From a virus, in the IMG/VR virus record IMGVR_UViG_3300020416_000001, positions 96,001-160,000 of that record: 64,000 bases of DNA; one strand, given 5' to 3'. The translations under genes were made by a program, and so were the position numbers. This document shows, one piece after another, positions 1-64,000 of this stretch. The notes under the pieces were generated by a model. That model was given only the letters and a program-made list of their open reading frames with translations. It searched no databases and was not told where the DNA came from. The number at the start of each line of letters is the position of its first letter. Position 1 is the stretch's first letter.

Positions 1-782
1 AGGCACAGAAGATCATTGACATCGCTGCAACTCGTAAGGATTGCTTGGCATTCGTTTCACCTTCACGTAACGACGTGATCGGTCTTAGCGATACCAACGT
101 GATTGTTAACAGAACTATTGATTACTTCAATAAACTCTCTAGCACATCATACGCAGTCTTCGATAACAACTACAAGTACATTTACGACAAGTACAACGAT
201 AAGTACCGTTACATCCCTTGTAACGCTGACCTTGCAGGTCTAACACTTAGCGCAACTCTTAACTCAGAAGCGTGGTTCTCACCTGCAGGATTCAATAGAG
301 GACAGTTGAGAAATGCAATCAAACTTTCTTACTCACCTCTTAAGGATCACAGAGATAGATTGTATGCTGCTCGTGTTAACCCAATCGTAGCATTCCCAGG
401 TCAAGGCATCGTACTATTCGGTGACAAAACTGCTCTTGCTTACCAATCAGCATTCGACAGAATCAACGTTCGTCGCTTGTTCTTGGTACTCGAAGATGCT
501 ATCTCTGAAGCAGCAAAGACTCAACTGTTCGAATTGAACGATGAGTTCACACGTGCTTCATTCAAGAATATCGTGGAACCATTCCTACGCAGTGTTCAAT
601 CACGTAGAGGAATTATCGATTTCTTAGTTGTCTGCGACAGCAGCAACAACCCACCTGAGGCGATTGATAGAGGTGAGTTCTTCGCGGAGATCTTCGTGAA
701 ACCAACACGCTCCATCAATTTCATCACCCTAACATTTACTGCTACTAGAACTGGTTCTAGTTTCAGTGAAGTAACATCCTGA
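1..782 (+). CDS. gp18: Tail sheath protein gp18, C-terminal part (5' truncated by the window)
   Basis: WFSPAGFNRG, FDRINVRRLF and IKPTRSINFI-like motifs; precedes gp19. Confidence 0.97.
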   Translation, partial: AQKIIDIAATRKDCLAFVSPSRNDVIGLSDTNVIVNRTIDYFNKLSSTSYAVFDNNYKYIYDKYNDKYRYIPCNADLAGLTLSATLNSEAWFSPAGFNRGQLRNAIKLSYSPLKDHRDRLYAARVNPIVAFPGQGIVLFGDKTALAYQSAFDRINVRRLFLVLEDAISEAAKTQLFELNDEFTRASFKNIVEPFLRSVQSRRGIIDFLVVCDSSNNPPEAIDRGEFFAEIFVKPTRSINFITLTFTATRTGSSFSEVTS

Positions 783-810
783 TTCAAGAGTCTAACTAGG
801 AGTTAAAACA

Positions 811-1488
811 ATGGCAGAACAACAACCAGGACAGGTGGAACAGAGCGCAATCCGCGCTCCCATCTTTTCCTTTAGGGATCAAGTCAAAGACTTTGCCCGC
901 CCCAATCTATTCCAATGCGAAATCTATGCACCCCCAATCCTACAGGATGGGGTAGCACCACAATCAGGTGGTGTTCTAGGATCTTCATTGGATACCGTCG
1001 AGAATGACGCAGGTGGATCACAACTTAACGCCTCCGAAGCATCCGCATTCGGTACCTTCCTTGTGAAGGCAGCAAACATTCCTGCATCAACTATTGGTGT
1101 TGTGGAAGTACCTTACAGAGGAAGAATCCTCAAGGTTGCAGGCGACAGAACATTCGAACCTTGGACTGTTACCGTATTGAACGATCAGTCATTCAAGTTC
1201 AGAGCGTTCTTCGAGTCTTGGTCAACAAACATTCAAGCACTACAGCAGAACTTCCAAAACTCTAACACCATCGCTGACTATCAAGCAATGGCAAAGGTTA
1301 GACAGATGGATAGAAAAGGTAAGATCATTCGTACATATAAGTTCGAAGGTATCTGGCCATCTAACATTTCTGCAATCGATCTTGACTGGGGAACCAACGA
1401 TACACCTGAGGAATACACAGTGGAATTCCAAGTTCAATACTGGACTTATGACACTGATGTCAATACAGGAAACAGTGATTCTGTTTAG
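811..1488 (+). CDS. gp19: Tail tube protein gp19
   Basis: ARPNLF, VPYRGR..K.AGDRTF, EEYTVEFQVQYW. Confidence 0.95.
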   Translation: MAEQQPGQVEQSAIRAPIFSFRDQVKDFARPNLFQCEIYAPPILQDGVAPQSGGVLGSSLDTVENDAGGSQLNASEASAFGTFLVKAANIPASTIGVVEVPYRGRILKVAGDRTFEPWTVTVLNDQSFKFRAFFESWSTNIQALQQNFQNSNTIADYQAMAKVRQMDRKGKIIRTYKFEGIWPSNISAIDLDWGTNDTPEEYTVEFQVQYWTYDTDVNTGNSDSV

Positions 1489-1505
1489 TAGGGTTTTAGA
1501 ATCCG

Positions 1506-1513
1506 TATAAATA
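1506..1513 (+). promoter_or_regulatory. T4-type late promoter TATAAATA
   Basis: Exact gp55 consensus upstream of gp20. Confidence 0.85.
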
Positions 1514-1539
1514 GTTGGGATAGAAATTCTAATAATTAG

Positions 1540-3168
1540 ATGTCCCAACTTTTTGGTTATTCTCTTGAACGTGCCAAGAAGGACTCTGCGAAGGGTCCTT
1601 CTTTCGTGCGTAGAGAGTCAGATGATGCAGCGACACCAGTTGCAGGTGGTGGGTATTTTGGTACCGCCATCGATCTTGATGGAACATACAAAGACGAAAA
1701 TGATCTGATTCGTCGATACCGCGCTATGTCGATCCACCCTGAGTGTGATCGTGCTATTGATGATGTGGTTAATGAAGCAATCGCAGGTGAGTTAGATGAT
1801 ACTCCTGTTGACGTGGAGTTATCAAACCTCAAAGTCAGTTCCGCTATCAAGAAAAAGATTAGAGAGGAGTTCTTCAATATCCTCCGTCTTCTTGACTTTG
1901 ACAAGAAAGCATATGATATTTTCCGTCGTTGGTATATTGATGGAAAAATTTATTATCATAAAATGATTGATACCAAGAACCCTAGAGGTGGTATCACAGA
2001 ACTTAGATATATTGATCCAAGAAAAATCAGAAAGGTAATCGAACTAGAGCGTCCGAAGGATTCGGCAAAGTTCGTAGACCCTAGGACAATGGAAGCACAG
2101 ATTGCTCCTAAGTCCGCAGAGTATTACGTTTACAATCCTAAAGGTCTCCGAGCAATGGAGACTGCAGGTATCAAGGTTGCTCCTGATGCTATCGCTTTTG
2201 CCCACAGTGGGTTGAAGGATATGAACAAGAATGTGATTATGTCACATTTGCACAAGGCAATCAAAGCACTCAATCAACTTAGAATGATTGAAGACAGTCT
2301 TGTAATCTACAGACTATCACGTGCACCAGAACGTAGAATTTTCTATATCGATGTTGGTAATCTTCCTAAACAAAAGGCAGAGCAATACCTCCGCGAGGTT
2401 ATGTCACGTTATAGAAACAAATTAGTTTACAACGCAGACACAGGAGAGATCCGAGATGACAGAAAATTTATGTCAATGCTCGAAGATTTCTGGTTACCCA
2501 GAAGAGAAGGAGGAAGAGGAACTGAGATTACCACACTCCCAGGTGGACAGAATCTTGGTGAACTTGAAGATGTTAAGTATTTTCAGAAGAAACTTTATAG
2601 GGCGTTGAATGTACCTGAGTCACGTCTTGAATCAGAATCAACATTCAACCTAGGTCGCGCAGCAGAGATCACACGTGACGAGATTAAGTTCCAAAAGTTC
2701 GTAACTCGTTTGCGTAAAAAGTTCTCTGAACTTCTCCACGATCTCCTGAAGACTCAACTAATCCTGAAAGGTGTCATCTCCATTGAAGAGTGGGATGATA
2801 TGTCAGAGCACATTCAGTATGACTATGTTGCTGACAACTATTTCTCTGAACTTAAAGAGAAAGAGATCCTTACAGAGCGTCTAAACCTAGTTCAGACAAT
2901 GGATCCTTTCGTTGGCAGATACTTCTCCGCTGAATATATCCGTCGTCAAATCCTGAAACATACTGATTCAGAGATGGCGGAAATTGATGAGCAGATTGAA
3001 AAAGAGATCGAAGAAGGCAAGATCCCTGATCCTGCAGCGGTTGATCCTATGACAGGCGAACCTCTAGCAGGTGGAGAAATGGGAATGGAAGGTGAACTGC
3101 CCGAAGAGGAAGGTCCATCTGGCATTGAGTCTATCCCTCCTGCAGACTATAAACGCGGAGAATTCTAA
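1540..3168 (+). CDS. gp20: Portal protein gp20
   Basis: YRLSRAPERRIFYIDVGNLPK, EDFWLPRREGGRGTEI. Confidence 0.98.
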   Translation: MSQLFGYSLERAKKDSAKGPSFVRRESDDAATPVAGGGYFGTAIDLDGTYKDENDLIRRYRAMSIHPECDRAIDDVVNEAIAGELDDTPVDVELSNLKVSSAIKKKIREEFFNILRLLDFDKKAYDIFRRWYIDGKIYYHKMIDTKNPRGGITELRYIDPRKIRKVIELERPKDSAKFVDPRTMEAQIAPKSAEYYVYNPKGLRAMETAGIKVAPDAIAFAHSGLKDMNKNVIMSHLHKAIKALNQLRMIEDSLVIYRLSRAPERRIFYIDVGNLPKQKAEQYLREVMSRYRNKLVYNADTGEIRDDRKFMSMLEDFWLPRREGGRGTEITTLPGGQNLGELEDVKYFQKKLYRALNVPESRLESESTFNLGRAAEITRDEIKFQKFVTRLRKKFSELLHDLLKTQLILKGVISIEEWDDMSEHIQYDYVADNYFSELKEKEILTERLNLVQTMDPFVGRYFSAEYIRRQILKHTDSEMAEIDEQIEKEIEEGKIPDPAAVDPMTGEPLAGGEMGMEGELPEEEGPSGIESIPPADYKRGEF

Positions 3169-3194
3169 ATACTAGGTAACGAGAACATTTTATT

Positions 3195-3389
3195 ATGCCA
3201 TCCATTCAAGCACAAGAGATTGTCAACAAAATTTTTTCTGGGAACAAAGATCTCAGTTCAGAGGTTGATGATGCAATGAAAGCGGTTACTGCCGATGCTC
3301 TAGAAGCAAAGAAAAAGGAAATCGCAGGCGGTTGGATGAAACCCGAAACTACAGAGGAACCAAATGAAACTGATCACGGAACAGATTGA
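3195..3389 (+). CDS. Small prohead core-like protein (gp67/gp68 position)
   Basis: 64 aa ORF between gp20 and gp21; CTAAATA late box upstream. Confidence 0.6.
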   Translation: MPSIQAQEIVNKIFSGNKDLSSEVDDAMKAVTADALEAKKKEIAGGWMKPETTEEPNETDHGTD

Positions 3390-4014
3390 AGACGTTCAGA
3401 TCCTCACTGAGGAAAAGAACGGCAAGAAAAATCTATACATAGAAGGAACTTTCTTACAAGGCGAGATTAAAAATCGCAATGGAAGAATGTACCCTATCAA
3501 CACACTCCGTCGTGAAGTTGATAAATATAACGAATCGTTTGTAAAGAACGGTCGCGCACTTGGAGAGTTGGGTCACCCTGACGGTCCTACTGTGAACCTT
3601 GATCGTGTCTCACACTTGATTACATCGCTTGTTCAAGAAGGTAATAACTTCAGAGGCAAGGCGAGAATCCTAGATACCCCTATGGGTAACATCGCCAAGA
3701 ACCTTTTAGGTGAAGGTGTGAAACTAGGAGTTTCCTCACGTGGCATTGGTTCACTCCAAGAAACTCGTGATGGATCAAAAGTAGTTGCTGATGATTTTAT
3801 GTTGGCAACCGCAGCAGATATTGTTGCTGACCCTTCAGCACCAGATGCTTTTGTTAATGGCATTATGGAAGGCAAAGAATGGATCTGGAATAACGGAATC
3901 ATTCAAGAGTCTGAAATTGCAAGTATGAAACAAAAGATTGACAATGCTGCGAACCACAAGATTCTTGAAGAGCGGAAGATTTCCGCGTTTTCAAAATTCT
4001 TAAACTCCCTGTGA
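3364..4014 (+). CDS. gp21: Prohead protease gp21
   Basis: NRNGRMYP, ALGELGHP, GVSSRG.GSL, DIVADPSAPDA. Confidence 0.97.
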   Translation: MKLITEQIEDVQILTEEKNGKKNLYIEGTFLQGEIKNRNGRMYPINTLRREVDKYNESFVKNGRALGELGHPDGPTVNLDRVSHLITSLVQEGNNFRGKARILDTPMGNIAKNLLGEGVKLGVSSRGIGSLQETRDGSKVVADDFMLATAADIVADPSAPDAFVNGIMEGKEWIWNNGIIQESEIASMKQKIDNAANHKILEERKISAFSKFLNSL

Positions 4015-4015
4015 G

Positions 4016-4023
4016 TATAAATA
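4016..4023 (+). promoter_or_regulatory. Late promoter TATAAATA
   Basis: Exact consensus before gp22. Confidence 0.85.
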
Positions 4024-4063
4024 TTTTTACGAATAGCAAAGACTACTAACGGAGAAAACTCTA

Positions 4064-5056
4064 ATGTCACAAGAGAATGAAGTAATGGCATCCGAAGAAA
4101 AGCAGGAAGTCACCGAAGCAAAATTCGACGGTGCTGTTGCTGATGGTTCTTCTTTGGGTGGCGTTGAGGTACTCGGAGGTCCTACACCTCAGAACTCTAA
4201 ACCTGATGATGAGTCTAACAAACTGAAGACTCCATCACAAACCCAGGCAGCATCACCGAAGACAAAACCTTCTGCTGCTTCACCCCAGAAAGCGGAATCA
4301 GTAGAAGCAGAAAACGCTGAAGGAGATGAACTTATCGAAGTTGATCTTTCTGCAGACGTCGCTGCTCTTACAGAAGGCGAAGACCTTTCTGAGGAGTTCA
4401 AACAAAAGGCAGCAACAATCTTCGAAGCTGCTGTAGTCTCTCGTTTGAATGAGGAACTTGATCGTGTTCATAAAGAATACGCCGAGACTCTTTCAGAAGA
4501 GGTCGAAAGTATTAAGTCTTCCCTTGCCGAGCAAGTAGATGAGTATCTTACATATGCTGCTCAGCAATGGATGGACGCTAACCAACTCGCTGTTGAAACT
4601 GGTCTCAAAGCAGAGATCGCAGAGAGCGTAGTTAGCGGACTTAAAAAAGTTTTCGTCGAGAACCATATCGAGGTTCCCGAAGAAAAAGCAGACATCATCT
4701 CTGAGATGGTGACTGAACTTGATTCGATGGAAGCAAAACTCAACGAACAAATTGATAAGAACATTGCCCTCAACCACGAAGTTGCAGGTTATGTTAAGAA
4801 TGGAATCGTGAAGGAGATCGCAGAAGGTCTCGCATCTACCGAGAAGGAGAAACTTGAGTCTCTTTCAGAAGGTGTTGAGTTTGAAGATGAAGAGTCATTC
4901 CGCAGCAAAGTTGAGACTCTAAGAGAGTCGTATTTCAGCAGCAAGCCCCAGGCAGCAGCAGAAACGATTGCTGAGGATGTACAACCTGTTGTGGATACAG
5001 AAATGACGGATTCAATGTCTAAGTACGTTGATGCCCTCCGTCGTTGGACTAAGTGA
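4064..5056 (+). CDS. gp22: Prohead scaffold protein gp22
   Basis: Acidic coiled-coil, LSEEFKQKAATIFEAAV, located between gp21 and gp23. Confidence 0.93.
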   Translation: MSQENEVMASEEKQEVTEAKFDGAVADGSSLGGVEVLGGPTPQNSKPDDESNKLKTPSQTQAASPKTKPSAASPQKAESVEAENAEGDELIEVDLSADVAALTEGEDLSEEFKQKAATIFEAAVVSRLNEELDRVHKEYAETLSEEVESIKSSLAEQVDEYLTYAAQQWMDANQLAVETGLKAEIAESVVSGLKKVFVENHIEVPEEKADIISEMVTELDSMEAKLNEQIDKNIALNHEVAGYVKNGIVKEIAEGLASTEKEKLESLSEGVEFEDEESFRSKVETLRESYFSSKPQAAAETIAEDVQPVVDTEMTDSMSKYVDALRRWTK

Positions 5057-5105
5057 GTTAGTCATTAAACTATTTTTCCCTATAACCTAAAGAGGTAAAC
5101 AAGCA

Positions 5106-6470
5106 ATGTTCAAATCCGAACATCTGCAGGAGAAGTGGTCACCCGTTCTTAATTGTGAGGGTCTTGATTCCATCAAGGACAACTATAAGAAGGCGGTAAC
5201 CGCAATCTTGCTCGAAAACCAAGAATCATTTCTAAAAGAAGAGAGAGGAATCCTTACTGAGGCAGCACCTACAAACTCTACTGGATCTACAAGTTCAGTT
5301 GCAGGTTTCAGTGCAGACGCTACAGCAACTGGTCCTGTCGCAGGTTTCGACCCTGTTCTGATCTCCTTGATCAGACGTTCAATGCCTAAGCTTATTGCTT
5401 ATGACATTGCAGGCGTTCAACCTATGACTGGTCCTACTGGATTGATCTTCGCAATGAGATCTAGATTCGGTACAGACCGTGCTTCAGGTACAGAAGCATT
5501 CTACAACGAACCTGATTCTGACTTCACTGGTAGAGACGCTGCTCAAACTAGTGGATTCGGTTCTTCTACTGCACAGGCAGGTTCAAACCCAGGTCTTCTT
5601 AACGACTCTGGTACATACACAAACGGTACTGGAATGAGAACTGATGAGTCTGAGACTCTCGGTACTGGTTCTAACGCCTTCGCTGAAATGAACTTCAGCA
5701 TTGAGAAAGTTACTGTGACTGCGAAGTCCAGAGCACTCAAGGCAGAGTACAGTTTGGAACTAGCACAGGATCTTAAAGCAGTTCACGGACTTGACGCTGA
5801 ATCTGAGTTGGCAAACATCTTGTCTACTGAGGTTCTTGCTGAGATCAACCGTGAAGTTGTTAGAACTGTTTACAAGATCGCAAGACCTGGTGCTCAGTCA
5901 AACACAGCAACCGCAGGTATCTTCGACCTCGACGTTGACTCAAACGGCAGATGGTCTGTTGAGAAGTTCAAAGGTCTTCTCTTCAACATCGAAAGAGATA
6001 TGAACGCAATCGGGCACGAGACTCGTCGCGGGAAGGGTAACATCATCATCTGTTCTGCAGACGTTGCATCCGCCCTTTCAATGGCAGGCGTTCTTGACTA
6101 CACCCCTGCACTTTCTGGTAACAGCAACCTTCTTCCTGACGACAACTCCTCAACTCTTGCAGGTACGTTGAACGGTAGAATCAAGGTTTATGTTGACCCA
6201 TATTCTGCAAACGTAAGTGACAGACACTTCTACGTGGCAGGTTACAAAGGTAGTTCTGCATATGATGCAGGTCTGTTCTACTGTCCTTATGTTCCTCTCC
6301 AAATGGTTCGCGCCGTTGGTCAGGACACCTTCCAACCAAAAATCGGATTCAAGACAAGATACGGTCTTGTTTGCAATCCATTTGCTGAAGGTACAAATCA
6401 GGGTAGTGGTGCTCTTACTGCTAACGCTAACCGTTACTACAGACGTGTTCTTGTTGACAACCTTATGTAA
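5106..6470 (+). CDS. gp23: Major capsid protein gp23
   Basis: GVQPMTGPTGLIFAMR, KSRALKAEYS.ELAQDLKA.HG, FQPKIGFKTRYG. Confidence 0.99.
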   Translation: MFKSEHLQEKWSPVLNCEGLDSIKDNYKKAVTAILLENQESFLKEERGILTEAAPTNSTGSTSSVAGFSADATATGPVAGFDPVLISLIRRSMPKLIAYDIAGVQPMTGPTGLIFAMRSRFGTDRASGTEAFYNEPDSDFTGRDAAQTSGFGSSTAQAGSNPGLLNDSGTYTNGTGMRTDESETLGTGSNAFAEMNFSIEKVTVTAKSRALKAEYSLELAQDLKAVHGLDAESELANILSTEVLAEINREVVRTVYKIARPGAQSNTATAGIFDLDVDSNGRWSVEKFKGLLFNIERDMNAIGHETRRGKGNIIICSADVASALSMAGVLDYTPALSGNSNLLPDDNSSTLAGTLNGRIKVYVDPYSANVSDRHFYVAGYKGSSAYDAGLFYCPYVPLQMVRAVGQDTFQPKIGFKTRYGLVCNPFAEGTNQGSGALTANANRYYRRVLVDNLM

Positions 6471-6493
6471 GAAGTATATTCACTTCAACACAC

Positions 6494-6519
6494 AGAGACC
6501 CGCAAGGGTCTCTTTTTTT
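6494..6519 (+). terminator. Rho-independent terminator after gp23
   Basis: AGAGACCC-GCAA-GGGTCTCT followed by a T run. Confidence 0.9.
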
Positions 6520-6565
6520 ATGCAGTTTTAATAAATATTGGTAGTTACAATTTGGAGATTTGCCA

Positions 6566-6727
6566 ATGACCCATTACATTGTCGGGTATATGGACCATTC
6601 TCATAACCATCAAGAAATTGGTGTGACAGCAAAAGATTCTTTCGAAGCAAGAGATATTGCAGTAGAAGATGTACCATACATTCACGAACACCCGAACAGC
6701 ATCGATCATATTGGTAAAGTAGAATGA
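6566..6727 (+). CDS. Small His-rich hypothetical protein (53 aa, MTHYIVGYMDHSHNHQ...)
   Basis: GGAG RBS and AATAAATA late box upstream; below the ORF-track cutoff. Confidence 0.7.
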   Translation: MTHYIVGYMDHSHNHQEIGVTAKDSFEARDIAVEDVPYIHEHPNSIDHIGKVE

Positions 6728-6888
6728 ACGGCAGATTAAACAAAGTTGCAATGACCGATAGGTTGTTGAAACTGAAAAGGGAACTCGATTACAAATGTGA
6801 AATCGGGGAGAAAGGAGAGTGGGAATGTAGAGGTGCCAACGATTATCTAAACAAAGTGTTTGACGTTTTAGATGAGTTCTGGCAGTGA
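6724..6888 (+). CDS. Small hypothetical protein (54 aa, MNGRLNKVAM...)
   Basis: ATGA overlap with the previous ORF. Confidence 0.7.
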   Translation: MNGRLNKVAMTDRLLKLKRELDYKCEIGEKGEWECRGANDYLNKVFDVLDEFWQ

Positions 6889-6924
6889 CTAAATAGAGAC
6901 AGGCGAACCCCACTAAAATAGATA

Positions 6925-7485
6925 ATGTCTTTCGAAACGCAAATTAGCAACAGGAATTTCCTTTCTCCAGGTGGGTTTCGCTTTACCTTAGCAAAATATC
7001 CTAAGGTAGCATACTTTGCACAGATGGCAAACATTCCGAACCTCTCGTTAAGTTTGCTTGAACAACCAACTCCATACAGAGACACCTATCTAGAAGGTGT
7101 TATCGACTATGGTCGTTTCAATCTCCAGTTTCTTGTAGACGAGAATATGGAGAACTATTTGATTATGCATAACTGGATGCGTGGTCTTGGTGTGCCTGAA
7201 AGATTCGAGGAGCGTCAACAGTTCATCGAAGCAAATCAGACTAACACCGCCAAGTCTCTAGGACAGGATTTGATTTTCGCAGACGGTACACTCGTTGTAT
7301 TGAACTCTAACTTCCAACCCTTGTATAATGTAGTCTTCAAAAATTTGAAACCAGTGGAACTTAGCACACTAGAGTTCGATGGAACGCTTAGTGACCAAGA
7401 GTATTTCCAAGCAATCGTATCATTTGATTACCTATCATATGAGATACAATCTGTATCTGGTGATAGACAGAAAAACTTAAAGTAA
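6925..7485 (+). CDS. gp3: Tail completion/terminator protein gp3
   Basis: NRNFLSP.GF.F, FLVDENMENY..IHNW-type motifs; synteny. Confidence 0.85.
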   Translation: MSFETQISNRNFLSPGGFRFTLAKYPKVAYFAQMANIPNLSLSLLEQPTPYRDTYLEGVIDYGRFNLQFLVDENMENYLIMHNWMRGLGVPERFEERQQFIEANQTNTAKSLGQDLIFADGTLVVLNSNFQPLYNVVFKNLKPVELSTLEFDGTLSDQEYFQAIVSFDYLSYEIQSVSGDRQKNLK

Positions 7486-7488
7486 ATT

Positions 7489-7911
7489 ATGGCGCTACTT
7501 GAAGAGTTGCAGGAGTCCTGGTCCAAGGACTCTATTTTTAATGAGGCAGATTTGGGAAATGAATCAATAAATATCCCCAGTCTCCACCAAAAGTATCACA
7601 TCTACTACAACAAATATAAACTAATCCTTGAGGATGAGAAACTAAAACTCAAGAGGATCTATCGCGAGCGGTGGTTATGGTACAGCGGAAAGAAAACTGA
7701 TGAGAAAGGTCAGGTGTATGACCTCAAGATATTGAAGGGAGATCTATCTACCTTCCTAGATTCTGATGAGGAGGTACAGAAACAATCTCTCAGAGTCACG
7801 TATTTTGAAACGTGTATAAATTATATTGAGAACATCCTTAAGATGATTAACAATCGCGGATTCCAAGTGAAGAATGCGATTGACGCAAAGAGGTATGAAT
7901 TCCCTATCTAA
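7489..7911 (+). CDS. uvsY: Recombination mediator UvsY
   Basis: IPSLHQKY, NRGFQVKNAI; precedes uvsW. Confidence 0.9.
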   Translation: MALLEELQESWSKDSIFNEADLGNESINIPSLHQKYHIYYNKYKLILEDEKLKLKRIYRERWLWYSGKKTDEKGQVYDLKILKGDLSTFLDSDEEVQKQSLRVTYFETCINYIENILKMINNRGFQVKNAIDAKRYEFPI

Positions 7912-9371
7912 TGGTAACCATTGAAAAAAAGAATGAAGCGTTCTTGAAAATCAAGGCGGAACTCAGCGTACACAAGGAGTTATCAGACTACTTTACGTTC
8001 GAGGTGCCTGAAGCAAAGTTCCTCAAAACCCAGAAGAGATATAAGTATTGGGACGGTAAGATCCGTCTATACTCACCTGGGACTGGAGAGTTACCTTTAG
8101 GATTGTTTCATTATCTTGAAGAATGGTTACAAAAGAAAAATTATTCCTATACAATAGAGGAGAACAAATTCTGTGGCACACCAGGTGAACAAGACACTCT
8201 TATCACACCCGAGGCAGTTAATGGTTTTGTGCGATCTCTGGGTGCTCCTTTCAAGGCAAGAGATTACCAACTACAATCAGTTTACGCAGCACTTCGGCAC
8301 AACCGTAGACTACTATTGTCCCCCACAGGATCAGGAAAATCCTTCATAATCTATTGCCTAATTAGATGGCACCTACAGTTTAAGAGAGAAATATTAATAC
8401 TCGTACCCACAACCTCACTGGTTGAACAACTTTATAAGGACATTGAACAGTATGGATTCTACGCTCGCAATACCATCCACAAAATCTACGCAGGAAGAGA
8501 CCGTTATATCGAGAGTCCTGTTGTCATTTCTACGTGGCAATCTATCTACAAGGAATCTAAAAATTACTTTAATAGGTTTGATGTTGTTATCGGCGACGAA
8601 GCGCACCTCTACAAAGCAAAGTCTCTAACAGGTATTCTCAATAAATGCCACAATGCCAAGTACAGGATTGGATTGACTGGCACCCTTGATGGTATGCAGT
8701 GTCATCAACTGCAACTGGAAGGTGTATTTGGTAAGGTGAATAGTGCTATACGCACAAAGGATCTGCAGAAGAAAGGACACTTGACAGAACTGAAGATAAA
8801 CATTCTGTTGTGTAAGCATAGATATACTCGCTTCGAGGATTATCAGGAAGAGATTAACTATATCATATCCAATGAAAAACGCAACAAGATCATCACTGGT
8901 CTTGCGCGAGACTTACCTGGAAACACACTGGTACTATTCAACTACGTGGAGAAACACGGAGAACCTCTTTACGAAATGATAAATAGTAAAGGAGGAGACA
9001 AACATATCTTCTTTATACACGGAAAAGTTCCTACAGAGGAACGAGAAGAAGCACGCCAGATTTGTGAGAACACCGACAAAGCAATCATCCTTGCATCGTA
9101 CGGTACTTTCTCCACTGGTATCAATATAAAAAACCTACATAATGTGATATTCGCATCTCCATCAAAGTCTAGGATTCGCAATCTTCAGTCTATTGGTAGA
9201 GCATTACGGAAGCACGACTCTAAAGGTCAAGCAACTCTATATGATTTTGCTGATGATATAAGCAATGGTCATTTTCACAATGCAACTTTGAACCATTTAG
9301 TTGAACGTATTCGTACTTACAAGGATGAGAAGTTCGACTATTCAATCACAAAGATCAAACTAGGAGAATAG
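7911..9371 (+). CDS. uvsW: SF2 helicase UvsW
   Basis: SPTGSGKS, DEAH, QSIGRALR. Confidence 0.96.
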   Translation: MVTIEKKNEAFLKIKAELSVHKELSDYFTFEVPEAKFLKTQKRYKYWDGKIRLYSPGTGELPLGLFHYLEEWLQKKNYSYTIEENKFCGTPGEQDTLITPEAVNGFVRSLGAPFKARDYQLQSVYAALRHNRRLLLSPTGSGKSFIIYCLIRWHLQFKREILILVPTTSLVEQLYKDIEQYGFYARNTIHKIYAGRDRYIESPVVISTWQSIYKESKNYFNRFDVVIGDEAHLYKAKSLTGILNKCHNAKYRIGLTGTLDGMQCHQLQLEGVFGKVNSAIRTKDLQKKGHLTELKINILLCKHRYTRFEDYQEEINYIISNEKRNKIITGLARDLPGNTLVLFNYVEKHGEPLYEMINSKGGDKHIFFIHGKVPTEEREEARQICENTDKAIILASYGTFSTGINIKNLHNVIFASPSKSRIRNLQSIGRALRKHDSKGQATLYDFADDISNGHFHNATLNHLVERIRTYKDEKFDYSITKIKLGE

Positions 9372-9372
9372 T

Positions 9373-9810
9373 ATGTCTCTAAATTACATAAAACCTGATG
9401 AAGAATTCTTTGGATGTATGAAACTTACATCTGGAGAGGAACTACTTGGGCGAATTGTTGTAGTAGAGGAGCACAAAGGTTTCTATTGTGCATTCATTCA
9501 AGACCCCGCTAAGGTTCACTCTAGTGAAAAAGTTATTGATGAAAAGCGGGCGGTCGCTGTAGGTCTCAAGAAATGGATGATCTTTTCTGATGAAGATTTC
9601 TTTATCATTCCTGAAGAAAGAATCATAACAATCGCGCCGATGTCGCACGACGCGGTTCTGATGTATAAGTTTTTTTGTAAGCAGGAACTCAAGAAAAATC
9701 CCGACGACCTCCCCGATTCGAGTATTGAACTGACTCAGGAAATGGGTCTGATCGGGAAAGTTGAAGAAGCAAGAAAGAAACTTGAACAACTCTTTAACGG
9801 TAATAGCTAA
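9373..9810 (+). CDS. Conserved cyanophage hypothetical protein, possible Sm-like fold
   Basis: KLTSGEELLG N-terminal motif; position between uvsW and gp55. Confidence 0.7.
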   Translation: MSLNYIKPDEEFFGCMKLTSGEELLGRIVVVEEHKGFYCAFIQDPAKVHSSEKVIDEKRAVAVGLKKWMIFSDEDFFIIPEERIITIAPMSHDAVLMYKFFCKQELKKNPDDLPDSSIELTQEMGLIGKVEEARKKLEQLFNGNS

Positions 9811-9839
9811 GTATATCCTTTGCAACCCTGACAGTGTTG

Positions 9840-9868
9840 ATCATAATTGTTTTAGAGACCAATGTCAA
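9840..9868 (-). promoter_or_regulatory. sigma70-type promoter firing antisense (TTGACA-17-TATGAT)
   Basis: Reverse complement reads TTGACA ttggtctctaaaacaat TATGAT. Confidence 0.6.
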
Positions 9869-9883
9869 GGGTATCAATAGATA

Positions 9884-9912
9884 TTGACGAGAACCCTGTT
9901 CTATGTTATGAT
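9884..9912 (+). promoter_or_regulatory. sigma70-type promoter of gp55 (TTGACG-17-TATGAT)
   Basis: Near-consensus boxes, 17-nt spacer. Confidence 0.75.
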
Positions 9913-9936
9913 TTCATTATGAATTAACCATACCGT

Positions 9937-10419
9937 ATGGCGTTAATGGCACCAAGGCGAACCAAAAATCAGCACTATGTAGATAACCAGAAGTTCCTTG
10001 CTGCTATCGTGGATTACCGCGACCGTGTGGAGATTAGTAAAGTTCGCAATAAACCAAAACCTAGGATCAATGAATACATTGGAGAGTGTTTCCTAAAGAT
10101 CGCTACACACCTTTCATATAGACCTAACTTCATCAACTATATGTACAAGGAAGATATGATCTCAGATGGTATCGAGAACTGTGTACAGTACATTGACAAC
10201 TTTGATCCTGCTAAGAGTAAGAACCCTTTTGCATATTTTACTCAGATCGTTTACTATGCTTTCCTAAGAAGAATTGCTAAAGAGAAAAGACAGATGGATA
10301 TTAAGGATAAGATCATTGAGAAGTCTGGTTTCGATCAAGTATTCCATAGTGATGGTGATGGAGATACCGCTACACTGAATAGTATTAAGTCCCGTATTGA
10401 AATGAACAATCGTTACTAA
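9937..10419 (+). CDS. gp55: Late transcription sigma factor gp55
   Basis: HYVDN..FL, YRPNFINY.Y.EDMISDG, NPFAYFTQI. Confidence 0.96.
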   Translation: MALMAPRRTKNQHYVDNQKFLAAIVDYRDRVEISKVRNKPKPRINEYIGECFLKIATHLSYRPNFINYMYKEDMISDGIENCVQYIDNFDPAKSKNPFAYFTQIVYYAFLRRIAKEKRQMDIKDKIIEKSGFDQVFHSDGDGDTATLNSIKSRIEMNNRY

Positions 10420-11090
10420 TGATAGTAGAACAACTTGCAACCGTAATTCGATGTGCGGTTCTGGAGTTGGATGCTGTACGAGTTGAAACACCACAAGATT
10501 ATATCTTCAACGGTGATCTTGTAATTAAAAACGAGATCTATAAGTGTGAAGGTCTTCGTAAGTTACATCTTGAGATAGCAAAAACAAGTGCACTAGATGT
10601 ATTGCACTGTGTATTTTTTCCAGACTTTGAATACCCAATACCTATCTTCGGTGCTGACATCATCGCAACCAAGACAACAGTTACTGCTGCTATTGTAGAT
10701 GTATCTCCTGTACATAAATGCGGTAACATATATGCTAGTATAGCACCCTTAGCAAACTCGTATCATTTCTCTACGAATAGACCACTACCACTATGGGGTG
10801 AGATCTTCTCTCAATACTGTAAGTTTGTAAGGTTAAAGACAGAGAAAGAAAAATTAGACTTCGTTAACCTTGTCAATAATATACTGATGGTATATACAGA
10901 CTATGCCAAATCAGCACAAAGGGATGACAAGTGGGTGAATAATATGTTAAGATTGGATGACCAGATCTGGTACTGTAAATCCCAGAAACAAAACAAGAAG
11001 ACTCTCGCTGTTCTGAGTCAATGGTTCAATCCAGAATTTGCCAAGAGATACATCGACGAGATGCTCTTCGATACACCCAAGATCAAATGA
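10419..11090 (+). CDS. pcyA: Ferredoxin-dependent bilin reductase, PcyA type
   Basis: RKLHLE, VLHCVFFP, PIFGADI, RPLP.WG.IFS, YC..QKQN.KT. Confidence 0.85.
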   Translation: MIVEQLATVIRCAVLELDAVRVETPQDYIFNGDLVIKNEIYKCEGLRKLHLEIAKTSALDVLHCVFFPDFEYPIPIFGADIIATKTTVTAAIVDVSPVHKCGNIYASIAPLANSYHFSTNRPLPLWGEIFSQYCKFVRLKTEKEKLDFVNLVNNILMVYTDYAKSAQRDDKWVNNMLRLDDQIWYCKSQKQNKKTLAVLSQWFNPEFAKRYIDEMLFDTPKIK

Positions 11091-11221
11091 ACGATTCAAC
11101 ATTGCAACGCATCGCAGATGCACTTGAGAGAATTGCTTCCTCTCTTGAACACCTTCACATTGAGGAGATTGAACACAACCACATTGAGGGTGACATTAAC
11201 ACACACGCTAAAACTTGGTAA
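11087..11221 (+). CDS. Small hypothetical protein (44 aa)
   Basis: ATGA-coupled to pcyA; LQRIADALERIA helix. Confidence 0.65.
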   Translation: MNDSTLQRIADALERIASSLEHLHIEEIEHNHIEGDINTHAKTW

Positions 11222-11439
11222 TGAGACTTACACAAAAACTAATCGATGAGATCCAGATTGCTCTACAGCATACCAAAAAGGATGGTACAGTAAACTGGAA
11301 AGACGGTGATGAGATTGAAGTCAGTGTTGCAGGTACGTTTGCTGCTGACAAGTTCATTGTCATCAACAATAGATCCAAGAAACCTTGGACACCATCAATC
11401 AATAGTACACACCACCCCGATTATAAAAAACCAGAATGA
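11221..11439 (+). CDS. Hypothetical protein
   Basis: Coupled ORF before gp47. Confidence 0.7.
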   Translation: MRLTQKLIDEIQIALQHTKKDGTVNWKDGDEIEVSVAGTFAADKFIVINNRSKKPWTPSINSTHHPDYKKPE

Positions 11440-12482
11440 AAGTCCTACTAATTACAGATCAACATTTTGGTGTCCGTAATGATCATCCTGTATTCCTAGA
11501 AAAATACAGGCAGTTCTATACGAACACTGTGATTCCGTATATTAAGAGGAATAAGATTGACACGATCTTTTGTCTGGGCGATACCTTTGACAAGCGTAAG
11601 TCAATCAATTTTGCTTCTCTTGAAGCAGCACGTGATATGTGGTTTGATCCCCTGAGAGAAATGGGTGTCAAAGTAACTACCCTTATCGGTAACCACGACA
11701 TATACTATAAGAATACTTTACGTGTTAATGCACCCAATCATCTACTGGGTGAGTACGATAATATTACTGTCATAGATGAACCCACAGAAATAGAATACGG
11801 TGGTAAGAAGTTTATGTTCTTGCCGTGGATTTGTCCTGATGATAAAGAAAAATTTGGCGACGCAGTTGATAAGTCTGATGCTGATGTTCTTCTCGGACAT
11901 CTAGAACTAAATGGATTCGAAGCAATCCCAGGTCACGTGATGGAGCACGGAGAAGATCCTGCAAGGTATGAGAGGTTCCCTCTAGTTTGTACAGGTCACT
12001 ATCATATGAAATCTAGGAGAGGTAATATCCAATACCTAGGAAACCCGTACCAACTCTACTGGAATGATTACGGTCAGAGACGTGGATTCCACGTCCTAAA
12101 TACTGATACGTTGAAGTTAACATTTATACAAAACAAATACGATATTTTTTGCAAACTTTACTACGACGATTCTAGGAATGATTACGATGACATTCCTGAT
12201 CTCTCACAACTGAAAGGATCATTTGTTAAACTAATAGTACAGAACAGATCAAATCAAAAATGGTTTGATCGAATGATCAAAGCAATTCAACAGGCAGACG
12301 TAGCAGATCTAAAGATCATTGAGGATCTGACACTGGATGCACCCGAGGTCAAAGAAGATGTTAAGATGGAAGATACTATGAGTATCCTTGAAACTTACGT
12401 TATGGATCTTGAGGAAACTGTTGATAAGAAAAACGTCGTTAACATTCTGAAATCACTCTATGTCGAATCACTAAATCTTTAA
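11436..12482 (+). CDS. gp47: Recombination nuclease gp47 (Mre11/SbcD-like)
   Basis: ITDQHFG, LGDTFD, GNHD, GHYH. Confidence 0.96.
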   Translation: MKVLLITDQHFGVRNDHPVFLEKYRQFYTNTVIPYIKRNKIDTIFCLGDTFDKRKSINFASLEAARDMWFDPLREMGVKVTTLIGNHDIYYKNTLRVNAPNHLLGEYDNITVIDEPTEIEYGGKKFMFLPWICPDDKEKFGDAVDKSDADVLLGHLELNGFEAIPGHVMEHGEDPARYERFPLVCTGHYHMKSRRGNIQYLGNPYQLYWNDYGQRRGFHVLNTDTLKLTFIQNKYDIFCKLYYDDSRNDYDDIPDLSQLKGSFVKLIVQNRSNQKWFDRMIKAIQQADVADLKIIEDLTLDAPEVKEDVKMEDTMSILETYVMDLEETVDKKNVVNILKSLYVESLNL

Positions 12483-12751
12483 TGTTCATTCTTACAGACG
12501 GAAAAACTGGTGGTGTCTATGCCGTAACTCCTAATGGGAAAAACGATCCCAAGGGTCCTAAGGCAGTGCAAATTTTCGTTGACAAAGATGATGCGATACG
12601 CTATAATTTAATGCTAGAGGCAAACGATTATGATCGTAAACTAGACGTGCTTGAGGTTGAGTTCGACCTCGTAGTACAGAACTGTCTAGCACATCGATAT
12701 GACTACGTTATTGTTAAACCTGATCAAGTGGTGGTTCCTCCAACCGATTAA
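12482..12751 (+). CDS. Hypothetical protein
   Basis: ORF between gp47 and gp46. Confidence 0.75.
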   Translation: MFILTDGKTGGVYAVTPNGKNDPKGPKAVQIFVDKDDAIRYNLMLEANDYDRKLDVLEVEFDLVVQNCLAHRYDYVIVKPDQVVVPPTD

Positions 12752-12753
12752 TT

Positions 12754-14472
12754 ATGATTGTATTTGAGAAACTTCGATGGAGAAATTTCTTATCAACAGG
12801 ACAAAACTTCACTGAACTAGATCTCATCGACACATCCTCAACTCTTGTTGTGGGTAATAACGGTGCAGGTAAGTCCACGATGTTGGATGCTTTGTGCTTT
12901 GGACTCTTCAATAGACCTTTCCGTAAGGTTTCCAAGTCACAACTTGTTAATACTATTAATGAAAGAGATACGATTGTAGAAATAGATTTTAGTATTGGAT
13001 CTGTATCGTACAAAGTTGTACGAGGAATGAAACCCAATGTCTTCGAAATCTGGAGGAATGGTTCCCTCGTCGATCAGGACGCAGCGAATAGAGACTATCA
13101 AAAATACTTGGAGCAGAGCATACTTAAACTTAACTTCAAGTCTTTCACTCAGGTTGTTATTCTTGGTAGTTCAACTTTTGTTCCTTTTATGCAGTTGTCT
13201 GCACCGCATAGAAGAGAGGTTATCGAAGATCTGTTGGACATCCAAATCTTCTCGCAGATGAATATGCTGCTGAAGGAGAGAGTAAAAGATAATAGAGAAC
13301 AACTAAAAGAATGTGAGCATCAGTTACAACTTGCAGAACAAGCAATTACTTCTCAGAAGAGAACTGTTGATAAACTGTCTGCAGTAAATGATGAACGTAT
13401 CAATAGACAGCAACAAAAATTTAAGGACAACGAAGATAGGATGTTGGTAATCAAAGAAGAGATTGCTATCATCGAACAGCGTGTCATCGGACTCAAGTCT
13501 ATGCAAGAAGAGTTGATGAAGCACGAGAACCTTATGATGCAACAGAATAAGATCAAGGGCAAACTAGAAGACAAGAGTAAGAAGTTTGTCAAGGACAAAG
13601 CATTCTTTGAGACCAACTCAACCTGTCCTACTTGTTCTCAGGACATTGAAGAATCATTTAGAAATATGAAGGTTTCTATCTATACTAAAAAGCACGATGA
13701 TTTGCGTAGTGCAATTACAGAACTTGAAACACAGATTCAAGATACCCTAGAGATTAGTAGTAACATAAAGACTGAGACAGACAAGTTGTCTGAGGATCAG
13801 TTTGAGATCCGTCGTTTATATAATGAAGAAAAGAATCTGATGAAAGAGAACAGTGAGATCCTATCTCACGTACAGAAACTAAGCACACTGCCTGACATTA
13901 CTAAGGAGAAAGAACAACTCAAAATATTCCAAGAAACTTATGATGAGCGAGAAGAGTCTTGTTCAAAAGTTACAAAAGAAACTTTGGATTATAAACTAGT
14001 AGGAACTCTCCTCAAGGATGGTGGTATCAAGGCAAAGATTATCTCAAAGTATATTCCTATCATCAACCAGAGAATCAATAAGTATCTGGGAGAGATGGAC
14101 ACCTTTGTCAATTTTACCCTTGACGAAGAATTCTCTGAGGTGATAAAATCTCGCCATCGCGACAAGTTCTCCTATGCCTCATTCAGTGAGGGAGAGAAGC
14201 AGAAAATTGATCTGTCATTATTATTTACTTGGAGACACGTTGCGAAACTAAAAAACTCTGTTGCTACTAATCTGCTCATCCTAGATGAGGTGTTTGATTC
14301 ATCACTAGATAATCAAGCAACTGATGAACTCTTAAAAATTCTTAAGAGTTTAGGTAGCGAAACAAACTTCTTTGTTATCTCACACAAAGGTGAGGTTCTT
14401 GCAGACAAGTTTGAGAAACAAATCCGTTTCGAAAAGATCAACGGGTTCAGTAAATCCTTCACGTATGAGTAA
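12754..14472 (+). CDS. gp46: Recombination ATPase gp46 (Rad50/SbcC-like)
   Basis: GNNGAGKST, CPTC zinc hook, FSEGEK, LDEVFD. Confidence 0.97.
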   Translation: MIVFEKLRWRNFLSTGQNFTELDLIDTSSTLVVGNNGAGKSTMLDALCFGLFNRPFRKVSKSQLVNTINERDTIVEIDFSIGSVSYKVVRGMKPNVFEIWRNGSLVDQDAANRDYQKYLEQSILKLNFKSFTQVVILGSSTFVPFMQLSAPHRREVIEDLLDIQIFSQMNMLLKERVKDNREQLKECEHQLQLAEQAITSQKRTVDKLSAVNDERINRQQQKFKDNEDRMLVIKEEIAIIEQRVIGLKSMQEELMKHENLMMQQNKIKGKLEDKSKKFVKDKAFFETNSTCPTCSQDIEESFRNMKVSIYTKKHDDLRSAITELETQIQDTLEISSNIKTETDKLSEDQFEIRRLYNEEKNLMKENSEILSHVQKLSTLPDITKEKEQLKIFQETYDEREESCSKVTKETLDYKLVGTLLKDGGIKAKIISKYIPIINQRINKYLGEMDTFVNFTLDEEFSEVIKSRHRDKFSYASFSEGEKQKIDLSLLFTWRHVAKLKNSVATNLLILDEVFDSSLDNQATDELLKILKSLGSETNFFVISHKGEVLADKFEKQIRFEKINGFSKSFTYE

Positions 14473-15050
14473 TGTTTAGTCATCCATTTTTTACCAATCC
14501 AGATGGGTATCCAAAGCACGCTGATTTGAAAGTAGATCTACTTGAATCACGTGACAAGATTATTCAAGACTTCAACATTTTCTATGGAACTGGGTACTCG
14601 ACTGTTCATACTAACCCTAACTATCATCTGGTATATCCAGAGTTTGCAGATTGGGTTCTATCGAATATTGAACCTTTTGACCACGAACTCAAAATACACC
14701 AGATGTGGGTCAACGTTAATCCGCACGGCGGGTTTCAAATGCGTCACAACCACGCAGACGCAGATATGGCAGGCACCTACTATCTCAAGGTCCCACCAGG
14801 GGATACTGGGGATATTTTCTTCTATCATCCTAGCAACGCTGTCGATACGCTAAATAGAATTCAACCATACTGGAACTATACACACTGTCAGATTCCTAGA
14901 GAACGAGACTTGTATTTCTGGCCAGGTTATCAGGACCACGAAGTCCGACAAAATTATGAGAATCAAGAACGATGGTCTATCAGTTTCACTCTGAAAATTC
15001 CACAGAAGATCCGAGAGATAAGATTTCCCAGTTTACCCAAGACTTCTTGA
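14472..15050 (+). CDS. 2OG-Fe(II) oxygenase
   Basis: WVNVN..HNH..GTYY, distal H, RWSISF. Confidence 0.8.
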   Translation: MFSHPFFTNPDGYPKHADLKVDLLESRDKIIQDFNIFYGTGYSTVHTNPNYHLVYPEFADWVLSNIEPFDHELKIHQMWVNVNPHGGFQMRHNHADADMAGTYYLKVPPGDTGDIFFYHPSNAVDTLNRIQPYWNYTHCQIPRERDLYFWPGYQDHEVRQNYENQERWSISFTLKIPQKIREIRFPSLPKTS

Positions 15051-15607
15051 ATCCTCTGACAAATGTTAAAGTAGAACTATTCCCTACTACACTCTATGTT
15101 TTTTCCCACCATAACTCAGCGATTGACAAAGAGATTGAAAACATACCTGACGATCCTGAGATACTATCCCACCTATCGCCAGGGGCAAAACCAAGTATTG
15201 TCGAAGGATCACATCAGGGTATGTACAGTCTTCAACTCTTCCGACGATATGAACTACCTGCCCTCAGTGAGTTCATACGCAACAGTATGGAGCAAGTTCT
15301 TCCAGACGCGAAAATTTTCCAGTCTTGGATAAATAGATTACCGAAGGGTGCGAAGCAAGAGGTACATACTCACGCAAATGCAGTTCTGTCTGGTATATAT
15401 TATCACAACACTACACCCGAGCAAGGTGGTATAGTGTTTATGAATCCCAATCCGTTCTCCAAGATGGCAATGTGGAATACTGAGGAAGGTAGGTTCTTCC
15501 CATCCACACCAAGAACATTAGTATTGTTTCCATCGTGGTTAGAACATAAGACATCGGAAAACAGATCAGATAAACTACGAGTCTCGATTGCATTCAATGC
15601 AAAGTAG
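15047..15607 (+). CDS. 2OG-Fe(II) oxygenase (probable TTG start)
   Basis: SWIN, HTH..LSGIYY, LFPSWLEH, RVSIAFN. Confidence 0.8.
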   Translation: MNPLTNVKVELFPTTLYVFSHHNSAIDKEIENIPDDPEILSHLSPGAKPSIVEGSHQGMYSLQLFRRYELPALSEFIRNSMEQVLPDAKIFQSWINRLPKGAKQEVHTHANAVLSGIYYHNTTPEQGGIVFMNPNPFSKMAMWNTEEGRFFPSTPRTLVLFPSWLEHKTSENRSDKLRVSIAFNAK

Positions 15608-15662
15608 ACAGTTGACAAAGTGGCACACTAACCCTTCCATCTCGGTGGAGGGGTTTTATAAT
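15607..15662 (+). promoter_or_regulatory. Early-type promoter: GTGGCACA box + hairpin + TATAAT
   Basis: Box starts 37 nt before the -10; the same layout recurs elsewhere in the window. Confidence 0.7.
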
Positions 15663-15687
15663 ATGTACATACGACACACGGAAACAA

Positions 15688-17853
15688 ATGACAGTAAACA
15701 AAGGAGTCAAAGGTACACTCGCTAAGTTGCTCGCAACTGAAGACCTTATCATTGAGCACAAGAATTGTCAGACTGCATCATTCGATGTCAAGCGTCGTGT
15801 TCTTACTCTTCCTATCTGGGACAAAGCAAGCGAAGAAGTTTACGATCTTCTAGTTGCACACGAGGTAGGTCACGCTTTGTTTACACCTTCAGAGTGGACA
15901 ACAGATCAGTTCAAGTGCCCTCAGTCCTATGTAAACGTTACTGAAGATGCACGTATCGAGAAGTTGATGAAGCGTAAGTATGCAGGTCTTCCTAAAACAT
16001 TCTACAGAGGTTACAAAGAACTCAACGACGATGACTTCTTCCAAGCAGAGAATCCTGAGAAGTGCAACCTAATCGACCGCATCAATCTTTTCTTCAAGAT
16101 CGGTAACTACAGAGATATTCCTTTCACTGCTGAAGAGAAAGTATTTGTAAAAGAGACTGGCGATGCAGAAACATTCCAAGAGTCTTGCGATGTTGCTCTC
16201 AAAGTTTTCAAGTATATGAAAGAAAAGCAGGAGCAAATGCAAGAGGTTGAGGTTCCTGCAGCACCTAAAGGTGCAGACCAAGGTGCTCCATCAGGTGACA
16301 CTGTTGAGTCTGAAGACAAGTCAGAGAACACAGCAGGCGAAGGCGACAAGTTTCAAGAAGACATCAATCCTGACGCTGACCTTGATGCACCTGTAGATGA
16401 GACAAACTCTCAGCAACCTACAATCGAGGAGCAGAGTGGTAATGAAGGTTCAGATTCAAAGAATCCTCTTGAGGCAATGACTGACAAAGCATTCCAAGAG
16501 GCAGTCAAGGATCTTGTAGAGAACACATACGACTCTGAGTACATCCAGATTCCTAAGATTGACACAAAAAATATGATCGTATCTTGGGAGAAACTAGTTG
16601 AGTTGTCTGAAGAGCACTGGAATGCAGCAATCGATGAGTACGAAGTTGCAGATCTTGCCAAGTCCAAGACTGACTACAACGAGTTCATCAAAAAATCTCA
16701 AAAGGAAATCAACTTCCTTGTTAAAGAGTTTGAGTGCCGTAAAGCAGCAGACTCCTATGCACGTCAACTTACATCTAAGACTGGTGTTCTTAACACGACT
16801 GTGTTGCACCAGTACAAGTACAACGATGACATCTTCAAGCGTGTGACTGTTGTACCTGACGGTAAGAACCACGGTATGATCTTCCTTCTCGACTGGTCAG
16901 GTTCTATGTCTAACTGCCTGTTCGATACTGCAAAGCAAGTCCTACAACTTGCACACTTCTGCAGAAAGATCAACATCCCATTCCGTTGCTATGCTTTCAA
17001 CTATGCTTGGAATGCATTCTATCCTGATAGACCACAAGATGAGCGTTTCACTCCTGCCTATGGAGACATCTCATTCTCTAACGGATTCTGTCTTGTAGAA
17101 ATGCTTTCTTCTGAAGCAAAGAAAAAAGCAGACTTCGAGCGTACTTGCTTGACATTCTGGAGAAACGTTGCATCTAACTGCAGCGACAGAGGTAACTGGT
17201 ATGGACGTTACTATCGTTTCAACCACTGCCCAGGTCTAGGTCTTAGTGGCACACCACTCCTAGAGTCTATTGCAGCAATGCACTCAGTCATCCCTCAGTT
17301 CAAAAAAGAGACTGGTGCTCAGAAAGTATCTCTCTCAGTTCTATCTGATGGAGAGGCAGGACCCTGCTCATTCTTCTGTGAGCGTGCTAACCTCTTCTCA
17401 GGCAGATTGTTCGAGAACACATACGGTCGTAGGTGCCAACTTCGTGACCGTAAGATCGGTAAGATCTATCAAAAGGAAGACAATCCTTCATACCAACTTC
17501 AGACATTCCTTGAGAACCTCAAGGACAGATTCCCTGAGGTAACTATCGTAGGTTTCCGTCTTGTAGCACCTAGAGATTCATACTCATACTTCCGTCAACT
17601 TGGTTTTATGGGTCAACTCAAGCGTGTAGATCTTGCACACAATAAGTTCAAGAAGGACAAGTTTGTACAGATCGATACTTCTAAGTACGATGTACTCTAT
17701 GTACTTCCTACAAACAACCTTGAAGAGTCCGAGTCTATCGAAGTCGAGGACGGTGCAGAGATCAAGCAGATCCGTGCTGCCTTCAAGAAACTTTACAAAG
17801 GCAAGAACAGCAACAAGAAGATGCTTTCTTCCCTCAGTAAGACAATCGCATAA
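15688..17853 (+). CDS. HExxH metallopeptidase-like N-domain + vWA domain protein (CobT-like partner of CobS)
   Basis: AHEVGH..EDARIE; acidic linker; MIDAS DWSGS, GTPL, LSDGE. Confidence 0.8.
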   Translation: MTVNKGVKGTLAKLLATEDLIIEHKNCQTASFDVKRRVLTLPIWDKASEEVYDLLVAHEVGHALFTPSEWTTDQFKCPQSYVNVTEDARIEKLMKRKYAGLPKTFYRGYKELNDDDFFQAENPEKCNLIDRINLFFKIGNYRDIPFTAEEKVFVKETGDAETFQESCDVALKVFKYMKEKQEQMQEVEVPAAPKGADQGAPSGDTVESEDKSENTAGEGDKFQEDINPDADLDAPVDETNSQQPTIEEQSGNEGSDSKNPLEAMTDKAFQEAVKDLVENTYDSEYIQIPKIDTKNMIVSWEKLVELSEEHWNAAIDEYEVADLAKSKTDYNEFIKKSQKEINFLVKEFECRKAADSYARQLTSKTGVLNTTVLHQYKYNDDIFKRVTVVPDGKNHGMIFLLDWSGSMSNCLFDTAKQVLQLAHFCRKINIPFRCYAFNYAWNAFYPDRPQDERFTPAYGDISFSNGFCLVEMLSSEAKKKADFERTCLTFWRNVASNCSDRGNWYGRYYRFNHCPGLGLSGTPLLESIAAMHSVIPQFKKETGAQKVSLSVLSDGEAGPCSFFCERANLFSGRLFENTYGRRCQLRDRKIGKIYQKEDNPSYQLQTFLENLKDRFPEVTIVGFRLVAPRDSYSYFRQLGFMGQLKRVDLAHNKFKKDKFVQIDTSKYDVLYVLPTNNLEESESIEVEDGAEIKQIRAAFKKLYKGKNSNKKMLSSLSKTIA

Positions 17854-17896
17854 GTGGCACACGGACCTCCCATCCGTGGTCCATCTGCTCTATACT
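17854..17896 (+). promoter_or_regulatory. GTGGCACA box + GGACC/GGTCC hairpin + TATACT
   Basis: Same 37-nt box to -10 spacing. Confidence 0.65.
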
Positions 17897-17925
17897 TAAT
17901 TCATACAAACAAACACATAAAACAA

Positions 17926-19023
17926 ATGCCTTTCGATCCAATCCCACACACAACAGAAGACTTCTTCAACTATCTTACAGAGAACTTCGGTCCAGAAGTT
18001 TCTGTTCCTAATCTCCTTGCAGCATCAGATCACTTCAACTGTTCTCTTGCTACTGTAAAGAAAAGACTCAAGCAGTACAAGACAGGATACAACAAGTGGG
18101 AATTGACTGTCGCTGAGGCACGTAAGCAACTTGAGACAATCATTGCTCAACCTGACGTATCACTTGTTCCTTCAAAAGATCCTAACTACGTTCCTTTCGG
18201 TAACTACAGCACAATCAAGAAAGTTATCAAGAGTAAAGCATTCTACCCAACATATATCCAAGGTCTGTCAGGAAACGGTAAAACACTTGGTGTCGAACAA
18301 GTATGTGCGTCTCTAAATAGGGAGTTGATTCGCGTTAACATTACTATTGAGACCGACGAAGATGATCTTATTGGTGGTTTTCGTCTTGTTAATGGTGATA
18401 CTGTTTGGCACAACGGACCAGTCATCGATGCTCTGGAGAAAGGAACTGTGTTGCTTCTAGACGAAGTAGACCTTGCATCAAACAAGATTCTTTGTCTCCA
18501 GTCTGTCCTTGAGGGTAAAGGTGTATTCCTTAAGAAGATCGGTAAGTATGTCAAACCTGCCCCAGGATTCAACGTCATCGCAACTGCTAACACCAAAGGT
18601 AAAGGTTCTGATGACGGTCGTTTCGTAGGAACAAATGTTCTCAACGAAGCATTCCTTGAGCGTTTTGCTATCACTCTTGAACAGGACTATCCATCTGTAG
18701 TCACAGAAACCAAAATCCTTAAAGGTATCTGTGATGACGCTGACTTCTGCAAGCGTCTTGCTGACTGGGCATCTATCATCCGCAGGACATTTGCTGAAGG
18801 TGGTATCGATGAGTTGATCTCTACTCGTCGCTTGGTTCACATTGCAAAAGCATTCAACATCTTTGGTTCCAAGGAAGATGCTATCAAGTTCTCTATCAAT
18901 CGTTTTGATGAAGAGACAAAGCAAGCATTCTTTGAACTCTATGATAAGATTGACGCGGACTTCGCTCCCGAAGGAGACAAAGTTGTACCCTTGAGTGGTA
19001 ACGAGGATGTTGACTTAGGGTGA
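17926..19023 (+). CDS. cobS: CobS-like/MoxR AAA+ ATPase
   Basis: GLSGNGKT, LLLDEVD, ATANTKG, NEAFLERF, STRRL. Confidence 0.9.
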   Translation: MPFDPIPHTTEDFFNYLTENFGPEVSVPNLLAASDHFNCSLATVKKRLKQYKTGYNKWELTVAEARKQLETIIAQPDVSLVPSKDPNYVPFGNYSTIKKVIKSKAFYPTYIQGLSGNGKTLGVEQVCASLNRELIRVNITIETDEDDLIGGFRLVNGDTVWHNGPVIDALEKGTVLLLDEVDLASNKILCLQSVLEGKGVFLKKIGKYVKPAPGFNVIATANTKGKGSDDGRFVGTNVLNEAFLERFAITLEQDYPSVVTETKILKGICDDADFCKRLADWASIIRRTFAEGGIDELISTRRLVHIAKAFNIFGSKEDAIKFSINRFDEETKQAFFELYDKIDADFAPEGDKVVPLSGNEDVDLG

Positions 19024-19038
19024 TAACTCTGGTAAACT
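19010..19038 (+). promoter_or_regulatory. sigma70-type promoter TTGACT-17-TAAACT
   Basis: Near-consensus boxes. Confidence 0.55.
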
Positions 19039-19049
19039 AAAACTATCCT

Positions 19050-19214
19050 ATGGATCTACCTGTTAACGACAAAGAACTTGTCACTATCGTCGCTGCCCTT
19101 AAACTGGGTGGCGACACTGCCCTTCACAACAAACTAAAACTTGTTACTGAACTAAGAGCATTGGGTAAACCTTACAAAAAAATCTTACGAGAACAATACG
19201 GTTATGTCGTTTAA
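19050..19214 (+). CDS. Small hypothetical protein (54 aa, MDLPVNDKEL...)
   Basis: Open frame filling the gap after the promoter. Confidence 0.65.
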   Translation: MDLPVNDKELVTIVAALKLGGDTALHNKLKLVTELRALGKPYKKILREQYGYVV

Positions 19215-19491
19215 GTATGAAGAGAGTGAAACTCTCGATCATTTGAAAGACTACATCAGCAACACATACAAAGGTCACTATTCAGCAGGCAACGATAAAA
19301 TTCAAACACTGGATTTAATTGAAGCGTGTGGTGATGCTGAGGCATTCTGTAGGAGCAACATCCTAAAGTATGCCTCTCGTTATGATAAGAAGGGTTCCGC
19401 CAAAATGGACCTTCTGAAAGTGATGCATTACGCAGTCCTTCTATACCACTTTTCACAAAAACAATCTATCACGGAAACTTACCCTCAATGA
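19204..19491 (+). CDS. DUF3310-like (T7 gp1.7/SaV-like) protein
   Basis: HY....IQTLD.I....FC..NILKY..RY.KKG...DL.K..HY. Confidence 0.7.
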   Translation: MSFKYEESETLDHLKDYISNTYKGHYSAGNDKIQTLDLIEACGDAEAFCRSNILKYASRYDKKGSAKMDLLKVMHYAVLLYHFSQKQSITETYPQ

Positions 19492-20171
19492 GCACAGTAA
19501 AGATCTCCAAAAAAACTCAATCAATCCTTAAGAATTTTGCTACGATCAACAAGTCTATCGTTATCGATCCTGGTAGTAGGATCCGTACGATCTCTGTCAA
19601 CCGCAACATTTATGCTAGTGTCGAGGTTGCTGAAAAGTTCCCTCAGCAGGTCCCGATTTATGACCTCGGTCTGTTCCTCTCTGGTCTCTCACTCTTTGAG
19701 AGTCCGATTTTTGACTTCAGTGACCCTCAGAAACTTGAGATCAAAGATGAGATCCACCAAGCGAGGACGCAGTATTACTACTCTGATCCAGACATCATCA
19801 CAAAACCGCCGTCCAAAGAACTGGACATCCCTGGGGTAGATGTTGAATTTAATCTTCGTACTGATACTCTTGCTGATCTTCTCCGTGCTGCTTCCGTCTA
19901 CCAAGTGCCTGATCTATGTTTGTACAACGGTGGTGGGAACATTAACTTGATGGTATGTGACAAGAAGAATGAAACAAGCAATACATTCAGTGTCCCAGTT
20001 GGAACTCTTAACAATCCTGATGATGAGTTCTGTTACTGTTTCAAGGTAGAGAATCTTAGATTGCTCCCTGGAGATTACAAGGTTCGTATCGCTAAGAACA
20101 AGATCGGACACTTCCAATCTACAGGCACACCCCTTGAATACTACATCGCTCTAGAACCAAAAGGCAAATGA
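19488..20171 (+). CDS. gp45: Sliding clamp gp45
   Basis: LKNFATINKSI, IYDL..FL, YYIALEP. Confidence 0.93.
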   Translation: MSTVKISKKTQSILKNFATINKSIVIDPGSRIRTISVNRNIYASVEVAEKFPQQVPIYDLGLFLSGLSLFESPIFDFSDPQKLEIKDEIHQARTQYYYSDPDIITKPPSKELDIPGVDVEFNLRTDTLADLLRAASVYQVPDLCLYNGGGNINLMVCDKKNETSNTFSVPVGTLNNPDDEFCYCFKVENLRLLPGDYKVRIAKNKIGHFQSTGTPLEYYIALEPKGK

Positions 20172-20740
20172 AGCAAACTGACCTCTTCAGAGTTCCAGTC
20201 TACATCCACTCAGTCCGTGACTGGGATAAGATCAAGGAATCATTCTTGAACAAGATTGACTGGAATGACCCTGAGTGTCAGGATCTAATGCAGGATGATT
20301 ACCTCAATGGCGGTTATAGTGATTTCCACAAATACTATGCTGCAGGTCGTAATGCAGATTATTATGACGAATTGATGACCATCCTGTCTCAACCGCTTCA
20401 AGAGTTTGCTAGTATGAACCCAGGAGCGTTTGTGACTAATGCGTGGTGCCAAAGGTATCCCGCTAACACTTGTCACTCTGCACACAATCACGGTGCAATC
20501 GGATACTCCTCTGTGTTCTATGCTCAACTGGGTAGAGCACATCAACCCACGTCATTCTTCTCACCGTTGATTGATCCGTGGTCTGGACAGATCGAATCGA
20601 TCAATCCACAATGTAGAGAGGGAGACATCATCTTCTTCCCTTCATATCTTATCCATCAATCGCAACCACATCGTGCTGCTGAGGATAAGATTATTTTTTC
20701 TTTCAATTTATATCTCTCTGGAGATACTATTTCATTATGA
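20168..20740 (+). CDS. 2OG-Fe(II) oxygenase
   Basis: WCQ, HSAHNHG, EGDIIFFPSYLIH. Confidence 0.8.
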   Translation: MKQTDLFRVPVYIHSVRDWDKIKESFLNKIDWNDPECQDLMQDDYLNGGYSDFHKYYAAGRNADYYDELMTILSQPLQEFASMNPGAFVTNAWCQRYPANTCHSAHNHGAIGYSSVFYAQLGRAHQPTSFFSPLIDPWSGQIESINPQCREGDIIFFPSYLIHQSQPHRAAEDKIIFSFNLYLSGDTISL

Positions 20741-21678
20741 GTGATTTTCTTTGGTGCGAACAATATCGTCCTCGTAAGATTGACGATTGTATTTTGCCTG
20801 AGAATATCAAGAGTGTGCTAAGTAAGTTTGTAGAGTTAGGAGAGATTCCTAATCTTTTACTGTCTGGTCCTCCTGGTATTGGCAAGACCACAGTAGCGAA
20901 AGCATTGTGTGAACAACTAGAAGCAGATTATTATGTCATCAACGGATCAGACGAAGGAAGGTTCCTTGATACAGTCAGAAACAATGCAAAGAATTTTGCA
21001 TCGACCGTATCTCTTACTTCAACATCTAAACACAAAGTCATCATCATTGATGAGGCAGATAACACAACCCCTGATGTTCAACTCCTCCTCAGGGCAAGCA
21101 TTGAGGAGTTCAGTGGCAACTGTAGATTCATCTTCACTTGCAACTACAAAAACAAAATCATCGCACCCCTCCATTCTCGCTGCTCAGTTGTTGACTTCTC
21201 CATCACAGGAAAGCAAAAGCAACAACTCGCAGCAGAGTTTTTCAAGCGTGTCCAGTCCATCCTTGAAGAACAAAAGGTCACTGCAGAACCTCGCGTTCTG
21301 GCAGCGTTAGTACAAAAGTATTTCCCTGATTTCAGACGAACTCTAAATGAACTCCAACGTTATTCTTCCATTGGTAAGATTGACACTGGTGTTCTTGCTG
21401 CTGTATCTGATACTAAACTTGACGACCTAGTTACCTTCTTGAAGGGTAAAGAGTTTACCAAGATGAAGAAGTGGGTAGTACAGAATCTTGATAACGAACC
21501 CACACAGATTATGAGGAATGTTTATGACAGTCTCTATACATATCTGGCACCTCAGTCTATTCCTGAGGCAGTCCTTTTAATCGGTGAGTATCAATACAAG
21601 TCTGCATTTGTTGCAGATCAGGAAATCAATCTTGTTGCATTCCTTACTGAACTAATGATGAGGTGTCAATTCAAATGA
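20737..21678 (+). CDS. gp44: Clamp loader large subunit gp44
   Basis: W.E.YRP, GPPGIGKTT, IIDEAD, LHSRC. Confidence 0.96.
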   Translation: MSDFLWCEQYRPRKIDDCILPENIKSVLSKFVELGEIPNLLLSGPPGIGKTTVAKALCEQLEADYYVINGSDEGRFLDTVRNNAKNFASTVSLTSTSKHKVIIIDEADNTTPDVQLLLRASIEEFSGNCRFIFTCNYKNKIIAPLHSRCSVVDFSITGKQKQQLAAEFFKRVQSILEEQKVTAEPRVLAALVQKYFPDFRRTLNELQRYSSIGKIDTGVLAAVSDTKLDDLVTFLKGKEFTKMKKWVVQNLDNEPTQIMRNVYDSLYTYLAPQSIPEAVLLIGEYQYKSAFVADQEINLVAFLTELMMRCQFK

Positions 21679-22259
21679 AGACTAGACCACGAGAGTATCA
21701 CTTCGTAGATGCTCTGACTGATATTAGATCAGCAGTTTTGTTAATCGGACTCCACGGACCAAACCTTGTAGGTATGGAACTTGGGGTCTTTCGTGCAGAG
21801 AGTCATCTGACTATCCTGCAGAACTGTCCTAACGTGAAGAAGTTGTACGGTGTTGATAACTGGAGACCATATACTGACTGGATGAATCCTAACGGTGATG
21901 GTCCACTCAACTCCACAACTGAAGCACAGATGGAAACACACGAGTGGATTGCTAAACATCACATCAAGTGGTCTGGTGTAGCAGATCGTTCCGAACTTTG
22001 GAAGGGCAACACATCAGAACTACACGAAGAGGTGGATAACAATTCATTTGATTTTATATTCTTTGATGCTTGGTTAGACTACGAACAAGTTAAACGTGAA
22101 CTGACTGACTGGTATCCCAAACTTAAGAAGGGAGGTCTATGTATCGGTCACGATTATAACGCTGAAGCAGTGAATGTTGGTGTAGCAGAGTTCAGAGACA
22201 TAAATGATATTAACAAACATATGGCAACATATGATTCTATGTTCGCTTGGAGAAAATGA
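21675..22259 (+). CDS. Class I SAM-dependent methyltransferase (Methyltransf_24-like)
   Basis: MELGVFRAES, GVD.W, FDFIFFDA, LKKGGLCIGHDY. Confidence 0.8.
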   Translation: MKTRPREYHFVDALTDIRSAVLLIGLHGPNLVGMELGVFRAESHLTILQNCPNVKKLYGVDNWRPYTDWMNPNGDGPLNSTTEAQMETHEWIAKHHIKWSGVADRSELWKGNTSELHEEVDNNSFDFIFFDAWLDYEQVKRELTDWYPKLKKGGLCIGHDYNAEAVNVGVAEFRDINDINKHMATYDSMFAWRK

Positions 22260-22339
22260 ATCACATTGGATTAGAAGTTGTCTTCTGGACAACTATCACA
22301 GTTTACATTCTCGCTAGAGTAGGGGTCTTCAGAAAATGA
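22256..22339 (+). CDS. 27-aa single-TM peptide
   Basis: ATGA overlaps at both ends; hydrophobic core. Confidence 0.55.
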   Translation: MNHIGLEVVFWTTITVYILARVGVFRK

Positions 22340-23016
22340 AGAAACACCACATCTTTCCTATCGAGATCTTCACCTTTGAACGACCTGATCTCGTAGATCC
22401 TGTATTGGATGCACTTGATCCTATTGATCGTGGTATGTTTAACTTCCCACATCCTGTACAGTCAACTAAAGGTAACCTTCACAATATTCCTTCATTCAAA
22501 CCACTGGTTGATTGGATCGAGGAATGTATGGAAGAACTAAAGAAAGATCAAGAGTTTGAGATGTGGGGTAAGTTCGAAGTCTCTATGATGTGGGGCAACG
22601 TATCGATGCCTCGTAGCGAGGGTATGCATCAACCACACAGACACCCTCTTTCATACTGGTCAGGTGTCTTCAATCTTACTGAAGGACACCCTACGCAGTT
22701 CCAAGACCCCTGTTGGGTCCGCTCGTACAATCAGATGGAAATAGTCTCATCAGCATATAAGAACGCTTGTAGCGCCCCTGAGTGGCGTCCTGGGACATTG
22801 GTGATCTGGCCAAGTTGGTTGGTCCACTTCTCAACACCGCACGTGGGTGAAGAATACCGTGCAAACATTGCATTCAATGCAGTGCCGACTGGTCCTATTA
22901 ACTTCGGTCCTTTCGGACAAAATATGGTCAACTGGAAGTTGATCAAAGACGACCCTATTATGCATTCCGACCCAAATGAAAATAACAATGAAGAACACCA
23001 AGAAGGAAATGTTTGA
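22336..23016 (+). CDS. 2OG-Fe(II) oxygenase
   Basis: HQPHRH..SYWSG, IWPSWLVH, RANIAFN. Confidence 0.8.
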   Translation: MKKHHIFPIEIFTFERPDLVDPVLDALDPIDRGMFNFPHPVQSTKGNLHNIPSFKPLVDWIEECMEELKKDQEFEMWGKFEVSMMWGNVSMPRSEGMHQPHRHPLSYWSGVFNLTEGHPTQFQDPCWVRSYNQMEIVSSAYKNACSAPEWRPGTLVIWPSWLVHFSTPHVGEEYRANIAFNAVPTGPINFGPFGQNMVNWKLIKDDPIMHSDPNENNNEEHQEGNV

Positions 23017-23107
23017 GGAACTACAGAAAGTAGATACCTACAGACAAGAGCGTAACATTCTCACCTACTTGGCAATAACCTTTTTCGTAACCACCTGCTT
23101 GTTCTAA
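22988..23107 (+). CDS. 39-aa hypothetical peptide with hydrophobic C-terminus
   Basis: Open frame filling the gap. Confidence 0.4.
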   Translation: MKNTKKEMFEELQKVDTYRQERNILTYLAITFFVTTCLF

Positions 23108-23284
23108 ATGAAAATCGACAGATACTATGATCCATACGAAGATCTTGAAAGAGAGATCATTGCTGATCTAGAGTATGCAGCACAGAGAATTGGTGGTAAG
23201 ATGGAAAGAATCACCCGAGTAGATTCTCGTGGTAGATCTTCCAAAGTGATTACTATTGAATATGATGTTAACGAACCTGGGTGA
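23108..23284 (+). CDS. 58-aa hypothetical protein
   Basis: Open frame filling the gap before dam. Confidence 0.6.
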   Translation: MKIDRYYDPYEDLEREIIADLEYAAQRIGGKMERITRVDSRGRSSKVITIEYDVNEPG

Positions 23285-23285
23285 A

Positions 23286-24125
23286 ATGAAATCTTATAAA
23301 ACTCCGCTGCGCTATCCAGGTGGTAAGTCACGTGCAGCAGCGAAGTTATATCCTAAGTTTCCAAACAACATCAAAGAATACAGAGAACCATTCCTAGGGG
23401 GTGGTTCTATGGCAATCTATTTTTCAAAAGCAAATCCAGACACACCTGTATGGGTAAATGACACATACTATTACCTGTACAACTTTTGGATTCAACTCCA
23501 AGATCGTGGGTATGATCTGAGTGATACATTGATGGCACTCAAGAACGCTCACGATACTAAGGAGAAAGCAAAAGATCTATTTCTCAAATGCAAGGCAGAC
23601 ATCGCCAACGTATCTGAGTTTCAACAAGCAATTTATTTCTACGTGCTTAATAAGTGTTCATTCTCTGGACTCACAGAGAACAGTTCATTTTCTAAGCAAG
23701 CATCTGTATCTAACTTCAGCAAGAAAGGAATCAAGAAACTTGCTCACTATCAACAGATCATTGAGCATTGGGAGATTACCAATGTTGACTATAGTGAACT
23801 GATGACAGATGAAAAAGATGTATTCTCCTTCTTAGATCCTCCATACGACATTAAAGATTTCTTGTATGGAACTAAAGGTGAAATGCACAAAGGATTTGAT
23901 CATCACAGATTTGCAAAGGTATGCAAAGAAACTACACAGGACTGGATGATCACCTATAATTCAAATGAGAACACTCGTGCTCTCTTCAGCGAGTATAATC
24001 AAGAAGAATGGGATCTCACATATACAATGAGATCTGTGGGCAACTACAACACCGAACAATCCAAACGTAAAGAACTTCTCGTCACCAACTATGTCAAAGC
24101 ACCACAAGGACTACCCTTTAACTGA
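23286..24125 (+). CDS. dam: DNA adenine methyltransferase (D12 class, Dam-like)
   Basis: LRYPGGKS, EPFLGGGS, DPPY. Confidence 0.9.
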   Translation: MKSYKTPLRYPGGKSRAAAKLYPKFPNNIKEYREPFLGGGSMAIYFSKANPDTPVWVNDTYYYLYNFWIQLQDRGYDLSDTLMALKNAHDTKEKAKDLFLKCKADIANVSEFQQAIYFYVLNKCSFSGLTENSSFSKQASVSNFSKKGIKKLAHYQQIIEHWEITNVDYSELMTDEKDVFSFLDPPYDIKDFLYGTKGEMHKGFDHHRFAKVCKETTQDWMITYNSNENTRALFSEYNQEEWDLTYTMRSVGNYNTEQSKRKELLVTNYVKAPQGLPFN

Positions 24126-24501
24126 TTACTTAAACAGTATCAATCATACTAAAGAAGATCTTCGTGAACGTGGAGACGACTGGATGAAGAAGTATCCTTC
24201 TTACATCGTCAACAAATGTTTGAGTGGATTCAAAGAGACAGTGCTATATGCTAATGCTGTCAATGAGTTCCACCAACTTGATAATGACCTTCAATATTCA
24301 TTTTATCTAAATAGTCTGAGAAAGAAACGCCGTTTCTCTCCCTGGCAACGTAAGGACAAGGTAGAACATCTTGACCTCATCAAAAAATACTTTAAGTATT
24401 CAGATGAAAAAGCACGGGATGCACTTAGAATTCTGACCAACGATCAGATTGAATTGATTAAATTAAAAATGAATACTGGAGGTAAAACCAATGGCAGGTG
24501 A
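24091..24501 (+). CDS. gp62: Clamp loader small subunit gp62
   Basis: YPSYIVNKCLS, RKKRRFSPW, YF.YS.EKA. Confidence 0.9.
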   Translation: MSKHHKDYPLTDYLNSINHTKEDLRERGDDWMKKYPSYIVNKCLSGFKETVLYANAVNEFHQLDNDLQYSFYLNSLRKKRRFSPWQRKDKVEHLDLIKKYFKYSDEKARDALRILTNDQIELIKLKMNTGGKTNGR

Positions 24502-24913
24502 GATCGAGATTTCTTGGTCCCCCGATATGATGGTAGAGGTTAGTCTCAAGCAACCTGATGACTTTCTCAAAGTCAGAGAGACTCTTACTAGGATCGGTGT
24601 AGCATCGAGAAAAGAAAAGAAATTATTTCAGAGTTGTCATATTCTTCATAAGAAGGGCAAGTATTATATTGTCCACTTCAAGGAGTTGTTTGCGTTGGAT
24701 GGAAAGCACGCGAACCTAACTTCTAATGACGTAGAACGTCGTAACAGAATTACAAAACTCCTATCAGATTGGGGACTTGTAGGTATTGTTGATGAGGAGA
24801 TCGGTGAACTTGCACCGTTGAATCAGATCAAAGTTATTTCATATAAGGATAAGGGTGAGTGGATCCTAGAATCGAAGTATAATATAGGTAAGAAACGTAC
24901 AGTCTCAGAATAG
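24491..24913 (+). CDS. regA: Translational repressor RegA
   Basis: DDFLKVRETLTRIG, QSCHILHK.G.YYIVHFKELF. Confidence 0.97.
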   Translation: MAGEIEISWSPDMMVEVSLKQPDDFLKVRETLTRIGVASRKEKKLFQSCHILHKKGKYYIVHFKELFALDGKHANLTSNDVERRNRITKLLSDWGLVGIVDEEIGELAPLNQIKVISYKDKGEWILESKYNIGKKRTVSE

Positions 24914-24942
24914 ATAAATAGGTCAGCAATCCATTCAGCACT

Positions 24943-25383
24943 ATGTCTGAGGAGAAGAAAACACCTCCTAAATCTGAAGAAAAACCAAAAGGTTTCTTCG
25001 GTCGTTTGAAGGAAGCATCTGAGGACAAAGAGGAACAACTGGCGATTCTCAGTACATTCGTGAGACTCGGCATTCTCATTTGGAGCGGAGGGATCCTGAC
25101 GTTAGCGTACGTTGATCTTCCCAAAGCACTAAATTTTCCCGAACAAGACCTCGATCCAACTTTCATAGCTAGCGTTTTCACGGGCGTTTTAGCTACATTT
25201 GGCGTCCAGACTGCCAAGAAGAATGGTAATGGAAATACCAATGGTAGTGTAGGTATTACAAAGGCAGATATGGAGAGACTCATCGAAGCAGCAGCACAAA
25301 GTGCACCTGCTCAAGTCATCCGTGTTGAACAAGCACCTTTGAAAATTACTACCGATGATAACCCTAAAAAGTATGATCTCTAA
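24943..25383 (+). CDS. Two-TM membrane protein
   Basis: Two hydrophobic segments; GATAAATA late box upstream. Confidence 0.75.
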   Translation: MSEEKKTPPKSEEKPKGFFGRLKEASEDKEEQLAILSTFVRLGILIWSGGILTLAYVDLPKALNFPEQDLDPTFIASVFTGVLATFGVQTAKKNGNGNTNGSVGITKADMERLIEAAAQSAPAQVIRVEQAPLKITTDDNPKKYDL

Positions 25384-25385
25384 TT

Positions 25386-25616
25386 ATGCAAAAAATTATT
25401 AACGTTCTGGTTGTATTCAACTTCCTATTCGCAGGTACTGTTACAGGTACTTTCGTATATACGTGGTTCAATCGTGAAACACTCGCTGAACAATCAAGAG
25501 AAAGACTTGCATCATTTGTTGCGGAAGCAGTCGGCAGTATGGTCCCAGGTCTTGTAGATAAAGGACTTCCTGATGTTACTGGTCCTGCAATTCCACCTAT
25601 CGGTCTACCAAAATGA
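25386..25616 (+). CDS. Single-TM protein
   Basis: N-terminal TM, Pro-rich tail. Confidence 0.7.
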   Translation: MQKIINVLVVFNFLFAGTVTGTFVYTWFNRETLAEQSRERLASFVAEAVGSMVPGLVDKGLPDVTGPAIPPIGLPK

Positions 25617-26149
25617 AATGGTTTTACGCTACTGCAGGTGTACTCTTAGGTGTATCACACCTTGGGATGATCGGCATCATAGCGAATAAACAAACCTTTC
25701 CACATCTCAACCCACCTGTAGGTCCTTATAGTTCCTACAGTGCTGAGGTTGGTAGAGAAGGATATAAGATCAATTATCAAGGAAATGATCCAAAGGTAAT
25801 GTCGGAAGACATTTACGTTAATAAGAGTGGTTTCTTTGGTAATAAATCTATCGTCACAAAATCTCACGAGTACACTATGGATGGCATCAGGCATCTAGGA
25901 GGTGAAGGCGTGGGAAAGTTGACTGCCAAAAAACTAGAATGTATCAAGGCGGAAGGTGGTGGAGAACAAACGGGCGCTGTGATCGGCGCTAGTGTAGGAA
26001 CCGCTGCTGCCCCTGCTCTATCAGGCATTCCATTTATAGGTCCAGTCCTAGCAGGAGGCATTGCACTCTTTGCAGGTAACAAGGGAGCAAATGTAGGTGG
26101 AGAAATCGCTGTCGCAATGGCAGACTGTGAAGAAGAATTAATTGACTGA
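25613..26149 (+). CDS. Membrane protein with glycine-zipper C-terminus
   Basis: N-terminal TM; GAVIGASVG...GANVGG. Confidence 0.75.
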   Translation: MKWFYATAGVLLGVSHLGMIGIIANKQTFPHLNPPVGPYSSYSAEVGREGYKINYQGNDPKVMSEDIYVNKSGFFGNKSIVTKSHEYTMDGIRHLGGEGVGKLTAKKLECIKAEGGGEQTGAVIGASVGTAAAPALSGIPFIGPVLAGGIALFAGNKGANVGGEIAVAMADCEEELID

Positions 26150-26152
26150 TGA

Positions 26153-26935
26153 ATGGAAATCCCAGAGATCGGAACGAACGATATTAATATTCGTTCCTTG
26201 AACATACCTGAGATCCGATCTTATAGTTGGATCGAATCTATACCAAAAGCGATACCGATCTACCCACCTGTCACTCAAGAGTTAGGTACACCGATCATCA
26301 ATATCCCAGGTTGTGTAGAAGCACACGAACTTGATGATGGTAAGAATGAAAACCTAAAGTCAGATGACCCGAAGGGAGCGAAGGTGTATTGTGATGCTGC
26401 ATTGCCTTCGTTCTCCCCTATCGAGTACAACAAAGAGAAATTACAGTTCCAGTTGCCTGCTGTAGAGGCACCTAAGTTTGAGAATGAATCACCAGACCTT
26501 TCTGTACCAGAGACAAAGGTACCAAAGGTTGACTCACCTGAGTGTCCTACAAGGGCACAGGTATTAAAAAACCCCATAGGAAAGATCCTAGAGGGTAATA
26601 AAAAGATTGTTGCTTACGAGTTGGTAGGCAAAGAATGTATTGAAGTTACAGAGAAATTAAATATCACTGATCAAATTATTCAAAACATCCCTTCCCCTGG
26701 TTTGATAGTTACTACAGGTTCTATTGCTGCTGTTGCTGCCACCTCTGCGTTGCTCGCAAAACCGCTTGCCGATCTTCTTCTGAAAATTGTGAAACCTGCT
26801 GTGAAGAAGACGATTGGGAAGATTGGATCTCTGTTTGGACGGGTTCCGAAACGCCAATCTCAAAAGGACCGCCAAGATCTGCAGCGTTTGAGGACACGGG
26901 CACTTCGAGAGTTGAAGAGGATGAAGAAGAGATAG
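26153..26935 (+). CDS. Pro-rich protein with C-terminal TM and basic tail
   Basis: Cys pairs; IAAVAATSALLA; K/R-rich end. Confidence 0.75.
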   Translation: MEIPEIGTNDINIRSLNIPEIRSYSWIESIPKAIPIYPPVTQELGTPIINIPGCVEAHELDDGKNENLKSDDPKGAKVYCDAALPSFSPIEYNKEKLQFQLPAVEAPKFENESPDLSVPETKVPKVDSPECPTRAQVLKNPIGKILEGNKKIVAYELVGKECIEVTEKLNITDQIIQNIPSPGLIVTTGSIAAVAATSALLAKPLADLLLKIVKPAVKKTIGKIGSLFGRVPKRQSQKDRQDLQRLRTRALRELKRMKKR

Positions 26936-27770
26936 GTTTAGAATTACTATGCACGTGTGGTTTGATATAGTTCACACCCTGTACCACAACGTCTGCACAT
27001 ACACTATAGTATGGTGACTTTGGATGGAAGGTGATTCCCGCTTTCATAAGTTCACCACAGTTTTTTAATCTCGCGATCTCAAAGTCTAATCTCTTGTTTG
27101 CAGTCAACTGACGTTGCATATTTAGTTGGGTTTGGACTGCCTCTTTACATTGTTGTTGTGCCTTCTTATCGAGAGGTATAGACCACGTAGCAGATACACC
27201 GATGGATAGGTTATATGTATCTTTCTGTCCCGTTCTTACAGGAATTTGATATAACACTGACCCAGGATTGTCAGGTGCACCGTCTCCTATTTGATTACCA
27301 TCGTCATCTGTTGTACCTGTTAGGTCACGCATATCATATACATTATCAAACCATTCACCTTCAAATGGTTTCTGTCCAGATGCACTACCTGTTGCATATG
27401 GTGTGATGTTAAGTGTACTACCTTGACACTGAATACCACCACCGTAAGTGTTAGTTATATACGGACCTTGTAAAACTTGTATTGCCTGATTAGTCACGCT
27501 ACCACTGGAGTTTGCGATGGGCGCTGCAGTTGCAGATACACCACCAACAGTCTCAGCATTGACTACTTGAGGGGATAAGATTGATAAGGCAAGTGCCCCT
27601 ATTGTTGGAAGATTGAGGTTGTGTCTGTGACGCTTGTAACCTCTGTTACCCTCTGGATTATTGTTTGATTTTGAAGTCCAGGTCCAGAGTAAGTTTCTGT
27701 AAATTGAAATGCGGATCCCACATTGTTCTGGGTCCAGTTTGGTTTGTTGTTGATGTTTAATCCTGTCCAT
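26721..27770 (-). CDS. Secreted/OM-like hypothetical protein (start uncertain: 27770 ATG or ~27602 ATA)
   Basis: Long ORF; signal-like LALSILSPQVVNA; GVSATWSIPLD beta-strand. Confidence 0.7.
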   Translation of the reverse strand: MDRIKHQQQTKLDPEQCGIRISIYRNLLWTWTSKSNNNPEGNRGYKRHRHNLNLPTIGALALSILSPQVVNAETVGGVSATAAPIANSSGSVTNQAIQVLQGPYITNTYGGGIQCQGSTLNITPYATGSASGQKPFEGEWFDNVYDMRDLTGTTDDDGNQIGDGAPDNPGSVLYQIPVRTGQKDTYNLSIGVSATWSIPLDKKAQQQCKEAVQTQLNMQRQLTANKRLDFEIARLKNCGELMKAGITFHPKSPYYSVCADVVVQGVNYIKPHVHSNSKPISSSSSSTLEVPVSSNAADLGGPFEIGVSEPVQTEIQSSQSSSSQQVSQFSEEDRQAVLRATQRWQQQQQ

Positions 27771-28060
27771 TTTGAAGTCACGCCATCAATAGTTTGAGAT
27801 TGTTCACTTACACCTGGTGTCATAGATGCACCATCGTGTTTTACGTTTGTACCAGAAACGGAATACACCCAACCCGTAGCATAGTCCATCGAATTTATCG
27901 TCTCAGTTACCTTGGAAGTCGTTTCCGTGTGGCTCGTCATACTTCCCTGAGTGAAATTTGGCACCACGGGCACTGCGAGAACAGGTGCAGTAGAATTGAC
28001 TACGAGTGCACCTGTTGCAATACACGTTACGATCTTTCCAAAAGGGATGTTCACGTACAT
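27599..28060 (-). CDS. Secreted Thr/Ser-rich hypothetical protein
   Basis: Signal-like N-terminus, then VPVVPNFTQG; GGAG RBS. Confidence 0.75.
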   Translation of the reverse strand: MYVNIPFGKIVTCIATGALVVNSTAPVLAVPVVPNFTQGSMTSHTETTSKVTETINSMDYATGWVYSVSGTNVKHDGASMTPGVSEQSQTIDGVTSKWTGLNINNKPNWTQNNVGSAFQFTETYSGPGLQNQTIIQRVTEVTSVTDTTSIFQQ

Positions 28061-28066
28061 TCTCCA

Positions 28067-28567
28067 CTAGTCGATTCGGATCTCGGATACAAATTGACCG
28101 ACAGCACTGGTTCCTGCCCCACCTGCTGTTAAACCGATAGTAGAACTGGAATCGATAGTTCCTGCCAAACTGCCCGCACTGCCTGCAGCAGTTGAGGTCT
28201 GGTTACTGAAGTTACTTACAGCACCGACAGTAGGAGCACTACCAGATATTGCATCCCCTTGCAAGAATGACTGAGTAAAACTCCAAGATTCGCCTGCAGT
28301 CGCTTGGGTCGCTGTCAATGCAGGGATCGATCCAACGCCTGAGGAAATGGTAAGTGCACCAATAGAAGAGGTTGCTGAACCACCACTGGGTGTATATTGT
28401 GTGGTGACATTGTTGCCACTTACACTATACGACGTACCTATGCGTTGTACATTTGTTGCTGCTGCGTCCACATTGAGTTGGACACTGCTGCTTAATTTAT
28501 GTGTTACATCGGCATATGCAGGTGCCGTCATCAAAACCATACCAAAGAGCAATGCTACTCTTTTCAT
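28067..28567 (-). CDS. Secreted Gly/Ser/Ala-rich hypothetical protein
   Basis: MKRVALLFGMVLMTAPAYA signal peptide; minus-strand CTAAATA late box near 28600. Confidence 0.8.
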   Translation of the reverse strand: MKRVALLFGMVLMTAPAYADVTHKLSSSVQLNVDAAATNVQRIGTSYSVSGNNVTTQYTPSGGSATSSIGALTISSGVGSIPALTATQATAGESWSFTQSFLQGDAISGSAPTVGAVSNFSNQTSTAAGSAGSLAGTIDSSSTIGLTAGGAGTSAVGQFVSEIRID

Positions 28568-28665
28568 TCTTCTAGAAATACAAAGTTATAACTAAGCCTA
28601 TTTAGCGTGTTGATAACTGCACATATGATACCGTTTTAACCGAACCCGTAATCCATTGTCACAAC

Positions 28666-28673
28666 TATAAATA
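28666..28673 (+). promoter_or_regulatory. Late promoter TATAAATA of hsp20
   Basis: Exact consensus. Confidence 0.8.
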
Positions 28674-28724
28674 ACTTTGTCGCCTTCGGGGACATTAAAC
28701 CAAATCTCGCTCTTAAGGAGAATT

Positions 28725-29189
28725 ATGAATCAATTCACTTCAAGTGATCTAGATAGAATCTTACAAGCATCTAGGTCATACTCAGTCGGACTCGACAACA
28801 TCTTCCACAGACTAGAGGCACGTGCCCTAGCAGACCACGAGAAAACATCTTACCCTCCATACAACCTGATCAAAGAAACAGATCATAGATGGGTCATCGA
28901 GGTAGCATTAGCAGGATTCAAACAGGAAGAGTTCGAGGTCGCAACAGAAACTAACGTCCTATCGATCAGGACAGTCGCAGAAAAGAACGATGATGATAGA
29001 GGTTATCTGCATAAAGGTGTAGCAAAAAGATCCTTTGCTAGGACATTCACACTTTCCGATGATGTCAAGATCGGTGATGTCAACTACGAAGACGGTCTAT
29101 TGACCATCGTATTGAACAAGGTGGTACCTGACAGTCACAAGAGAAAGGTGTATAATATTGGATGTGGTTGCAAACCTGACTCTAATTGA
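28725..29189 (+). CDS. hsp20: Small heat shock protein Hsp20
   Basis: YPPYNL, IEVALAGF, YLHKG.A.RSF.R.F.L, DGLL.I.L; AGGAG RBS. Confidence 0.95.
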   Translation: MNQFTSSDLDRILQASRSYSVGLDNIFHRLEARALADHEKTSYPPYNLIKETDHRWVIEVALAGFKQEEFEVATETNVLSIRTVAEKNDDDRGYLHKGVAKRSFARTFTLSDDVKIGDVNYEDGLLTIVLNKVVPDSHKRKVYNIGCGCKPDSN

Positions 29190-29374
29190 AGAAAAAACTA
29201 GTCGCACTGTTCACCAGTACATTCACTCATCTGTTCCTGATCGTCTCAGGAACTTTGATCATTATTGAATTCGCTCATCTTCGTGCTCATAAGAGTTACG
29301 AGATAGATGTCCACGGTTATGTAAAGCAATTTTGCAGACTGAATGACTGTGAAAAACTGAACTCTGAACTGTGA
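29186..29374 (+). CDS. Small TM hypothetical protein
   Basis: TTG start overlapping the hsp20 stop. Confidence 0.55.
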   Translation: MKKKLVALFTSTFTHLFLIVSGTLIIIEFAHLRAHKSYEIDVHGYVKQFCRLNDCEKLNSEL

Positions 29375-29392
29375 CTATATAATGCACAACAG

Positions 29393-29417
29393 AAGAGACC
29401 CCTTCGGGTCTCTTTTT
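29393..29417 (+). terminator. Rho-independent terminator
   Basis: AAGAGACC..TTCG..GGTCTCTT + T run. Confidence 0.85.
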
Positions 29418-29433
29418 CTATGGAGTCTTTTTA

Positions 29434-29673
29434 ATGAATCACTATGTGAACTGCGCTCCAAGGGGGAGCGACGATTACGAATCGATTACACTCGATGTTC
29501 CAACTAAAAATGTTGAAGAGGTTTTGCATCTAGCAAGAACCCTCGCCGATGAGCATAACGTGGATGTTCGTAGAGCATTCTCTGATATTGTTCGTGGTGT
29601 TTACCATAACCTAACTGAAAATTATGACAGTAAAAATCGTAAGAATGATCAACGGCGAAGACGTCATCGCTGA
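29434..29673 (+). CDS. Hypothetical protein
   Basis: GGAG RBS. Confidence 0.65.
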   Translation: MNHYVNCAPRGSDDYESITLDVPTKNVEEVLHLARTLADEHNVDVRRAFSDIVRGVYHNLTENYDSKNRKNDQRRRRHR

Positions 29674-29974
29674 TGTTCAAGAAGCATATCCTGAGGAGAA
29701 AGCATACTCTCCTATTGGTTACCTGATGAAGGATCCTTATCAAGTAAATCTACACGCTGCAGCAGAAATGCTGTTTGAAGGAACCCAAGCAGAACCACAG
29801 AAAATCAATGACCTGAACTTGGAATTGTTTCCTTGGATCCCACTTTCCAAAAATAATGCTACACTAGTAGTATTGAGCAACGTCGCTACAATCTACAATC
29901 CACACCCTGAGGTGGAATCAAAATGGAAAACTTGTATCAAAGGTAATGACACCACTGAAAATAATCCTACTTAA
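29624..29974 (+). CDS. Hypothetical protein, possible Sm-like fold
   Basis: IVRMINGEDVIADV...PWIP. Confidence 0.7.
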   Translation: MTVKIVRMINGEDVIADVQEAYPEEKAYSPIGYLMKDPYQVNLHAAAEMLFEGTQAEPQKINDLNLELFPWIPLSKNNATLVVLSNVATIYNPHPEVESKWKTCIKGNDTTENNPT

Positions 29975-30182
29975 GGATCACACACACCTGATAGGTGCAG
30001 TCACAGAACTAGATGAGGAACCTTCATACCTCATCTCAGACTGTATGAAAATTGATGATGGTAACTACATCAAGTATCCTCTCTACACTGACCAACGTGA
30101 CATCTTCTTGACTTCTGACGTGGTTTTGACTATAGTTGAACCGTCTGAAGAGACCTTGACAAACTACAAGAAGGCACTTTGA
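29946..30182 (+). CDS. Hypothetical protein, possible Sm-like fold
   Basis: KIILLK....IG.V.E; ..LTIVEP. Confidence 0.65.
   Translation: MTPLKIILLKDHTHLIGAVTELDEEPSYLISDCMKIDDGNYIKYPLYTDQRDIFLTSDVVLTIVEPSEETLTNYKKAL
30108..30136 (+). promoter_or_regulatory. sigma70-type promoter of gp43 (TTGACT-17-TATAGT)
   Basis: Near-consensus boxes. Confidence 0.65.
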
Positions 30183-32656
30183 GTTCAGTTTATACAAACG
30201 TAACATTGCTAGGCGACTCCATCCTGTGTCGTGGATACGAGGATGGTGTACCTATTCAATACAAAGAAATCATCAAACCAACATTGTACGTTCCCTCACC
30301 GAAAGGTAAGTGGAGAACTCTTGAGGGCGAGAAGATGGCACCTGTCAAACAAGACGGTGCTAAGCGTGCTCGTGAATTCATTGAGAAGTACAAGGGGGTT
30401 GATGGTTTTGAAGTGCACGGTTACGAACGATTTGTATATCAGTGGATCTCTGAGAAATACCCTCAGGATATGAGGGCGAACCTTGACCAGATGAAAATCT
30501 ATACGATTGACATCGAGGTTGCTTGTGAAAATGGTTTCCCAGATACCGAAGCGTGTCAAGAAGAGATGCTTCTTATTACTATTAAAGATCTTAGTAGTGG
30601 TAAGTACATCACTTGGGGTACACGTGAGGCAAAGATAGAGACAGAGTATCGTGTCTTTTGGACCGAGCAGGAGATGTTGACTGACTTCCATAATTGGTGG
30701 GTAGAAAACACTCCTGATATAGTGACTGGTTGGAACTGTAATCTGTATGACATCCCCTATATCTGCCGTCGTATTGAACGTGTGCTAGGAGAGAAGTGGC
30801 AAAAATCACTCTCACCTTGGAACAAGGTCAATATGCGTGAGGTATTCATCAAGGGTCGTAAGAACTTGTCTTACAGCATCCTTGGAGTTAGCATTCTGGA
30901 TTACCTTGATCTATACCGAAAGTTTACATATACCAACCAAGAGTCATACCGTCTTGACCATATTGCATTCGTCGAACTAGATGAACGCAAGTTAGATCAC
31001 AGCGAGTTTGAAAACTTCAAAGCATTCTATACGGATGACTGGCAGAAGTTTGTAGAGTACAACATCCACGACGTTGAACTGGTAGATCGTCTTGAGCACA
31101 AGATGAAACTACTTGAACTTGCTGTGGTTATGGCATACGATGCCAAAGTAAACTTCGAAGATGTGTACTCACAGGTTCGTATGTGGGACACTCTCATTTA
31201 CAACTACCTCAAGGAGCGTAAGATCTGTGTCCCTCCCAGACAAGAGAGCAACAAGAATGACAAGTATGCGGGAGCATATGTCAAAGAACCTAAACCAGGT
31301 CTTTATGAATGGGTGGTTTCGTTTGACCTTAACTCTCTCTATCCTCATCTCATTATGCAATATAATATTTCACCTGAGACCCTCATCGACACCAGACACC
31401 CCTCCGCCAGTGTTGATGGACTGCTCAATAAAGAGATACGAATCAGTGGAGATTACTGTGTGTGTGCCAACAGAGCACAATACAGGAAGGACATCCAAGG
31501 ATTCCTACCAAAGATGATGCAAAAGATCTACGATGAACGTGTGATCTATAAGAAGAAGATGATCAAGGCGAAGAAAGAATATGAGAAGACTGGTAACAAA
31601 AAGTTACAGGATGATATTTCTGCCTTCAACAATATACAGATGGCGCGAAAGATTCAGTTGAACTCTGCATATGGTGCTATTGGTAACCAATACTTTAGGT
31701 ATTATAACCTAGCAAATGCCGAAGCAATCACTCTTTCGGGTCAGGTTTCTATCCGTTGGATCGAAAATAAGATGAATACTTATCTAAATAATCTACTCAA
31801 CACGGAAAAGGAGGATTATGTCATTGCATCTGACACTGACTCAATCTATCTTAACCTTGGACCTCTTGTTGATAAATTTTTTGGTAGTAAGTGTGGCGAT
31901 AAAGACGCAGTTGTGGGGATACTTGACAAGATCTGCCAAGAGAAGATTGAACCCTACATTGATAAGTCTTACGCGGAACTCGCGTCGTATGTATCGGCGT
32001 ATGACCAAAAAATGAAGATGAAGAGGGAGACCATTGCCAACAAAGGTATATGGACTGCCAAGAAAAGATACATTCTCAATGCCTACGACATCGAAGGAGT
32101 CAGGTTTGCTGACCCTAAACTTAAAATGATGGGTATTGAGGCAGTTAAATCATCCACACCTGCTGCCTGCAGGACAGCAATTAAGGATGCTATGAAGGTG
32201 ATTATGAATGGTACCGAAGACGATACCCAAGAATTCATTTCAAACTTCAGAAACAAATTTGAGAAACTATCAGCAGAAGAGATTGCATTCCCACGTGGAT
32301 GTAATGGTCTGTCAAAGTTCTCAAATCCTGCTACAATATACTCAAAGGGAACTCCTATCCACGTGAGAGGAGCACTCCTATACAATTTCTATATCAAGAA
32401 GAACAAACTATCTCATAAGTTCCCTCTGATTCAAGAGGGAGAGAAGGTTAAGTTCCTCTACTTGAAGACCCCTAACAAAATCCAAGAGAACGTTGTCAGT
32501 TTCTTTCAAACTCTGCCGAAAGAATTTGGTCTTGACAAGTCCATAGATTATGACCTACAATTCCAGAAGAGTTTCCTTGACCCATTACAGGTTATTATGG
32601 ATACTATCAACTGGAAAGCAGAGAAGATTGCTAACCTAGACGAATTTTTCCTATGA
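30179..32656 (+). CDS. gp43: Family B DNA polymerase gp43
   Basis: [29 protein letters not shown]. Confidence 0.98.
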
Positions 32657-33669
32657 CATTCTTACAGACCATTATCAAAGACATCGGCAATGACTATGCT
32701 TCAGTTGTAAGCGAGGGTGTTGCTGCAGGTGATGTAACATCGTTTGTTGATACTGGTTCATATATTTTCAATGCTCTTGTAAGTGGTTCGATCTATGGAG
32801 GTTTGCCTTCAAACAGGATCACCGCTATTGCAGGAGAGAGCAGCACAGGTAAAACATTTTTTACCTTGAGTGTTGTTCGTAGTTTTTTAGAAAAAAATCC
32901 TGACGGTATCGTCTTGTATTTTGAATCTGAATCTGCTGTATCTAAAGATCTGTTGGAGACCAGAGGCATCGATTCTAATCGTGTCGCTGTCATCCCTGTC
33001 GTAACTGTACAGGAGTTTAGAACTCAAGCACTCAAGACTCTGAAGAACTATTCCAAGATGGATCCTGCAGATCGTAAACCTATGATGTTCTGTCTGGACT
33101 CACTTGGTAACCTTTCTACTTCTAAAGAACTAGCAGACAGCGAGGAAGGTAAAGACACTAGAGATATGACACGTGCACAGGTTGTTAAGGCAATCTTCCG
33201 TGTTCTTACTCTGGAACTTGGTCGCTGTGATGTACCTTTGATTGTAACAAATCATACATATGATGTAGTGGGTGCTTACATTCCAACCAAAGAAATGGGT
33301 GGAGGGTCAGGTCTTAAGTATGCAGCAAGTACAATTATCTACCTGTCCAAATCCAAGGAACGTGACTCCAAAAAGGAGATCGTTGGAAATATCATTAAGT
33401 GTATGACTCAAAAGTCACGCTTCACAAAAGAAAACACAAAAGTAGAAACGAGGTTATTCTATGACGCAAGGGGACTGGACAAATATTATGGACTATTGGA
33501 GTTGGGTGAGAAGTATGGAGTCTTCGAGCGGAGGGGGAATAGGATTGTTGTTGGTGAATCTTCCGTTTTTCCTTCTGTTATTCTTGCCAATCCTGAGAAA
33601 TATTTCACCGAAGAAATAATGTCCAAACTAGAAGAGGCAGCAAAGTCTGAGTTTGCATATGGATCCTGA
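32653..33669 (+). CDS. uvsX: RecA-like recombinase UvsX
   Basis: [25 protein letters not shown]. Confidence 0.96.
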
Positions 33670-34216
33670 TCATTTTATCAGGGTTTATGATGACGCTCTT
33701 CCCGAAGTTGTTTGCACTAATGCAATCAGAATGTTCGAGGAAGAGTCTCTTGAAGAGTTTGATAGAGAGGGTCGCCCTACCTTCTCTCAATTTAATATCA
33801 CAGATAAACTAGAGAAGACTGGTAACAAAGACTGGGATATTATTCAAACTGAAATGATCAAATCTTCTCACGATTTTGTGCAGAAGTATATGGATGATTG
33901 TGATTGTAGGCAATACTTTCCTATGAGAACATCACTCGAACAATTCAGAATCAAAAGATACAGAGCAGAGACACAGGACCAATTCAAATGGCACGTCGAT
34001 GTGGGAGACCATCAATCGGCAAAGCGTATGTTGGTTCTTTTCTGGTATCTTAATGACGTTGAAGAGGGTGGAGAAACTGAATTCAAGACGATGAAAGTTT
34101 CTGCTAAACGTGGTAGACTATTGATGTTCCCACCCACGTGGACATATCCTCACGCAGGACTTCCTGCAATCTCTAACACAAAATACATCGCGGGAACTTA
34201 CATACACTATGTCTAA
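33659..34216 (+). CDS. 2OG-Fe(II) oxygenase (prolyl-hydroxylase-like)
   Basis: [26 protein letters not shown]. Confidence 0.85.
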
Positions 34217-35591
34217 TTCTGTAGAAGATCTCGTTGTATCATCTTTATTGCACAACGTAGACTTCACGAGGAAAACACTTCCTCACATCAAAACAGAATA
34301 CTTTGAAAACTACAACAACAAAGTAATCTATGAGGAACTCAGTTCCTATTTTACTGAGTACGATAGTCTTCCATCTAAGGAAGCACTTCGTATTGAGATC
34401 GAGTCTCGTAGTGATCTAAATGAAACTACTTTCACTGAGATCAAACAGACTATTGATCTTTCAACTGAAGAACCACACGAGATTGATTGGTTAGTACACA
34501 CCTCTGAGAAATGGTGCCGTGATCGTGCCATTTATAATGCACTCCTAGAGTCTATTCAGATTGCTGATGGTAACTCTGAGACACAGGGTCGTGATGCTAT
34601 CCCTTCTATCCTTTCAAATGCTCTATCTGTCTCTTTTGATAATTCTGTTGGTCACGACTATCTTGATGATAGTGATCAACGTTACCAGTATTATCACAGG
34701 GTAGAAGAAAAGATTCCTTTTGATATTGAATTACTCAACAAGGTTACTAAGGGTGGTCTATCAAAGAAGACATTGAACGTAGCACTTGCAGGTACAGGTG
34801 TTGGTAAGAGTTTGTTTATGTGTCATTGTGCTGCTGCTAATCTTGCTGCAGGATACAACGTGTTATACATCACGTTGGAAATGGCAGAGGAAAAGATTGC
34901 TGAGCGTATTGATGCTAACCTTCTCAATGTAAACGTACAACAATTAGAGACACTACCTAAACCAATGTTCGATTCTAAGATCGAAAAGGTTCAAAAGAAA
35001 ACACAGGGTCGTCTTCTAATTAAAGAATATCCAACTGCATCTGCACACGTAGGACACTTCAAGTCTTTGCTACAAGAACTTTCTATCAAGAAATCATTTG
35101 TACCTGACATCATCTATGTGGACTACCTTAACATTTGTAGTTCATCAAGATATAAAGGTGCTATAGTAAACTCGTACACATTTGTAAAAGCGATTGCTGA
35201 AGAACTACGTGGACTTGCAGGTGAACATAATGTCCCAATCGTATCCGCTACTCAAACTACTCGTAGTGGTTATGGCAATTCTGATGTTGACCTGACAGAT
35301 ACTTCGGAGTCATTTGGACTCCCTGCAACAGCAGACTTTATGGTTGCTCTCATCTCTACCGAAGAGATGGAAGAGTTGAATCAGATTATGGTGAAACAAC
35401 TGAAGAATAGATATAATGACCCCACAGTCAACAAGAGATTTGTTGTGGGTATTGACAGAGCGAAGATGCGTCTGTATGATTGTGAAGAGCAAAAGAAGAT
35501 TGTCGATTCTGGTCAACCAGAAGAGACAGTTGATGCATCTGACATCCTATCCTTCTCTAACACCAAAAACTTTAACGATTTCAAAATTTAA
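34209..35591 (+). CDS. gp41: Replicative helicase gp41
   Basis: AGTGVGKS, TLEMAEE, SESFGLPATAD, QLKNRY. Confidence 0.97.
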   Translation: MSNSVEDLVVSSLLHNVDFTRKTLPHIKTEYFENYNNKVIYEELSSYFTEYDSLPSKEALRIEIESRSDLNETTFTEIKQTIDLSTEEPHEIDWLVHTSEKWCRDRAIYNALLESIQIADGNSETQGRDAIPSILSNALSVSFDNSVGHDYLDDSDQRYQYYHRVEEKIPFDIELLNKVTKGGLSKKTLNVALAGTGVGKSLFMCHCAAANLAAGYNVLYITLEMAEEKIAERIDANLLNVNVQQLETLPKPMFDSKIEKVQKKTQGRLLIKEYPTASAHVGHFKSLLQELSIKKSFVPDIIYVDYLNICSSSRYKGAIVNSYTFVKAIAEELRGLAGEHNVPIVSATQTTRSGYGNSDVDLTDTSESFGLPATADFMVALISTEEMEELNQIMVKQLKNRYNDPTVNKRFVVGIDRAKMRLYDCEEQKKIVDSGQPEETVDASDILSFSNTKNFNDFKI

Positions 35592-35593
35592 TT

Positions 35594-36172
35594 ATGGGTA
35601 TTGAACAACCTACCGAAGCAGACTTCCGAGAAGAACCCGCCAAATCTAAGGTGGAAGACTTCGAAAATCCTGCCGATAGGATTCCTGACGGGTTTCGTGA
35701 ACCTCAAGGGTTTCAAGCAAAGAAAGTTGACGAACGACGTAAGAAAAGTAAAAAGAAAAATGAACCCTTTGAGGTTGATTACAAACAGTATCTCAAATTT
35801 GTAGATACAACCACTAGCAAAGAGTCGAAAGACTTTGATACACTCATCGAACGTTATGAAGCACTTAAAGAAAGTGGATGTGATATTGAACGTCTTGACA
35901 CTGCTGCATCGGGTCTTGTTGCTGAGGGCGGAGAGTTTATGGAGATCGTTAAGAAACTCAAGTTCCAAGGCAAACCCTGGAATGAGGACAACAAAGAACA
36001 CCTCATCATCGAACTGGGTGATGTGATGTGGTATGTTGCTAACGCTTGTATCGCACTCGGTGTTGATCTTGATGAAGTTTGTTTCCGTAACACAGTCAAA
36101 CTTGCAACACGCTATCCTGAGGGAGAGTTCACAGTTGTTAGATCTGAAAACCGTAAGAAGGGGGACAGGTAA
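35594..36172 (+). CDS. mazG: MazG-like NTP pyrophosphohydrolase
   Basis: AEGGEFMEIVKK, ELGDVMWY. Confidence 0.92.
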   Translation: MGIEQPTEADFREEPAKSKVEDFENPADRIPDGFREPQGFQAKKVDERRKKSKKKNEPFEVDYKQYLKFVDTTTSKESKDFDTLIERYEALKESGCDIERLDTAASGLVAEGGEFMEIVKKLKFQGKPWNEDNKEHLIIELGDVMWYVANACIALGVDLDEVCFRNTVKLATRYPEGEFTVVRSENRKKGDR

Positions 36173-36264
36173 TGGAACTTTTAATTGGCACAGCGTGTGT
36201 TGGTGCAACAATGTACTATGGTTATCTTATGGCAAAATACTTTGATGCAAAGGAGGGCAAGTAA
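36172..36264 (+). CDS. 30-aa TM peptide
   Basis: TAATG coupling at both ends. Confidence 0.5.
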   Translation: MELLIGTACVGATMYYGYLMAKYFDAKEGK

Positions 36265-36476
36265 TGGGTGCTGAAATGTATGCAATTCCTCTAATGCTTG
36301 GTCAAGCAGCAAATGCGTGGAACGCAATCTCTTGGGAAGAATCTATTCCATTCCTAATTACTCTTATTGGTCTCTACTGGGTCAAGGTAAAGATTGATTC
36401 ATCAGTTGGACTCAGTAAGAAGAAAGGAAGACAACTCAAGAATATTATTAAGGAGGCAATAGAAGAGACTAAATGA
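36264..36476 (+). CDS. Small membrane protein
   Basis: GGAGG RBS, TM segment. Confidence 0.65.
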   Translation: MGAEMYAIPLMLGQAANAWNAISWEESIPFLITLIGLYWVKVKIDSSVGLSKKKGRQLKNIIKEAIEETK

Positions 36477-36760
36477 TTTTTTGGATTGGTTTCACCCTTA
36501 TGGTTTTGAATGAGGGTTTTGTAATGATGCGTCACGTATCTCCTTGGTTTGGAAGACGAAGGGATGACATCATCGCAAAGATTGGATCTAATGCTTGGTA
36601 TAGATTACACGGTACATTAGATTACGCTTGGATTGCACTAGTCACTATTGGATTGATCGTTTGTCCTAACAGACTGAATCATATAGCAGCACTAGCAGTC
36701 TTTTGGATAGGTTCTTTCTCAGTATTCTATCTACCTAGATGGAAGAGACGCAGGAGATAA
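36473..36760 (+). CDS. Multi-TM hypothetical protein
   Basis: Three hydrophobic segments. Confidence 0.7.
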   Translation: MIFWIGFTLMVLNEGFVMMRHVSPWFGRRRDDIIAKIGSNAWYRLHGTLDYAWIALVTIGLIVCPNRLNHIAALAVFWIGSFSVFYLPRWKRRRR

Positions 36761-36786
36761 ATAAAACTGGTTCGAGATGGATCATT

Positions 36787-36823
36787 GGGGGGTGCTTGAC
36801 ACCCTCCTTTTTTATGCTATACT
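36787..36823 (+). promoter_or_regulatory. Terminator hairpin overlapping a TTGACA/TGcTATACT promoter
   Basis: GGGGGGTG-CTTGA-CACCCTCC-T6; extended -10. Confidence 0.6.
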
Positions 36824-36853
36824 ATATTTGTAAGGCAAGGACGCTTGTTTTAC

Positions 36854-37023
36854 TGGGAGTGACTGAATAACCCTGTTGGAATTAGGCGGGGTAATGTAAA
36901 CGGTCAGGGGTGGTGCCCGCTTCTTCGGAAGAACTTCTTACCAGAAGGACTGTTGTTGTTATGTACTAATTTTCGCACTAGCGATTCCCATAACTTGTAG
37001 GTATAATGTATTCCTACCTCCCA
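36854..37023 (+). ncRNA. manA RNA: manA-type structured RNA
   Basis: TGGGAGTGACTGAATAA...GGTGGTG...CCTACCTCCCA; ends pair; near mazG. Recognised from recalled consensus. Confidence 0.7.
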
Positions 37024-37045
37024 CCCAACCTTACATATCAGGTCT

Positions 37046-37573
37046 ATGAATATCTTCGTTACTGATCCTGATCCAATAGCATCTGCCAGAGTTTTACCTG
37101 ACAAGCACATTGTCAAAATGCCCTTAGAAACCTGTCAGATGCTTTCTATTGTCGCATCAGAGAAGTGGGGTCACGGTTTCGGTGACCTACCAAAACTTGA
37201 CGGTACTCCTTACAAGACAGACAAGGGTGCCTTTCGTAATCATCCCTGTACAGTATGGGCAAACAGTTTTGTACTCAACTGGCGATGGTTAATCACTCAC
37301 GGTCTTGCACTTTGCAATGAATACACTCTTCGCTATGGTAAAATTCATTCGTGTCAATCTACTATCGAACACGCACGTAAGATATTTCCTTGTGGCGATC
37401 CTACTGGCAGGAGTGGCAAGCATCCTACACCCTTCGCAAGAGCGATGTACGATGAATTCAAACACGACCAGTCAATAGATACATTCACTGCATATAAAAG
37501 GTATATCGCTGCAAAACCTTGGGTCAAAGATAACTATCTTAGAATCCCAGAACGTAAACCAGATTGGGTTTGA
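37046..37573 (+). CDS. Pyrimidine-dimer DNA glycosylase (DenV-family-like)
   Basis: MNIF...P..SA..LPDKHIVKM.LE..QML, HPCT.W, EY..RYGK.H. Confidence 0.75.
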   Translation: MNIFVTDPDPIASARVLPDKHIVKMPLETCQMLSIVASEKWGHGFGDLPKLDGTPYKTDKGAFRNHPCTVWANSFVLNWRWLITHGLALCNEYTLRYGKIHSCQSTIEHARKIFPCGDPTGRSGKHPTPFARAMYDEFKHDQSIDTFTAYKRYIAAKPWVKDNYLRIPERKPDWV

Positions 37574-37599
37574 TAAATAATTAAAAATCTGCACCCGAA

Positions 37600-38433
37600 A
37601 TGGCAAACAAAGGGTTACAATTTGAACACGCAGTGATGTACTCGGCAACGAGTAAGATAATTAACAAGAGTGCTCAGAACCAAAAAGACTTTGAACAAGC
37701 AGCAGGACGAATCAACGCTATCTCTGGCGACATTCGTGCTGCTGCTGATCGCATTGTTGAGTCAATGGCACCATCAGGTAATAATATTGAAGCGAGGCAA
37801 ACATACTACAAGTCATTTGAAAAAATGTCTGGTGGTGGAGAAGAACCTAAGACTGACGTCAAGTTTAAGTCAGGTGGTACGACCTACCTATGCTCTATGA
37901 AATGGGGTAAATCGTATCAGTTAACATCTGCAGGTATTGATAAGTCAACTGCAGTGTTTCAAAAAGTATTAGCAAAGACTGCTAAGGATTGTGGAGGTGG
38001 TGCAACTGATGCACAGACACTTGGATACCTACAACTAATCCTTGAGAAGATCAACAACAAATGTGAGAACGCAAAAGGAACTGTAGATCAACCTACTGCT
38101 AAAAAGATACTAAGTGATATAAAAAAGGCAGGTGGATTGAATGAACAGTTACAAGAAGTGTTAGGTTCAAAGAAGAAACCTGATGGTGCTGCTGCATATG
38201 ATTGTTTCAAGTATAATTTGACACACGAATGTATGACAGGTGCTTTGTTATTCAATGGTGATGAAAGATCAGCAACACATATACTGACAGAGACAGGTGT
38301 AAAACCTATAGATGAGAAGGCAGTCAGAGACGTGATGAAACAGGCAGGTGTCAGGATGGCATTGAAGGGCAGAGGTAAGGACAAAGTTACAGGTGTCCGT
38401 CAGAATGCCATTGTGATTCGATACGAGGTATAA
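37600..38433 (+). CDS. Hypothetical protein, possible PD-(D/E)xK-like nuclease
   Basis: G..FE near the N-terminus, EPKTD, SMK; late box upstream. Confidence 0.55.
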   Translation: MANKGLQFEHAVMYSATSKIINKSAQNQKDFEQAAGRINAISGDIRAAADRIVESMAPSGNNIEARQTYYKSFEKMSGGGEEPKTDVKFKSGGTTYLCSMKWGKSYQLTSAGIDKSTAVFQKVLAKTAKDCGGGATDAQTLGYLQLILEKINNKCENAKGTVDQPTAKKILSDIKKAGGLNEQLQEVLGSKKKPDGAAAYDCFKYNLTHECMTGALLFNGDERSATHILTETGVKPIDEKAVRDVMKQAGVRMALKGRGKDKVTGVRQNAIVIRYEV

Positions 38434-38440
38434 TATAGGT

Positions 38441-39634
38441 ATGGCAAAGCAGAATACACACCTCGAACACCTTGAGGATGACATTCTAAACCAAGGTTCT
38501 AAAGGAGGATTCAACGCTATAGCATTCCTCAGAGAACTTGGTAAGATGCTGACTGAACCACAGTCTGCAGTTAATATTACAACTAAGTGGGACGGTGCCC
38601 CTGCTGTCATTTGTGGTAAACATCCCTCAACTGGCAGGTTTTTTGTTGGAACCAAGGGTGTGTTTGCTAAGATGCCAAAGATTTGTGTGAGTGATGCTGA
38701 TGTAGATGAGTTCTACAGTGGTGAACTAGCAAAAAAATTAAAGATGTGCTTGCGTCTCCTTCCTCAACTACCTATCAATGGTGTAGTACAGGGTGATCTA
38801 TTGTTCACAAAGGGTGATGTCACTACAAAAGTTATGGGTAAGCAAAAGTGTCATACTTTTATGCCTAATACCATCACCTATGCTGTACCTGTAGACACTC
38901 CTATGGGTAAGAAAGTATCAAGAAGTTCTCTCGGTATTGTATTCCATACATCATATACAGGTGGTCCTACTCTAAGAGATATGACCCCTGGTTTTGGTGT
39001 AAATGTGACCAAGATGCAGGCAGCACCTAACGTAGCAGTATTCTCTTCAGACTTTACTGACGCGACAGGTTCATCTGTATTCAAACCTGCAGATAAAAGC
39101 AAGTATGATCTTCTAGTCAACCGTGCTGAAGGTTCTCTCAAGCAAGCATCAAGATTTCTAGACATCCTACAAGATAAAGGAGAAGGAAAGTTTATGCTCT
39201 CTGCTATGTTCAAAGTATATTTCAACTCATTCATCCGTACTGGTAAACCTATTGTCAATGCACAGGCAGTTGCTGTAGGTTTCAATAAATTCTATACCGC
39301 AGCACTAGACAAAGAGATCTCTATGAAGAAAACAGATACAACTAAGAAAAAATATGAGACTATTAAACAGAATGGTCTTAGATTCTTGAAGCAAAATGCA
39401 CGTGCTGTCTATATGACTGTCGCATCTTATATGAATCTGATCGCTGCAAAGACTGTAGTCATCAAACAACTTGGAAAAGTGCAGGACATTGGTACATATA
39501 TCAAGACTGATAATGGTTATAGGGTAACTGCACCAGAGGGTTTTGTTGCAATCAAATCAGGTTCTGCACTCAAACTTGTAGACCGTTTGGAGTTCTCTAG
39601 AGCGAATTTCACAGTAGAAAAAAATTGGGGTTGA
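38441..39634 (+). CDS. Conserved phage protein with ATP-dependent ligase-like motifs
   Basis: HLEHLED; TKWDG (motif I), QGDLLF (III), EGFV (IV), LKLVDR (V). Confidence 0.65.
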   Translation: MAKQNTHLEHLEDDILNQGSKGGFNAIAFLRELGKMLTEPQSAVNITTKWDGAPAVICGKHPSTGRFFVGTKGVFAKMPKICVSDADVDEFYSGELAKKLKMCLRLLPQLPINGVVQGDLLFTKGDVTTKVMGKQKCHTFMPNTITYAVPVDTPMGKKVSRSSLGIVFHTSYTGGPTLRDMTPGFGVNVTKMQAAPNVAVFSSDFTDATGSSVFKPADKSKYDLLVNRAEGSLKQASRFLDILQDKGEGKFMLSAMFKVYFNSFIRTGKPIVNAQAVAVGFNKFYTAALDKEISMKKTDTTKKKYETIKQNGLRFLKQNARAVYMTVASYMNLIAAKTVVIKQLGKVQDIGTYIKTDNGYRVTAPEGFVAIKSGSALKLVDRLEFSRANFTVEKNWG

Positions 39635-39664
39635 TAAATAGATATGGAAAACACCAGTATATCA

Positions 39665-40825
39665 ATGAAGTTCAGTCAGTTTATAACTGAGGCACGCACC
39701 GCTGCAGGTGAAGTTGCTGCTAAGAGAGGACTCCAACACGTCGGACACGGATACTATGCTGACAGGCAGGGTAATATCGTTGCGAAGTCTGAAGGAGGAA
39801 ATCGTTTGGTGCCTGTATCTCCTGATGAGGCAGCAAAAGCACAACAAGGTGCTGAACAGGGTGCAGCAGAAGACGAGCATATCAATAGTGGTGAAGGTTT
39901 AGGACATATTGCTCTAACCTTTGGACGTTTCAATCCTCCTACTGTTGGTCACGAGAAACTACTGGACACTGTATCTGAACAGAACGCTGACAACTATAGA
40001 ATCTATCCATCACGTACTGTGGATCCTAAAAAGAACCCACTAGAACCTGATGTTAAGATTGATTTTATGACAAAGATGTTCCCCAAACATTCTGATGCTA
40101 TTGTCAACGATGGTGATATGTCTAACATCTTCAATGTACTTTCCAACCTTAACCAAGAGGGTTACTCAGGTGTAACTATGGTTGTTGGTTCTGATCGTGT
40201 ATCAGAATTCAAGTCATTACTTGAGAAGTATAACGGTCAGGCATATGAGTTTGAAGAACTCAATGTTATTTCTGCAGGAGAAAGAGATCCTGATGCAGAT
40301 GGTGTAGAAGGTATGAGTGCATCTAAGATGCGAGCATTCGCAGCGTCAGGTGACTTAGAAAGTTTTGCCCAAGGAGTTCCATCGTCAGCAAAGAAAATTG
40401 CTGAGCAACTAATGATGGAAGTCAGAGCGGGTATGGGTATTCAAGAACAGGAACAGGAGGAAGAGGTTGCAGAACTTTGGGACATCGCTCCTAAACTTGA
40501 TGCAGAGAACCTCCGTGAAGCGTTCTTTGAAGATAAAGTCTTTTCTGTTGGTTCTATTGTTGAACATCTGGACACAGGTGTCAGAGGAACTATCGTCAAG
40601 AAAGGAACAAATTATGTAATCTTTGAAACACCAGAAAAATATAAATTTAATGTCTGGTTAACTTCCATTATGGAAGTGAAGGAACTGCATAAGTCAGCAG
40701 ACGATGGCAGTGGTAACGACTGGAAGGTCGGCACTGATACATATAGACACGCGGTTCAGGCAATGACCCCTGGACAGATGGTCAAAAAGTTCAGTGACTT
40801 CAGAAAAATAGGGTCAACTAAATAG
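39665..40825 (+). CDS. HxGH cytidylyltransferase-family nucleotidyltransferase
   Basis: TFGRFNPPTVGHEKL, VVGSDR, MSASKMR. Confidence 0.85.
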   Translation: MKFSQFITEARTAAGEVAAKRGLQHVGHGYYADRQGNIVAKSEGGNRLVPVSPDEAAKAQQGAEQGAAEDEHINSGEGLGHIALTFGRFNPPTVGHEKLLDTVSEQNADNYRIYPSRTVDPKKNPLEPDVKIDFMTKMFPKHSDAIVNDGDMSNIFNVLSNLNQEGYSGVTMVVGSDRVSEFKSLLEKYNGQAYEFEELNVISAGERDPDADGVEGMSASKMRAFAASGDLESFAQGVPSSAKKIAEQLMMEVRAGMGIQEQEQEEEVAELWDIAPKLDAENLREAFFEDKVFSVGSIVEHLDTGVRGTIVKKGTNYVIFETPEKYKFNVWLTSIMEVKELHKSADDGSGNDWKVGTDTYRHAVQAMTPGQMVKKFSDFRKIGSTK

Positions 40826-40846
40826 TATTACGCAAATTTTCGACAG

Positions 40847-42802
40847 ATGGATTTAGAAATTACTTCGAAACTGCTGAAGTATTCACCTTCAGACGTACAA
40901 TCAGTTACTTACGTTGTTGAGTACGCAGAACATAACTACGAGGGAGAGGCACGTGATGCCTATCTCGCGAAGCGTCTTGTCACTCCAACAGAGAAGGCAA
41001 TCGCTGAAGTTATTATCGAAGGCAAGAAAGGTCTTTGGGCAAATATTCACGCTAAGCGTAAGCGTGGAGAGGCACCTGCTAAGAAAGGTGACAAGGATTA
41101 CCCCAAGACTCTTAACATTGAGCATCATCAAAAGGATGCTAATGGTAAAGTTATCGAGCACGATGACGAGGCACCTGGAACTCCTGCTAGTGTAGAGGAG
41201 CAAAAGGCACCACGTATGCAGAAAGGCGCGATGGCATATGACGGTCCTAACAAGGCAGCATCTGAAGCAAGAGATAGAATTCTTGCTAAGACAAAAGCAT
41301 TGAGAGCGAAGGCGAAAGCAAAGACTCAATCTGAGGCGCTTGAGATGACCAAGAAAGAGTATGATAAAATTCACAAAGATTTTAAGTCTGACGATCCTAA
41401 GAATCCAAGAACTACTAAGTATGTCCCAGGCAAGGGTACAGTATCAATGCCTGTGAAGTTCAAGGAGCAGGTCTCTGCGAATGCAGCAACACTTAATATG
41501 AAACCAAGTGCTGCATCTCCTAAGATCGATACACCTAAAGAGAAGGAGTCAACAACAGATCCTTGCTGCGATAACCAGAGAACAATCAAAGCAAAGGGTG
41601 TAACTCCTAAGACTCAGGTGGAAGAACAAAAAGGTAAAGGCAGTCTTAAACAAGCACGTAAGAACGTCGGAGCATCTACCTGTTGGGACGGTTACGTTGC
41701 TAAAGGCACCAAGATGAAGAACGGAAAACAAGTTCCTAATTGTGTCAAAGAAAGCGAGGAATGGGTATGGGATGTCGTTGATGAACTCGGAGATGAGTTT
41801 GACAACCTTACCGAACAAGATCTACAAGATGTTGTAGTAGAAGCACTCTTAGATTTTGATACACAAGAAAATCTATTTGAAGCAATCGACATCATTGATG
41901 ACGGATGTGAGTTGTTAACAGAGGCACCATCAAAAGACTCAGCGTTTCCTAACGTTGCAGTTCAAGCACCTAGGGGTGGATCAAAACCAACCCGTGCTTC
42001 AAGAGTAGACAGACTTAAGTCTGCTGCTAAGAAAGCAGGTGGAGTGGTTAGAAAAGGACTAGCAAAAGCAGGTTCTGCTGCTAAAGCAGGAGCAAAGGCA
42101 GGTGCTAAGGGAGCAGTTCGTGGTGCAGGTTATGCATCAGGTCTTGCACAACGTGCAGCATCTTCTGCTAAGTCTGAATTCTCCAAAGGTAGAGAGCGTG
42201 GTCTAAGAGGTTCATCATCTGGTGGATCTTCTAGTGGATCATCGTCCTCTGGTGGTGGTTCATCTTCTGGTGGATCATCATCTGGTGGTTCATCAGGTGG
42301 AGGAGGATCCTACTCAGGTGGATCATCTTCTGGATCTTCAAGTTCCTCGGGTACCTCAGGTGGTACACAGAAAAAATCTGGTCCTTCATTGCTAAGTCGT
42401 GCTGCAGGTGCAGTCGGCAGAGGTTTGAAGCGTGCTGTTAAAGGTGGCGCTAACCTAGCAAAGAAAGCAGTTGGTAAAACATCAAGAGCAATCTCTAAAG
42501 GATCTGACAAACTTGCAAGGAAACTCGGAGAATCTATGGCAGAATCAAAAACAGACAAGGTACGTCGTATCTTGAAACTACAGCAGGAAACTCTTGAACA
42601 CGATAGAGCACACGCAAAAGATGCTAGTGCTGCGGGTTGGAGAGAGAGACTTGCGTACACAAAATTTGTTATGGAAGAACCAAGTGCAGAACAACTCAAG
42701 AAGAGAGAAGTTCTAAAACAAACTAAGGAACTTACTAACAAAGGTAAGCACAAGGAAGCGTCTGAAATGTTCAAGAAGCACTTCCCTAACTTTGGTAAAT
42801 AG
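40847..42802 (+). CDS. Modular Lys-rich protein, probable internal head protein
   Basis: Short basic modules separated by x-x-E sites; GS-rich tract; late box. Confidence 0.7.
42209..42362 (+). repeat. Degenerate (GGSSS)n coding repeat
   Basis: Repeated ggtggttcatcttct-like units. Confidence 0.85.
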
Positions 42803-42804
42803 TA

Positions 42805-43248
42805 ATGCCTAAAAAAACAAAAATCATTATCAACCCCAAGAAGGAAGAACTGATGAAGGAAACCATCCGCCAACTTCTTCAGGCAGAACTCGCTGACCTG
42901 AAAGAACAATCCAAAAAGAAACTAGATCCTGTCGGTAAAGAAGACAAGGATATTGACAACGACGGTGACCACGATAAGTCAGATAAGTATCTGCTCAATC
43001 GTAGAAAGACTGTCGCTAAAGCAATGGGTAAGAAAACCCACATCTGTGCTAAGTATGTTGAGCATACTGAGTATGGTCTTTGCTACACAATTCCTGAGGC
43101 ACACACCTTGGTTGAGAAGGCAGACCATAGCGATGGATGCACTCACGAAGTAACTCACTACGACATCGTGGATGAGTCAGAACAAATGCATAGCAACATT
43201 CCTGTTGAAGATCTTAACGTTCTTGTCCAAGAAATGCATAAGCACTAA
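42805..43248 (+). CDS. Hypothetical late protein
   Basis: [24 protein letters not shown] module. Confidence 0.75.
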
Positions 43249-43652
43249 TGAAATCTTTCAAAGAGTACATTACAGAGTTGAATCGTTACGAGAAAGAGAC
43301 TGGTAAATCTACTGGTCCTAGTCACGGGCGTACTGGTGTCAACACTCCTAAGGCAGGCACACCCACTAAGAAGGGTGGATCTGGTAAGGACTCTCCTATC
43401 GCTTCCGTCAAAAGGATGGTAAGGAAGATGCAAGGTGGAGAAGTTGGTCAGATGAAGAAACAGAAAGGTGCAAAGTCAACTGCAGGTACTGGCAAGTACA
43501 AGGCAATGGCAGACAGGCGCAAGAATCAAAAAGATACCACTGCTGCAGATGCTAAGAAACGCGGATTCAAATCTACTAGGGATTACGTGAACACTATGGC
43601 ACGTTACGGTGGTAAAGATAACTATGATAGAGGACGCGGATTAGGATCATAA
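43248..43652 (+). CDS. Basic protein with capsid-targeting-like leader
   Basis: N-terminus [10 protein letters not shown]. Confidence 0.75.
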   Translation: MKSFKEYITELNRYEKETGKSTGPSHGRTGVNTPKAGTPTKKGGSGKDSPIASVKRMVRKMQGGEVGQMKKQKGAKSTAGTGKYKAMADRRKNQKDTTAADAKKRGFKSTRDYVNTMARYGGKDNYDRGRGLGS

Positions 43653-43686
43653 GCACCTATATAGTGATAGGTACGTTTCATTAATT

Positions 43687-43881
43687 ATGGTTAAATTCCT
43701 TCTTCCATTTGCAATTAAAATCATCGAGTCAGCAGTCGATAAGATTCCTGACAATCTAGATGAACTAATCAAGAAATTGATCGTGAGTCTAGCAAAGAAA
43801 GCAGTATCAAGAACTGACAACACAGTTGATGATCAACTCGTGGCAGCACTTGAGAAAGCATTACTCTCACCTGAGGGTTAA
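43687..43881 (+). CDS. Small hypothetical protein
   Basis: TDNTVDDQLV motif; amphipathic. Confidence 0.7.
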   Translation: MVKFLLPFAIKIIESAVDKIPDNLDELIKKLIVSLAKKAVSRTDNTVDDQLVAALEKALLSPEG

Positions 43882-43895
43882 TAGTCTCAGACACT

Positions 43896-43915
43896 AGGGA
43901 CCTACGGGTCCCTTT
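43896..43915 (+). terminator. Hairpin terminator
   Basis: AGGGACC-TACG-GGTCCCT-TT. Confidence 0.65.
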
Positions 43916-43923
43916 CGTGTTTG

Positions 43924-43931
43924 TATAAATA
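43924..43931 (+). promoter_or_regulatory. Late promoter TATAAATA
   Basis: Exact consensus. Confidence 0.8.
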
Positions 43932-43969
43932 AAATATAGGAAACACAACGTTCACGGAGTAAAATCAAG

Positions 43970-44755
43970 ATGGCCATTCTGGGCAAAATCGACGCAGCAA
44001 CGTTCTCCAATAATGTCGCGGTCACAAATGGTGACGCAACTGTTACCAAGAATGCTGCCGACACTGTTGTTGTCGGTGATGTTCTCGAATTGGCAAACGT
44101 CGCATACATCGTCAAACAAGTTACATCTACAACTGCAATCGAATTGCACAAAGCATATGCAGGTAGCACTAACGCTACATTGTCTGGTGCTGTAAGGAGA
44201 ACTCCTCCTAAGGCAGTTGCAGAGTTTGTAGTTAAAGGTGGAGATAGTATTTCAGACTATCAACTTATCTTTGTTGATACTACTGAAGATGGTATCGCAT
44301 CTAACAAGTCACGTGGTATCGACGGACCTGGATGGTGGTTGTATAGAACATACAACACAGCAGCAGGAACTACACGTCACAAGGCAGAGAAACTTGCAGC
44401 ACTTAGAGTTGCAGCAGCAACATCTGGTGACGACTCTGATGATACAGTGGCAGCAGACGTGCTCGAAACAATCACAATCGGCACTCAACCTTCCAACCAG
44501 ACTACATCTTCTGGTGCAGCAACCTTTACTGTTGCAGCAACTGTGGATCAGTCAGGTACTATCACTTATCAGTGGCAGAAAAGAACTTCTTCATCTGGAA
44601 GATTCAGTAATGTATCTGGTGCAACCAGTGCATCTCTTGTCCTTTCAGGTCAATTAGCAGCGAATGACGGCAACCAGTACAGAGTTAAAGTTAACTCAAG
44701 CAAGGGTGCTGCTGAAGTTGTAAGTAGCATTGCTACTCTAACCTTCGGTTCATAA
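43970..44755 (+). CDS. Virion structural protein with C-terminal Ig-like domain
   Basis: ITIGTQP..ATFTV..TYQWQK..YRV; PGWW.Y.TY...R.KAE. Confidence 0.75.
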   Translation: MAILGKIDAATFSNNVAVTNGDATVTKNAADTVVVGDVLELANVAYIVKQVTSTTAIELHKAYAGSTNATLSGAVRRTPPKAVAEFVVKGGDSISDYQLIFVDTTEDGIASNKSRGIDGPGWWLYRTYNTAAGTTRHKAEKLAALRVAAATSGDDSDDTVAADVLETITIGTQPSNQTTSSGAATFTVAATVDQSGTITYQWQKRTSSSGRFSNVSGATSASLVLSGQLAANDGNQYRVKVNSSKGAAEVVSSIATLTFGS

Positions 44756-44773
44756 TAACCAACCACCTTTGTT

Positions 44774-45151
44774 ATGTTTGAAAATTTGAATACACTCACA
44801 GCGGACAACTTTATGATGTTCGCTATGAAACACTACGATAATCCCCAGTCAGTTACATATGATGATTTCCTTGAGGATATGATGCGCTTCAAATACTTGA
44901 AGCGTCTCTTTGGGAGATACATCAAGACTGGGGTTCTTCGTAACCATCTTATACTGAATCATTTGATCGTACTATTCAATGTGTTCGGGGAAGCAACAGT
45001 ACCTTTGTTAGTTTACAAAGTTGACAAACAGTATTGGGACATCCTTAAAACATATTTGGTGTACTTAAACAGATACCCTGAGACAGGATGTGGGACATTA
45101 GATTATGTAGAAATTGATCCTGTAATAAGCAAACAGTTGAGAGACCTCTGA
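44774..45151 (+). CDS. Conserved T4-like phage hypothetical protein
   Basis: FAMKHYDNP, RFKYLKRL, LILNHLIVL.NVFG. Confidence 0.8.
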   Translation: MFENLNTLTADNFMMFAMKHYDNPQSVTYDDFLEDMMRFKYLKRLFGRYIKTGVLRNHLILNHLIVLFNVFGEATVPLLVYKVDKQYWDILKTYLVYLNRYPETGCGTLDYVEIDPVISKQLRDL

Positions 45152-46320
45152 TGCCTGCTAAATCAAAAGCACAAAGAAAATTTATGGGGATGGTACGTGC
45201 CACCCAGAAAGGTGAGATGAAGAACCCGTCTCCCGAATTGAAACGTGCTGCAGGTGATATGTCTGCAAAGGCAGTCAACAAGTATGCAAAAACAAAAGAA
45301 AAGAATTTACCAGACAAAGTAGAAGAGTCAGTACAGAATAATAAAGTTGATTTAGTATTGAAGACAGGTGTTAATAACGTTCTTAAGCAAGACAACAAAG
45401 ATTACGACAGAGGACTGCTCGCACAGGTCAACAAAGATGGCAGTTATGATGTAGCATATTGGTACGATAAGTATGAGAAGTATCCTGTCGAGGTTGTAAT
45501 CGATGGCAAGACTTGTGCCAAGGATGCTAAAAATATTCACATCAAGTATCATCCTGAGTTGAAGAACGATGATAAAGAGGAAGCGAAAGAAGATATGAAA
45601 GAGTACGTGGGTGGTACTATGGGTTATGGTGCTGTGATTTCAAATGGAATCCCTGGAGCACAGTCACATAGCAACACAAGACAAGGCAAGATTACTAAGA
45701 AAGATAAGAAAAAGAAATTTGCTGAAGAGATCTTACGACTACAGTATGAGGCAAGAGTAGAATACACAGGACCAAACAAAGACGAAAGGAAACAGATCAA
45801 GAAACTTGATAACAAAAAGTTTGCTGCCAAACTAGCAGACTATGAAAAGAATATGGATCCTAAGAAACGTCAGGCACTTAGAGATAAAGCAACTAAGGGT
45901 ATGAAGTTTGTGCACGAAGAAGGTGCTCCTACTATGAATACAGGTTCTACTGCAGGTGCAGCAGGATTCTCAAGTGAGTCAGAGGCAGACGGACCTACTG
46001 CAGGTTTGGATGAACCATTGGGAGGAACAAGGAAACTGAGAGGCAGGGGTGCTGTGTCAGGAAAGAAGAAAAAGTTCAAGTGTAAAAAAGCACCCGATGG
46101 TATAAATAAAGTATGTGAATCCACTGAGGCAAAATACCTATCGTTCTTGGTTCAGATGGATGATGTTGAGTTTATATTTAATGGCAAGTCGCCCGCAGAT
46201 GTCAAGATACGACTGAGAAAAATTTATCGTCCTGAGAGATTGAAAGGAATCAAGATCACTAGAATGCTTCCTGCTCAGGTTATGCATTATTATTGGGAGA
46301 AACGTCAAGCAGCAATGTAA
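45151..46320 (+). CDS. Modular hypothetical late protein
   Basis: AKSKAQRKFMGMV module, x-x-E boundaries. Confidence 0.7.
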   Translation: MPAKSKAQRKFMGMVRATQKGEMKNPSPELKRAAGDMSAKAVNKYAKTKEKNLPDKVEESVQNNKVDLVLKTGVNNVLKQDNKDYDRGLLAQVNKDGSYDVAYWYDKYEKYPVEVVIDGKTCAKDAKNIHIKYHPELKNDDKEEAKEDMKEYVGGTMGYGAVISNGIPGAQSHSNTRQGKITKKDKKKKFAEEILRLQYEARVEYTGPNKDERKQIKKLDNKKFAAKLADYEKNMDPKKRQALRDKATKGMKFVHEEGAPTMNTGSTAGAAGFSSESEADGPTAGLDEPLGGTRKLRGRGAVSGKKKKFKCKKAPDGINKVCESTEAKYLSFLVQMDDVEFIFNGKSPADVKIRLRKIYRPERLKGIKITRMLPAQVMHYYWEKRQAAM

Positions 46321-46715
46321 TGTCTGATATTAACACCGCAATTATTGAACGTCTCGAACGTGTTGTGGACTCACTACAGGAGAACTCTGTAAAGATGGGT
46401 CAACTTCTTGCTGTGCATAATGAGAAACTGAGTAAGCAAGATGAGGTAGATACTATCTTGTTTGAAAAGATAGATAGGATACACGCAGACATCAATAGAG
46501 AGACCGATGCAATCAAGAAAGGATGTGAGAGAGACATCCGTCTGGTTGATAATAGACTGCGTGCTATTGAAAAGAAAATGTGGACCATAGCAGGTTCTCT
46601 TACAGTAATCAGTGTCCTCCTCTCACCCATAGGTCAACGAGTTTTTGGTCCTATGTTGACAGGCGGTCAGGAATCAAGTATCATTAGAAGCGTCGAGTCC
46701 GAACGCTTGGGATGA
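46320..46715 (+). CDS. Coiled-coil protein with C-terminal TM
   Basis: LAVHNEKL, TM near the C-terminus. Confidence 0.7.
   Translation: MSDINTAIIERLERVVDSLQENSVKMGQLLAVHNEKLSKQDEVDTILFEKIDRIHADINRETDAIKKGCERDIRLVDNRLRAIEKKMWTIAGSLTVISVLLSPIGQRVFGPMLTGGQESSIIRSVESERLG
46656..46684 (+). promoter_or_regulatory. sigma70-type promoter of primase (TTGACA-17-TATCAT)
   Basis: Near-consensus boxes. Confidence 0.65.
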
Positions 46716-47710
46716 GTTTTATTGATATTAAGTATGCTCGCATCGTTGGCAGCAGACTTGATAAGTTCAAAGAAAAAAAATCAACCCTCTACAACTTCAG
46801 ATGCCCCTACTGTGGAGACTCACAGAAGCAAGCATCTAAGGCGAGAGGGTATTTCTTTACCAAACAGAATGACATTATCTTTAAGTGTCATAACTGTGGG
46901 GTAGGGAGAACCCTTGGGAACTTCCTCAAGGACCAAGCACGCGACATATACGATGAGTATGTTATAGAAAGATACAAGGGTGGTTTGACAGGCAAAAGGA
47001 CAAGGGTTGCTAACCCAAATCCTGATGTGTTCAAGTCCAAACCAGTATTTAATACAGGCAGTAACCTCCCACGTATTTCTAGTCTAAATACAGAACATCC
47101 CGCTAGGACGTACCTTGAACAAAGAGGCATTACAGGGTCGAAACTTGACCGTATTTACTATGCCGATAAGTTCAAAGAGTACATCAACTCGCAGAAACAT
47201 ACATTTGACAACCTCCAGAATGATAGACCTCGTATCATCATTCCACTAATTGACAAAGAAGGAAATTGGTTTGGTGTGCAGGGTAGATCCCTAATGCCAA
47301 ATGCTAGACTTCGCTACATTACTATTCTTTATGATGAATCAAAACTTAAAGTATTCGGGCAGGACAAACTCGACACTAGCAGAACCGTCTACCTCGTGGA
47401 GGGACCGTTTGATTCCCTCTTCTTGGAAAACAGTGCTGCTATGTGTGGGTCCGATCTTGATCCTCGGTCGTGTGGTTGGCGCGATTGTGTTTTTGTTTTT
47501 GATAACGAACCGCGTAACAAACAAATCACCGATAGAATCTCCACCACTATCGACAGAGGTTACAAGGTAGTGATCTTTCCATCAGAGATTCAACAAAAAG
47601 ATCTCAATGATATGGTCCTTGGTGGACACGACGTACAAAAACTGGTAGAATCAAATACTTACCACGGTTTACAAGCAAAACTTAAACTCTCTCAATGGAA
47701 GAAAGTATGA
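46712..47710 (+). CDS. gp61: DNA primase gp61
   Basis: CPYCGDS, CHNC zinc finger, VEGPFDS, DNEPRN, KDLND. Confidence 0.96.
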   Translation: MSFIDIKYARIVGSRLDKFKEKKSTLYNFRCPYCGDSQKQASKARGYFFTKQNDIIFKCHNCGVGRTLGNFLKDQARDIYDEYVIERYKGGLTGKRTRVANPNPDVFKSKPVFNTGSNLPRISSLNTEHPARTYLEQRGITGSKLDRIYYADKFKEYINSQKHTFDNLQNDRPRIIIPLIDKEGNWFGVQGRSLMPNARLRYITILYDESKLKVFGQDKLDTSRTVYLVEGPFDSLFLENSAAMCGSDLDPRSCGWRDCVFVFDNEPRNKQITDRISTTIDRGYKVVIFPSEIQQKDLNDMVLGGHDVQKLVESNTYHGLQAKLKLSQWKKV

Positions 47711-50007
47711 ACGTAATTAAAAGAGACGGCACTGCTGTCCCTCTCAACCTAGACAAAGTGCATAAAATGGTTGAGTTAGCGTGTGAAGGTCTTACAGGTG
47801 TAAGCGAATCACAAGTTGAAATGAATGCAAATATTCAATTCTTTGAAGGTATCAAGACCTCAGAGATTCAAGAGATCCTTATCAGGTCAGCAAGTGATCT
47901 GATCAGTATGGATACACCCAACTATCAATACGTTGCTGCACGTCTTCTATTGTTTGATGTTCGCAAGCAGGTATTCCCTGAGTGGGCAGACGAGATTGGA
48001 TACCCACACCTCCACGATCACGTACAACGTTGCGCTGAGGCAGGAGTGTATGACGCTGCCATTCTAAATAAATATAGTCCGCCAGAGTGGGACCTGCTCA
48101 ACAGTTTTATTGACCACGAAAGATGTATGGGGTTCACCTATGCAGGTCTGAGACAGATTGTAGATAAGTATCTTGTACAGGATAGAAGCACTGGGATTCT
48201 CTATGAGACACCTCAGTATATGTACATTATGGTAGCAGCAACACTCTTCCAAGACTATCCAAAAAACAGTCGTTTAGAGTATGTACAACGCTACTACACA
48301 GCAACCTCCAAAGGAAAAATCAACCTCCCAACACCAGTCTTGGCAGGAGTTCGGACTCCGATGCGACAGTTTGCTTCTTGTGTTCTTGTTGATGTTGATG
48401 ACACCCTCGATGGTATCTTTAGTAGTGATATGGCGATTGGCAAATATGTTGCACAACGTGCGGGTATCGGCATCAACGCAGGCAGGATCCGTGGTATCAA
48501 CTCTAAGATCAGAGGCGGAGAGGTACAACACACAGGTGTGGTCCCCTTCCTTAAAAAGTTTGAATCAACTGTCAGATGCTGCACTCAAAACGGCATCCGA
48601 GGTGGTTCTGCTACAGTCCACTTTCCTATCTGGCATCAGGAAATCGAAGACATCCTCGTCCTCAAAAACAACAAAGGAACCGAAGACAACAGAGTCAGGA
48701 AACTAGACTACAGTATTCAAATTAGTAAACTATTCTACGAGAGGTTTATTCAAGGTGAAACAATCTCCCTATTCTCTCCTCACGACGTTCCTGGTCTTTA
48801 TGATGCCTTTGGGACTGATGATTTTGATCTACTTTACACCAAGTACGAACAGGATAAATCGATCCCTAGAAGGACTGTCTCCGCCAACGAGATTATCCTC
48901 TCCTTACTAAAAGAAAGAGCAGAGACTGGTCGTATTTACATTATGAATATCGACCACTGTAACAGTCACAGTTCGTTCAAAGACAAGGTTAATATGTCTA
49001 ACCTATGTCAAGAGATTACACTGCCCACAGACCCGATTTCACACATCGATGACGATGGTGGAGAGATCGCATTGTGTATCCTATCTGCAATCAATGTAGG
49101 TAAACTTCGTAACCTCAATGAGATGGAGGAACTATGTGATCTTGCAGTCCGTGGACTAGAAGAACTTATTGATTATCAAAAGTATCCTGTGAAGGCAGCA
49201 GAGCGTTCTACTCTTGCACGTCGTTCACTTGGTGTTGGTTATATTGGTCTTGCACATTACCTTGCTAAGAATGGATTTAAGTATGATGATCAGGGTGCAT
49301 ATGACATCGTTCATCAACTAACTGAGTCCTTCCAATACAACCTTCTCAAGGCATCTAATGCTATTGCAATGGAGAAAGGACCGTGTGATGCATTCCAACA
49401 CACAAAGTATGCAGATGGAATTTTTCCTATCGATACATATAAGAGTGAGGTAGATGAAATAACATCGGTAGAACTTGCTTATGATTGGGAAGGTCTTAGG
49501 AATTCTGTTAAAGAGCACGGTCTAAGACACAGTACACTGTCCGCTCAAATGCCAAGCGAGAGCAGTTCGGTAGTGTCAAATGCTACTAATGGAATTGAAC
49601 CACCCAGAGATTATCTTTCTATTAAGAAATCAAAGAAAGGTCCACTTAAGCAAATTGTACCAGGGTTTCCATACCTAAAAAATAAATACACCCTCCTATG
49701 GGATATGCCTTCTAATGAAGGTTACATAAAAATTGTCGCCGTGATGCAAAAGTTCTTCGACCAAGCAATCTCAGGCAACTGGAGTTATAATCCAGGTAAT
49801 TATGATAATAACGAAGTACCTTCTTCCGTTATGGCAATGGACCTATTGACAACCTACAAATACGGTTGGAAGACAAGTTACTATCATAACACTTATGATA
49901 ATAAGAAAGATGGTGAAGAAGAACCAACCACATCAACATCACAAGTTGATCAACTAGTAAACGAACTTTTGGAGGCAGAGGAAGACTGTGACAGTTGCAA
50001 AGTTTAA
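47707..50007 (+). CDS. nrdA: Ribonucleotide reductase class Ia alpha subunit
   Basis: ATP cone, QFASC, SNLCQEI, C-terminal CDSCKV. Confidence 0.98.
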   Translation: MNVIKRDGTAVPLNLDKVHKMVELACEGLTGVSESQVEMNANIQFFEGIKTSEIQEILIRSASDLISMDTPNYQYVAARLLLFDVRKQVFPEWADEIGYPHLHDHVQRCAEAGVYDAAILNKYSPPEWDLLNSFIDHERCMGFTYAGLRQIVDKYLVQDRSTGILYETPQYMYIMVAATLFQDYPKNSRLEYVQRYYTATSKGKINLPTPVLAGVRTPMRQFASCVLVDVDDTLDGIFSSDMAIGKYVAQRAGIGINAGRIRGINSKIRGGEVQHTGVVPFLKKFESTVRCCTQNGIRGGSATVHFPIWHQEIEDILVLKNNKGTEDNRVRKLDYSIQISKLFYERFIQGETISLFSPHDVPGLYDAFGTDDFDLLYTKYEQDKSIPRRTVSANEIILSLLKERAETGRIYIMNIDHCNSHSSFKDKVNMSNLCQEITLPTDPISHIDDDGGEIALCILSAINVGKLRNLNEMEELCDLAVRGLEELIDYQKYPVKAAERSTLARRSLGVGYIGLAHYLAKNGFKYDDQGAYDIVHQLTESFQYNLLKASNAIAMEKGPCDAFQHTKYADGIFPIDTYKSEVDEITSVELAYDWEGLRNSVKEHGLRHSTLSAQMPSESSSVVSNATNGIEPPRDYLSIKKSKKGPLKQIVPGFPYLKNKYTLLWDMPSNEGYIKIVAVMQKFFDQAISGNWSYNPGNYDNNEVPSSVMAMDLLTTYKYGWKTSYYHNTYDNKKDGEEEPTTSTSQVDQLVNELLEAEEDCDSCKV

Positions 50008-51187
50008 GATCTCAACTGGTGGGAACGATCCACGACAGCGCAAAGGCATTGAGAACGTAACAGTTTTCAATCAAGCACAACACGACACAACAAAACAACC
50101 TATGTTCTTTGGACAACCCTTGGGTGTTCAGAGATACGACGGAGCAAAGTATCCAGTCTTTGATAGACTGACTAACTCCCAACTTGGTTTCTTCTGGAGA
50201 CCCGAAGAGGTCTCACTTCAGAAGGACAGATCCGATTTTCAATCTTTATCTGATGCACAAAAACACATCTTCACATCAAACCTCAGATACCAGATCCTCC
50301 TTGACTCCGTACAAGGTCGTGGTCCTGGTCTTGCTTTCATTCCTTATTGCTCTCTACCCGAGTTAGAATCTGCTATGATTGCGTGGGAGTTTATGGAAAT
50401 GATCCACTCTAGATCCTACACGTACATCATTAAAAATGTTTATGCAAACCCTGAGCAGATTTTTGATACTATTCTTGATGACGAGAAGATCATCGCTCGT
50501 GCCAAATCTGTTACTGAAGCGTATGATGAGTTCATCAACTTTGCTCAGCAATGGGGACAAGGTAACTGGTGGAAAGAAGGTTGGAGAGATTCACCGTCTG
50601 CATCTTGGGAGAAGAAAGAACTTAAGCGCAGACTTTATAGAGCAATTATGAATGTGAATATCCTTGAGGGTATTCGTTTCTATGTTTCATTTGCTTGTTC
50701 TTTTGGGTTCGGTGAACTCAAGAAGATGGAAGGATCTGCAAAGATCATTTCTCTTATTGCACGTGATGAGTCACAGCACCTTGTGATTACACAAAACATC
50801 ATTAACAACTGGAGGAAAGGTGATGATCCTGATATGCTAGAGATCATCGACGAAGAGAAAGGTAACGTTATCGAGATGTTCGAGCGTTGCGTAAACGAAG
50901 AGAAAGACTGGGCAGAGTATCTATTCAAAGAAGGATCTATGATCGGACTCAATGCCAAACTTCTTACTCAGTATGTGAAATGGATCGCTAATAGAAGAAT
51001 GAAAACTATTGGCATCGATCCAATCTATGATGTACCTGCTAGAAACAATCCTCTTCCTTGGACTAATCATTGGTTGAACTCTAAAGGTCAACAGAATGCA
51101 CCACAGGAAACAGAGATTGAATCATATGTTGTTGGTGCAATCAAACAGGACATCAAGAAAGATACGTTCTCTGGATTCAAACTTTAA
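49988..51187 (+). CDS. nrdB: Ribonucleotide reductase beta subunit
   Basis: FFWRPEE, DSVQGR, EMIHSRSY, RDESQH. Confidence 0.97.
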   Translation: MTVAKFKISTGGNDPRQRKGIENVTVFNQAQHDTTKQPMFFGQPLGVQRYDGAKYPVFDRLTNSQLGFFWRPEEVSLQKDRSDFQSLSDAQKHIFTSNLRYQILLDSVQGRGPGLAFIPYCSLPELESAMIAWEFMEMIHSRSYTYIIKNVYANPEQIFDTILDDEKIIARAKSVTEAYDEFINFAQQWGQGNWWKEGWRDSPSASWEKKELKRRLYRAIMNVNILEGIRFYVSFACSFGFGELKKMEGSAKIISLIARDESQHLVITQNIINNWRKGDDPDMLEIIDEEKGNVIEMFERCVNEEKDWAEYLFKEGSMIGLNAKLLTQYVKWIANRRMKTIGIDPIYDVPARNNPLPWTNHWLNSKGQQNAPQETEIESYVVGAIKQDIKKDTFSGFKL

Positions 51188-51189
51188 CT

Positions 51190-51819
51190 ATGTTTATTGG
51201 TGATGTCCCGACCTCTGTGTCGGAACCCATCAAGGCAAGACTATTGAATAGTCCTTATTGGCCTTGGTATATGATTACTGAAACCACAGGGTATGACCCT
51301 AAGTTCAACGATTCTATCCCCGATGAAATGTCGGGGGAGGATCCCCAATTTCAACACACAGTTGTAAACAACCACGGAGAAATCGCATCCCAACACGCTT
51401 GGGATATTGTGGTTGAACCACTGTGGAAATATATTCAAGAGAATTACGATGCTGAACTTGGAGACTTTGAAAAGTTCAGACGTATCAAGATCAATCTATT
51501 AACAAAGAAAGAGTCTAAGCATCTATACCACACACCACACGTTGATTATGATTTCCCTCATACAACGCTGTTGTATTATGTGAATGACTCGGATGGTCCT
51601 ACCTTCTTCTTCAATGAGAAGTACGATGGGTCACGAAAGAAACTGACGCTGAAAGAAAAGATCGAACCACGTCAAGGTAGGTTTATTATCTTTGACGGTC
51701 ATACTTTTCACGCAAGCAGTAATCCGCAGTACAACGATTACAGATGCATAATCAACTTAAATTACATCTCAAGTTCCTCAGGCAACTTAAGCGGGATCTT
51801 AAACGAGATAAAGGTATAG
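51190..51819 (+). CDS. 2OG-Fe(II) oxygenase
   Basis: HTPHVD, LYYVNDSDGPT, FDG..FHASS, R.IIN.N. Confidence 0.82.
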   Translation: MFIGDVPTSVSEPIKARLLNSPYWPWYMITETTGYDPKFNDSIPDEMSGEDPQFQHTVVNNHGEIASQHAWDIVVEPLWKYIQENYDAELGDFEKFRRIKINLLTKKESKHLYHTPHVDYDFPHTTLLYYVNDSDGPTFFFNEKYDGSRKKLTLKEKIEPRQGRFIIFDGHTFHASSNPQYNDYRCIINLNYISSSSGNLSGILNEIKV

Positions 51820-51903
51820 GTGTATCGAGAAGTTCATACCGTAACAACCGTTACAAAAAGAAAAATATTGCTAAATAGATCTGGGTATGCTAACATACCT
51901 TTA

Positions 51904-51947
51904 CGTTCATCCTCTCATCAGAGTGGACGCAAGTAAGTCGCGGAACG
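51904..51947 (+). ncRNA. Glutamine riboswitch (Downstream-peptide/glnA class), aptamer 1
   Basis: CGTTCATCC..GGACGCAAG..GGAACG; P1 CGTTC/GAACG. Confidence 0.8.
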
Positions 51948-51950
51948 GAG

Positions 51951-52141
51951 CGTTCATCCCACTATGTTAATGCACTTGTTGTTATTAATGTACACGGACA
52001 TTCATTGTTCGGATGCCCTTGGAATTATCCAAAGAGTCGTGGACAATGATAGACTCAGCAACGCTGAGAAAGTCGAATTGGTACAGGTTATTCAAGAGGC
52101 AACTCCTGACTGTACTTGGGACGCATACGACTGAAGGAACG
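51951..52141 (+). ncRNA. Glutamine riboswitch aptamer 2, split by an internal ORF
   Basis: CGTTCATCCCA ... TGGGACGCATACGACTGAAGGAACG. Confidence 0.7.
51964..52134 (+). CDS. 56-aa ORF nested in aptamer 2 (MLMHLLLLMYTDIHC...CTWDAYD)
   Basis: Open frame; GGAG 14 nt upstream; two Cys; hydrophobic N-terminus. Confidence 0.6.
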   Translation: MLMHLLLLMYTDIHCSDALGIIQRVVDNDRLSNAEKVELVQVIQEATPDCTWDAYD

Positions 52142-52174
52142 GGGCAAAAATCCCTACTACTTTGGAGTAAACCA

Positions 52175-52318
52175 ATGACAACCATTACTTATCGTGGCGT
52201 CAAGTATGACGCTGAGCAGTACAAAGCAAAGGTACTTGCCGAGGCAGATCAAATTCGTAATCACGAAATGATGTACCGTGGAATTAAGGTCGAGCGTAAG
52301 TTCGCCTCCAAGTCCTAA
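52175..52318 (+). CDS. DUF4278-like downstream peptide
   Basis: Two YRG(V/I)K motifs; GGAG RBS. Confidence 0.85.
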   Translation: MTTITYRGVKYDAEQYKAKVLAEADQIRNHEMMYRGIKVERKFASKS

Positions 52319-52339
52319 GCAAGCAAATTTGTTGAGTTT

Positions 52340-52364
52340 AAGACCCTTCACAGGGTCTTTTTTT
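52340..52364 (+). terminator. Rho-independent terminator
   Basis: AGACCCT-TCAC-AGGGTCT + T run. Confidence 0.85.
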
Positions 52365-52408
52365 ATGCTAGGATATATAATACAAGAAATTATGTGAGGT
52401 ACTGCTGA

Positions 52409-53077
52409 ATGAAGATCTTTTTAGATTGTTCAGACCCCGAACTTATCCAACACGCGATGGAGACTAACCTCATCGACGGTGTTACAACTAACCCTTCTCT
52501 TATGCTTAAGGCAGGGAGGAATCCAAGAGACGTTATTCAAGAGATCAGTGATCTATTCTCTTGGGATGCTTCAATTTCAGCAGAGGTTATGGGTGATACT
52601 GCTGAGGAAATGCTCGAAGCAGCAAACGAATATTTTAGTATTGCACCCAACGTTACTATCAAACTACCCTGCACACGTGAAGGATTGATCGCCTGTGGTG
52701 ATCTGTCTGCAGATGGTATCAGTACAAACGTTACACTAATCTTCTCAGTCGCACAAGCGATCCTCGCTGCAAAGGCAGGAGCATCTATGATGTCTCCGTT
52801 TGTTGGCAGACTGAATGACAATTCTTTCTCAGGTATTGCACTGGTCCAAGCGATCTCTAGAGTCTATCGTTTGCATAACGTAGAGACTGAGATCCTCGCT
52901 GCATCTGTACGCGAAGTGAACCACGTAGCACGTTGCTTTGATGCAGGAGCAGACATTGTGACTATGCCATATGAAGTCTTCGAGAAAATGTACAAGCACA
53001 TTCTCACACAGAATGGTCTTGAGAGGTTCGAGAACGACTGGGCAAAACTTCAAGAAGAATTACACATAGACGAATGA
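52409..53077 (+). CDS. talC: Transaldolase TalC
   Basis: MKIFLD, GVTTNPSL, TIKLP, SPFVGR, LAASVR. Confidence 0.95.
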   Translation: MKIFLDCSDPELIQHAMETNLIDGVTTNPSLMLKAGRNPRDVIQEISDLFSWDASISAEVMGDTAEEMLEAANEYFSIAPNVTIKLPCTREGLIACGDLSADGISTNVTLIFSVAQAILAAKAGASMMSPFVGRLNDNSFSGIALVQAISRVYRLHNVETEILAASVREVNHVARCFDAGADIVTMPYEVFEKMYKHILTQNGLERFENDWAKLQEELHIDE

Positions 53078-53250
53078 ACATCTGGAAACAGAAAGTAAAA
53101 ATTCCTGAGGTTGGCGAGGTCTTCGTGGAAGCGGAGACCAAGTTTCCTTGGGAAGTTAAGGGACATATTGAGCGTATCCTCAAATTAGACTATGGGGTTG
53201 ACACATTTGATATAATAGGAGCACCAGAAAAAATTGGTACTCAAAAATGA
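53074..53250 (+). CDS. 58-aa hypothetical protein
   Basis: ATGA-coupled to talC. Confidence 0.55.
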   Translation: MNIWKQKVKIPEVGEVFVEAETKFPWEVKGHIERILKLDYGVDTFDIIGAPEKIGTQK

Positions 53251-53331
53251 TTTACGTTAAAGCACTGCTGCTTTTCGGATTCATCAGTATTTTTTGTTAT
53301 TGGGGTCTGACCTCAGCATATCCAACATCTT

Positions 53332-53496
53332 ATGCATAAAAGAAATCTCAAAGTCTTAATAGAAGACATCGAAAGAGCACTGGCAGCATTAAAATCTGAA
53401 GTGTATTCAGACACTGCTGCATACAGTATAAGTAGTGATAGTGATAAGACTACTACTTACCTTGACATCAACGACGAAGACGGACTCTGCGATTGA
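53332..53496 (+). CDS. 54-aa hypothetical protein
   Basis: LKSEVYSD motif; precedes the endonuclease. Confidence 0.6.
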   Translation: MHKRNLKVLIEDIERALAALKSEVYSDTAAYSISSDSDKTTTYLDINDEDGLCD

Positions 53497-53938
53497 TTAT
53501 GAAAACCCCTGGATTTTTAACGGACTCCCTTTTTTATCTGAGAGCATTGACAATAATTTCGGTTTTGTCTATCGGATTACAAATATTGAATCGGGTCGGG
53601 AATACATTGGAAGAAAATACTTCTGGCAGAAACGAAAACCTAGAGGTAAGAGTCGGAGAGTTACAAGTGAAAGCGACTGGAAAAAATACTACGGATCGTG
53701 TCCTGAACTTACTCTTGATGTTAAGCGACTTGGTAGAGATCGATTTAGAAGAGAGATCCTATCCCTACACCCCACCGTTGGACAGACAAACTTTGCAGAA
53801 ACTAGAGAACTCTTCATTAGAGGTGTCCTTACCGAAGCAAGAGAGGATGGAACACCCCACTATTACAACTCCAACATTCTAGGACGGTACTACAGGAAAG
53901 ATTATTTTCCGTACCCCTTGACAGAGGATCAAAAGTGA
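53462..53938 (+). CDS. GIY-YIG endonuclease (endonuclease II/DenA-like)
   Basis: GFVYRITN...EYIGRK, ESDWKKYYGS, YYNSNI; start uncertain. Confidence 0.8.
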   Translation: MTSTTKTDSAIDYENPWIFNGLPFLSESIDNNFGFVYRITNIESGREYIGRKYFWQKRKPRGKSRRVTSESDWKKYYGSCPELTLDVKRLGRDRFRREILSLHPTVGQTNFAETRELFIRGVLTEAREDGTPHYYNSNILGRYYRKDYFPYPLTEDQK

Positions 53939-53946
53939 TATATAGT
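53918..53946 (+). promoter_or_regulatory. sigma70-type promoter TTGACA-17-TATAGT
   Basis: Upstream of the small ORF and tRNA. Confidence 0.7.
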
Positions 53947-53971
53947 ATCACCTGTAGTTCACTCAAGAACA

Positions 53972-54124
53972 ATGAACGACTATCTGGACGACTTTGCTTC
54001 AGACAATCTGTTTCTCAATTCTACAATGGAGATCTTGATTGATAAGATGCACGAGTATCTTGACAAGAATGAACTACACAAAGCAGAAATCATCGCAAGT
54101 AAGATCGCTGAACTAGACCAATAG
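53972..54124 (+). CDS. 50-aa hypothetical protein
   Basis: Open frame after the promoter. Confidence 0.55.
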   Translation: MNDYLDDFASDNLFLNSTMEILIDKMHEYLDKNELHKAEIIASKIAELDQ

Positions 54125-54131
54125 TTTAGTT

Positions 54132-54205
54132 GGGTCAGTAGCACAGTGGATTAGTGCAACTGCCTTCTAAGCAGTCGGTCGCAGGTTCGAATCCTGCCTG
54201 ACCCG
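54132..54205 (+). tRNA. trnR: tRNA-Arg (UCU)
   Basis: GGGTCAG/CTGACCC acceptor stem; CTGC-CTTCTAA-GCAG anticodon arm; GGTTCGAATCC; CCA not encoded. Confidence 0.95.
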
Positions 54206-54244
54206 TTCCCCTTATGGGGAGTTAGTCTAGTTCGAGGTAAACAA

Positions 54245-54445
54245 ATGCCTATCAGTAAGAGTGATCTCTCATACTTGAGGGATGTTGTCAACGGAGATGT
54301 TGCGTTAGATCAGGAGAACCCCTGCCTTTTCCAACGTCTGTTCAAATATTATGAGTCAAGTGGAGTCCAGTTCTTTGGAGACCCAGATGAGGACTATGAA
54401 CTATTGGTTGACAATCTTGCTCTAGACATCGGGTTCACTTACTAA
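54245..54445 (+). CDS. Hypothetical protein
   Basis: GAGGT RBS. Confidence 0.75.
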   Translation: MPISKSDLSYLRDVVNGDVALDQENPCLFQRLFKYYESSGVQFFGDPDEDYELLVDNLALDIGFTY

Positions 54446-54446
54446 A

Positions 54447-54491
54447 GTGGCACACAGACCTCCGCAAGGGGGTCTTTTCATATGTTACGAT
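54447..54491 (+). promoter_or_regulatory. GTGGCACA box + hairpin/terminator + -10
   Basis: AGACCTCC-GCAA-GGGGGTCT-TTT then TGtTACGAT. Confidence 0.6.
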
Positions 54492-54512
54492 AAGTTCAGT
54501 TGATTTTTAATT

Positions 54513-54755
54513 ATGGATGTTGTTTTAGAACGGTTCCCATACCGTTACGTCACTTGTGGTTTACTTGAGATCAATGGTAAACCTGACTGCCGTATTCAAA
54601 AGTTTAATGAGTACACTCGTCGCTACAACGATATGTACTTCTGCGATAACCAAGATCAGATGATGCTTGCTATCGAAGATCCTGATTACACCAAGTGGTT
54701 AGACCCTGCAGGTGTACCGTGCTACGAAAATGACACAGTTTCGGTACAGAAATAA
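54513..54755 (+). CDS. Conserved cyanophage hypothetical protein
   Basis: ERFPYRYV..G.L..NG.PD.RIQK. Confidence 0.75.
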   Translation: MDVVLERFPYRYVTCGLLEINGKPDCRIQKFNEYTRRYNDMYFCDNQDQMMLAIEDPDYTKWLDPAGVPCYENDTVSVQK

Positions 54756-54842
54756 CCGTATTTATATGGGGGGTTGACAGAAGTTTACAAAATGATATAT
54801 AATTGTAACAGTTCTTAATAAACAAACAGGACGGACTTTCAA

Positions 54843-55043
54843 ATGACCACTATCACAGAAGAAGGCGGACGCCAAAATATGTTCGCTAAAGAACCACCAA
54901 TGAGGTTGGTTGACGTTTCAGTTACACACAATGAGAGAGCAGAATTGCTCAATGGAAGACTAGCAATGATTGGTCTTACAACTGGATTCATTTCCTACAT
55001 TGCCACTGGTAATTTCTTCTTCTTTGGTATCCTTGGATTCTAA
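54843..55043 (+). CDS. hli: High-light inducible protein
   Basis: AELLNGRLAMIG; TTGACA..TATAAT promoter at 54774-54803. Confidence 0.92.
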   Translation: MTTITEEGGRQNMFAKEPPMRLVDVSVTHNERAELLNGRLAMIGLTTGFISYIATGNFFFFGILGF

Positions 55044-55047
55044 AGTT

Positions 55048-55122
55048 ATGATTTATCAAATCACCTTCCTCTGTGTACTAGGTTACACAGCAATAAACGG
55101 ACTACCTTTCGTATTTTCTTAA
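55048..55122 (+). CDS. 24-aa hydrophobic peptide
   Basis: MIYQITFLCVLGYTAINGLPFVFS. Confidence 0.4.
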   Translation: MIYQITFLCVLGYTAINGLPFVFS

Positions 55123-55143
55123 TCACCCTATCGGAGAACTCAA

Positions 55144-55251
55144 ATGACACCAGAAGCAGAAAGATTTAATGGTTGGGCAGCAATGCTCGGTTTCGTAGCA
55201 GCAGTCGGTGCTTACGCAGCAACAGGACAAATCATCCCAGGCATTTTCTAA
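55144..55251 (+). CDS. hli: High-light inducible protein (35 aa)
   Basis: MTPEAERFNGWAAMLG...TGQIIPGIF. Confidence 0.95.
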   Translation: MTPEAERFNGWAAMLGFVAAVGAYAATGQIIPGIF

Positions 55252-55344
55252 ATGAAACGCTACCCAGTACCCTTTAGATTTGTACCCTACATCTTTATGG
55301 TGGCACTGGGTGCAAGTACACTAACCTCTACCGTTTTAGTCTAA
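55252..55344 (+). CDS. 30-aa hydrophobic peptide
   Basis: Coupled between two hli genes. Confidence 0.45.
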   Translation: MKRYPVPFRFVPYIFMVALGASTLTSTVLV

Positions 55345-55457
55345 TGACAAACAGAAACATTTTCGTGAAGGCAAACGGACGTGCAGCAATGATGGGATTC
55401 ATCACAATCTGCACAGTATATGCATTCACAGGTCAACTACTACCAGGAATTTACTAA
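55344..55457 (+). CDS. hli: High-light inducible protein, divergent (37 aa)
   Basis: VKANGRAAMMG...TGQLLPGIY. Confidence 0.85.
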   Translation: MTNRNIFVKANGRAAMMGFITICTVYAFTGQLLPGIY

Positions 55458-55636
55458 TGAGAACAAAATCACAATTCTCTGTTCCTCAGCAACCAGTGGC
55501 ACAAGCAAAGGCAATCGCCATCGAACCACAAAAGCAATGGGCAGAAACTTGGAATGGCAGAATCGCAATGCTCGGTTTGATCGCAGCAGCGTGTTCTGAT
55601 TTGTTAACAGGACATATGTTCTTCGGATTATTCTGA
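55457..55636 (+). CDS. hli: High-light inducible protein (59 aa)
   Basis: AETWNGRIAMLG...TGH. Confidence 0.9.
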   Translation: MRTKSQFSVPQQPVAQAKAIAIEPQKQWAETWNGRIAMLGLIAAACSDLLTGHMFFGLF

Positions 55637-55670
55637 TAGAATAAATACGTTCAGTTCAAAATTTTATACT

Positions 55671-55823
55671 ATGGCACCGAACCCTGATGCGCTCTGGGAA
55701 GATATGAGTAAACTCAACTCTCTTTATGAAGAATTGTGTTGGGAACCAGAGGATGAGTTAGAGTTCGGTCTTGCTGTGGTAGACTCTAAGCAAGTCATCG
55801 TTATTCGAAACAAAGATCAATGA
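55671..55823 (+). CDS. 50-aa hypothetical protein
   Basis: LYEELCW...ELEF; late box upstream. Confidence 0.6.
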   Translation: MAPNPDALWEDMSKLNSLYEELCWEPEDELEFGLAVVDSKQVIVIRNKDQ

Positions 55824-56377
55824 TCGAGTTCATCTGTGCAACGTGTTCTTTCAACGAATCCAAAGCATTAGAGTACCTTCAGAAGCGTCAAAGGATTACA
55901 GATCCTCTGGCGCTTTCTGTCGTTATGGCAAACATCAAACAGGAATCTAACTTCACCCCTAATATCTGTGAGGGAGGAGCACGAGTGCCCTATCAAGATT
56001 GTCATCGTGGTGGGTACGGTCTGATTCAATGGACAACCTTGTCACGCTACAACGGACTCGGAAACTTTTGTAAGAAGTACGGACTTGATCCTTCTACATT
56101 CGAAGGACAGTTACGTTATATGTCTAACGAAAATCAATTTCAACAAGCACTACTGACTTGGCAGATCCCTGGTCAGTCCTACACTGCCTACCACAACGCA
56201 GCGTACAGGTGGTTAGGATGGGGTATCGAAGGACCAAGGAAAACATATACATATAATTACTTGGATCGACTTCAGAAAGTCTCCGTAAATGAAATCAAAG
56301 TTCAGTCTACAAGTTCAAATCAAAGACGAGTGGGTTACATTGAAACGCTACTCGGGTTTGTCGGAATTAAAGTCTAA
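55820..56377 (+). CDS. Phage tail-type lysozyme domain protein
   Basis: MANIKQES, GYGLIQWT, QL.YM. Confidence 0.75.
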   Translation: MIEFICATCSFNESKALEYLQKRQRITDPLALSVVMANIKQESNFTPNICEGGARVPYQDCHRGGYGLIQWTTLSRYNGLGNFCKKYGLDPSTFEGQLRYMSNENQFQQALLTWQIPGQSYTAYHNAAYRWLGWGIEGPRKTYTYNYLDRLQKVSVNEIKVQSTSSNQRRVGYIETLLGFVGIKV

Positions 56378-56448
56378 TTTTTATACAAAGGTTTGCGAAA
56401 TGGCAGAACCTTATGTACCATATTATTGTAATGTTAGGGCAATTCCAG

Positions 56449-56730
56449 ATGGCAATTAATGATTGGAGATACTCCGACGAAATGATGGAGTACAGAAGCA
56501 AAATGCTACAAGAGTGTATTAGATGGCGAGGAGAACTCACCAACAAACACTATGACTTTTGCGATTGGGTTATGAGTAGTGGACTTTATAAGAGACTCTT
56601 GGAGTTAGAAGATAATGAAGAGATATTTACGTCAGAATTATCAGCACTCTATCTAGAATACTACTATGAAACAACTATCAACAAAGAAGGTAGCAAAGAA
56701 TACTATTATACGAGCGATGAAACACCCTGA
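56449..56730 (+). CDS. Hypothetical protein
   Basis: DWRYSDE motif; start uncertain (56413 is the alternative). Confidence 0.65.
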   Translation: MAINDWRYSDEMMEYRSKMLQECIRWRGELTNKHYDFCDWVMSSGLYKRLLELEDNEEIFTSELSALYLEYYYETTINKEGSKEYYYTSDETP

Positions 56731-56806
56731 GCAATACACTCAGGAAGAGATTAATTTTGCCTTCGCGACCCTACGTCACATCAAGGCACAAAAGGCACAA
56801 AAGAAA

Positions 56807-56849
56807 CTGGCACAAGGGGTTGACAAATCTTGAACCTGTCAGGTATTAT
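56807..56849 (+). promoter_or_regulatory. psbA promoter: CTGGCACA box + TTGACA-18-TATTAT
   Basis: Box starts 37 nt before the -10. Confidence 0.7.
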
Positions 56850-56892
56850 ATATACTGTTGAATGTTACGGAATGTAAACATTTACATATACT

Positions 56893-56990
56893 TCCTCTCC
56901 GCAAACCGAGACCTATAGGGAGGTTAAACGAGTCTCTAATACCTATCCCCGAGGGTGGGATATGGAATATTACCTTCACTGTTCCCTGCA
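56893..56990 (+). ncRNA. PhotoRC-II-like leader RNA upstream of psbA
   Basis: GAGAC..GTCTC and ATCCC..GGGAT stems in the psbA 5' UTR; boundaries approximate. Confidence 0.6.
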
Positions 56991-57013
56991 GTATTACATA
57001 CCCTTTATTTTCA

Positions 57014-58099
57014 ATGTCTAGTACAACTATTGTTTCAAGACAGTCGCAAGAGTCCAACTGGGAAAGATTTTGCCAGTGGGTCACAAGCACAGACAACCGT
57101 CTTTATGTCGGTTGGTTCGGCGTCCTTATGATTCCTTGCTTGCTTGCTGCTGCTATTTGCTTCACTATCGCTTTCATCGCTGCTCCTGCTGTGGACATCG
57201 ATGGAATCAGAGAACCTGTTGCAGGTTCGTTGCTTTACGGTAACAACATCATCTCTGGTGCTGTTGTTCCTAGTTCAAACGCTATTGGTCTTCACTTCTA
57301 CCCTATGTGGGAAGCAGCAAGTGTTGACGAATGGTTATACAACGGTGGTCCTTACCAACTGGTTGTATTCCACTTCCTAATTGGTATCTCTGCATATGCA
57401 GGTCGCCAGTGGGAACTTTCATACCGTCTTGGTATGCGTCCTTGGATCTTCGTTGCATACTCTGCACCTGTGTCTGCTGCTATGGCAGTATTCCTTGTGT
57501 ATCCTTTCGGTCAGGGTTCTTTCTCTGATGGTATGCCACTCGGTATCTCTGGTACATTTAACTTTATGTTCGTGTTCCAAGCAGAGCACAACATCCTAAT
57601 GCACCCATTCCATATGCTTGGAGTAGCAGGTGTGTTCGGAGGTTCACTCTTCTCTGCAATGCACGGTTCACTTGTTACTTCTTCACTCATTCGTGAAACC
57701 ACTGAGCAAGAGTCTCAGAACTATGGTTACAAGTTTGGTCAAGAAGAAGAGACATACAACATCGTTGCTGCTCACGGATACTTCGGTAGACTCATCTTCC
57801 AATACGCATCTTTCAACAACTCAAGATCGCTTCACTTCTTCCTTGCTGCCTGGCCAGTGATTGGGATTTGGTGCGCTTCAATGGGTATTTCCACAATGGC
57901 ATTCAACTTGAATGGTTTCAACTTTAACCAGTCAGTTGTTGACAATGGTGGTAAGATCGTACCTACTTGGGCAGATGTTCTTAACCGTGCCAACCTTGGT
58001 ATGGAAGTTATGCACGAAAGAAATGCACACAACTTCCCACTTGATCTCGCTGCTGCCGAGACTACTTCTGTCGCTCTAGTTGCTCCTAGCATCGGTTGA
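57014..58099 (+). CDS. psbA: Photosystem II D1 protein
   Basis: [31 protein letters not shown]; no intron. Confidence 0.99.
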
Positions 58100-58124
58100 T
58101 AAGAAGTCTGTAATATGCTATTAT

Positions 58125-58151
58125 AAAGGGACCTTAATGGTCCCTTTTTTT
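58125..58151 (+). terminator. Terminator after psbA
   Basis: AAAGGGACC-TTAAT-GGTCCCTTT + T run. Confidence 0.85.
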
Positions 58152-58391
58152 ATGCCAAAAAAACTATGGGATGTCTGGAAGTATTCACTAGGAAGTTTTT
58201 CTGATGACAAGACAGAGAAATATGATAACTACGTGGTTGTGGTACGGACTATTCTATTTCTCAGTTACCTTGTCACTAATTGTTTTATTGTTAGCGGAGT
58301 GATTCGACATTGGAACCCTCCCGAAGAGTCTACTAAATATATTGACGAGACTATACTATTAGATGGCAGTAGGAAACAATCATTGGTTTGA
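58152..58391 (+). CDS. Small membrane protein
   Basis: WKYSLGSFSDDKT..YDN; TM. Confidence 0.7.
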   Translation: MPKKLWDVWKYSLGSFSDDKTEKYDNYVVVVRTILFLSYLVTNCFIVSGVIRHWNPPEESTKYIDETILLDGSRKQSLV

Positions 58392-61300
58392 ACGAAACTG
58401 TGACCCGTCAGATGTAGAGCAACAGGAAGAAGTTGTTCAGTCTGGTGGTGGAAATACAGGTTCTCCCAGTGGTGGTTCAGCACCTAATACTCTTGCTGCT
58501 GCAGTAGAGACACTACTTGGTCAGTGTTATGGAGACCAAGGAACATTAACTAAGGATAACTTTCCTGATCTGGAGGTGGAACCTCTACCCCCACCACAGT
58601 ATATTAATTGGGGACCTATCCTTGACACTATTCTAGGTACTGGATCTGATGTACCTGACACTAGAGATATACAAGTAGATTTTGATATTGGACGAGACGA
58701 AGACGGTGGTGATGTATGTTTCTCACCTGACGGTACGACCAATGAATCTAGGGAGACTGTAGATTGTGATAAAGGAACTCAACCTGAGATAGAAAAGTGT
58801 ATCCAGAATCATTTGGACTGTTTCTTCAGACCTTATGTTGGTGGTGCTTGGAAACCTCCTCAGGCAGACTGTGAATCATTTGTGCCTGCAGCAATGTATG
58901 GTACAACAAATAAGATATGTGTCAGAAACTGTGTGACAAAGAGAGACCCCATCTATCTGATGAAGAAGGGAATGTCTGGAACTGGTTCTGCTATATTCAA
59001 TGGTCCTAATACACTGACTGTAACTGGTAACGTATCACAAACTATCAGTTTAGAATTCCAATGGGATGATAATCCTAGGACAGCAGGTACTGCAGTAGAT
59101 CAGATTACTGTAGGTGGTACTACATTTACTAGGAGTGGAGAGAAAGGAAAACAAACAGAGGTACTTACACTTGGTGCAGGAGATTACTCTATACAGTATC
59201 AAGGTCTGTCAGGTTCTGGATACCAGATTGATAACAATGCAGGGTATGGTACAAACAAATCCATTATGTACAAAGACAATGATGGTAACGATGCCAACGC
59301 TAGATTCTCTATCCTAGGTAACAATAATCTAGGTAGAGATCATCGCTATGGAACAAGTGATATACCTGATGCAGGATACCAACTGGCAGGTGCTGCTTGG
59401 TTTGCAAACCTCCTACCCTCTGAGACATCGCGCAGTGTGCCTGTGTACAGGACGTTCTCTGCTTCAGCACAAGACACTATGCTGACGTCAAACATCACTG
59501 GAGAGGCAGGTGACCTTGACGCAGGCGGTTACCAACCACGTGATGAGGTCTTGTTCTATGGGTATAGAGAGGCAGAAGATATGACATCCGAACTGATGGA
59601 GGGTGAGGAACCTGCACCACTCTATCGTTACTATAGTTTTGCAGGACAAGATCATAAGTATTCTATTGAACCACTTGGTAATGTAGCGAACGCACCAAAT
59701 CTTCAGAACAATATCTTTAGGTTTGAAACCCAGGCAGAAAGTGCACTTAAGATTCAACTTACTTGCCGACGTGGTAGTGCAGCATATGATAATGCTTTTG
59801 GATGGTATGTTACAGATGAAAACAATGTGCCTATTGCAGGTAGAGTTCTGTTAGCAAATGTGACTGACGCATCTGGAACATTCCATAGGAAGATTGATAA
59901 GGATCTAATCAATTCTTATATGCCTTGCAACCTTGGGTTCTTTATGATTCCTGATGGTGGTTCTAATGGTGCATCTGATAATCAAGACGTCACATTCTCA
60001 GCACACAACAATCAGTTTGGTGATGGGTACACAAACAATCAGGGCATCGGTACACACTCTAGTCAGAAAAATTATGTGTACTTCTCAGACAGAAGATTAA
60101 ACCCTCAAAAGAAGGATATGACTAAGTGGCCAGATAATATTTGGCAATATTGGGAGGACTTATTTGCAGGTGATGATGACTATAACGATGTTCGTATATC
60201 ATATCGTGTAGGTTATGGTGATAGTGAATATTACTATGAAGGTATCGAGTGTTATGTGTTCTCTCGACCTGCACAACCTGTGTTCGCAAACATCGAGGTG
60301 AATGATGACTGTGAAAAGAAAGCATTCCGTAAAGGATCATTTGTTGATGCAACTCTTACACGTACAGAGTGTGGTTCATATCACGAACATCCTAAGACAG
60401 GTGCTGACACGTGGGACTGTGGTAAATGTACTGGACATTATGCGAACAGTAAGAACAGAGTACAGAAAGTAAAGATCGCACGTGATGCAACGTTTACTAT
60501 CAGATCGCACGGTGGAATGACTGCAGGGTATGGTGACTGTACTAAGTTCACTTGGAAACTCAAGGTAAATGGCAACACAATCTACACAGAGCAGTCATTG
60601 GTATCTGAATGGAGACAGATTGGTTCAGTGTTGCATACCTTTAATGTAGAGAAGGGTGACAACTTGGTGTTCAAGATCGAGAGCATCGATGCAGGACATT
60701 ACAACGGTAAAGTTTCACCTGCATTTGCTATTAGAGATGAAGGCACTGGTGATTACATAAACACGTGGACAGTCAATCTACTCACACAATCTCACAACTA
60801 TCAGACTGAGAGCAGAGATCAGGCAGAGGGTCAACCACAATCAGGTCCTGAGATTACTGAACCTTGTGGTTTGCCTATCAGTGGTGACTTGTGGTGTTGG
60901 GAGAAATCTCCAGACGATGATGACTTCCCAGTCAAAACAGACTACACAACTGTCATCACTAACAGAGTTGTGAATCAGTCAGCAGTCCTTCCTTTAGATG
61001 CTTACGACAAAGCAGCAGCAAGGATCAGGGTTATTAATGGTAAAGATGTATATTCTATGTCAGATAATGACACAGGGTTCGTTGATGTCGTTGCGAAGAA
61101 TGGATTCTCACTTAGACTCAAGTACACAGTGATCGAGGCAGAGAATGCTTACGTTGACTGGTCTGTTGATAGTGTTGAAGACTGGGGTAGTGGTGGTTTT
61201 AGATTGAATGAAGAGATTGATTTGATCTTTGACGATCAAGATGAATTTTTTGACGAGCAAGATGAAGACTGGAGTGGTCCTACTCATTCCAAGTTAGGAT

Positions 61301-62013
61301 TCAGAGTGACTGCAATCAACGAGGACCAGTGTCAAGCAGTGACTGAAACACAGGGTATGGTTCAAGACCTTGCTCTTGGTAGTTACTCTGACATCACAGT
61401 CCCTAGACAACCTGAGCAACTGGTGGTTAACAACCGTAGTGTCACTGGTGCAGAGTACATAGTTAATATGAATGAGATCTTCCAGAGTTTCTTCCTGTAT
61501 GACAACGGTAATGCCACATCATTCCACCAGTATTGGTTAGAACAACAAACTCTAGGGAACGATGTTGTGTTTAATACCGACTACTATGACGACACTGACA
61601 AAGGATTGTTCTTCAGATTGAAGATCAGAGTTACACGTCAGGGTCAACATAACTCTGGAGACACATATAAGTTTGACAGATATGGATGGTTCGGTAACGT
61701 AAGCATATCAAATGTGTATAGTTACGGTAAGAGATACGAGAAGGAAGATGTTATGAATATTCAATGGCCACCAAGGGAGTTACAATTCTCCACTGGTGAT
61801 AGACCATCATCACCATACTTCCCCAGTCAAAAGAACCTACCAAAGAAAGTTCTTGTGAAGGATGCAACGACCGCTAGATATAAACGTAACGCTAGGATGG
61901 CACTGTTCCAACAAATGCACGACAAAACAAGCAACCTGTGGTATAGTAATAGGACGCTTTATCAACCCACACAGATAAGGCAATTTAACATTATAATAAA
62001 GGATACTGACTGA
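58363..62013 (+). CDS. Large (1216 aa) probable virion protein
   Basis: WDDNPRTAG and D.DGND.NA.F.I modules; WEDL...DDDYND; late box. Confidence 0.75.
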   Translation: MAVGNNHWFERNCDPSDVEQQEEVVQSGGGNTGSPSGGSAPNTLAAAVETLLGQCYGDQGTLTKDNFPDLEVEPLPPPQYINWGPILDTILGTGSDVPDTRDIQVDFDIGRDEDGGDVCFSPDGTTNESRETVDCDKGTQPEIEKCIQNHLDCFFRPYVGGAWKPPQADCESFVPAAMYGTTNKICVRNCVTKRDPIYLMKKGMSGTGSAIFNGPNTLTVTGNVSQTISLEFQWDDNPRTAGTAVDQITVGGTTFTRSGEKGKQTEVLTLGAGDYSIQYQGLSGSGYQIDNNAGYGTNKSIMYKDNDGNDANARFSILGNNNLGRDHRYGTSDIPDAGYQLAGAAWFANLLPSETSRSVPVYRTFSASAQDTMLTSNITGEAGDLDAGGYQPRDEVLFYGYREAEDMTSELMEGEEPAPLYRYYSFAGQDHKYSIEPLGNVANAPNLQNNIFRFETQAESALKIQLTCRRGSAAYDNAFGWYVTDENNVPIAGRVLLANVTDASGTFHRKIDKDLINSYMPCNLGFFMIPDGGSNGASDNQDVTFSAHNNQFGDGYTNNQGIGTHSSQKNYVYFSDRRLNPQKKDMTKWPDNIWQYWEDLFAGDDDYNDVRISYRVGYGDSEYYYEGIECYVFSRPAQPVFANIEVNDDCEKKAFRKGSFVDATLTRTECGSYHEHPKTGADTWDCGKCTGHYANSKNRVQKVKIARDATFTIRSHGGMTAGYGDCTKFTWKLKVNGNTIYTEQSLVSEWRQIGSVLHTFNVEKGDNLVFKIESIDAGHYNGKVSPAFAIRDEGTGDYINTWTVNLLTQSHNYQTESRDQAEGQPQSGPEITEPCGLPISGDLWCWEKSPDDDDFPVKTDYTTVITNRVVNQSAVLPLDAYDKAAARIRVINGKDVYSMSDNDTGFVDVVAKNGFSLRLKYTVIEAENAYVDWSVDSVEDWGSGGFRLNEEIDLIFDDQDEFFDEQDEDWSGPTHSKLGFRVTAINEDQCQAVTETQGMVQDLALGSYSDITVPRQPEQLVVNNRSVTGAEYIVNMNEIFQSFFLYDNGNATSFHQYWLEQQTLGNDVVFNTDYYDDTDKGLFFRLKIRVTRQGQHNSGDTYKFDRYGWFGNVSISNVYSYGKRYEKEDVMNIQWPPRELQFSTGDRPSSPYFPSQKNLPKKVLVKDATTARYKRNARMALFQQMHDKTSNLWYSNRTLYQPTQIRQFNIIIKDTD

Positions 62014-62276
62014 TGGACTATTGGGATCGCCGTTTTCTAAAATCTAGGATGGAACTGGATGCCATTAAAGGGGCACTCAAGTCTGGAGATGGACAGAAAG
62101 CAGCGAAGAAACTTAAAAAAATCCGAAAGTTCTTCAAGTCACCTCTCGGTGAAGTTGCCAGATTAGACAACTCACTATATAATGTTAAGGAATCAACACA
62201 GGAGACATTGGATGGCGACCAAGGATCAACAACTACGGGGGATGACTCTGCTACTGGAGAGTCTGCACAAACCTGA
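62013..62276 (+). CDS. Hypothetical protein
   Basis: Coupled to the previous gene. Confidence 0.6.
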   Translation: MDYWDRRFLKSRMELDAIKGALKSGDGQKAAKKLKKIRKFFKSPLGEVARLDNSLYNVKESTQETLDGDQGSTTTGDDSATGESAQT

Positions 62277-62394
62277 CACTGCATTAAGGAACTGTGCACA
62301 CAATCAACAGTGCTTCAATGAACTTATGGGTTACCGTGACGAGTTGATCGAGTATTGTGCAAACAAATTGAGGGAGATCAATGATCAACCTTGA
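62212..62394 (+). CDS. Hypothetical protein
   Basis: GGAG RBS; KPD..LR.CAHNQ.C..ELM. Confidence 0.65.
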   Translation: MATKDQQLRGMTLLLESLHKPDTALRNCAHNQQCFNELMGYRDELIEYCANKLREINDQP

Positions 62395-62593
62395 TGAATA
62401 CTACCATTCCTACCTGACAGACAGGGCAAAGAAGTTCCGTATTGATGGTGTGGAGGAATCTATCGTGTCCTATGGGTATCACTGTGATGGTTCAGATATA
62501 ACAGGACATTACGTGTTGACAGATAACTATCGTTTGGTGTATGATCGCTCTGGACATTTCAAATACAAGGAGAAGTGGTCGAGTGATCGATGA
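62381..62593 (+). CDS. Hypothetical protein
   Basis: GGAG RBS. Confidence 0.7.
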   Translation: MINLDEYYHSYLTDRAKKFRIDGVEESIVSYGYHCDGSDITGHYVLTDNYRLVYDRSGHFKYKEKWSSDR

Positions 62594-62633
62594 GAACATA
62601 TGTTCTTTCCGTTACACAATGAAATAATTTGTG

Positions 62634-62641
62634 TATAAATA
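62634..62641 (+). promoter_or_regulatory. Late promoter TATAAATA
   Basis: Exact consensus. Confidence 0.75.
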
Positions 62642-62712
62642 ACCATTCGTGCTCGAAGCGTATCGTAAACACGAATTGTCCACACTATTAAATTAAGGAG
62701 ATTTAACTCAAA

Positions 62713-63081
62713 ATGATTAAAACTGCATTCGCTGCTCTTGCTGCAGCATCCGCTATTGCTGCCCCATCTGCTGTCCTTGCAGGTCCATATGTCAACGTAG
62801 AAACCAACGCAGGTTGGTCAGGATCCGATTACACTGGCGCTACGACAGATCTTCACGTAGGGTACGAAGGTGTAACAGGTGCTGCATCATACTATGTGCA
62901 AGCAGGTCCTAGTCTGATCTCAACTGACGGTGCAGATGGTAAGACTGAATTCTCTGGTAAAGGAGGACTTGGTGTTGCTGTATCTGAAGCAGTTGGAGTC
63001 TACGGCGAAGTTTCATTCTTGACTGACGACGTTAAAGACACAGCATTCGGTGGAAAATTGGGTGTAAAATACGCTTTCTAA
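62713..63081 (+). CDS. Small outer-membrane beta-barrel protein
   Basis: Signal peptide, amphipathic strands, terminal GVKYAF. Confidence 0.8.
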   Translation: MIKTAFAALAAASAIAAPSAVLAGPYVNVETNAGWSGSDYTGATTDLHVGYEGVTGAASYYVQAGPSLISTDGADGKTEFSGKGGLGVAVSEAVGVYGEVSFLTDDVKDTAFGGKLGVKYAF

Positions 63082-63104
63082 TTCTGTCTGCTATACTAGA
63101 TACT

Positions 63105-63126
63105 AGGGAGCACTCGCTCCCTTTTT
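63105..63126 (+). terminator. Terminator
   Basis: AGGGAGC-ACTC-GCTCCCT + T run. Confidence 0.85.
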
Positions 63127-63140
63127 TATTCTCTAAAATT

Positions 63141-63383
63141 ATGCCAAGTAATACTATCATCTACACTCGTGATGGATGTCCCTTTTGCACCAAGATTAAG
63201 AAACTATATGAGATGAAGGGGTGGAAGTTTCAAGAACAGAAACTTGATGTGAACTTTACTCGTCCACAATTCTGGGATGAGTTCGGTAGATCTGCTACAT
63301 TTCCTCAGTTAATTGTTGATGGAAAGAAGACGGGCGGTTGTAACGAAACAATCGGGGAGTTTAGATCCCAAGGTCTTCTATAA
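63141..63383 (+). CDS. nrdC: Glutaredoxin
   Basis: CPFC, TFPQ, GG. Confidence 0.92.
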   Translation: MPSNTIIYTRDGCPFCTKIKKLYEMKGWKFQEQKLDVNFTRPQFWDEFGRSATFPQLIVDGKKTGGCNETIGEFRSQGLL

Positions 63384-63446
63384 ATACTTTTAGCGATATA
63401 GGAGGTCTCATTTTTATCCCTTTGTACACCTTACTTGGAGAGACCA

Positions 63447-63677
63447 ATGGTCACAGCATTATATGTCTTCGCAATCATCGGAGCGTTCCTCATCGGGGGA
63501 CTTGTTATGTGGGTAGCGAAAGATTATGTTGATGCTTACATTGACAACGCTGCCTATGCCAAGGCAATCATCCATCCAGAAATGCTAGACGAGGACGGCA
63601 ATATAGATCATTCCGAACTGCTGTATTTGCGTTTCACTGATAATGATGATATACTAGATGCTGAAGATGACGACTAA
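63447..63677 (+). CDS. Small membrane protein
   Basis: TM, then HPEMLDEDG. Confidence 0.7.
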   Translation: MVTALYVFAIIGAFLIGGLVMWVAKDYVDAYIDNAAYAKAIIHPEMLDEDGNIDHSELLYLRFTDNDDILDAEDDD

Positions 63678-63680
63678 GTT

Positions 63681-64000
63681 ATGATCCTGGTCGATATGAA
63701 TCAGGTAATGATCGCTAACCTTATGGTTAGTTTGACACAATCTGAAGAACTACAGGAAGGACTAGTCCGCCATATGATTCTGAACTCACTGCGAAATTAT
63801 CGCCACGAGTTTCGGAAAGAGTACGGCGAACTAGTCCTTTGTTATGACAGCAAACACTACTGGAGACGTGAATACTTTCCGTACTATAAAGGTACACGAA
63901 AGAAAGATAGAGAGAAGTCTAAACACAACTGGAACAACATCTTCGAACTACTAAACAAACTTAAAGATGAGTTTAGAGAAGCACTTCCATACAAAGTGGT
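63681..64000 (+). CDS. rnh: T4-type RNase H / 5'-3' exonuclease (3' truncated)
   Basis: MILVDMNQ, RHMILNSLR, YWRR..FPYYK..RKK.R. Confidence 0.93.
   Translation, partial: MILVDMNQVMIANLMVSLTQSEELQEGLVRHMILNSLRNYRHEFRKEYGELVLCYDSKHYWRREYFPYYKGTRKKDREKSKHNWNNIFELLNKLKDEFREALPYKV

Follow-up and report, generated by a model that had tools for sequence, protein, structure and literature searches.

A marine T4-like myovirus carries, behind late promoter-like boxes, a block of three genes on the + strand (gA, gB and gC, in that order). By its predicted fold, the product of gB represents a so far unassigned family within the ligase (covalent nucleotidyltransferase) superfamily and, on its motifs, that of gC is a divergent HIGH-type nucleotidyltransferase. 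gB and gC form a real unit, a pair conserved in very many phages, whereas the link of gA to this pair is positional only. On analogy with T4, gC is probably an injected head protein. We consider it somewhat better than an even bet that this reading of the block, with a ligase-type gB, a head-tagged HIGH-type partner, a slot nuclease and, for the pair, a role in the repair of breaks, is correct. Positions below are those of the window, the whole 64,000-nucleotide stretch analysed, which belongs to a genome of 171.7 kb (94% complete).

The trio is placed after gp43, uvsX, gp41, MazG and a DenV-like pyrimidine-dimer glycosylase, the last of which lies directly 5′ of it (37046-37573; Pfam E = 5.6e-14). 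As an earlier note on this DNA had proposed, late-promoter-like boxes (GATAAATA, + strand) precede the first and third genes: one at 37572-37579, 20 nt 5′ of the gA start codon, and one at 39633-39640, which overlaps the gB stop codon and lies 24 nt 5′ of an ATG at 39665. The same note had started gC with the longest open reading frame, at 39644, which is 21 nt too early; with 3 nt between the second box and the ATG at 39644, the ATG at 39665 is the more likely start. Homologous transferase ORFs start at the position equivalent to 39665 (MKF..F..E). The sequence ATAAATA occurs 20 times in the window (9.6 expected), 19 times on the + strand. Across related loci, it lies no more than 45 nt 5′ of the gene in the gA slot in 24 of 57 cases, compared with 57 of 470 other + strand ORFs and 4 of 79 cases for gB itself, and the arrangement in which a box overlaps the end of gB and precedes gC is shared by close relatives (L004-L008 and L012).

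gB (38441-39634, + strand; 397 aa) belongs to DUF6267 (PF19782; E = 6e-128; 427.7 bits, the cut-off being 27; match spanning model positions 1-376; recovered again when the phage's own genome was searched), a family of 2460 clusters at 50% identity that is mentioned in no paper found in the literature searched. The ligase-superfamily motifs are ordered along the + strand as motif I (KWDG, aa 49-52, 38585-38596), with Lys49 as the putative nucleophile; motif III (QGD, 38789-38797, within QGDLLF at aa 117-122, with D119); motif IIIa (the invariant Tyr147, within 38870-38887); motif IV (EG, 39536-39541, being E366-G367 of EGFV at aa 366-369); and motif V (the invariant K378, in LKLVDR at aa 377-382, within 39569-39586). 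The N terminus contains HLEHLED (aa 7-13, 38459-38479, + strand), and a helical insert of about 130 residues in five helices (aa 216-347) separates motifs IIIa and IV. When 99 representatives with 31-57% identity to gB are aligned, the residues H10, K49, D51, G52, K72, D119, Y147, H169, E366, G367 and K378 are invariant, and K378, the single lysine of motif V, is followed by a nearly invariant R382. All five of the motifs read in this gene at the outset (KWDG, QGDLLF, EGFV, LKLV and HLEHLED) stand where they had been placed, with core residues that do not vary among the 99 homologues, and are not a chance pattern.

Two structure-search programs support the ligase-like fold that had been suggested for gB, as judged from a predicted model (pLDDT 94.4). 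With VIA-align against 48,161 chains, the top 12 neighbours were all RNA or DNA ligases (Z = 5.8-8.5), and included Naegleria NgrRnl (5cot, 8.5 over 183 aa), T. brucei REL1 (1xdn, 8.0), the ligase domain of fungal Trl1 (6n0t, 7.6), T4 Rnl1 (6.9), T4 Rnl2 (6.5) and the Chlorella virus ligase (6.1), Z-scores of 6-8.5 being in the middling range by the program's own grading. With Foldseek on BFVD, the highest-ranking annotated proteins from beyond the family were RNA ligases, interspersed with unnamed proteins (Atu_ph07, E = 1.9e-3), and in both of these searches RNA ligases ranked above DNA ligases; Foldseek against the PDB returned no significant match. At the sequence level, a profile search of gB against the PDB gave no match, and hhalign of the DUF6267 family alignment against T4 Rnl2 gave a probability of 0.1%.

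gB is predicted to share the nucleotidyltransferase fold of NgrRnl (Rnl5, 5COT), REL1, T4 Rnl2, T4 Rnl1 and Trl1 over 165-193 aligned residues, and has, like the OB-less RNA ligases, motifs I, III, IIIa, IV and V in order, an invariant KxDG lysine and no OB domain after the nucleotidyltransferase domain (the model stops 15 residues past motif V, with one helix). Unlike those enzymes, it has no sequence similarity to them that profile methods detect, its family has an invariant HxxHxED N terminus, the helical insert takes the place of a separate C-terminal domain, and DUF6267 proteins usually bear a leader and are partnered or fused with a HIGH transferase. It also departs from usual ligases in having Asp rather than Glu in motif III and one Lys rather than two in motif V.

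gC (39665-40825, + strand; 386 aa) matches the phrog_395 'cytidyltransferase' profile (E = 1e-90) and TIGR00125 (E = 8e-5); it scores 17.6 bits against Pfam CTP_transf_like, under the cut-off of 21, and fused homologues reach 27.7-30.8 bits. On the + strand it has the HIGH-type motif FGRFNPPTVGH (39920-39952), then VVGSDR (40181-40198), SAGERD (40271-40288) and SASKMR (40316-40333), the second motif of the HIGH superfamily, followed near 40478 by the start of a conserved C-terminal region. In 19 homologues G87, R88, P91, P92, G95, H96, S218 and R223 are invariant (residue 1 being the Met at 39665). The original description of this protein as an HxGH nucleotidyltransferase was right about the superfamily and wrong about the motif, which in gC reads T-V-G-H and in homologues has T or H at its first position. 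The best PDB profile match is weak: M. jannaschii NMNAT MJ0541 (1f9a) at E = 0.15, and the score against NF006479 is 15.6 bits for a cut-off of 164. With MJ0541 and the phage NMNAT-kinase and NMNAT-Nudix proteins, gC shares GRFxP(x)(H/T)xGH, a later SxSxxR and a similar core size, and one gC relative has a P-loop kinase fusion, as in phage NMNAT-kinase. Invariant VGxDR and SxGxR motifs, the conserved C-terminal region and a capsid leader set the gC family apart from NMNATs, and the similarity is non-significant.

The N terminus of gC, which the earlier note leaves unmentioned, is MKFSQFITE (39665-39691, + strand) followed by Ala; it resembles the T4 capsid-targeting sequence (CTS), MKTYQEFIAE (PMC8442874), and a gp21-type cut is predicted after Glu9 and before Ala10. 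The T4 ipII and ipIII N termini, MKTYQEFIAE followed by Ala, were recovered as positive controls of the leader pattern. In its strict form the pattern occurs in only 4 ORFs across the 171.7-kb genome; among the loci, 27 of 65 transferase ORFs have the leader, whereas it is borne by 30 of 457 of the remaining + strand ORFs and by none of 128 on the minus strand. It is common to most DUF6267 representatives, although gB of the present phage lacks it, and it is absent from all 56 gA-slot proteins. The enzyme expected to cut off the leader is a gp21-type prohead protease (Peptidase_S77) encoded at 3364-4014 on the + strand (PF03420, E = 2.8e-36 at 3421-3867). In cyanophage S-CREM2, the homologous transferase gp154, which starts MKNFSSFLTE, was detected in the virion proteome with 3 peptides, whereas a short leaderless DUF6267 protein was not detected in virions (PMC10665884). 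With its T4-type leader, gC would probably enter the prohead, lose its first nine residues to the gp21-type protease and pass into the host together with the DNA.

The likeness to T4 extends to IPII, IPIII and Alt, whose leaders, about 10 residues long, follow the same pattern and have the same Glu-Ala junction, and to the T4 internal head proteins in general, in the late box upstream of gC, the gp21-type protease in the genome and the presence of a homologous transferase in virions (S-CREM2), the packaging and cleavage of gC itself being predicted. The T4 internal proteins are small basic proteins without known enzymatic folds, unlike gC, a 43-kDa enzyme.

Of 70 informative loci, 65 have the transferase 3′ of DUF6267 and in the same orientation; in 42 loci the two are adjacent, overlapping or fused. 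Fusions occur in both orders (P0260 and P0314 versus P0244, P0289, P0336 and P0370), and the phrog_455 profile covers both proteins. Stenotrophomonas phage DLP6, from soil, encodes a D..SxK protein (PKSD..SHK), then a leader-bearing DUF6267 protein, then the transferase. It also has a gp30-type DNA ligase (E = 2.5e-15) besides its full DUF6267 (E = 1.4e-119); because the same gene order coexists there with a gp30 ligase, DUF6267 is not simply a missing replicative ligase. The co-occurrence that had been expected of all three genes holds for gB and gC and does not extend to gA, clear homologues of which occupy the slot 5′ of gB in 12 of the 63 loci that have an upstream ORF (about one-fifth).

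gA (37600-38433, + strand; 277 aa; phrog_22045) has no Pfam match. Its predicted model (pLDDT 88.5) resembles HinP1I (1ynm, VIA-align Z = 9.0 over 182 aa, model 6-277), MspI (1sa3, 8.5 over 191 aa) and HhaI (6uke, 6.3), the next unrelated chain scoring 5.2, and so, at the level of the predicted fold, its assignment as a PD-(D/E)xK-variant endonuclease-like protein is borne out. The E...KTD...SMK pattern on which that assignment had been based is present as E9, K84-T85-D86 (37849-37857) and S99-M-K101 (37894-37902), both + strand, and the core also includes E210. Across 57 homologues K84, D86, C98, S99, K101 and E210 are invariant, and E9 is found in at least 90%. At the middle catalytic position, HinP1I and MspI have Gln and Asn, and gA has the invariant Ser99 in place of the second acidic residue, Asp or Glu (TD-X12-SMK). 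With HinP1I, MspI and HhaI, which are monomeric type IIP restriction endonucleases, gA shares the fold of the whole protein and an N-terminal helix with a Glu, at an identity of 10-14%. In HhaI (SD-X11-EAK), the Asp is at the start of one strand and the Lys at the end of the next (PMC7026639), and D86 and K101 of gA are placed in the same way.

Further unlike these restriction enzymes, gA is phage-encoded behind a late box, and no methyltransferase was found among the eight neighbouring ORFs scanned (35594-43652). From locus to locus, avoidance of 4-mer palindromes does not go with having gA; in L028, which has the gene, none is avoided. Neither result fits a type II restriction-modification system. 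The slot itself is nearly always occupied, by at least seven families that BLAST does not link, at least six of them unrelated-looking besides the gA homologues; the gA HMM matches 11 of 84 sources (83 other loci and the present window). For five of the other slot families, the best local alignment to gA is nevertheless the same D-strand-turn-strand-SxK core, hhalign identifies HTVC008M gp126 as a distant homologue (89%, E = 2e-6), and one JGI homologue of gA bears the name 'HJR/Mrr/RecB family endonuclease'.

The three enzyme-class calls of the earlier note thus stand, and the role it proposed, in repair, modification or counter-defence, is a candidate one. Most likely, we infer, the gB-gC pair is a break-healing and break-sealing kit that acts on nucleic acid when infection begins or shortly thereafter. 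Lys49 of the gB KWDG would attack an NTP or a dinucleotide to form an enzyme-NMP, and the NMP would then move to a 5′-phosphate end, after which the break would be sealed; the HxxHxED N terminus and the five-helix insert may replace a substrate-binding domain. gC would work together with gB, having probably entered the cell with the DNA. gA would be a putative endonuclease with a single active site and the HinP1I/MspI fold, without a head tag and occupying the fast-evolving slot with which the operon begins. The context is repair-like: other phages have the gC-type transferase joined in one protein with Pol-beta-type NTase domains or with an AAA_33 P-loop kinase. We lean towards RNA or nicked-duplex repair as counter-defence over replicative DNA joining. 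T4 Pnkp with Rnl1 in tRNA repair, and bacterial Pnkp/Hen1, similarly place a sealing enzyme alongside end-processing enzymes, and some relatives add a kinase or Pol-beta NTase domain; the present pair differs in having no adjoining phosphatase or kinase encoded and in teaming the putative sealing enzyme with a HIGH transferase, a type without a role in those known pathways. The T4 repair enzymes are not known to be head-tagged.

The strongest competing account, to which we give substantial weight though less than even, is that the trio is not one unit and gA is an independent, fast-turnover gene in a permissive slot before gB-gC, perhaps a selfish nuclease or a weapon that, like a restriction enzyme, would attack the DNA of the host or of rival phages. 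The diversity of slot families, the few sources matched by the gA HMM, the absence of the leader from slot proteins and the restriction enzymes among the fold relatives of gA all agree with this. Against it, the slot is almost always filled and has the late box that also serves gB, five other families and HTVC008M gp126 retain likeness to gA, DLP6 keeps its PKSD..SHK protein there, and the restriction-like signature does not fit, with palindrome avoidance failing to follow gA. A role in NAD+ supply or counter-depletion is unlikely: gC would be an NMNAT rebuilding NAD+ on DNA entry and gB an NAD+ user, for instance a ligase that takes AMP from NAD+ and frees NMN for gC, working despite NAD+-burning defences. 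The nearest recognisable relatives of gC are of NMNAT type (MJ0541, with a GRFQPFHKGH-like alignment, and NF006479), a cyanophage 'cytidyltransferase' has been called an NMNAT homologue (PMC10665884), and tight gB-gC fusion would fit cofactor channelling. One long transferase has a P-loop kinase N-terminal to its HIGH domain, an architecture matched by the NadR-like kinase-plus-NMNAT build reported in jumbo phages (PMC7824862); the kinase, however, is AAA_33, also a polynucleotide-kinase-like family. All NMNAT matches are well under significance, no NMN-making enzyme (NadV/NAMPT) was found among the ORFs scanned at 35594-43652, and gB has no recognisable NAD+-ligase domain Ia (PF01653, no match).

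We find it quite improbable that gB is the missing cyanomyovirus DNA ligase and gA a debranching or repair nuclease, the two substituting for T4 gp30 and gp49, with gB sealing Okazaki fragments and recombination or debranching nicks ahead of packaging. The position after gp43, uvsX, gp41, MazG and the glycosylase would suit this, as would the JGI name of the gA homologue; PF01068 and PF09414 find no match in the phage's own genome even at E = 1, nor does PF01653, and PF01068 is absent from four isolate and two complete uncultured DUF6267 genomes. T4 has gp30 and lacks DUF6267, and gp30 is among the non-cyanophage core genes (PMC5349666). DLP6, however, has both ligase and DUF6267 in the same trio order, gB lacks an OB or other DNA-binding domain, both structure searches place RNA ligases ahead of DNA ligases, and a leader on most family members together with late boxes is a poor fit for a replication enzyme. 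Little credence attaches to an injected fill-and-seal kit for sunlight damage, in which the pre-made enzymes, with the DenV-like glycosylase, would mend UV lesions and nicks in the incoming genome before its transcription. The glycosylase gene adjoins the trio, the transferases of other phages include fusions with Pol-beta-type domains, and a capsid tag would bring enzymes in with the DNA; yet none of 53 other loci with 2.5 kb or more of sequence upstream has a DenV-like gene near DUF6267, gA and gB have no leader, and the transferase of the present phage has no polymerase domain. Equally doubtful is a virion-delivered nucleotidylation system in which gC makes a dinucleotide donor (NAD+ or an analogue) on site, gB uses it to seal or tag nucleic-acid ends within minutes of infection, and the fast-evolving gA is the break-maker, its breaks aimed at host or rival nucleic acid; if true, the phage would need neither the NAD+ nor the ligase of its host and would withstand defences that consume NAD+ or cleave tRNA or DNA.

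Most of the records and loci examined from T4-like cyanophages and pelagiphages contain both DUF6267 and its 'cytidyltransferase' neighbour. These phages are among the most abundant marine viruses, yet the current annotation of the two genes is either 'hypothetical' or a conjectural name. If the break-repair reading is true, gB would represent a new, structurally odd branch of the ligase superfamily, and T4-type capsid targeting would be used far from T4, injecting whole enzymes beyond small basic proteins. The hypervariable nuclease slot before gB-gC may mark an arms-race locus, and early cyanophage infection, including possible repair or counter-defence, would become directly testable.

The central gene of the trio, gB (38441-39634, + strand; 397 amino acids), encodes a full-length member of the Pfam family DUF6267 (E = 6e-128). 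At 50% identity, the representative library holds 2460 clusters of the family, which occurs in 468 phage records, the majority from cyanophages and the remainder from phages of Pelagibacter, Methylophilales, Vibrio, Pseudoalteromonas and Stenotrophomonas; in the literature that we searched, DUF6267 and 'cytitidyltransferase' are mentioned in no paper. All of the motifs that an earlier note had quoted for the trio were found in the sequence where it had placed them. Across 99 representatives with just 31-57% identity to gB, residues H10, K49, D51, G52, G59, K72, D119, Y147, H169, E366, G367, K378 and F385 are invariant. Among these, K49, D51, G52, D119, Y147, E366, G367 and K378 comprise the motif I lysine and key residues of ligase motifs III, IIIa, IV and V. 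The HxxHxED N terminus is specific to the family.

An AlphaFold model of gB built from the alignment of these representatives (pLDDT 94.4, pTM 0.92) matched nothing significantly when searched against the PDB with Foldseek, the best ligase match being T4 Rnl1 (E = 0.33). Exhaustive comparison with VIA-align ranked NgrRnl (Z = 8.5), REL1 (8.0), Trl1 (7.6 and 7.4), T4 Rnl1 (6.9) and T4 Rnl2 (6.5), followed by archaeal RNA ligases and the Chlorella virus DNA ligase; each Z-score taken singly is middling, the first twelve places are held by ligase adenylyltransferase domains only, and ligases make up about half of the top 50 matches. Against predicted viral structures, the top Foldseek matches were members of the family, including a 591-residue fused form from phage S-PM2, and the first matches outside it to carry an annotation were RNA ligases, from Agrobacterium phage Atu_ph07 and from giant viruses; unnamed proteins were interspersed among these. 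A search of the ESM Atlas returned unnamed viral clusters only. The ligase-like fold that the earlier note had proposed is thus borne out by both structural rankings, and because the two programs agree, the list is pure and the catalytic residues are invariant, we consider the placement of the modelled gB in the ligase superfamily to be solid at the level of fold.

Comparisons of gB with known ligases by sequence (phmmer and PDB profile searches, and hhalign against T4 Rnl2) gave nothing usable. Because sequence methods connect gB to no ligase family, DUF6267 is a new family inside the superfamily, distinct from those already known. The model has no OB domain and carries a five-helix insert (amino acids 216-347) between motifs IIIa and IV. 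Short DUF6267 forms of approximately 295 amino acids, as in S-CREM2 gp87 (related locus L086:3977-4864) and many S-RIM/ACG-2014 records, keep every catalytic motif with a much shortened middle region; the helical insert of the full-length form is therefore dispensable for the DUF6267 core.

To the gene downstream, DUF6267 is closely linked. In a sample of 80 related IMG/VR loci and three isolate loci, a transferase follows DUF6267 on the same strand in 65 of the 70 loci that were informative, and in 42 loci the two adjoin, overlap by 4-10 nt or are fused; fusion proteins are known in both orders. The five loci with no transferase nearby (L057, L059, L072, L075 and L077) constitute a single clade. 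In this clade, no HIGH-type transferase occurs within 5-6 kb downstream, and DUF6267 itself opens with the leader MKFTEYLTE or similar; the neighbours at L072 are a methyltransferase, a sugar-nucleotidyltransferase, an APH-type kinase and a dehydroquinate-synthase-like gene. Prediction of a complex between gB and the transferase core of gC gave an ipSAE of 0.00 and 'no answer', which counts neither for nor against contact.

The transferase of this phage, gC (39665-40825, + strand), had been described as an HxGH nucleotidyltransferase. Its class holds, and PHROGs assign it to 'cytidyltransferase' families (E = 1e-90), but the motif reads TVGH, and homologues have Thr or His at that position. 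The protein scores just under the threshold for Pfam CTP_transf_like, which fused homologues pass; GRxxPPxxGH, VGxDR, SxGxR and SxxxxR are invariant in its family, and its best solved relative is the M. jannaschii NMNAT, a weak match (E = 0.15). Both late boxes (GATAAATA) reported for the trio exist in the window. Only 3 nt separate the end of the second from the ATG at 39644, so the likely start of gC is the ATG at 39665; homologous open reading frames of related phages begin at the equivalent position. Fused forms of the transferase in other phages also carry a Pol-beta-type nucleotidyltransferase (L055:6315-9176, L047:2874-5429 and L037:6210-8558), an AAA_33 P-loop kinase (L035:7183-9924), a RimK-type ATP-grasp domain with a putative zinc protease (L054:1737-3788) or DUF5824. 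Several of the multi-enzyme versions bear leaders that resemble capsid-targeting sequences. Beyond gC, a 651-amino-acid protein with low-complexity stretches that are basic and rich in Ser and Gly (40847-42802) and a 147-amino-acid protein (42805-43248) match 'cytidyltransferase' PHROGs (phrog_764), only outside the catalytic domain; these regions seem to be the C-terminal extensions of transferases of 700-950 amino acids in other phages.

The N terminus of gC, MKFSQFITE, suggests probable packaging in the capsid. The capsid-targeting sequence of T4 is MKTYQEFIAE (PMC8442874), and the GenBank entries for T4 ipII and ipIII open with MKTYQEFIAEA. A strict leader pattern derived from the T4 sequence retrieved ipII, ipIII and one false match from 36 kb of T4, and only four open reading frames, every one on the + strand, from the 171.7-kb genome studied here. 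One of the four is gC, which a late box precedes by 31 nt. The other three (43248-43652 in the window, and genome positions 87820 and 88459 outside it; one has the leader MKSFSEFLTE) are, judged from their sequences, candidate internal head proteins. Across related loci, a looser pattern matched 27 of 65 transferase frames compared with 30 of 457 other + strand frames, and none of 128 minus-strand frames or 56 frames in the position directly upstream of DUF6267. A leader stands just before the HxxH motif in the majority of DUF6267 representatives; gB has none, either in this phage or in its close relatives, and in that lineage it is the transferase that bears one. In S-CREM2, the 'cytidylyltransferase' gp154 was detected in the virion proteome and the leaderless short DUF6267 protein gp87 was not (PMC10665884). 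The N terminus of gp154 reads MKNFSSFLTE, and by analogy these virion data lend independent support to capsid targeting of the transferase.

The first gene, gA (37600-38433, + strand; 277 amino acids), matches no Pfam family, and its homologues form only 109 clusters. A Foldseek search of the PDB with its model (pLDDT 88.5) found nothing. Exhaustive VIA-align, the only method to detect the likeness, matched the whole protein to the monomeric restriction enzymes HinP1I (Z = 9.0), MspI (8.5) and HhaI (6.3), with the next match well behind at 5.2. The SD-X11-EAK of HhaI falls in the same place as the invariant T-D86...S99-x-K101 of gA, in which Ser replaces the second acid. The co-occurrence expected of the three genes extends to gB and gC but not to gA: the gA profile matched 11 of the 84 sources searched, and as a family it is not a fixed partner of DUF6267. 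Its slot is occupied by at least seven families that BLAST does not link. One member, HTVC008M gp126, is a remote gA homologue (hhalign 89%); five other families align best to gA, not significantly, at a D-strand-turn-strand-SxK core, and hhalign between slot-family clusters gave nothing significant (best E 0.013-0.7). The slot protein of Stenotrophomonas phage DLP6 has PKSD...SHK. Kinship among these families is suggested by the recurring D..SxK core only. In related loci, the late box is usually on the gA slot and not on DUF6267, and we read the trio as a single operon, the first gene of which is evolving very fast.

The genome (171,756 bp, 94% complete) is from an uncultured virus, and the window has the gene order of a T4-like marine myovirus, with a gp21-type prohead protease near its start, a DnaB-type helicase (34209-35591) and a MazG-like protein shortly before the trio, and a DenV-like pyrimidine-dimer glycosylase (37046-37573) directly before it. 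The closest isolate by DUF6267 protein is the Synechococcus virus S-PRM1 (61% amino-acid identity); there, and in P-HM1 (Prochlorococcus) and HTVC008M (Pelagibacter), the annotated order is DNA polymerase, UvsX, helicase, hypothetical protein, DUF6267 and 'cytidyltransferase'. Adjacency to DenV as a conserved repair context was rejected, as it is restricted to this window and is shared by none of the 53 related loci in which the upstream sequence is long enough; in T4, denV adjoins ipII and ipIII. Genome-wide, CATG (0 observed, 584 expected), CCGG (0, 114) and AGCT (11, 341) are strongly depleted, and GATATC, AGTACT, TTTAAA, GTATAC, CAATTG, TACGTA and CGATCG are each absent (17-44 expected). 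This extreme avoidance of palindromes looks like the result of pressure from host restriction systems. The sets of avoided sites differ between related phage loci and are unrelated to gA, and we rejected site avoidance, the absence of CATG and CCGG included, as support for gA being a restriction enzyme.

What the pair of gB and gC does may be approached through the ligases that these phages otherwise encode. In a profile search of this genome, neither a DNA nor an RNA ligase could be recognised, the same holds for six further complete genomes that encode DUF6267, and T4 has the opposite pattern, as would be expected were DUF6267 a simple replacement for the replicative ligase gp30. However, DLP6 has a gp30-type ligase as well as the full trio order, its DUF6267 bearing a leader; this weakens the replacement explanation and disfavours a simple replicative role. 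RNA-repair systems typically include kinase and Pol-beta nucleotidyltransferase partners. A role of the pair in NAD+ metabolism is a live rival. The fusion of an AAA_33 kinase to the HIGH domain in other phages recalls the NadR-like build for NAD+ salvage, in which a kinase is combined with a HIGH nucleotidyltransferase (PMC7824862). We favour a break-sealing enzyme, gB, that would act together with an injected nucleotidyltransferase, gC, and consider repair of RNA or nicked duplexes somewhat more likely than DNA replication as the process that they may serve.

Follow-up and report, generated by a model that had tools for sequence, protein, structure and literature searches.

How can an RNA that appears built to sense a metabolite also carry a whole protein-coding gene within it? 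Riboswitch aptamers are normally viewed as compact non-coding units ahead of genes, and the question is raised by a locus in a 64,000-nucleotide stretch of cyanophage DNA (hereafter, the window), which comes from the IMG/VR record of a T4-like cyanomyovirus, 171,756 bases in length. The locus is flanked by a 2OG-Fe(II) oxygenase gene and talC, and it constitutes a small unit of its own, composed of a promoter-like region, a structured leader, two small open reading frames (ORFs) and a terminator (Table 1). An initial annotation had described a compact 5′ element (51904–51947), a GGAG (51947–50), an ORF (51964–52134), the start of a second aptamer (CGTTCATCCCA, 51951–61) with its distant 3′ half (TGGGACGCATACGACTGAAGGAACG, 52117–41), and a DUF4278-like ORF (52175–52318) followed by a terminator; we found all of these elements at those positions. 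The annotation interpreted them as tandem glutamine riboswitches, the second of which encloses the first ORF. We argue here for a different arrangement, namely a nested fold of two cores, through which glutamine would turn the DUF4278 gene on and the folding of which would exclude translation of the nested gene. To this reading as a whole we assign a probability of roughly 0.6.

Table 1. Features of the locus in window coordinates. The segments of the RNA are named, in order, a, P2, c, d, e, 3-nt loop, a′, P2′, c′, d′, GAAG and e′.
Feature	Position	Strand	Remarks
Candidate NtcA-type box, GTA-N8-TAC	51841–51854	+	Upstream of the promoter; read in the sequence
Promoter-like region	51868–51896	+	TTGCTA, 17 nt, TAACAT; late-type CTAAATA at 51871–51877
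a, outer P1 5′ strand, CGUUC	51904–51908	+	Partner 52137–52141
P2 hairpin of the outer core	51910–51927	+	Four covarying pairs in compact relatives
c, CGC and AAGUA (loop E 5′ strand)	51928–51935	+	Linchpin base C51930 pairs with G52142
d, AGUCG, shared helix 5′ strand (outer-core P3)	51936–51940	+	Partner 52128–52132
e, loop and a′, GAACG-GAG-CGUUC (inner-core P1)	51943–51955	+	Linchpin: G51948 with C52124
Probable ribosome site of the nested ORF, GGAG	51947–51950	+	In the e/a′ hairpin
P2′ 5′ strand, UCCCA, of the stem closing around the gene	51957–51961	+	Partner 52117–52121
Nested gene, 56 codons	51964–52134	+	PHROG 504; annotated in isolates as 'T4-like GC 430'
P2′ 3′ strand, UGGGA	52117–52121	+	Within codons 52–53 of the nested gene
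c′, CGC and AUA, inner-core junction strand	52122–52127	+	Linchpin base C52124
d′, CGACU, shared helix 3′ strand	52128–52132	+	Covariation
Sequestor helix, CUGAAG (52131–52136) with CUUUGG (52160–52165)	52131–52165	+	Encloses a small hairpin, 52141–52155
Stop codon of the nested ORF, UGA	52132–52134	+	
GAAG (loop E 3′ strand), e′ GAACG (outer P1 3′ strand) and linchpin G52142	52133–52142	+	
DUF4278/YRG-type (IF17-like) small protein gene, 47 codons	52175–52318	+	
Intrinsic terminator	52340–52365	+	8-pair stem (52340–52359) and T run

One fold with two cores

The pairing evidence makes it very probable that 51904–52142 forms one RNA fold, in which two glutamine-I-type cores share a central helix. 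By its pairings and conserved motifs, the outer core is recognisable as a complete glutamine-I (glnA-type) aptamer, with P1, P2, loop E, P3 and the linchpin. The inner core can be placed within P3, on the other end of the shared d:d′ helix; it is built like a circular permutation of the outer core, and its own P2 (P2′) closes around the 56-codon gene. The inner element (e, the loop, a′, P2′ and c′) reads as a circular permutation because the conserved fold is nested; in the general scheme of segments, c′ is written CGC-AAA, and the window reads CGC and AUA.

The initial annotation would instead have two independent tandem aptamers, the second with a long loop, of the class that has been called 'pseudo-cooperative' (PMC9481103). 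In the window, the identical P1 strands permit both sets of pairings, the minimum-energy fold uses the side-by-side P1 helices, and the 5′ element alone gives weak matches to Rfam. As these strands do not differ in sequence, a minimum-energy calculation is unable to decide between the P1 pairings, and nearest-neighbour folding showed no preference for the nested fold. The relatives of the window, however, tell against the side-by-side arrangement in four respects.

First, 54 of 175 unique loci (the total after two further scans for P1 variants) mismatch both side-by-side P1 helices and pair perfectly when nested, a with e′ and e with a′. In 45 of these loci, a is CGUUC, e is CAACG, a′ is CGUUG and e′ is GAACG; in the other nine, a is CGUUU, e is CAACG, a′ is CGUUG and e′ is AAACG. 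One further locus (a CGUUU, e′ AAACG) also favours the nested pairing, and none of the 175 favours the side-by-side one. The outer P1 has five of five pairs in the window, the fifth of which changes jointly from C:G to U:A in 10 relatives, while e and a′ shift together from GAACG/CGUUC to CAACG/CGUUG in the 54. The P1 helices thus covary with the partners exchanged: a:e′ and e:a′ are the helices, not a:e and a′:e′. With these partners, AGUCG/CGACU is therefore P3 of a single outer glutamine-I aptamer; the stem that carries the ORF is part of the inner core.

Second, the outer linchpin, formed by the third base of c and the base after e′, is C:G in 91 sequences and G:C in 11, with no mismatch among the 102. 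The first linchpin base therefore covaries with the base that follows the final GAACG and not with the one after the first, and this covariation spans the nested ORF. The inner linchpin, between C52124 and the base after e, is kept as G:C in 100 of 102 sequences.

Third, AAGUA is found only in the first element, which lacks GAAG, and GAAG only in the second, which lacks AGUA. In the window, AAGUA (51931–35) and GAAG (52133–36) stand, at the level of sequence, in the loop E order of the crystallised RNA, and joining the two halves restores the segment order of the crystallised glutamine-I aptamer (PMC5393176). Loop E and the one-pair linchpin pseudoknot of this class are known from the crystal structure, the linchpin also from covariation (PMC12510878, PMC6698751).

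Fourth, formation of d:d′ leaves a link of one nucleotide between d and e, which is too short to reach the junction, so that e is unable to return to pair with a. We consider it very improbable that the two sets form independent tandem aptamers.

The long-range pairing between AGTCG (51936–40) and CGACT (52128–32), which the initial annotation had suggested as a possible bridge over the ORF, proved to be real: 91.6% of the cells of d:d′ are paired, and compensatory changes occur in three columns. In P2′, 99.5% of the cells are paired, and two columns show compensatory changes (C:G, U:A, U:G) across about 160 nt. Slid controls for these two helices gave 22–47% paired, and none of 500 shuffles reached the observed values. 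The question raised in the annotation, whether pairs covary across the insert, is thus answered by the compensatory changes in P2′, d:d′ and the linchpin. Extended to 8 nt, the d:d′ helix is almost palindromic, its two A·C mismatches being placed symmetrically. In the compact set of relatives, 96.6% are paired and 10 pairs show double changes.

The pocket nucleotides named for this family (PMC6698751) are all present in both cores. The inner core is without loop E, its linchpin G lies in a tight 3-nt loop, and it may fail to bind glutamine.

Detection of the fold by RNA models

Why has a glutamine riboswitch of this form been missed by standard family scans? At the gathering threshold, Rfam gave no match at this locus. 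Below the threshold, matches were confined to 51901–51954 (23.9 bits for Glutamine-II, with a cut-off of 33, and 22 bits for Glutamine, with a cut-off of 35), and at the E-value threshold there was none on the split 3′ half. The Rfam Glutamine model misses the fold of the window because P3 encloses 187 nt and the model cannot span the insert. In a compact relative, the same model aligns across both halves (Infernal, 43.6 bits against a cut-off of 35), taking the first CGUUC and the last GAACG as P1 and placing its P3 on AGU/ACU.

We therefore relied on models made from the relatives themselves. A model built on the nested structure from 12 compact and eight gene-bearing relatives, with the window left out (R2), matched 51902–52144 of the held-out window end to end (72.6 bits, E 6.8e-18) and treated the ORF as an insert in the P2′ hairpin loop. 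A model made from compact relatives only (R1) matched the two halves separately, at 29.5 and 10.7 bits, because its maximum match length is too short. The 64-kb window holds a single copy of the 3′ half and a single copy of the junction, against chance expectations of 0.00 and 0.01.

R2 found no such locus when applied to 141 genomes from the family to which a marine Synechococcus metagenome-assembled genome belongs; with 15 candidates scored per genome this is a weak negative, and the genome of the window itself, used as a positive control, was detected. A scan of genome contigs with the 15-nt junction is uninformative on hosts: it returned chance matches, with one real locus in 120, in a contig that is probably mis-binned phage DNA.

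The nested gene

Is the enclosed ORF a gene? It might be an untranslated, conserved structured RNA extension of the hairpin: Pfam has no match for the protein, and a Foldseek search of the PDB with it returned nothing better than E 1.8, which is not significant. Against this, the interior of the ORF in 26 unique 53-codon relatives varies with a period of three (entropy 1.04, 0.50, 1.45) and with pN 0.34 and pS 0.72, giving a dN/dS of about 0.27. Length differences amount to whole codons, and the frame is open over 49–69 codons at the nested place in about 100 contigs, among the junction matches listed. AlphaFold gives a confident model of the protein, a two-helix hairpin with a conserved Cys pair (pLDDT 82), and the folding z-score of the region is only −1.4. 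An untranslated element is thus very improbable. As judged by this pattern of substitution, the nested gene is real and under purifying selection; the annotation, which had asked for such a test, was right to see a whole ORF within the aptamer stem-loop.

The 3′ end of the gene behaves differently from its interior. The aptamer supplies the nucleotides of its last codons and of its stop codon, as had been noticed from the window alone, and in the 26 relatives the last five codons (UGG GAC GCA AAC GAC) are invariant, including their third positions. Because these codons are frozen, the RNA determines the tail of the protein, W-D-A-N-D. Covariation in P2′ is accompanied by changes in the residue that precedes D, which is W, I, E, Q, R or K.

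The gene is annotated as a CDS in nine isolates, and the PHROG family that it matches is a label without a function. A protein atlas search with the nested protein returned solely unnamed viral clusters, and a word-indexed protein search found two relatives of the window's divergent ORF. A profile comparison of two nested-gene families was weak (probability 32%, E 5e-4) and aligned the Cys-to-Cys span, which is suggestive, and no more than that, of a relationship between the two families.

The GGAG at 51947–50 had been taken as the probable Shine-Dalgarno sequence, and its distribution agrees with this role. Of 126 gene-bearing class-1 relatives, 96 have GAG as the e/a′ loop, which creates a GGAG 10–13 nt upstream of the nested start, and none of seven compact relatives has it; in class-2 relatives, the loop is GAU and no good ribosome site results.

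We also considered a leader-peptide attenuator. No run of regulatory codons was seen in the nested ORF, and we rejected this candidate on the grounds that the ORF encodes a conserved protein, with the dN/dS, Cys pair and helical hairpin given above.

Distribution among cyanophages and the loops as sites for genes

A distant DNA search found the region in 400 phage records; the layout itself is present in more than 200 IMG/VR contigs and in isolates that represent nine cyanophage genera. The nine isolates are S-SSM4, ACG-2014b, S-SSM5, P-RSM1, P-TIM40, P-RSM4, S-SKS1, S-P4 and S-8S55. All nine have the same order: the AAGUA element, GGAACGGAN-CGUUCAUCC, ATG, an annotated CDS of 53–60 codons that ends with GGGACGCAAACGACU-stop, and then AGGAACGG. 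In eight of them, a YRG motif was read in the sequence of the following small ORF; S-SSM5 is outside this count. The junction pattern was found in at least 120 IMG/VR contigs.

In some relatives the second hairpin is compact and contains no ORF, and the split half is therefore an ordinary aptamer part carrying an insert. Compact, gene-free forms are in fact known for both loops, and every RNA feature is kept in them. Conversely, different gene families occupy the same nested-gene loop, the outer P2 loop holds another gene in 37 of 130 relatives, and a homing-endonuclease-like ORF lies in the e/a′ loop of some relatives.

These observations would suit a passenger gene, in which case the double aptamer would control DUF4278 alone, the loops would be permissive slots and the overlap of gene and stem would reflect genome compaction. 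The placement of the gene argues otherwise. In 127 of 155 sequences (82%), the start codon falls at least partly inside the uninterrupted helix of P2′. The stop codon lies within loop E and the sequestor helix. This placement holds across divergent gene families and both loops, and the GGAG in the hairpin loop follows the presence of the gene. Moreover, whatever selection has favoured, a translating ribosome would still unfold P2′, P3 and loop E. We therefore regard a mere passenger as a minority possibility, unlikely but deserving of attention, and continue with the reading in which folding and translation are at odds.

The downstream gene and its probable expression platform

The DUF4278-like ORF matches Pfam DUF4278 at E 2.9e-5 (24.8 bits, just under the cut-off of 25.3) and PHROG 5049 at E 2.8e-24. 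The sequestor helix overlaps its ribosome site (GGAG, 52164–67). One strand, CU(A/G)AAG, consists of the end of d′, the stop codon and loop E; the partner hexamer starts 4–5 nt before the ribosome site. The helix is present in the minimum-energy fold of the window, and all six of its pairs are found in 105 of 121 unique relatives, with the variable pair being A:U in 41, G:C in 37, G:U in 32 and A:C in none; in a control window, six pairs were never reached. The stop codon of the nested gene is thus located in a helix that covaries and that would mask the site where ribosomes bind for the next gene.

How might glutamine act on this arrangement? In the leader of Synechocystis gifB (IF17), glutamine is proposed to melt an inhibitory duplex and so to turn translation on (PMC6212724). 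In the phage RNA, binding of glutamine would lock the nested fold, and the locked fold would take up the loop E strand and thereby leave the DUF4278 ribosome site free. The outcome with glutamine would be an ON switch like that of Synechocystis gifB; by analogy with that leader, glutamine probably turns the DUF4278 gene on. The locked fold would also hide two parts of the nested gene, namely its ribosome site, which lies in the hairpin loop of 3 nt, and its start codon, which lies at the P2′ stem or within it. Without glutamine, the sequestor would form, the DUF4278 gene would be off and the nested gene could be translated.

Conversely, a ribosome on the nested gene would unzip P2′, P3, loop E and the sequestor, and folding and translation would therefore exclude each other. 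Nitrogen sensing and nested-gene translation would compete on one RNA because the stem closes around the gene. The exclusion itself would appear unavoidable from the anatomy of the locus; its direction and size are what we infer. For an antagonism between the glutamine-bound fold and the nested gene, we see about even odds.

A terminating ribosome may, on the other hand, briefly open the downstream ribosome site; should it melt the sequestor, the outcome could be co-expression of the two genes instead of a toggle. The riboswitch would then mainly gate the nested gene, and the two proteins would rise and fall jointly. The position of the nested stop codon (52132–34) within the 5′ strand of the sequestor (52131–36) would fit such coupling, as would the 41 nt that separate the downstream start from the nested stop. 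In compact relatives, however, this sequestor helix is retained with no gene upstream of it, and in some gene families the stop lies about 20 nt earlier, in the 3′ strand of P2′. Coupled co-expression thus appears improbable to us, and we retain mutual exclusion as the preferred reading.

Two cores on one helix would also permit a steeper, cooperative response. We tentatively suggest, as a possibility that is somewhat less likely than the alternatives to it taken together, that the RNA is a two-site cooperative glutamine sensor whose folding is gated by ribosomes on the lodged gene, with low glutamine giving the Cys-pair protein and high glutamine the IF17-like DUF4278 protein.

Relation to known systems

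Homing-endonuclease ORFs are known from the loops of group I introns, and in attenuators with leader peptides translation competes with RNA folding. Like these systems, the locus has an ORF housed in a peripheral loop of an RNA whose fold is functional, and translation would compete with folding on a single transcript. Unlike them, it has an aptamer of a metabolite-binding type and a conserved small protein whose start and stop are built into aptamer helices.

The closest relative is the glutamine-I riboswitch (RF01739), which shares with the locus the CGUUC/GAACG P1, the P2 hairpin, the CG(C/G) junction, AAGUA/GAAG around P3 and the linchpin. In that class, P1 contributes the ligand-contact pairs C1:G and G2:C, and P2 comes immediately after a conserved A. 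As in the gifB leader, the DUF4278 ribosome site would be masked by a duplex with aptamer nucleotides; this function is ascribed to the locus by inference. In contrast to glutamine-I, P3 in the locus is not a hairpin: its 187 nt contain a second, permuted core and a protein gene, and the RNA is phage-borne. The Glutamine-II riboswitch (Downstream-peptide motif, RF01704; PMC6698751) has in common with the locus the nucleotides of the ligand pocket and a CGC junction whose linchpin is C:G, and it too is linked to DUF4278, in marine picocyanobacteria. We rejected identity with this class: the flanking P2 helix is absent, as is a 3′ hairpin with GGAACG in its loop to form a pseudoknot with CGUUC, loop E and P3 are present, and the score of the Glutamine-II model remained well below its cut-off.

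Sherlock 2022 reported 157 doublets, termed pseudo-cooperative, under a tandem criterion of no intervening ORF and a gap of less than 300 nt (PMC9481103). The locus resembles these doublets in having two sets of aptamer consensus elements in a row upstream of one gene, but its sets are interlocked (a:e′, e:a′ and a shared helix) and have a single expression platform; neither a shared helix nor a nested gene is mentioned in that survey. In the tandem glycine riboswitch, two aptamers with one expression platform make contacts with each other, a design that allows cooperative sensing (PMC5066625). The locus likewise has two similar putative ligand-binding cores in one fold with one platform and, as far as can be read from the DNA, two sets of complete pocket nucleotides with one sequestor helix. 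Its cores, however, are nested by strand exchange around a helix, rather than joined by side-by-side tertiary contacts, and a gene lies inside.

Our literature search found no description of a nested or ORF-bearing glutamine riboswitch, and Ames and Breaker 2011 and Ren et al. 2015 may mention nested tandems. Phages were outside the subject of Klähn 2018, and cyanophage genome papers report a single glnA match of about 99 nt. If our reading is correct, genes would here be known for the first time from within a riboswitch aptamer, and because both hairpin loops can carry genes, the design might be a general 'gene slot'. 'Tandem' glutamine riboswitches would then be re-read as one cooperative device, not two independent ones, and the locus would offer a natural system in which metabolite sensing and translation are opposed on the same RNA. 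It would also draw attention to two unstudied small proteins of the phage, of which one is IF17-like; the pair is probably tied to the nitrogen state of the host during infection, the hosts concerned being the ocean's main primary producers. The hypothesis can be tested directly with short RNAs and reporters.

Promoter and transcripts

The promoter-like region is weak in the window, and a scan for consensus promoters made no call there; its −10 falls within a palindrome (51884–99). Relatives have TTGACT-17-TATAAT at the matching place, and among 119 relatives a −10-like hexamer is present in 111 and the palindrome in 97. Of the 119 unique upstream regions, 83 contain an NtcA-type motif, in most cases 57–60 nt before the first CGUUCA.

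As a hint of expression, contigs from one marine metatranscriptome that are identical to the window span 51883–52078 and 52167–52326 without the flanking genes. Such contigs are no proof of transcription, strand, ends or level, and their uncovered parts and their ends are not evidence of any kind. In further metatranscriptome runs, conserved aptamer parts and compact-loop relatives were very abundant. Elsewhere in the window, Rfam identified a manA RNA, a tRNA and PhotoRC-II.

Genes and insertions within the riboswitch

Is the loop that holds the 56-codon ORF the only one in this riboswitch to carry a gene? In 37 of 130 relatives (loci L006, L009 and L014, together with 34 others), the loop of the outer-core P2 is also gene-bearing; in the window itself, P2 is compact. 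The P2-loop genes, which lie about 200-250 nt upstream of the junction, span 61-78 codons and encode products that belong to PHROG 6471 and have a hydrophobic N-terminus and a Cys pair. The start codon falls within the covarying P2 stem, and translation would end either within the 3′ strand of P2 or at the AAG-UAA of loop E, where the stop codon is located. When the alignment of the proteins encoded in one loop was compared with that of the proteins encoded in the other (A3 and A4), a weak Cys-to-Cys match was obtained (hhalign probability 32%, E 5e-4), and the two proteins may be distant paralogues. If so, an aptamer-plus-gene module would have undergone duplication.

A further kind of insertion was found at L263 (2256-2834), where a homing-endonuclease-like ORF of 192 codons, matching PHROG 314 (E 9e-9) and giving no match in a Pfam search, occupies exactly the 3-nt loop that separates e from a'. 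The riboswitch halves are still intact around this ORF, with ~770 nt between them, and the same insertion is present in L309, L317 and L320. Some relatives (L003, L014, L049, L055, L058, L067, L078 and others) also have an additional conserved hairpin (ACGGAUC, a stem and GAAGGUUAA), located between e' and the ribosome site, after the aptamer and ahead of the sequestor 3′ strand.

Putative upstream control region and metatranscriptome contigs

The GTA-N8-TAC motif of the window recurs among relatives: of their 119 unique upstream regions, 83 carry it, usually at 57-60 nt 5′ of the first CGUUCA. This candidate NtcA box suggests that the unit would combine a glutamine signal with a 2-oxoglutarate signal, the latter via NtcA. 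A palindrome like that in the window was observed in 97 of the 119 relatives, and a metatranscriptome contig with an exact match to the window starts at 51883. CTAAATA and the palindrome could constitute a second, late start that yields a 5′ stem-loop, or else an operator.

In the marine metatranscriptome contigs of run X18, word depth was very high for the conserved aptamer parts of relatives (equivalent to 51910-51950 and 52115-52155 of the window), and the high-depth words included compact-loop forms of relatives, in which 51959 is joined to 52119. These depths are consistent with, but do not prove, abundant marine transcripts of this riboswitch family.

Upstream motifs of the riboswitch unit and other structured RNAs in the window
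Feature	Window position	Score	Remark
NtcA-type box (candidate), perfect GTA-N8-TAC	51841-51854		14 nt upstream of -35-like hexamer; read in sequence
Late-type CTAAATA, then palindrome GGTATG-CTAA-CATACC	51871-51899		palindrome encloses -10-like hexamer
manA RNA	36834-37027	127.6 bits	
tRNA	54132-54205	73.1 bits	
PhotoRC-II RNA	56882-56978	64.8 bits
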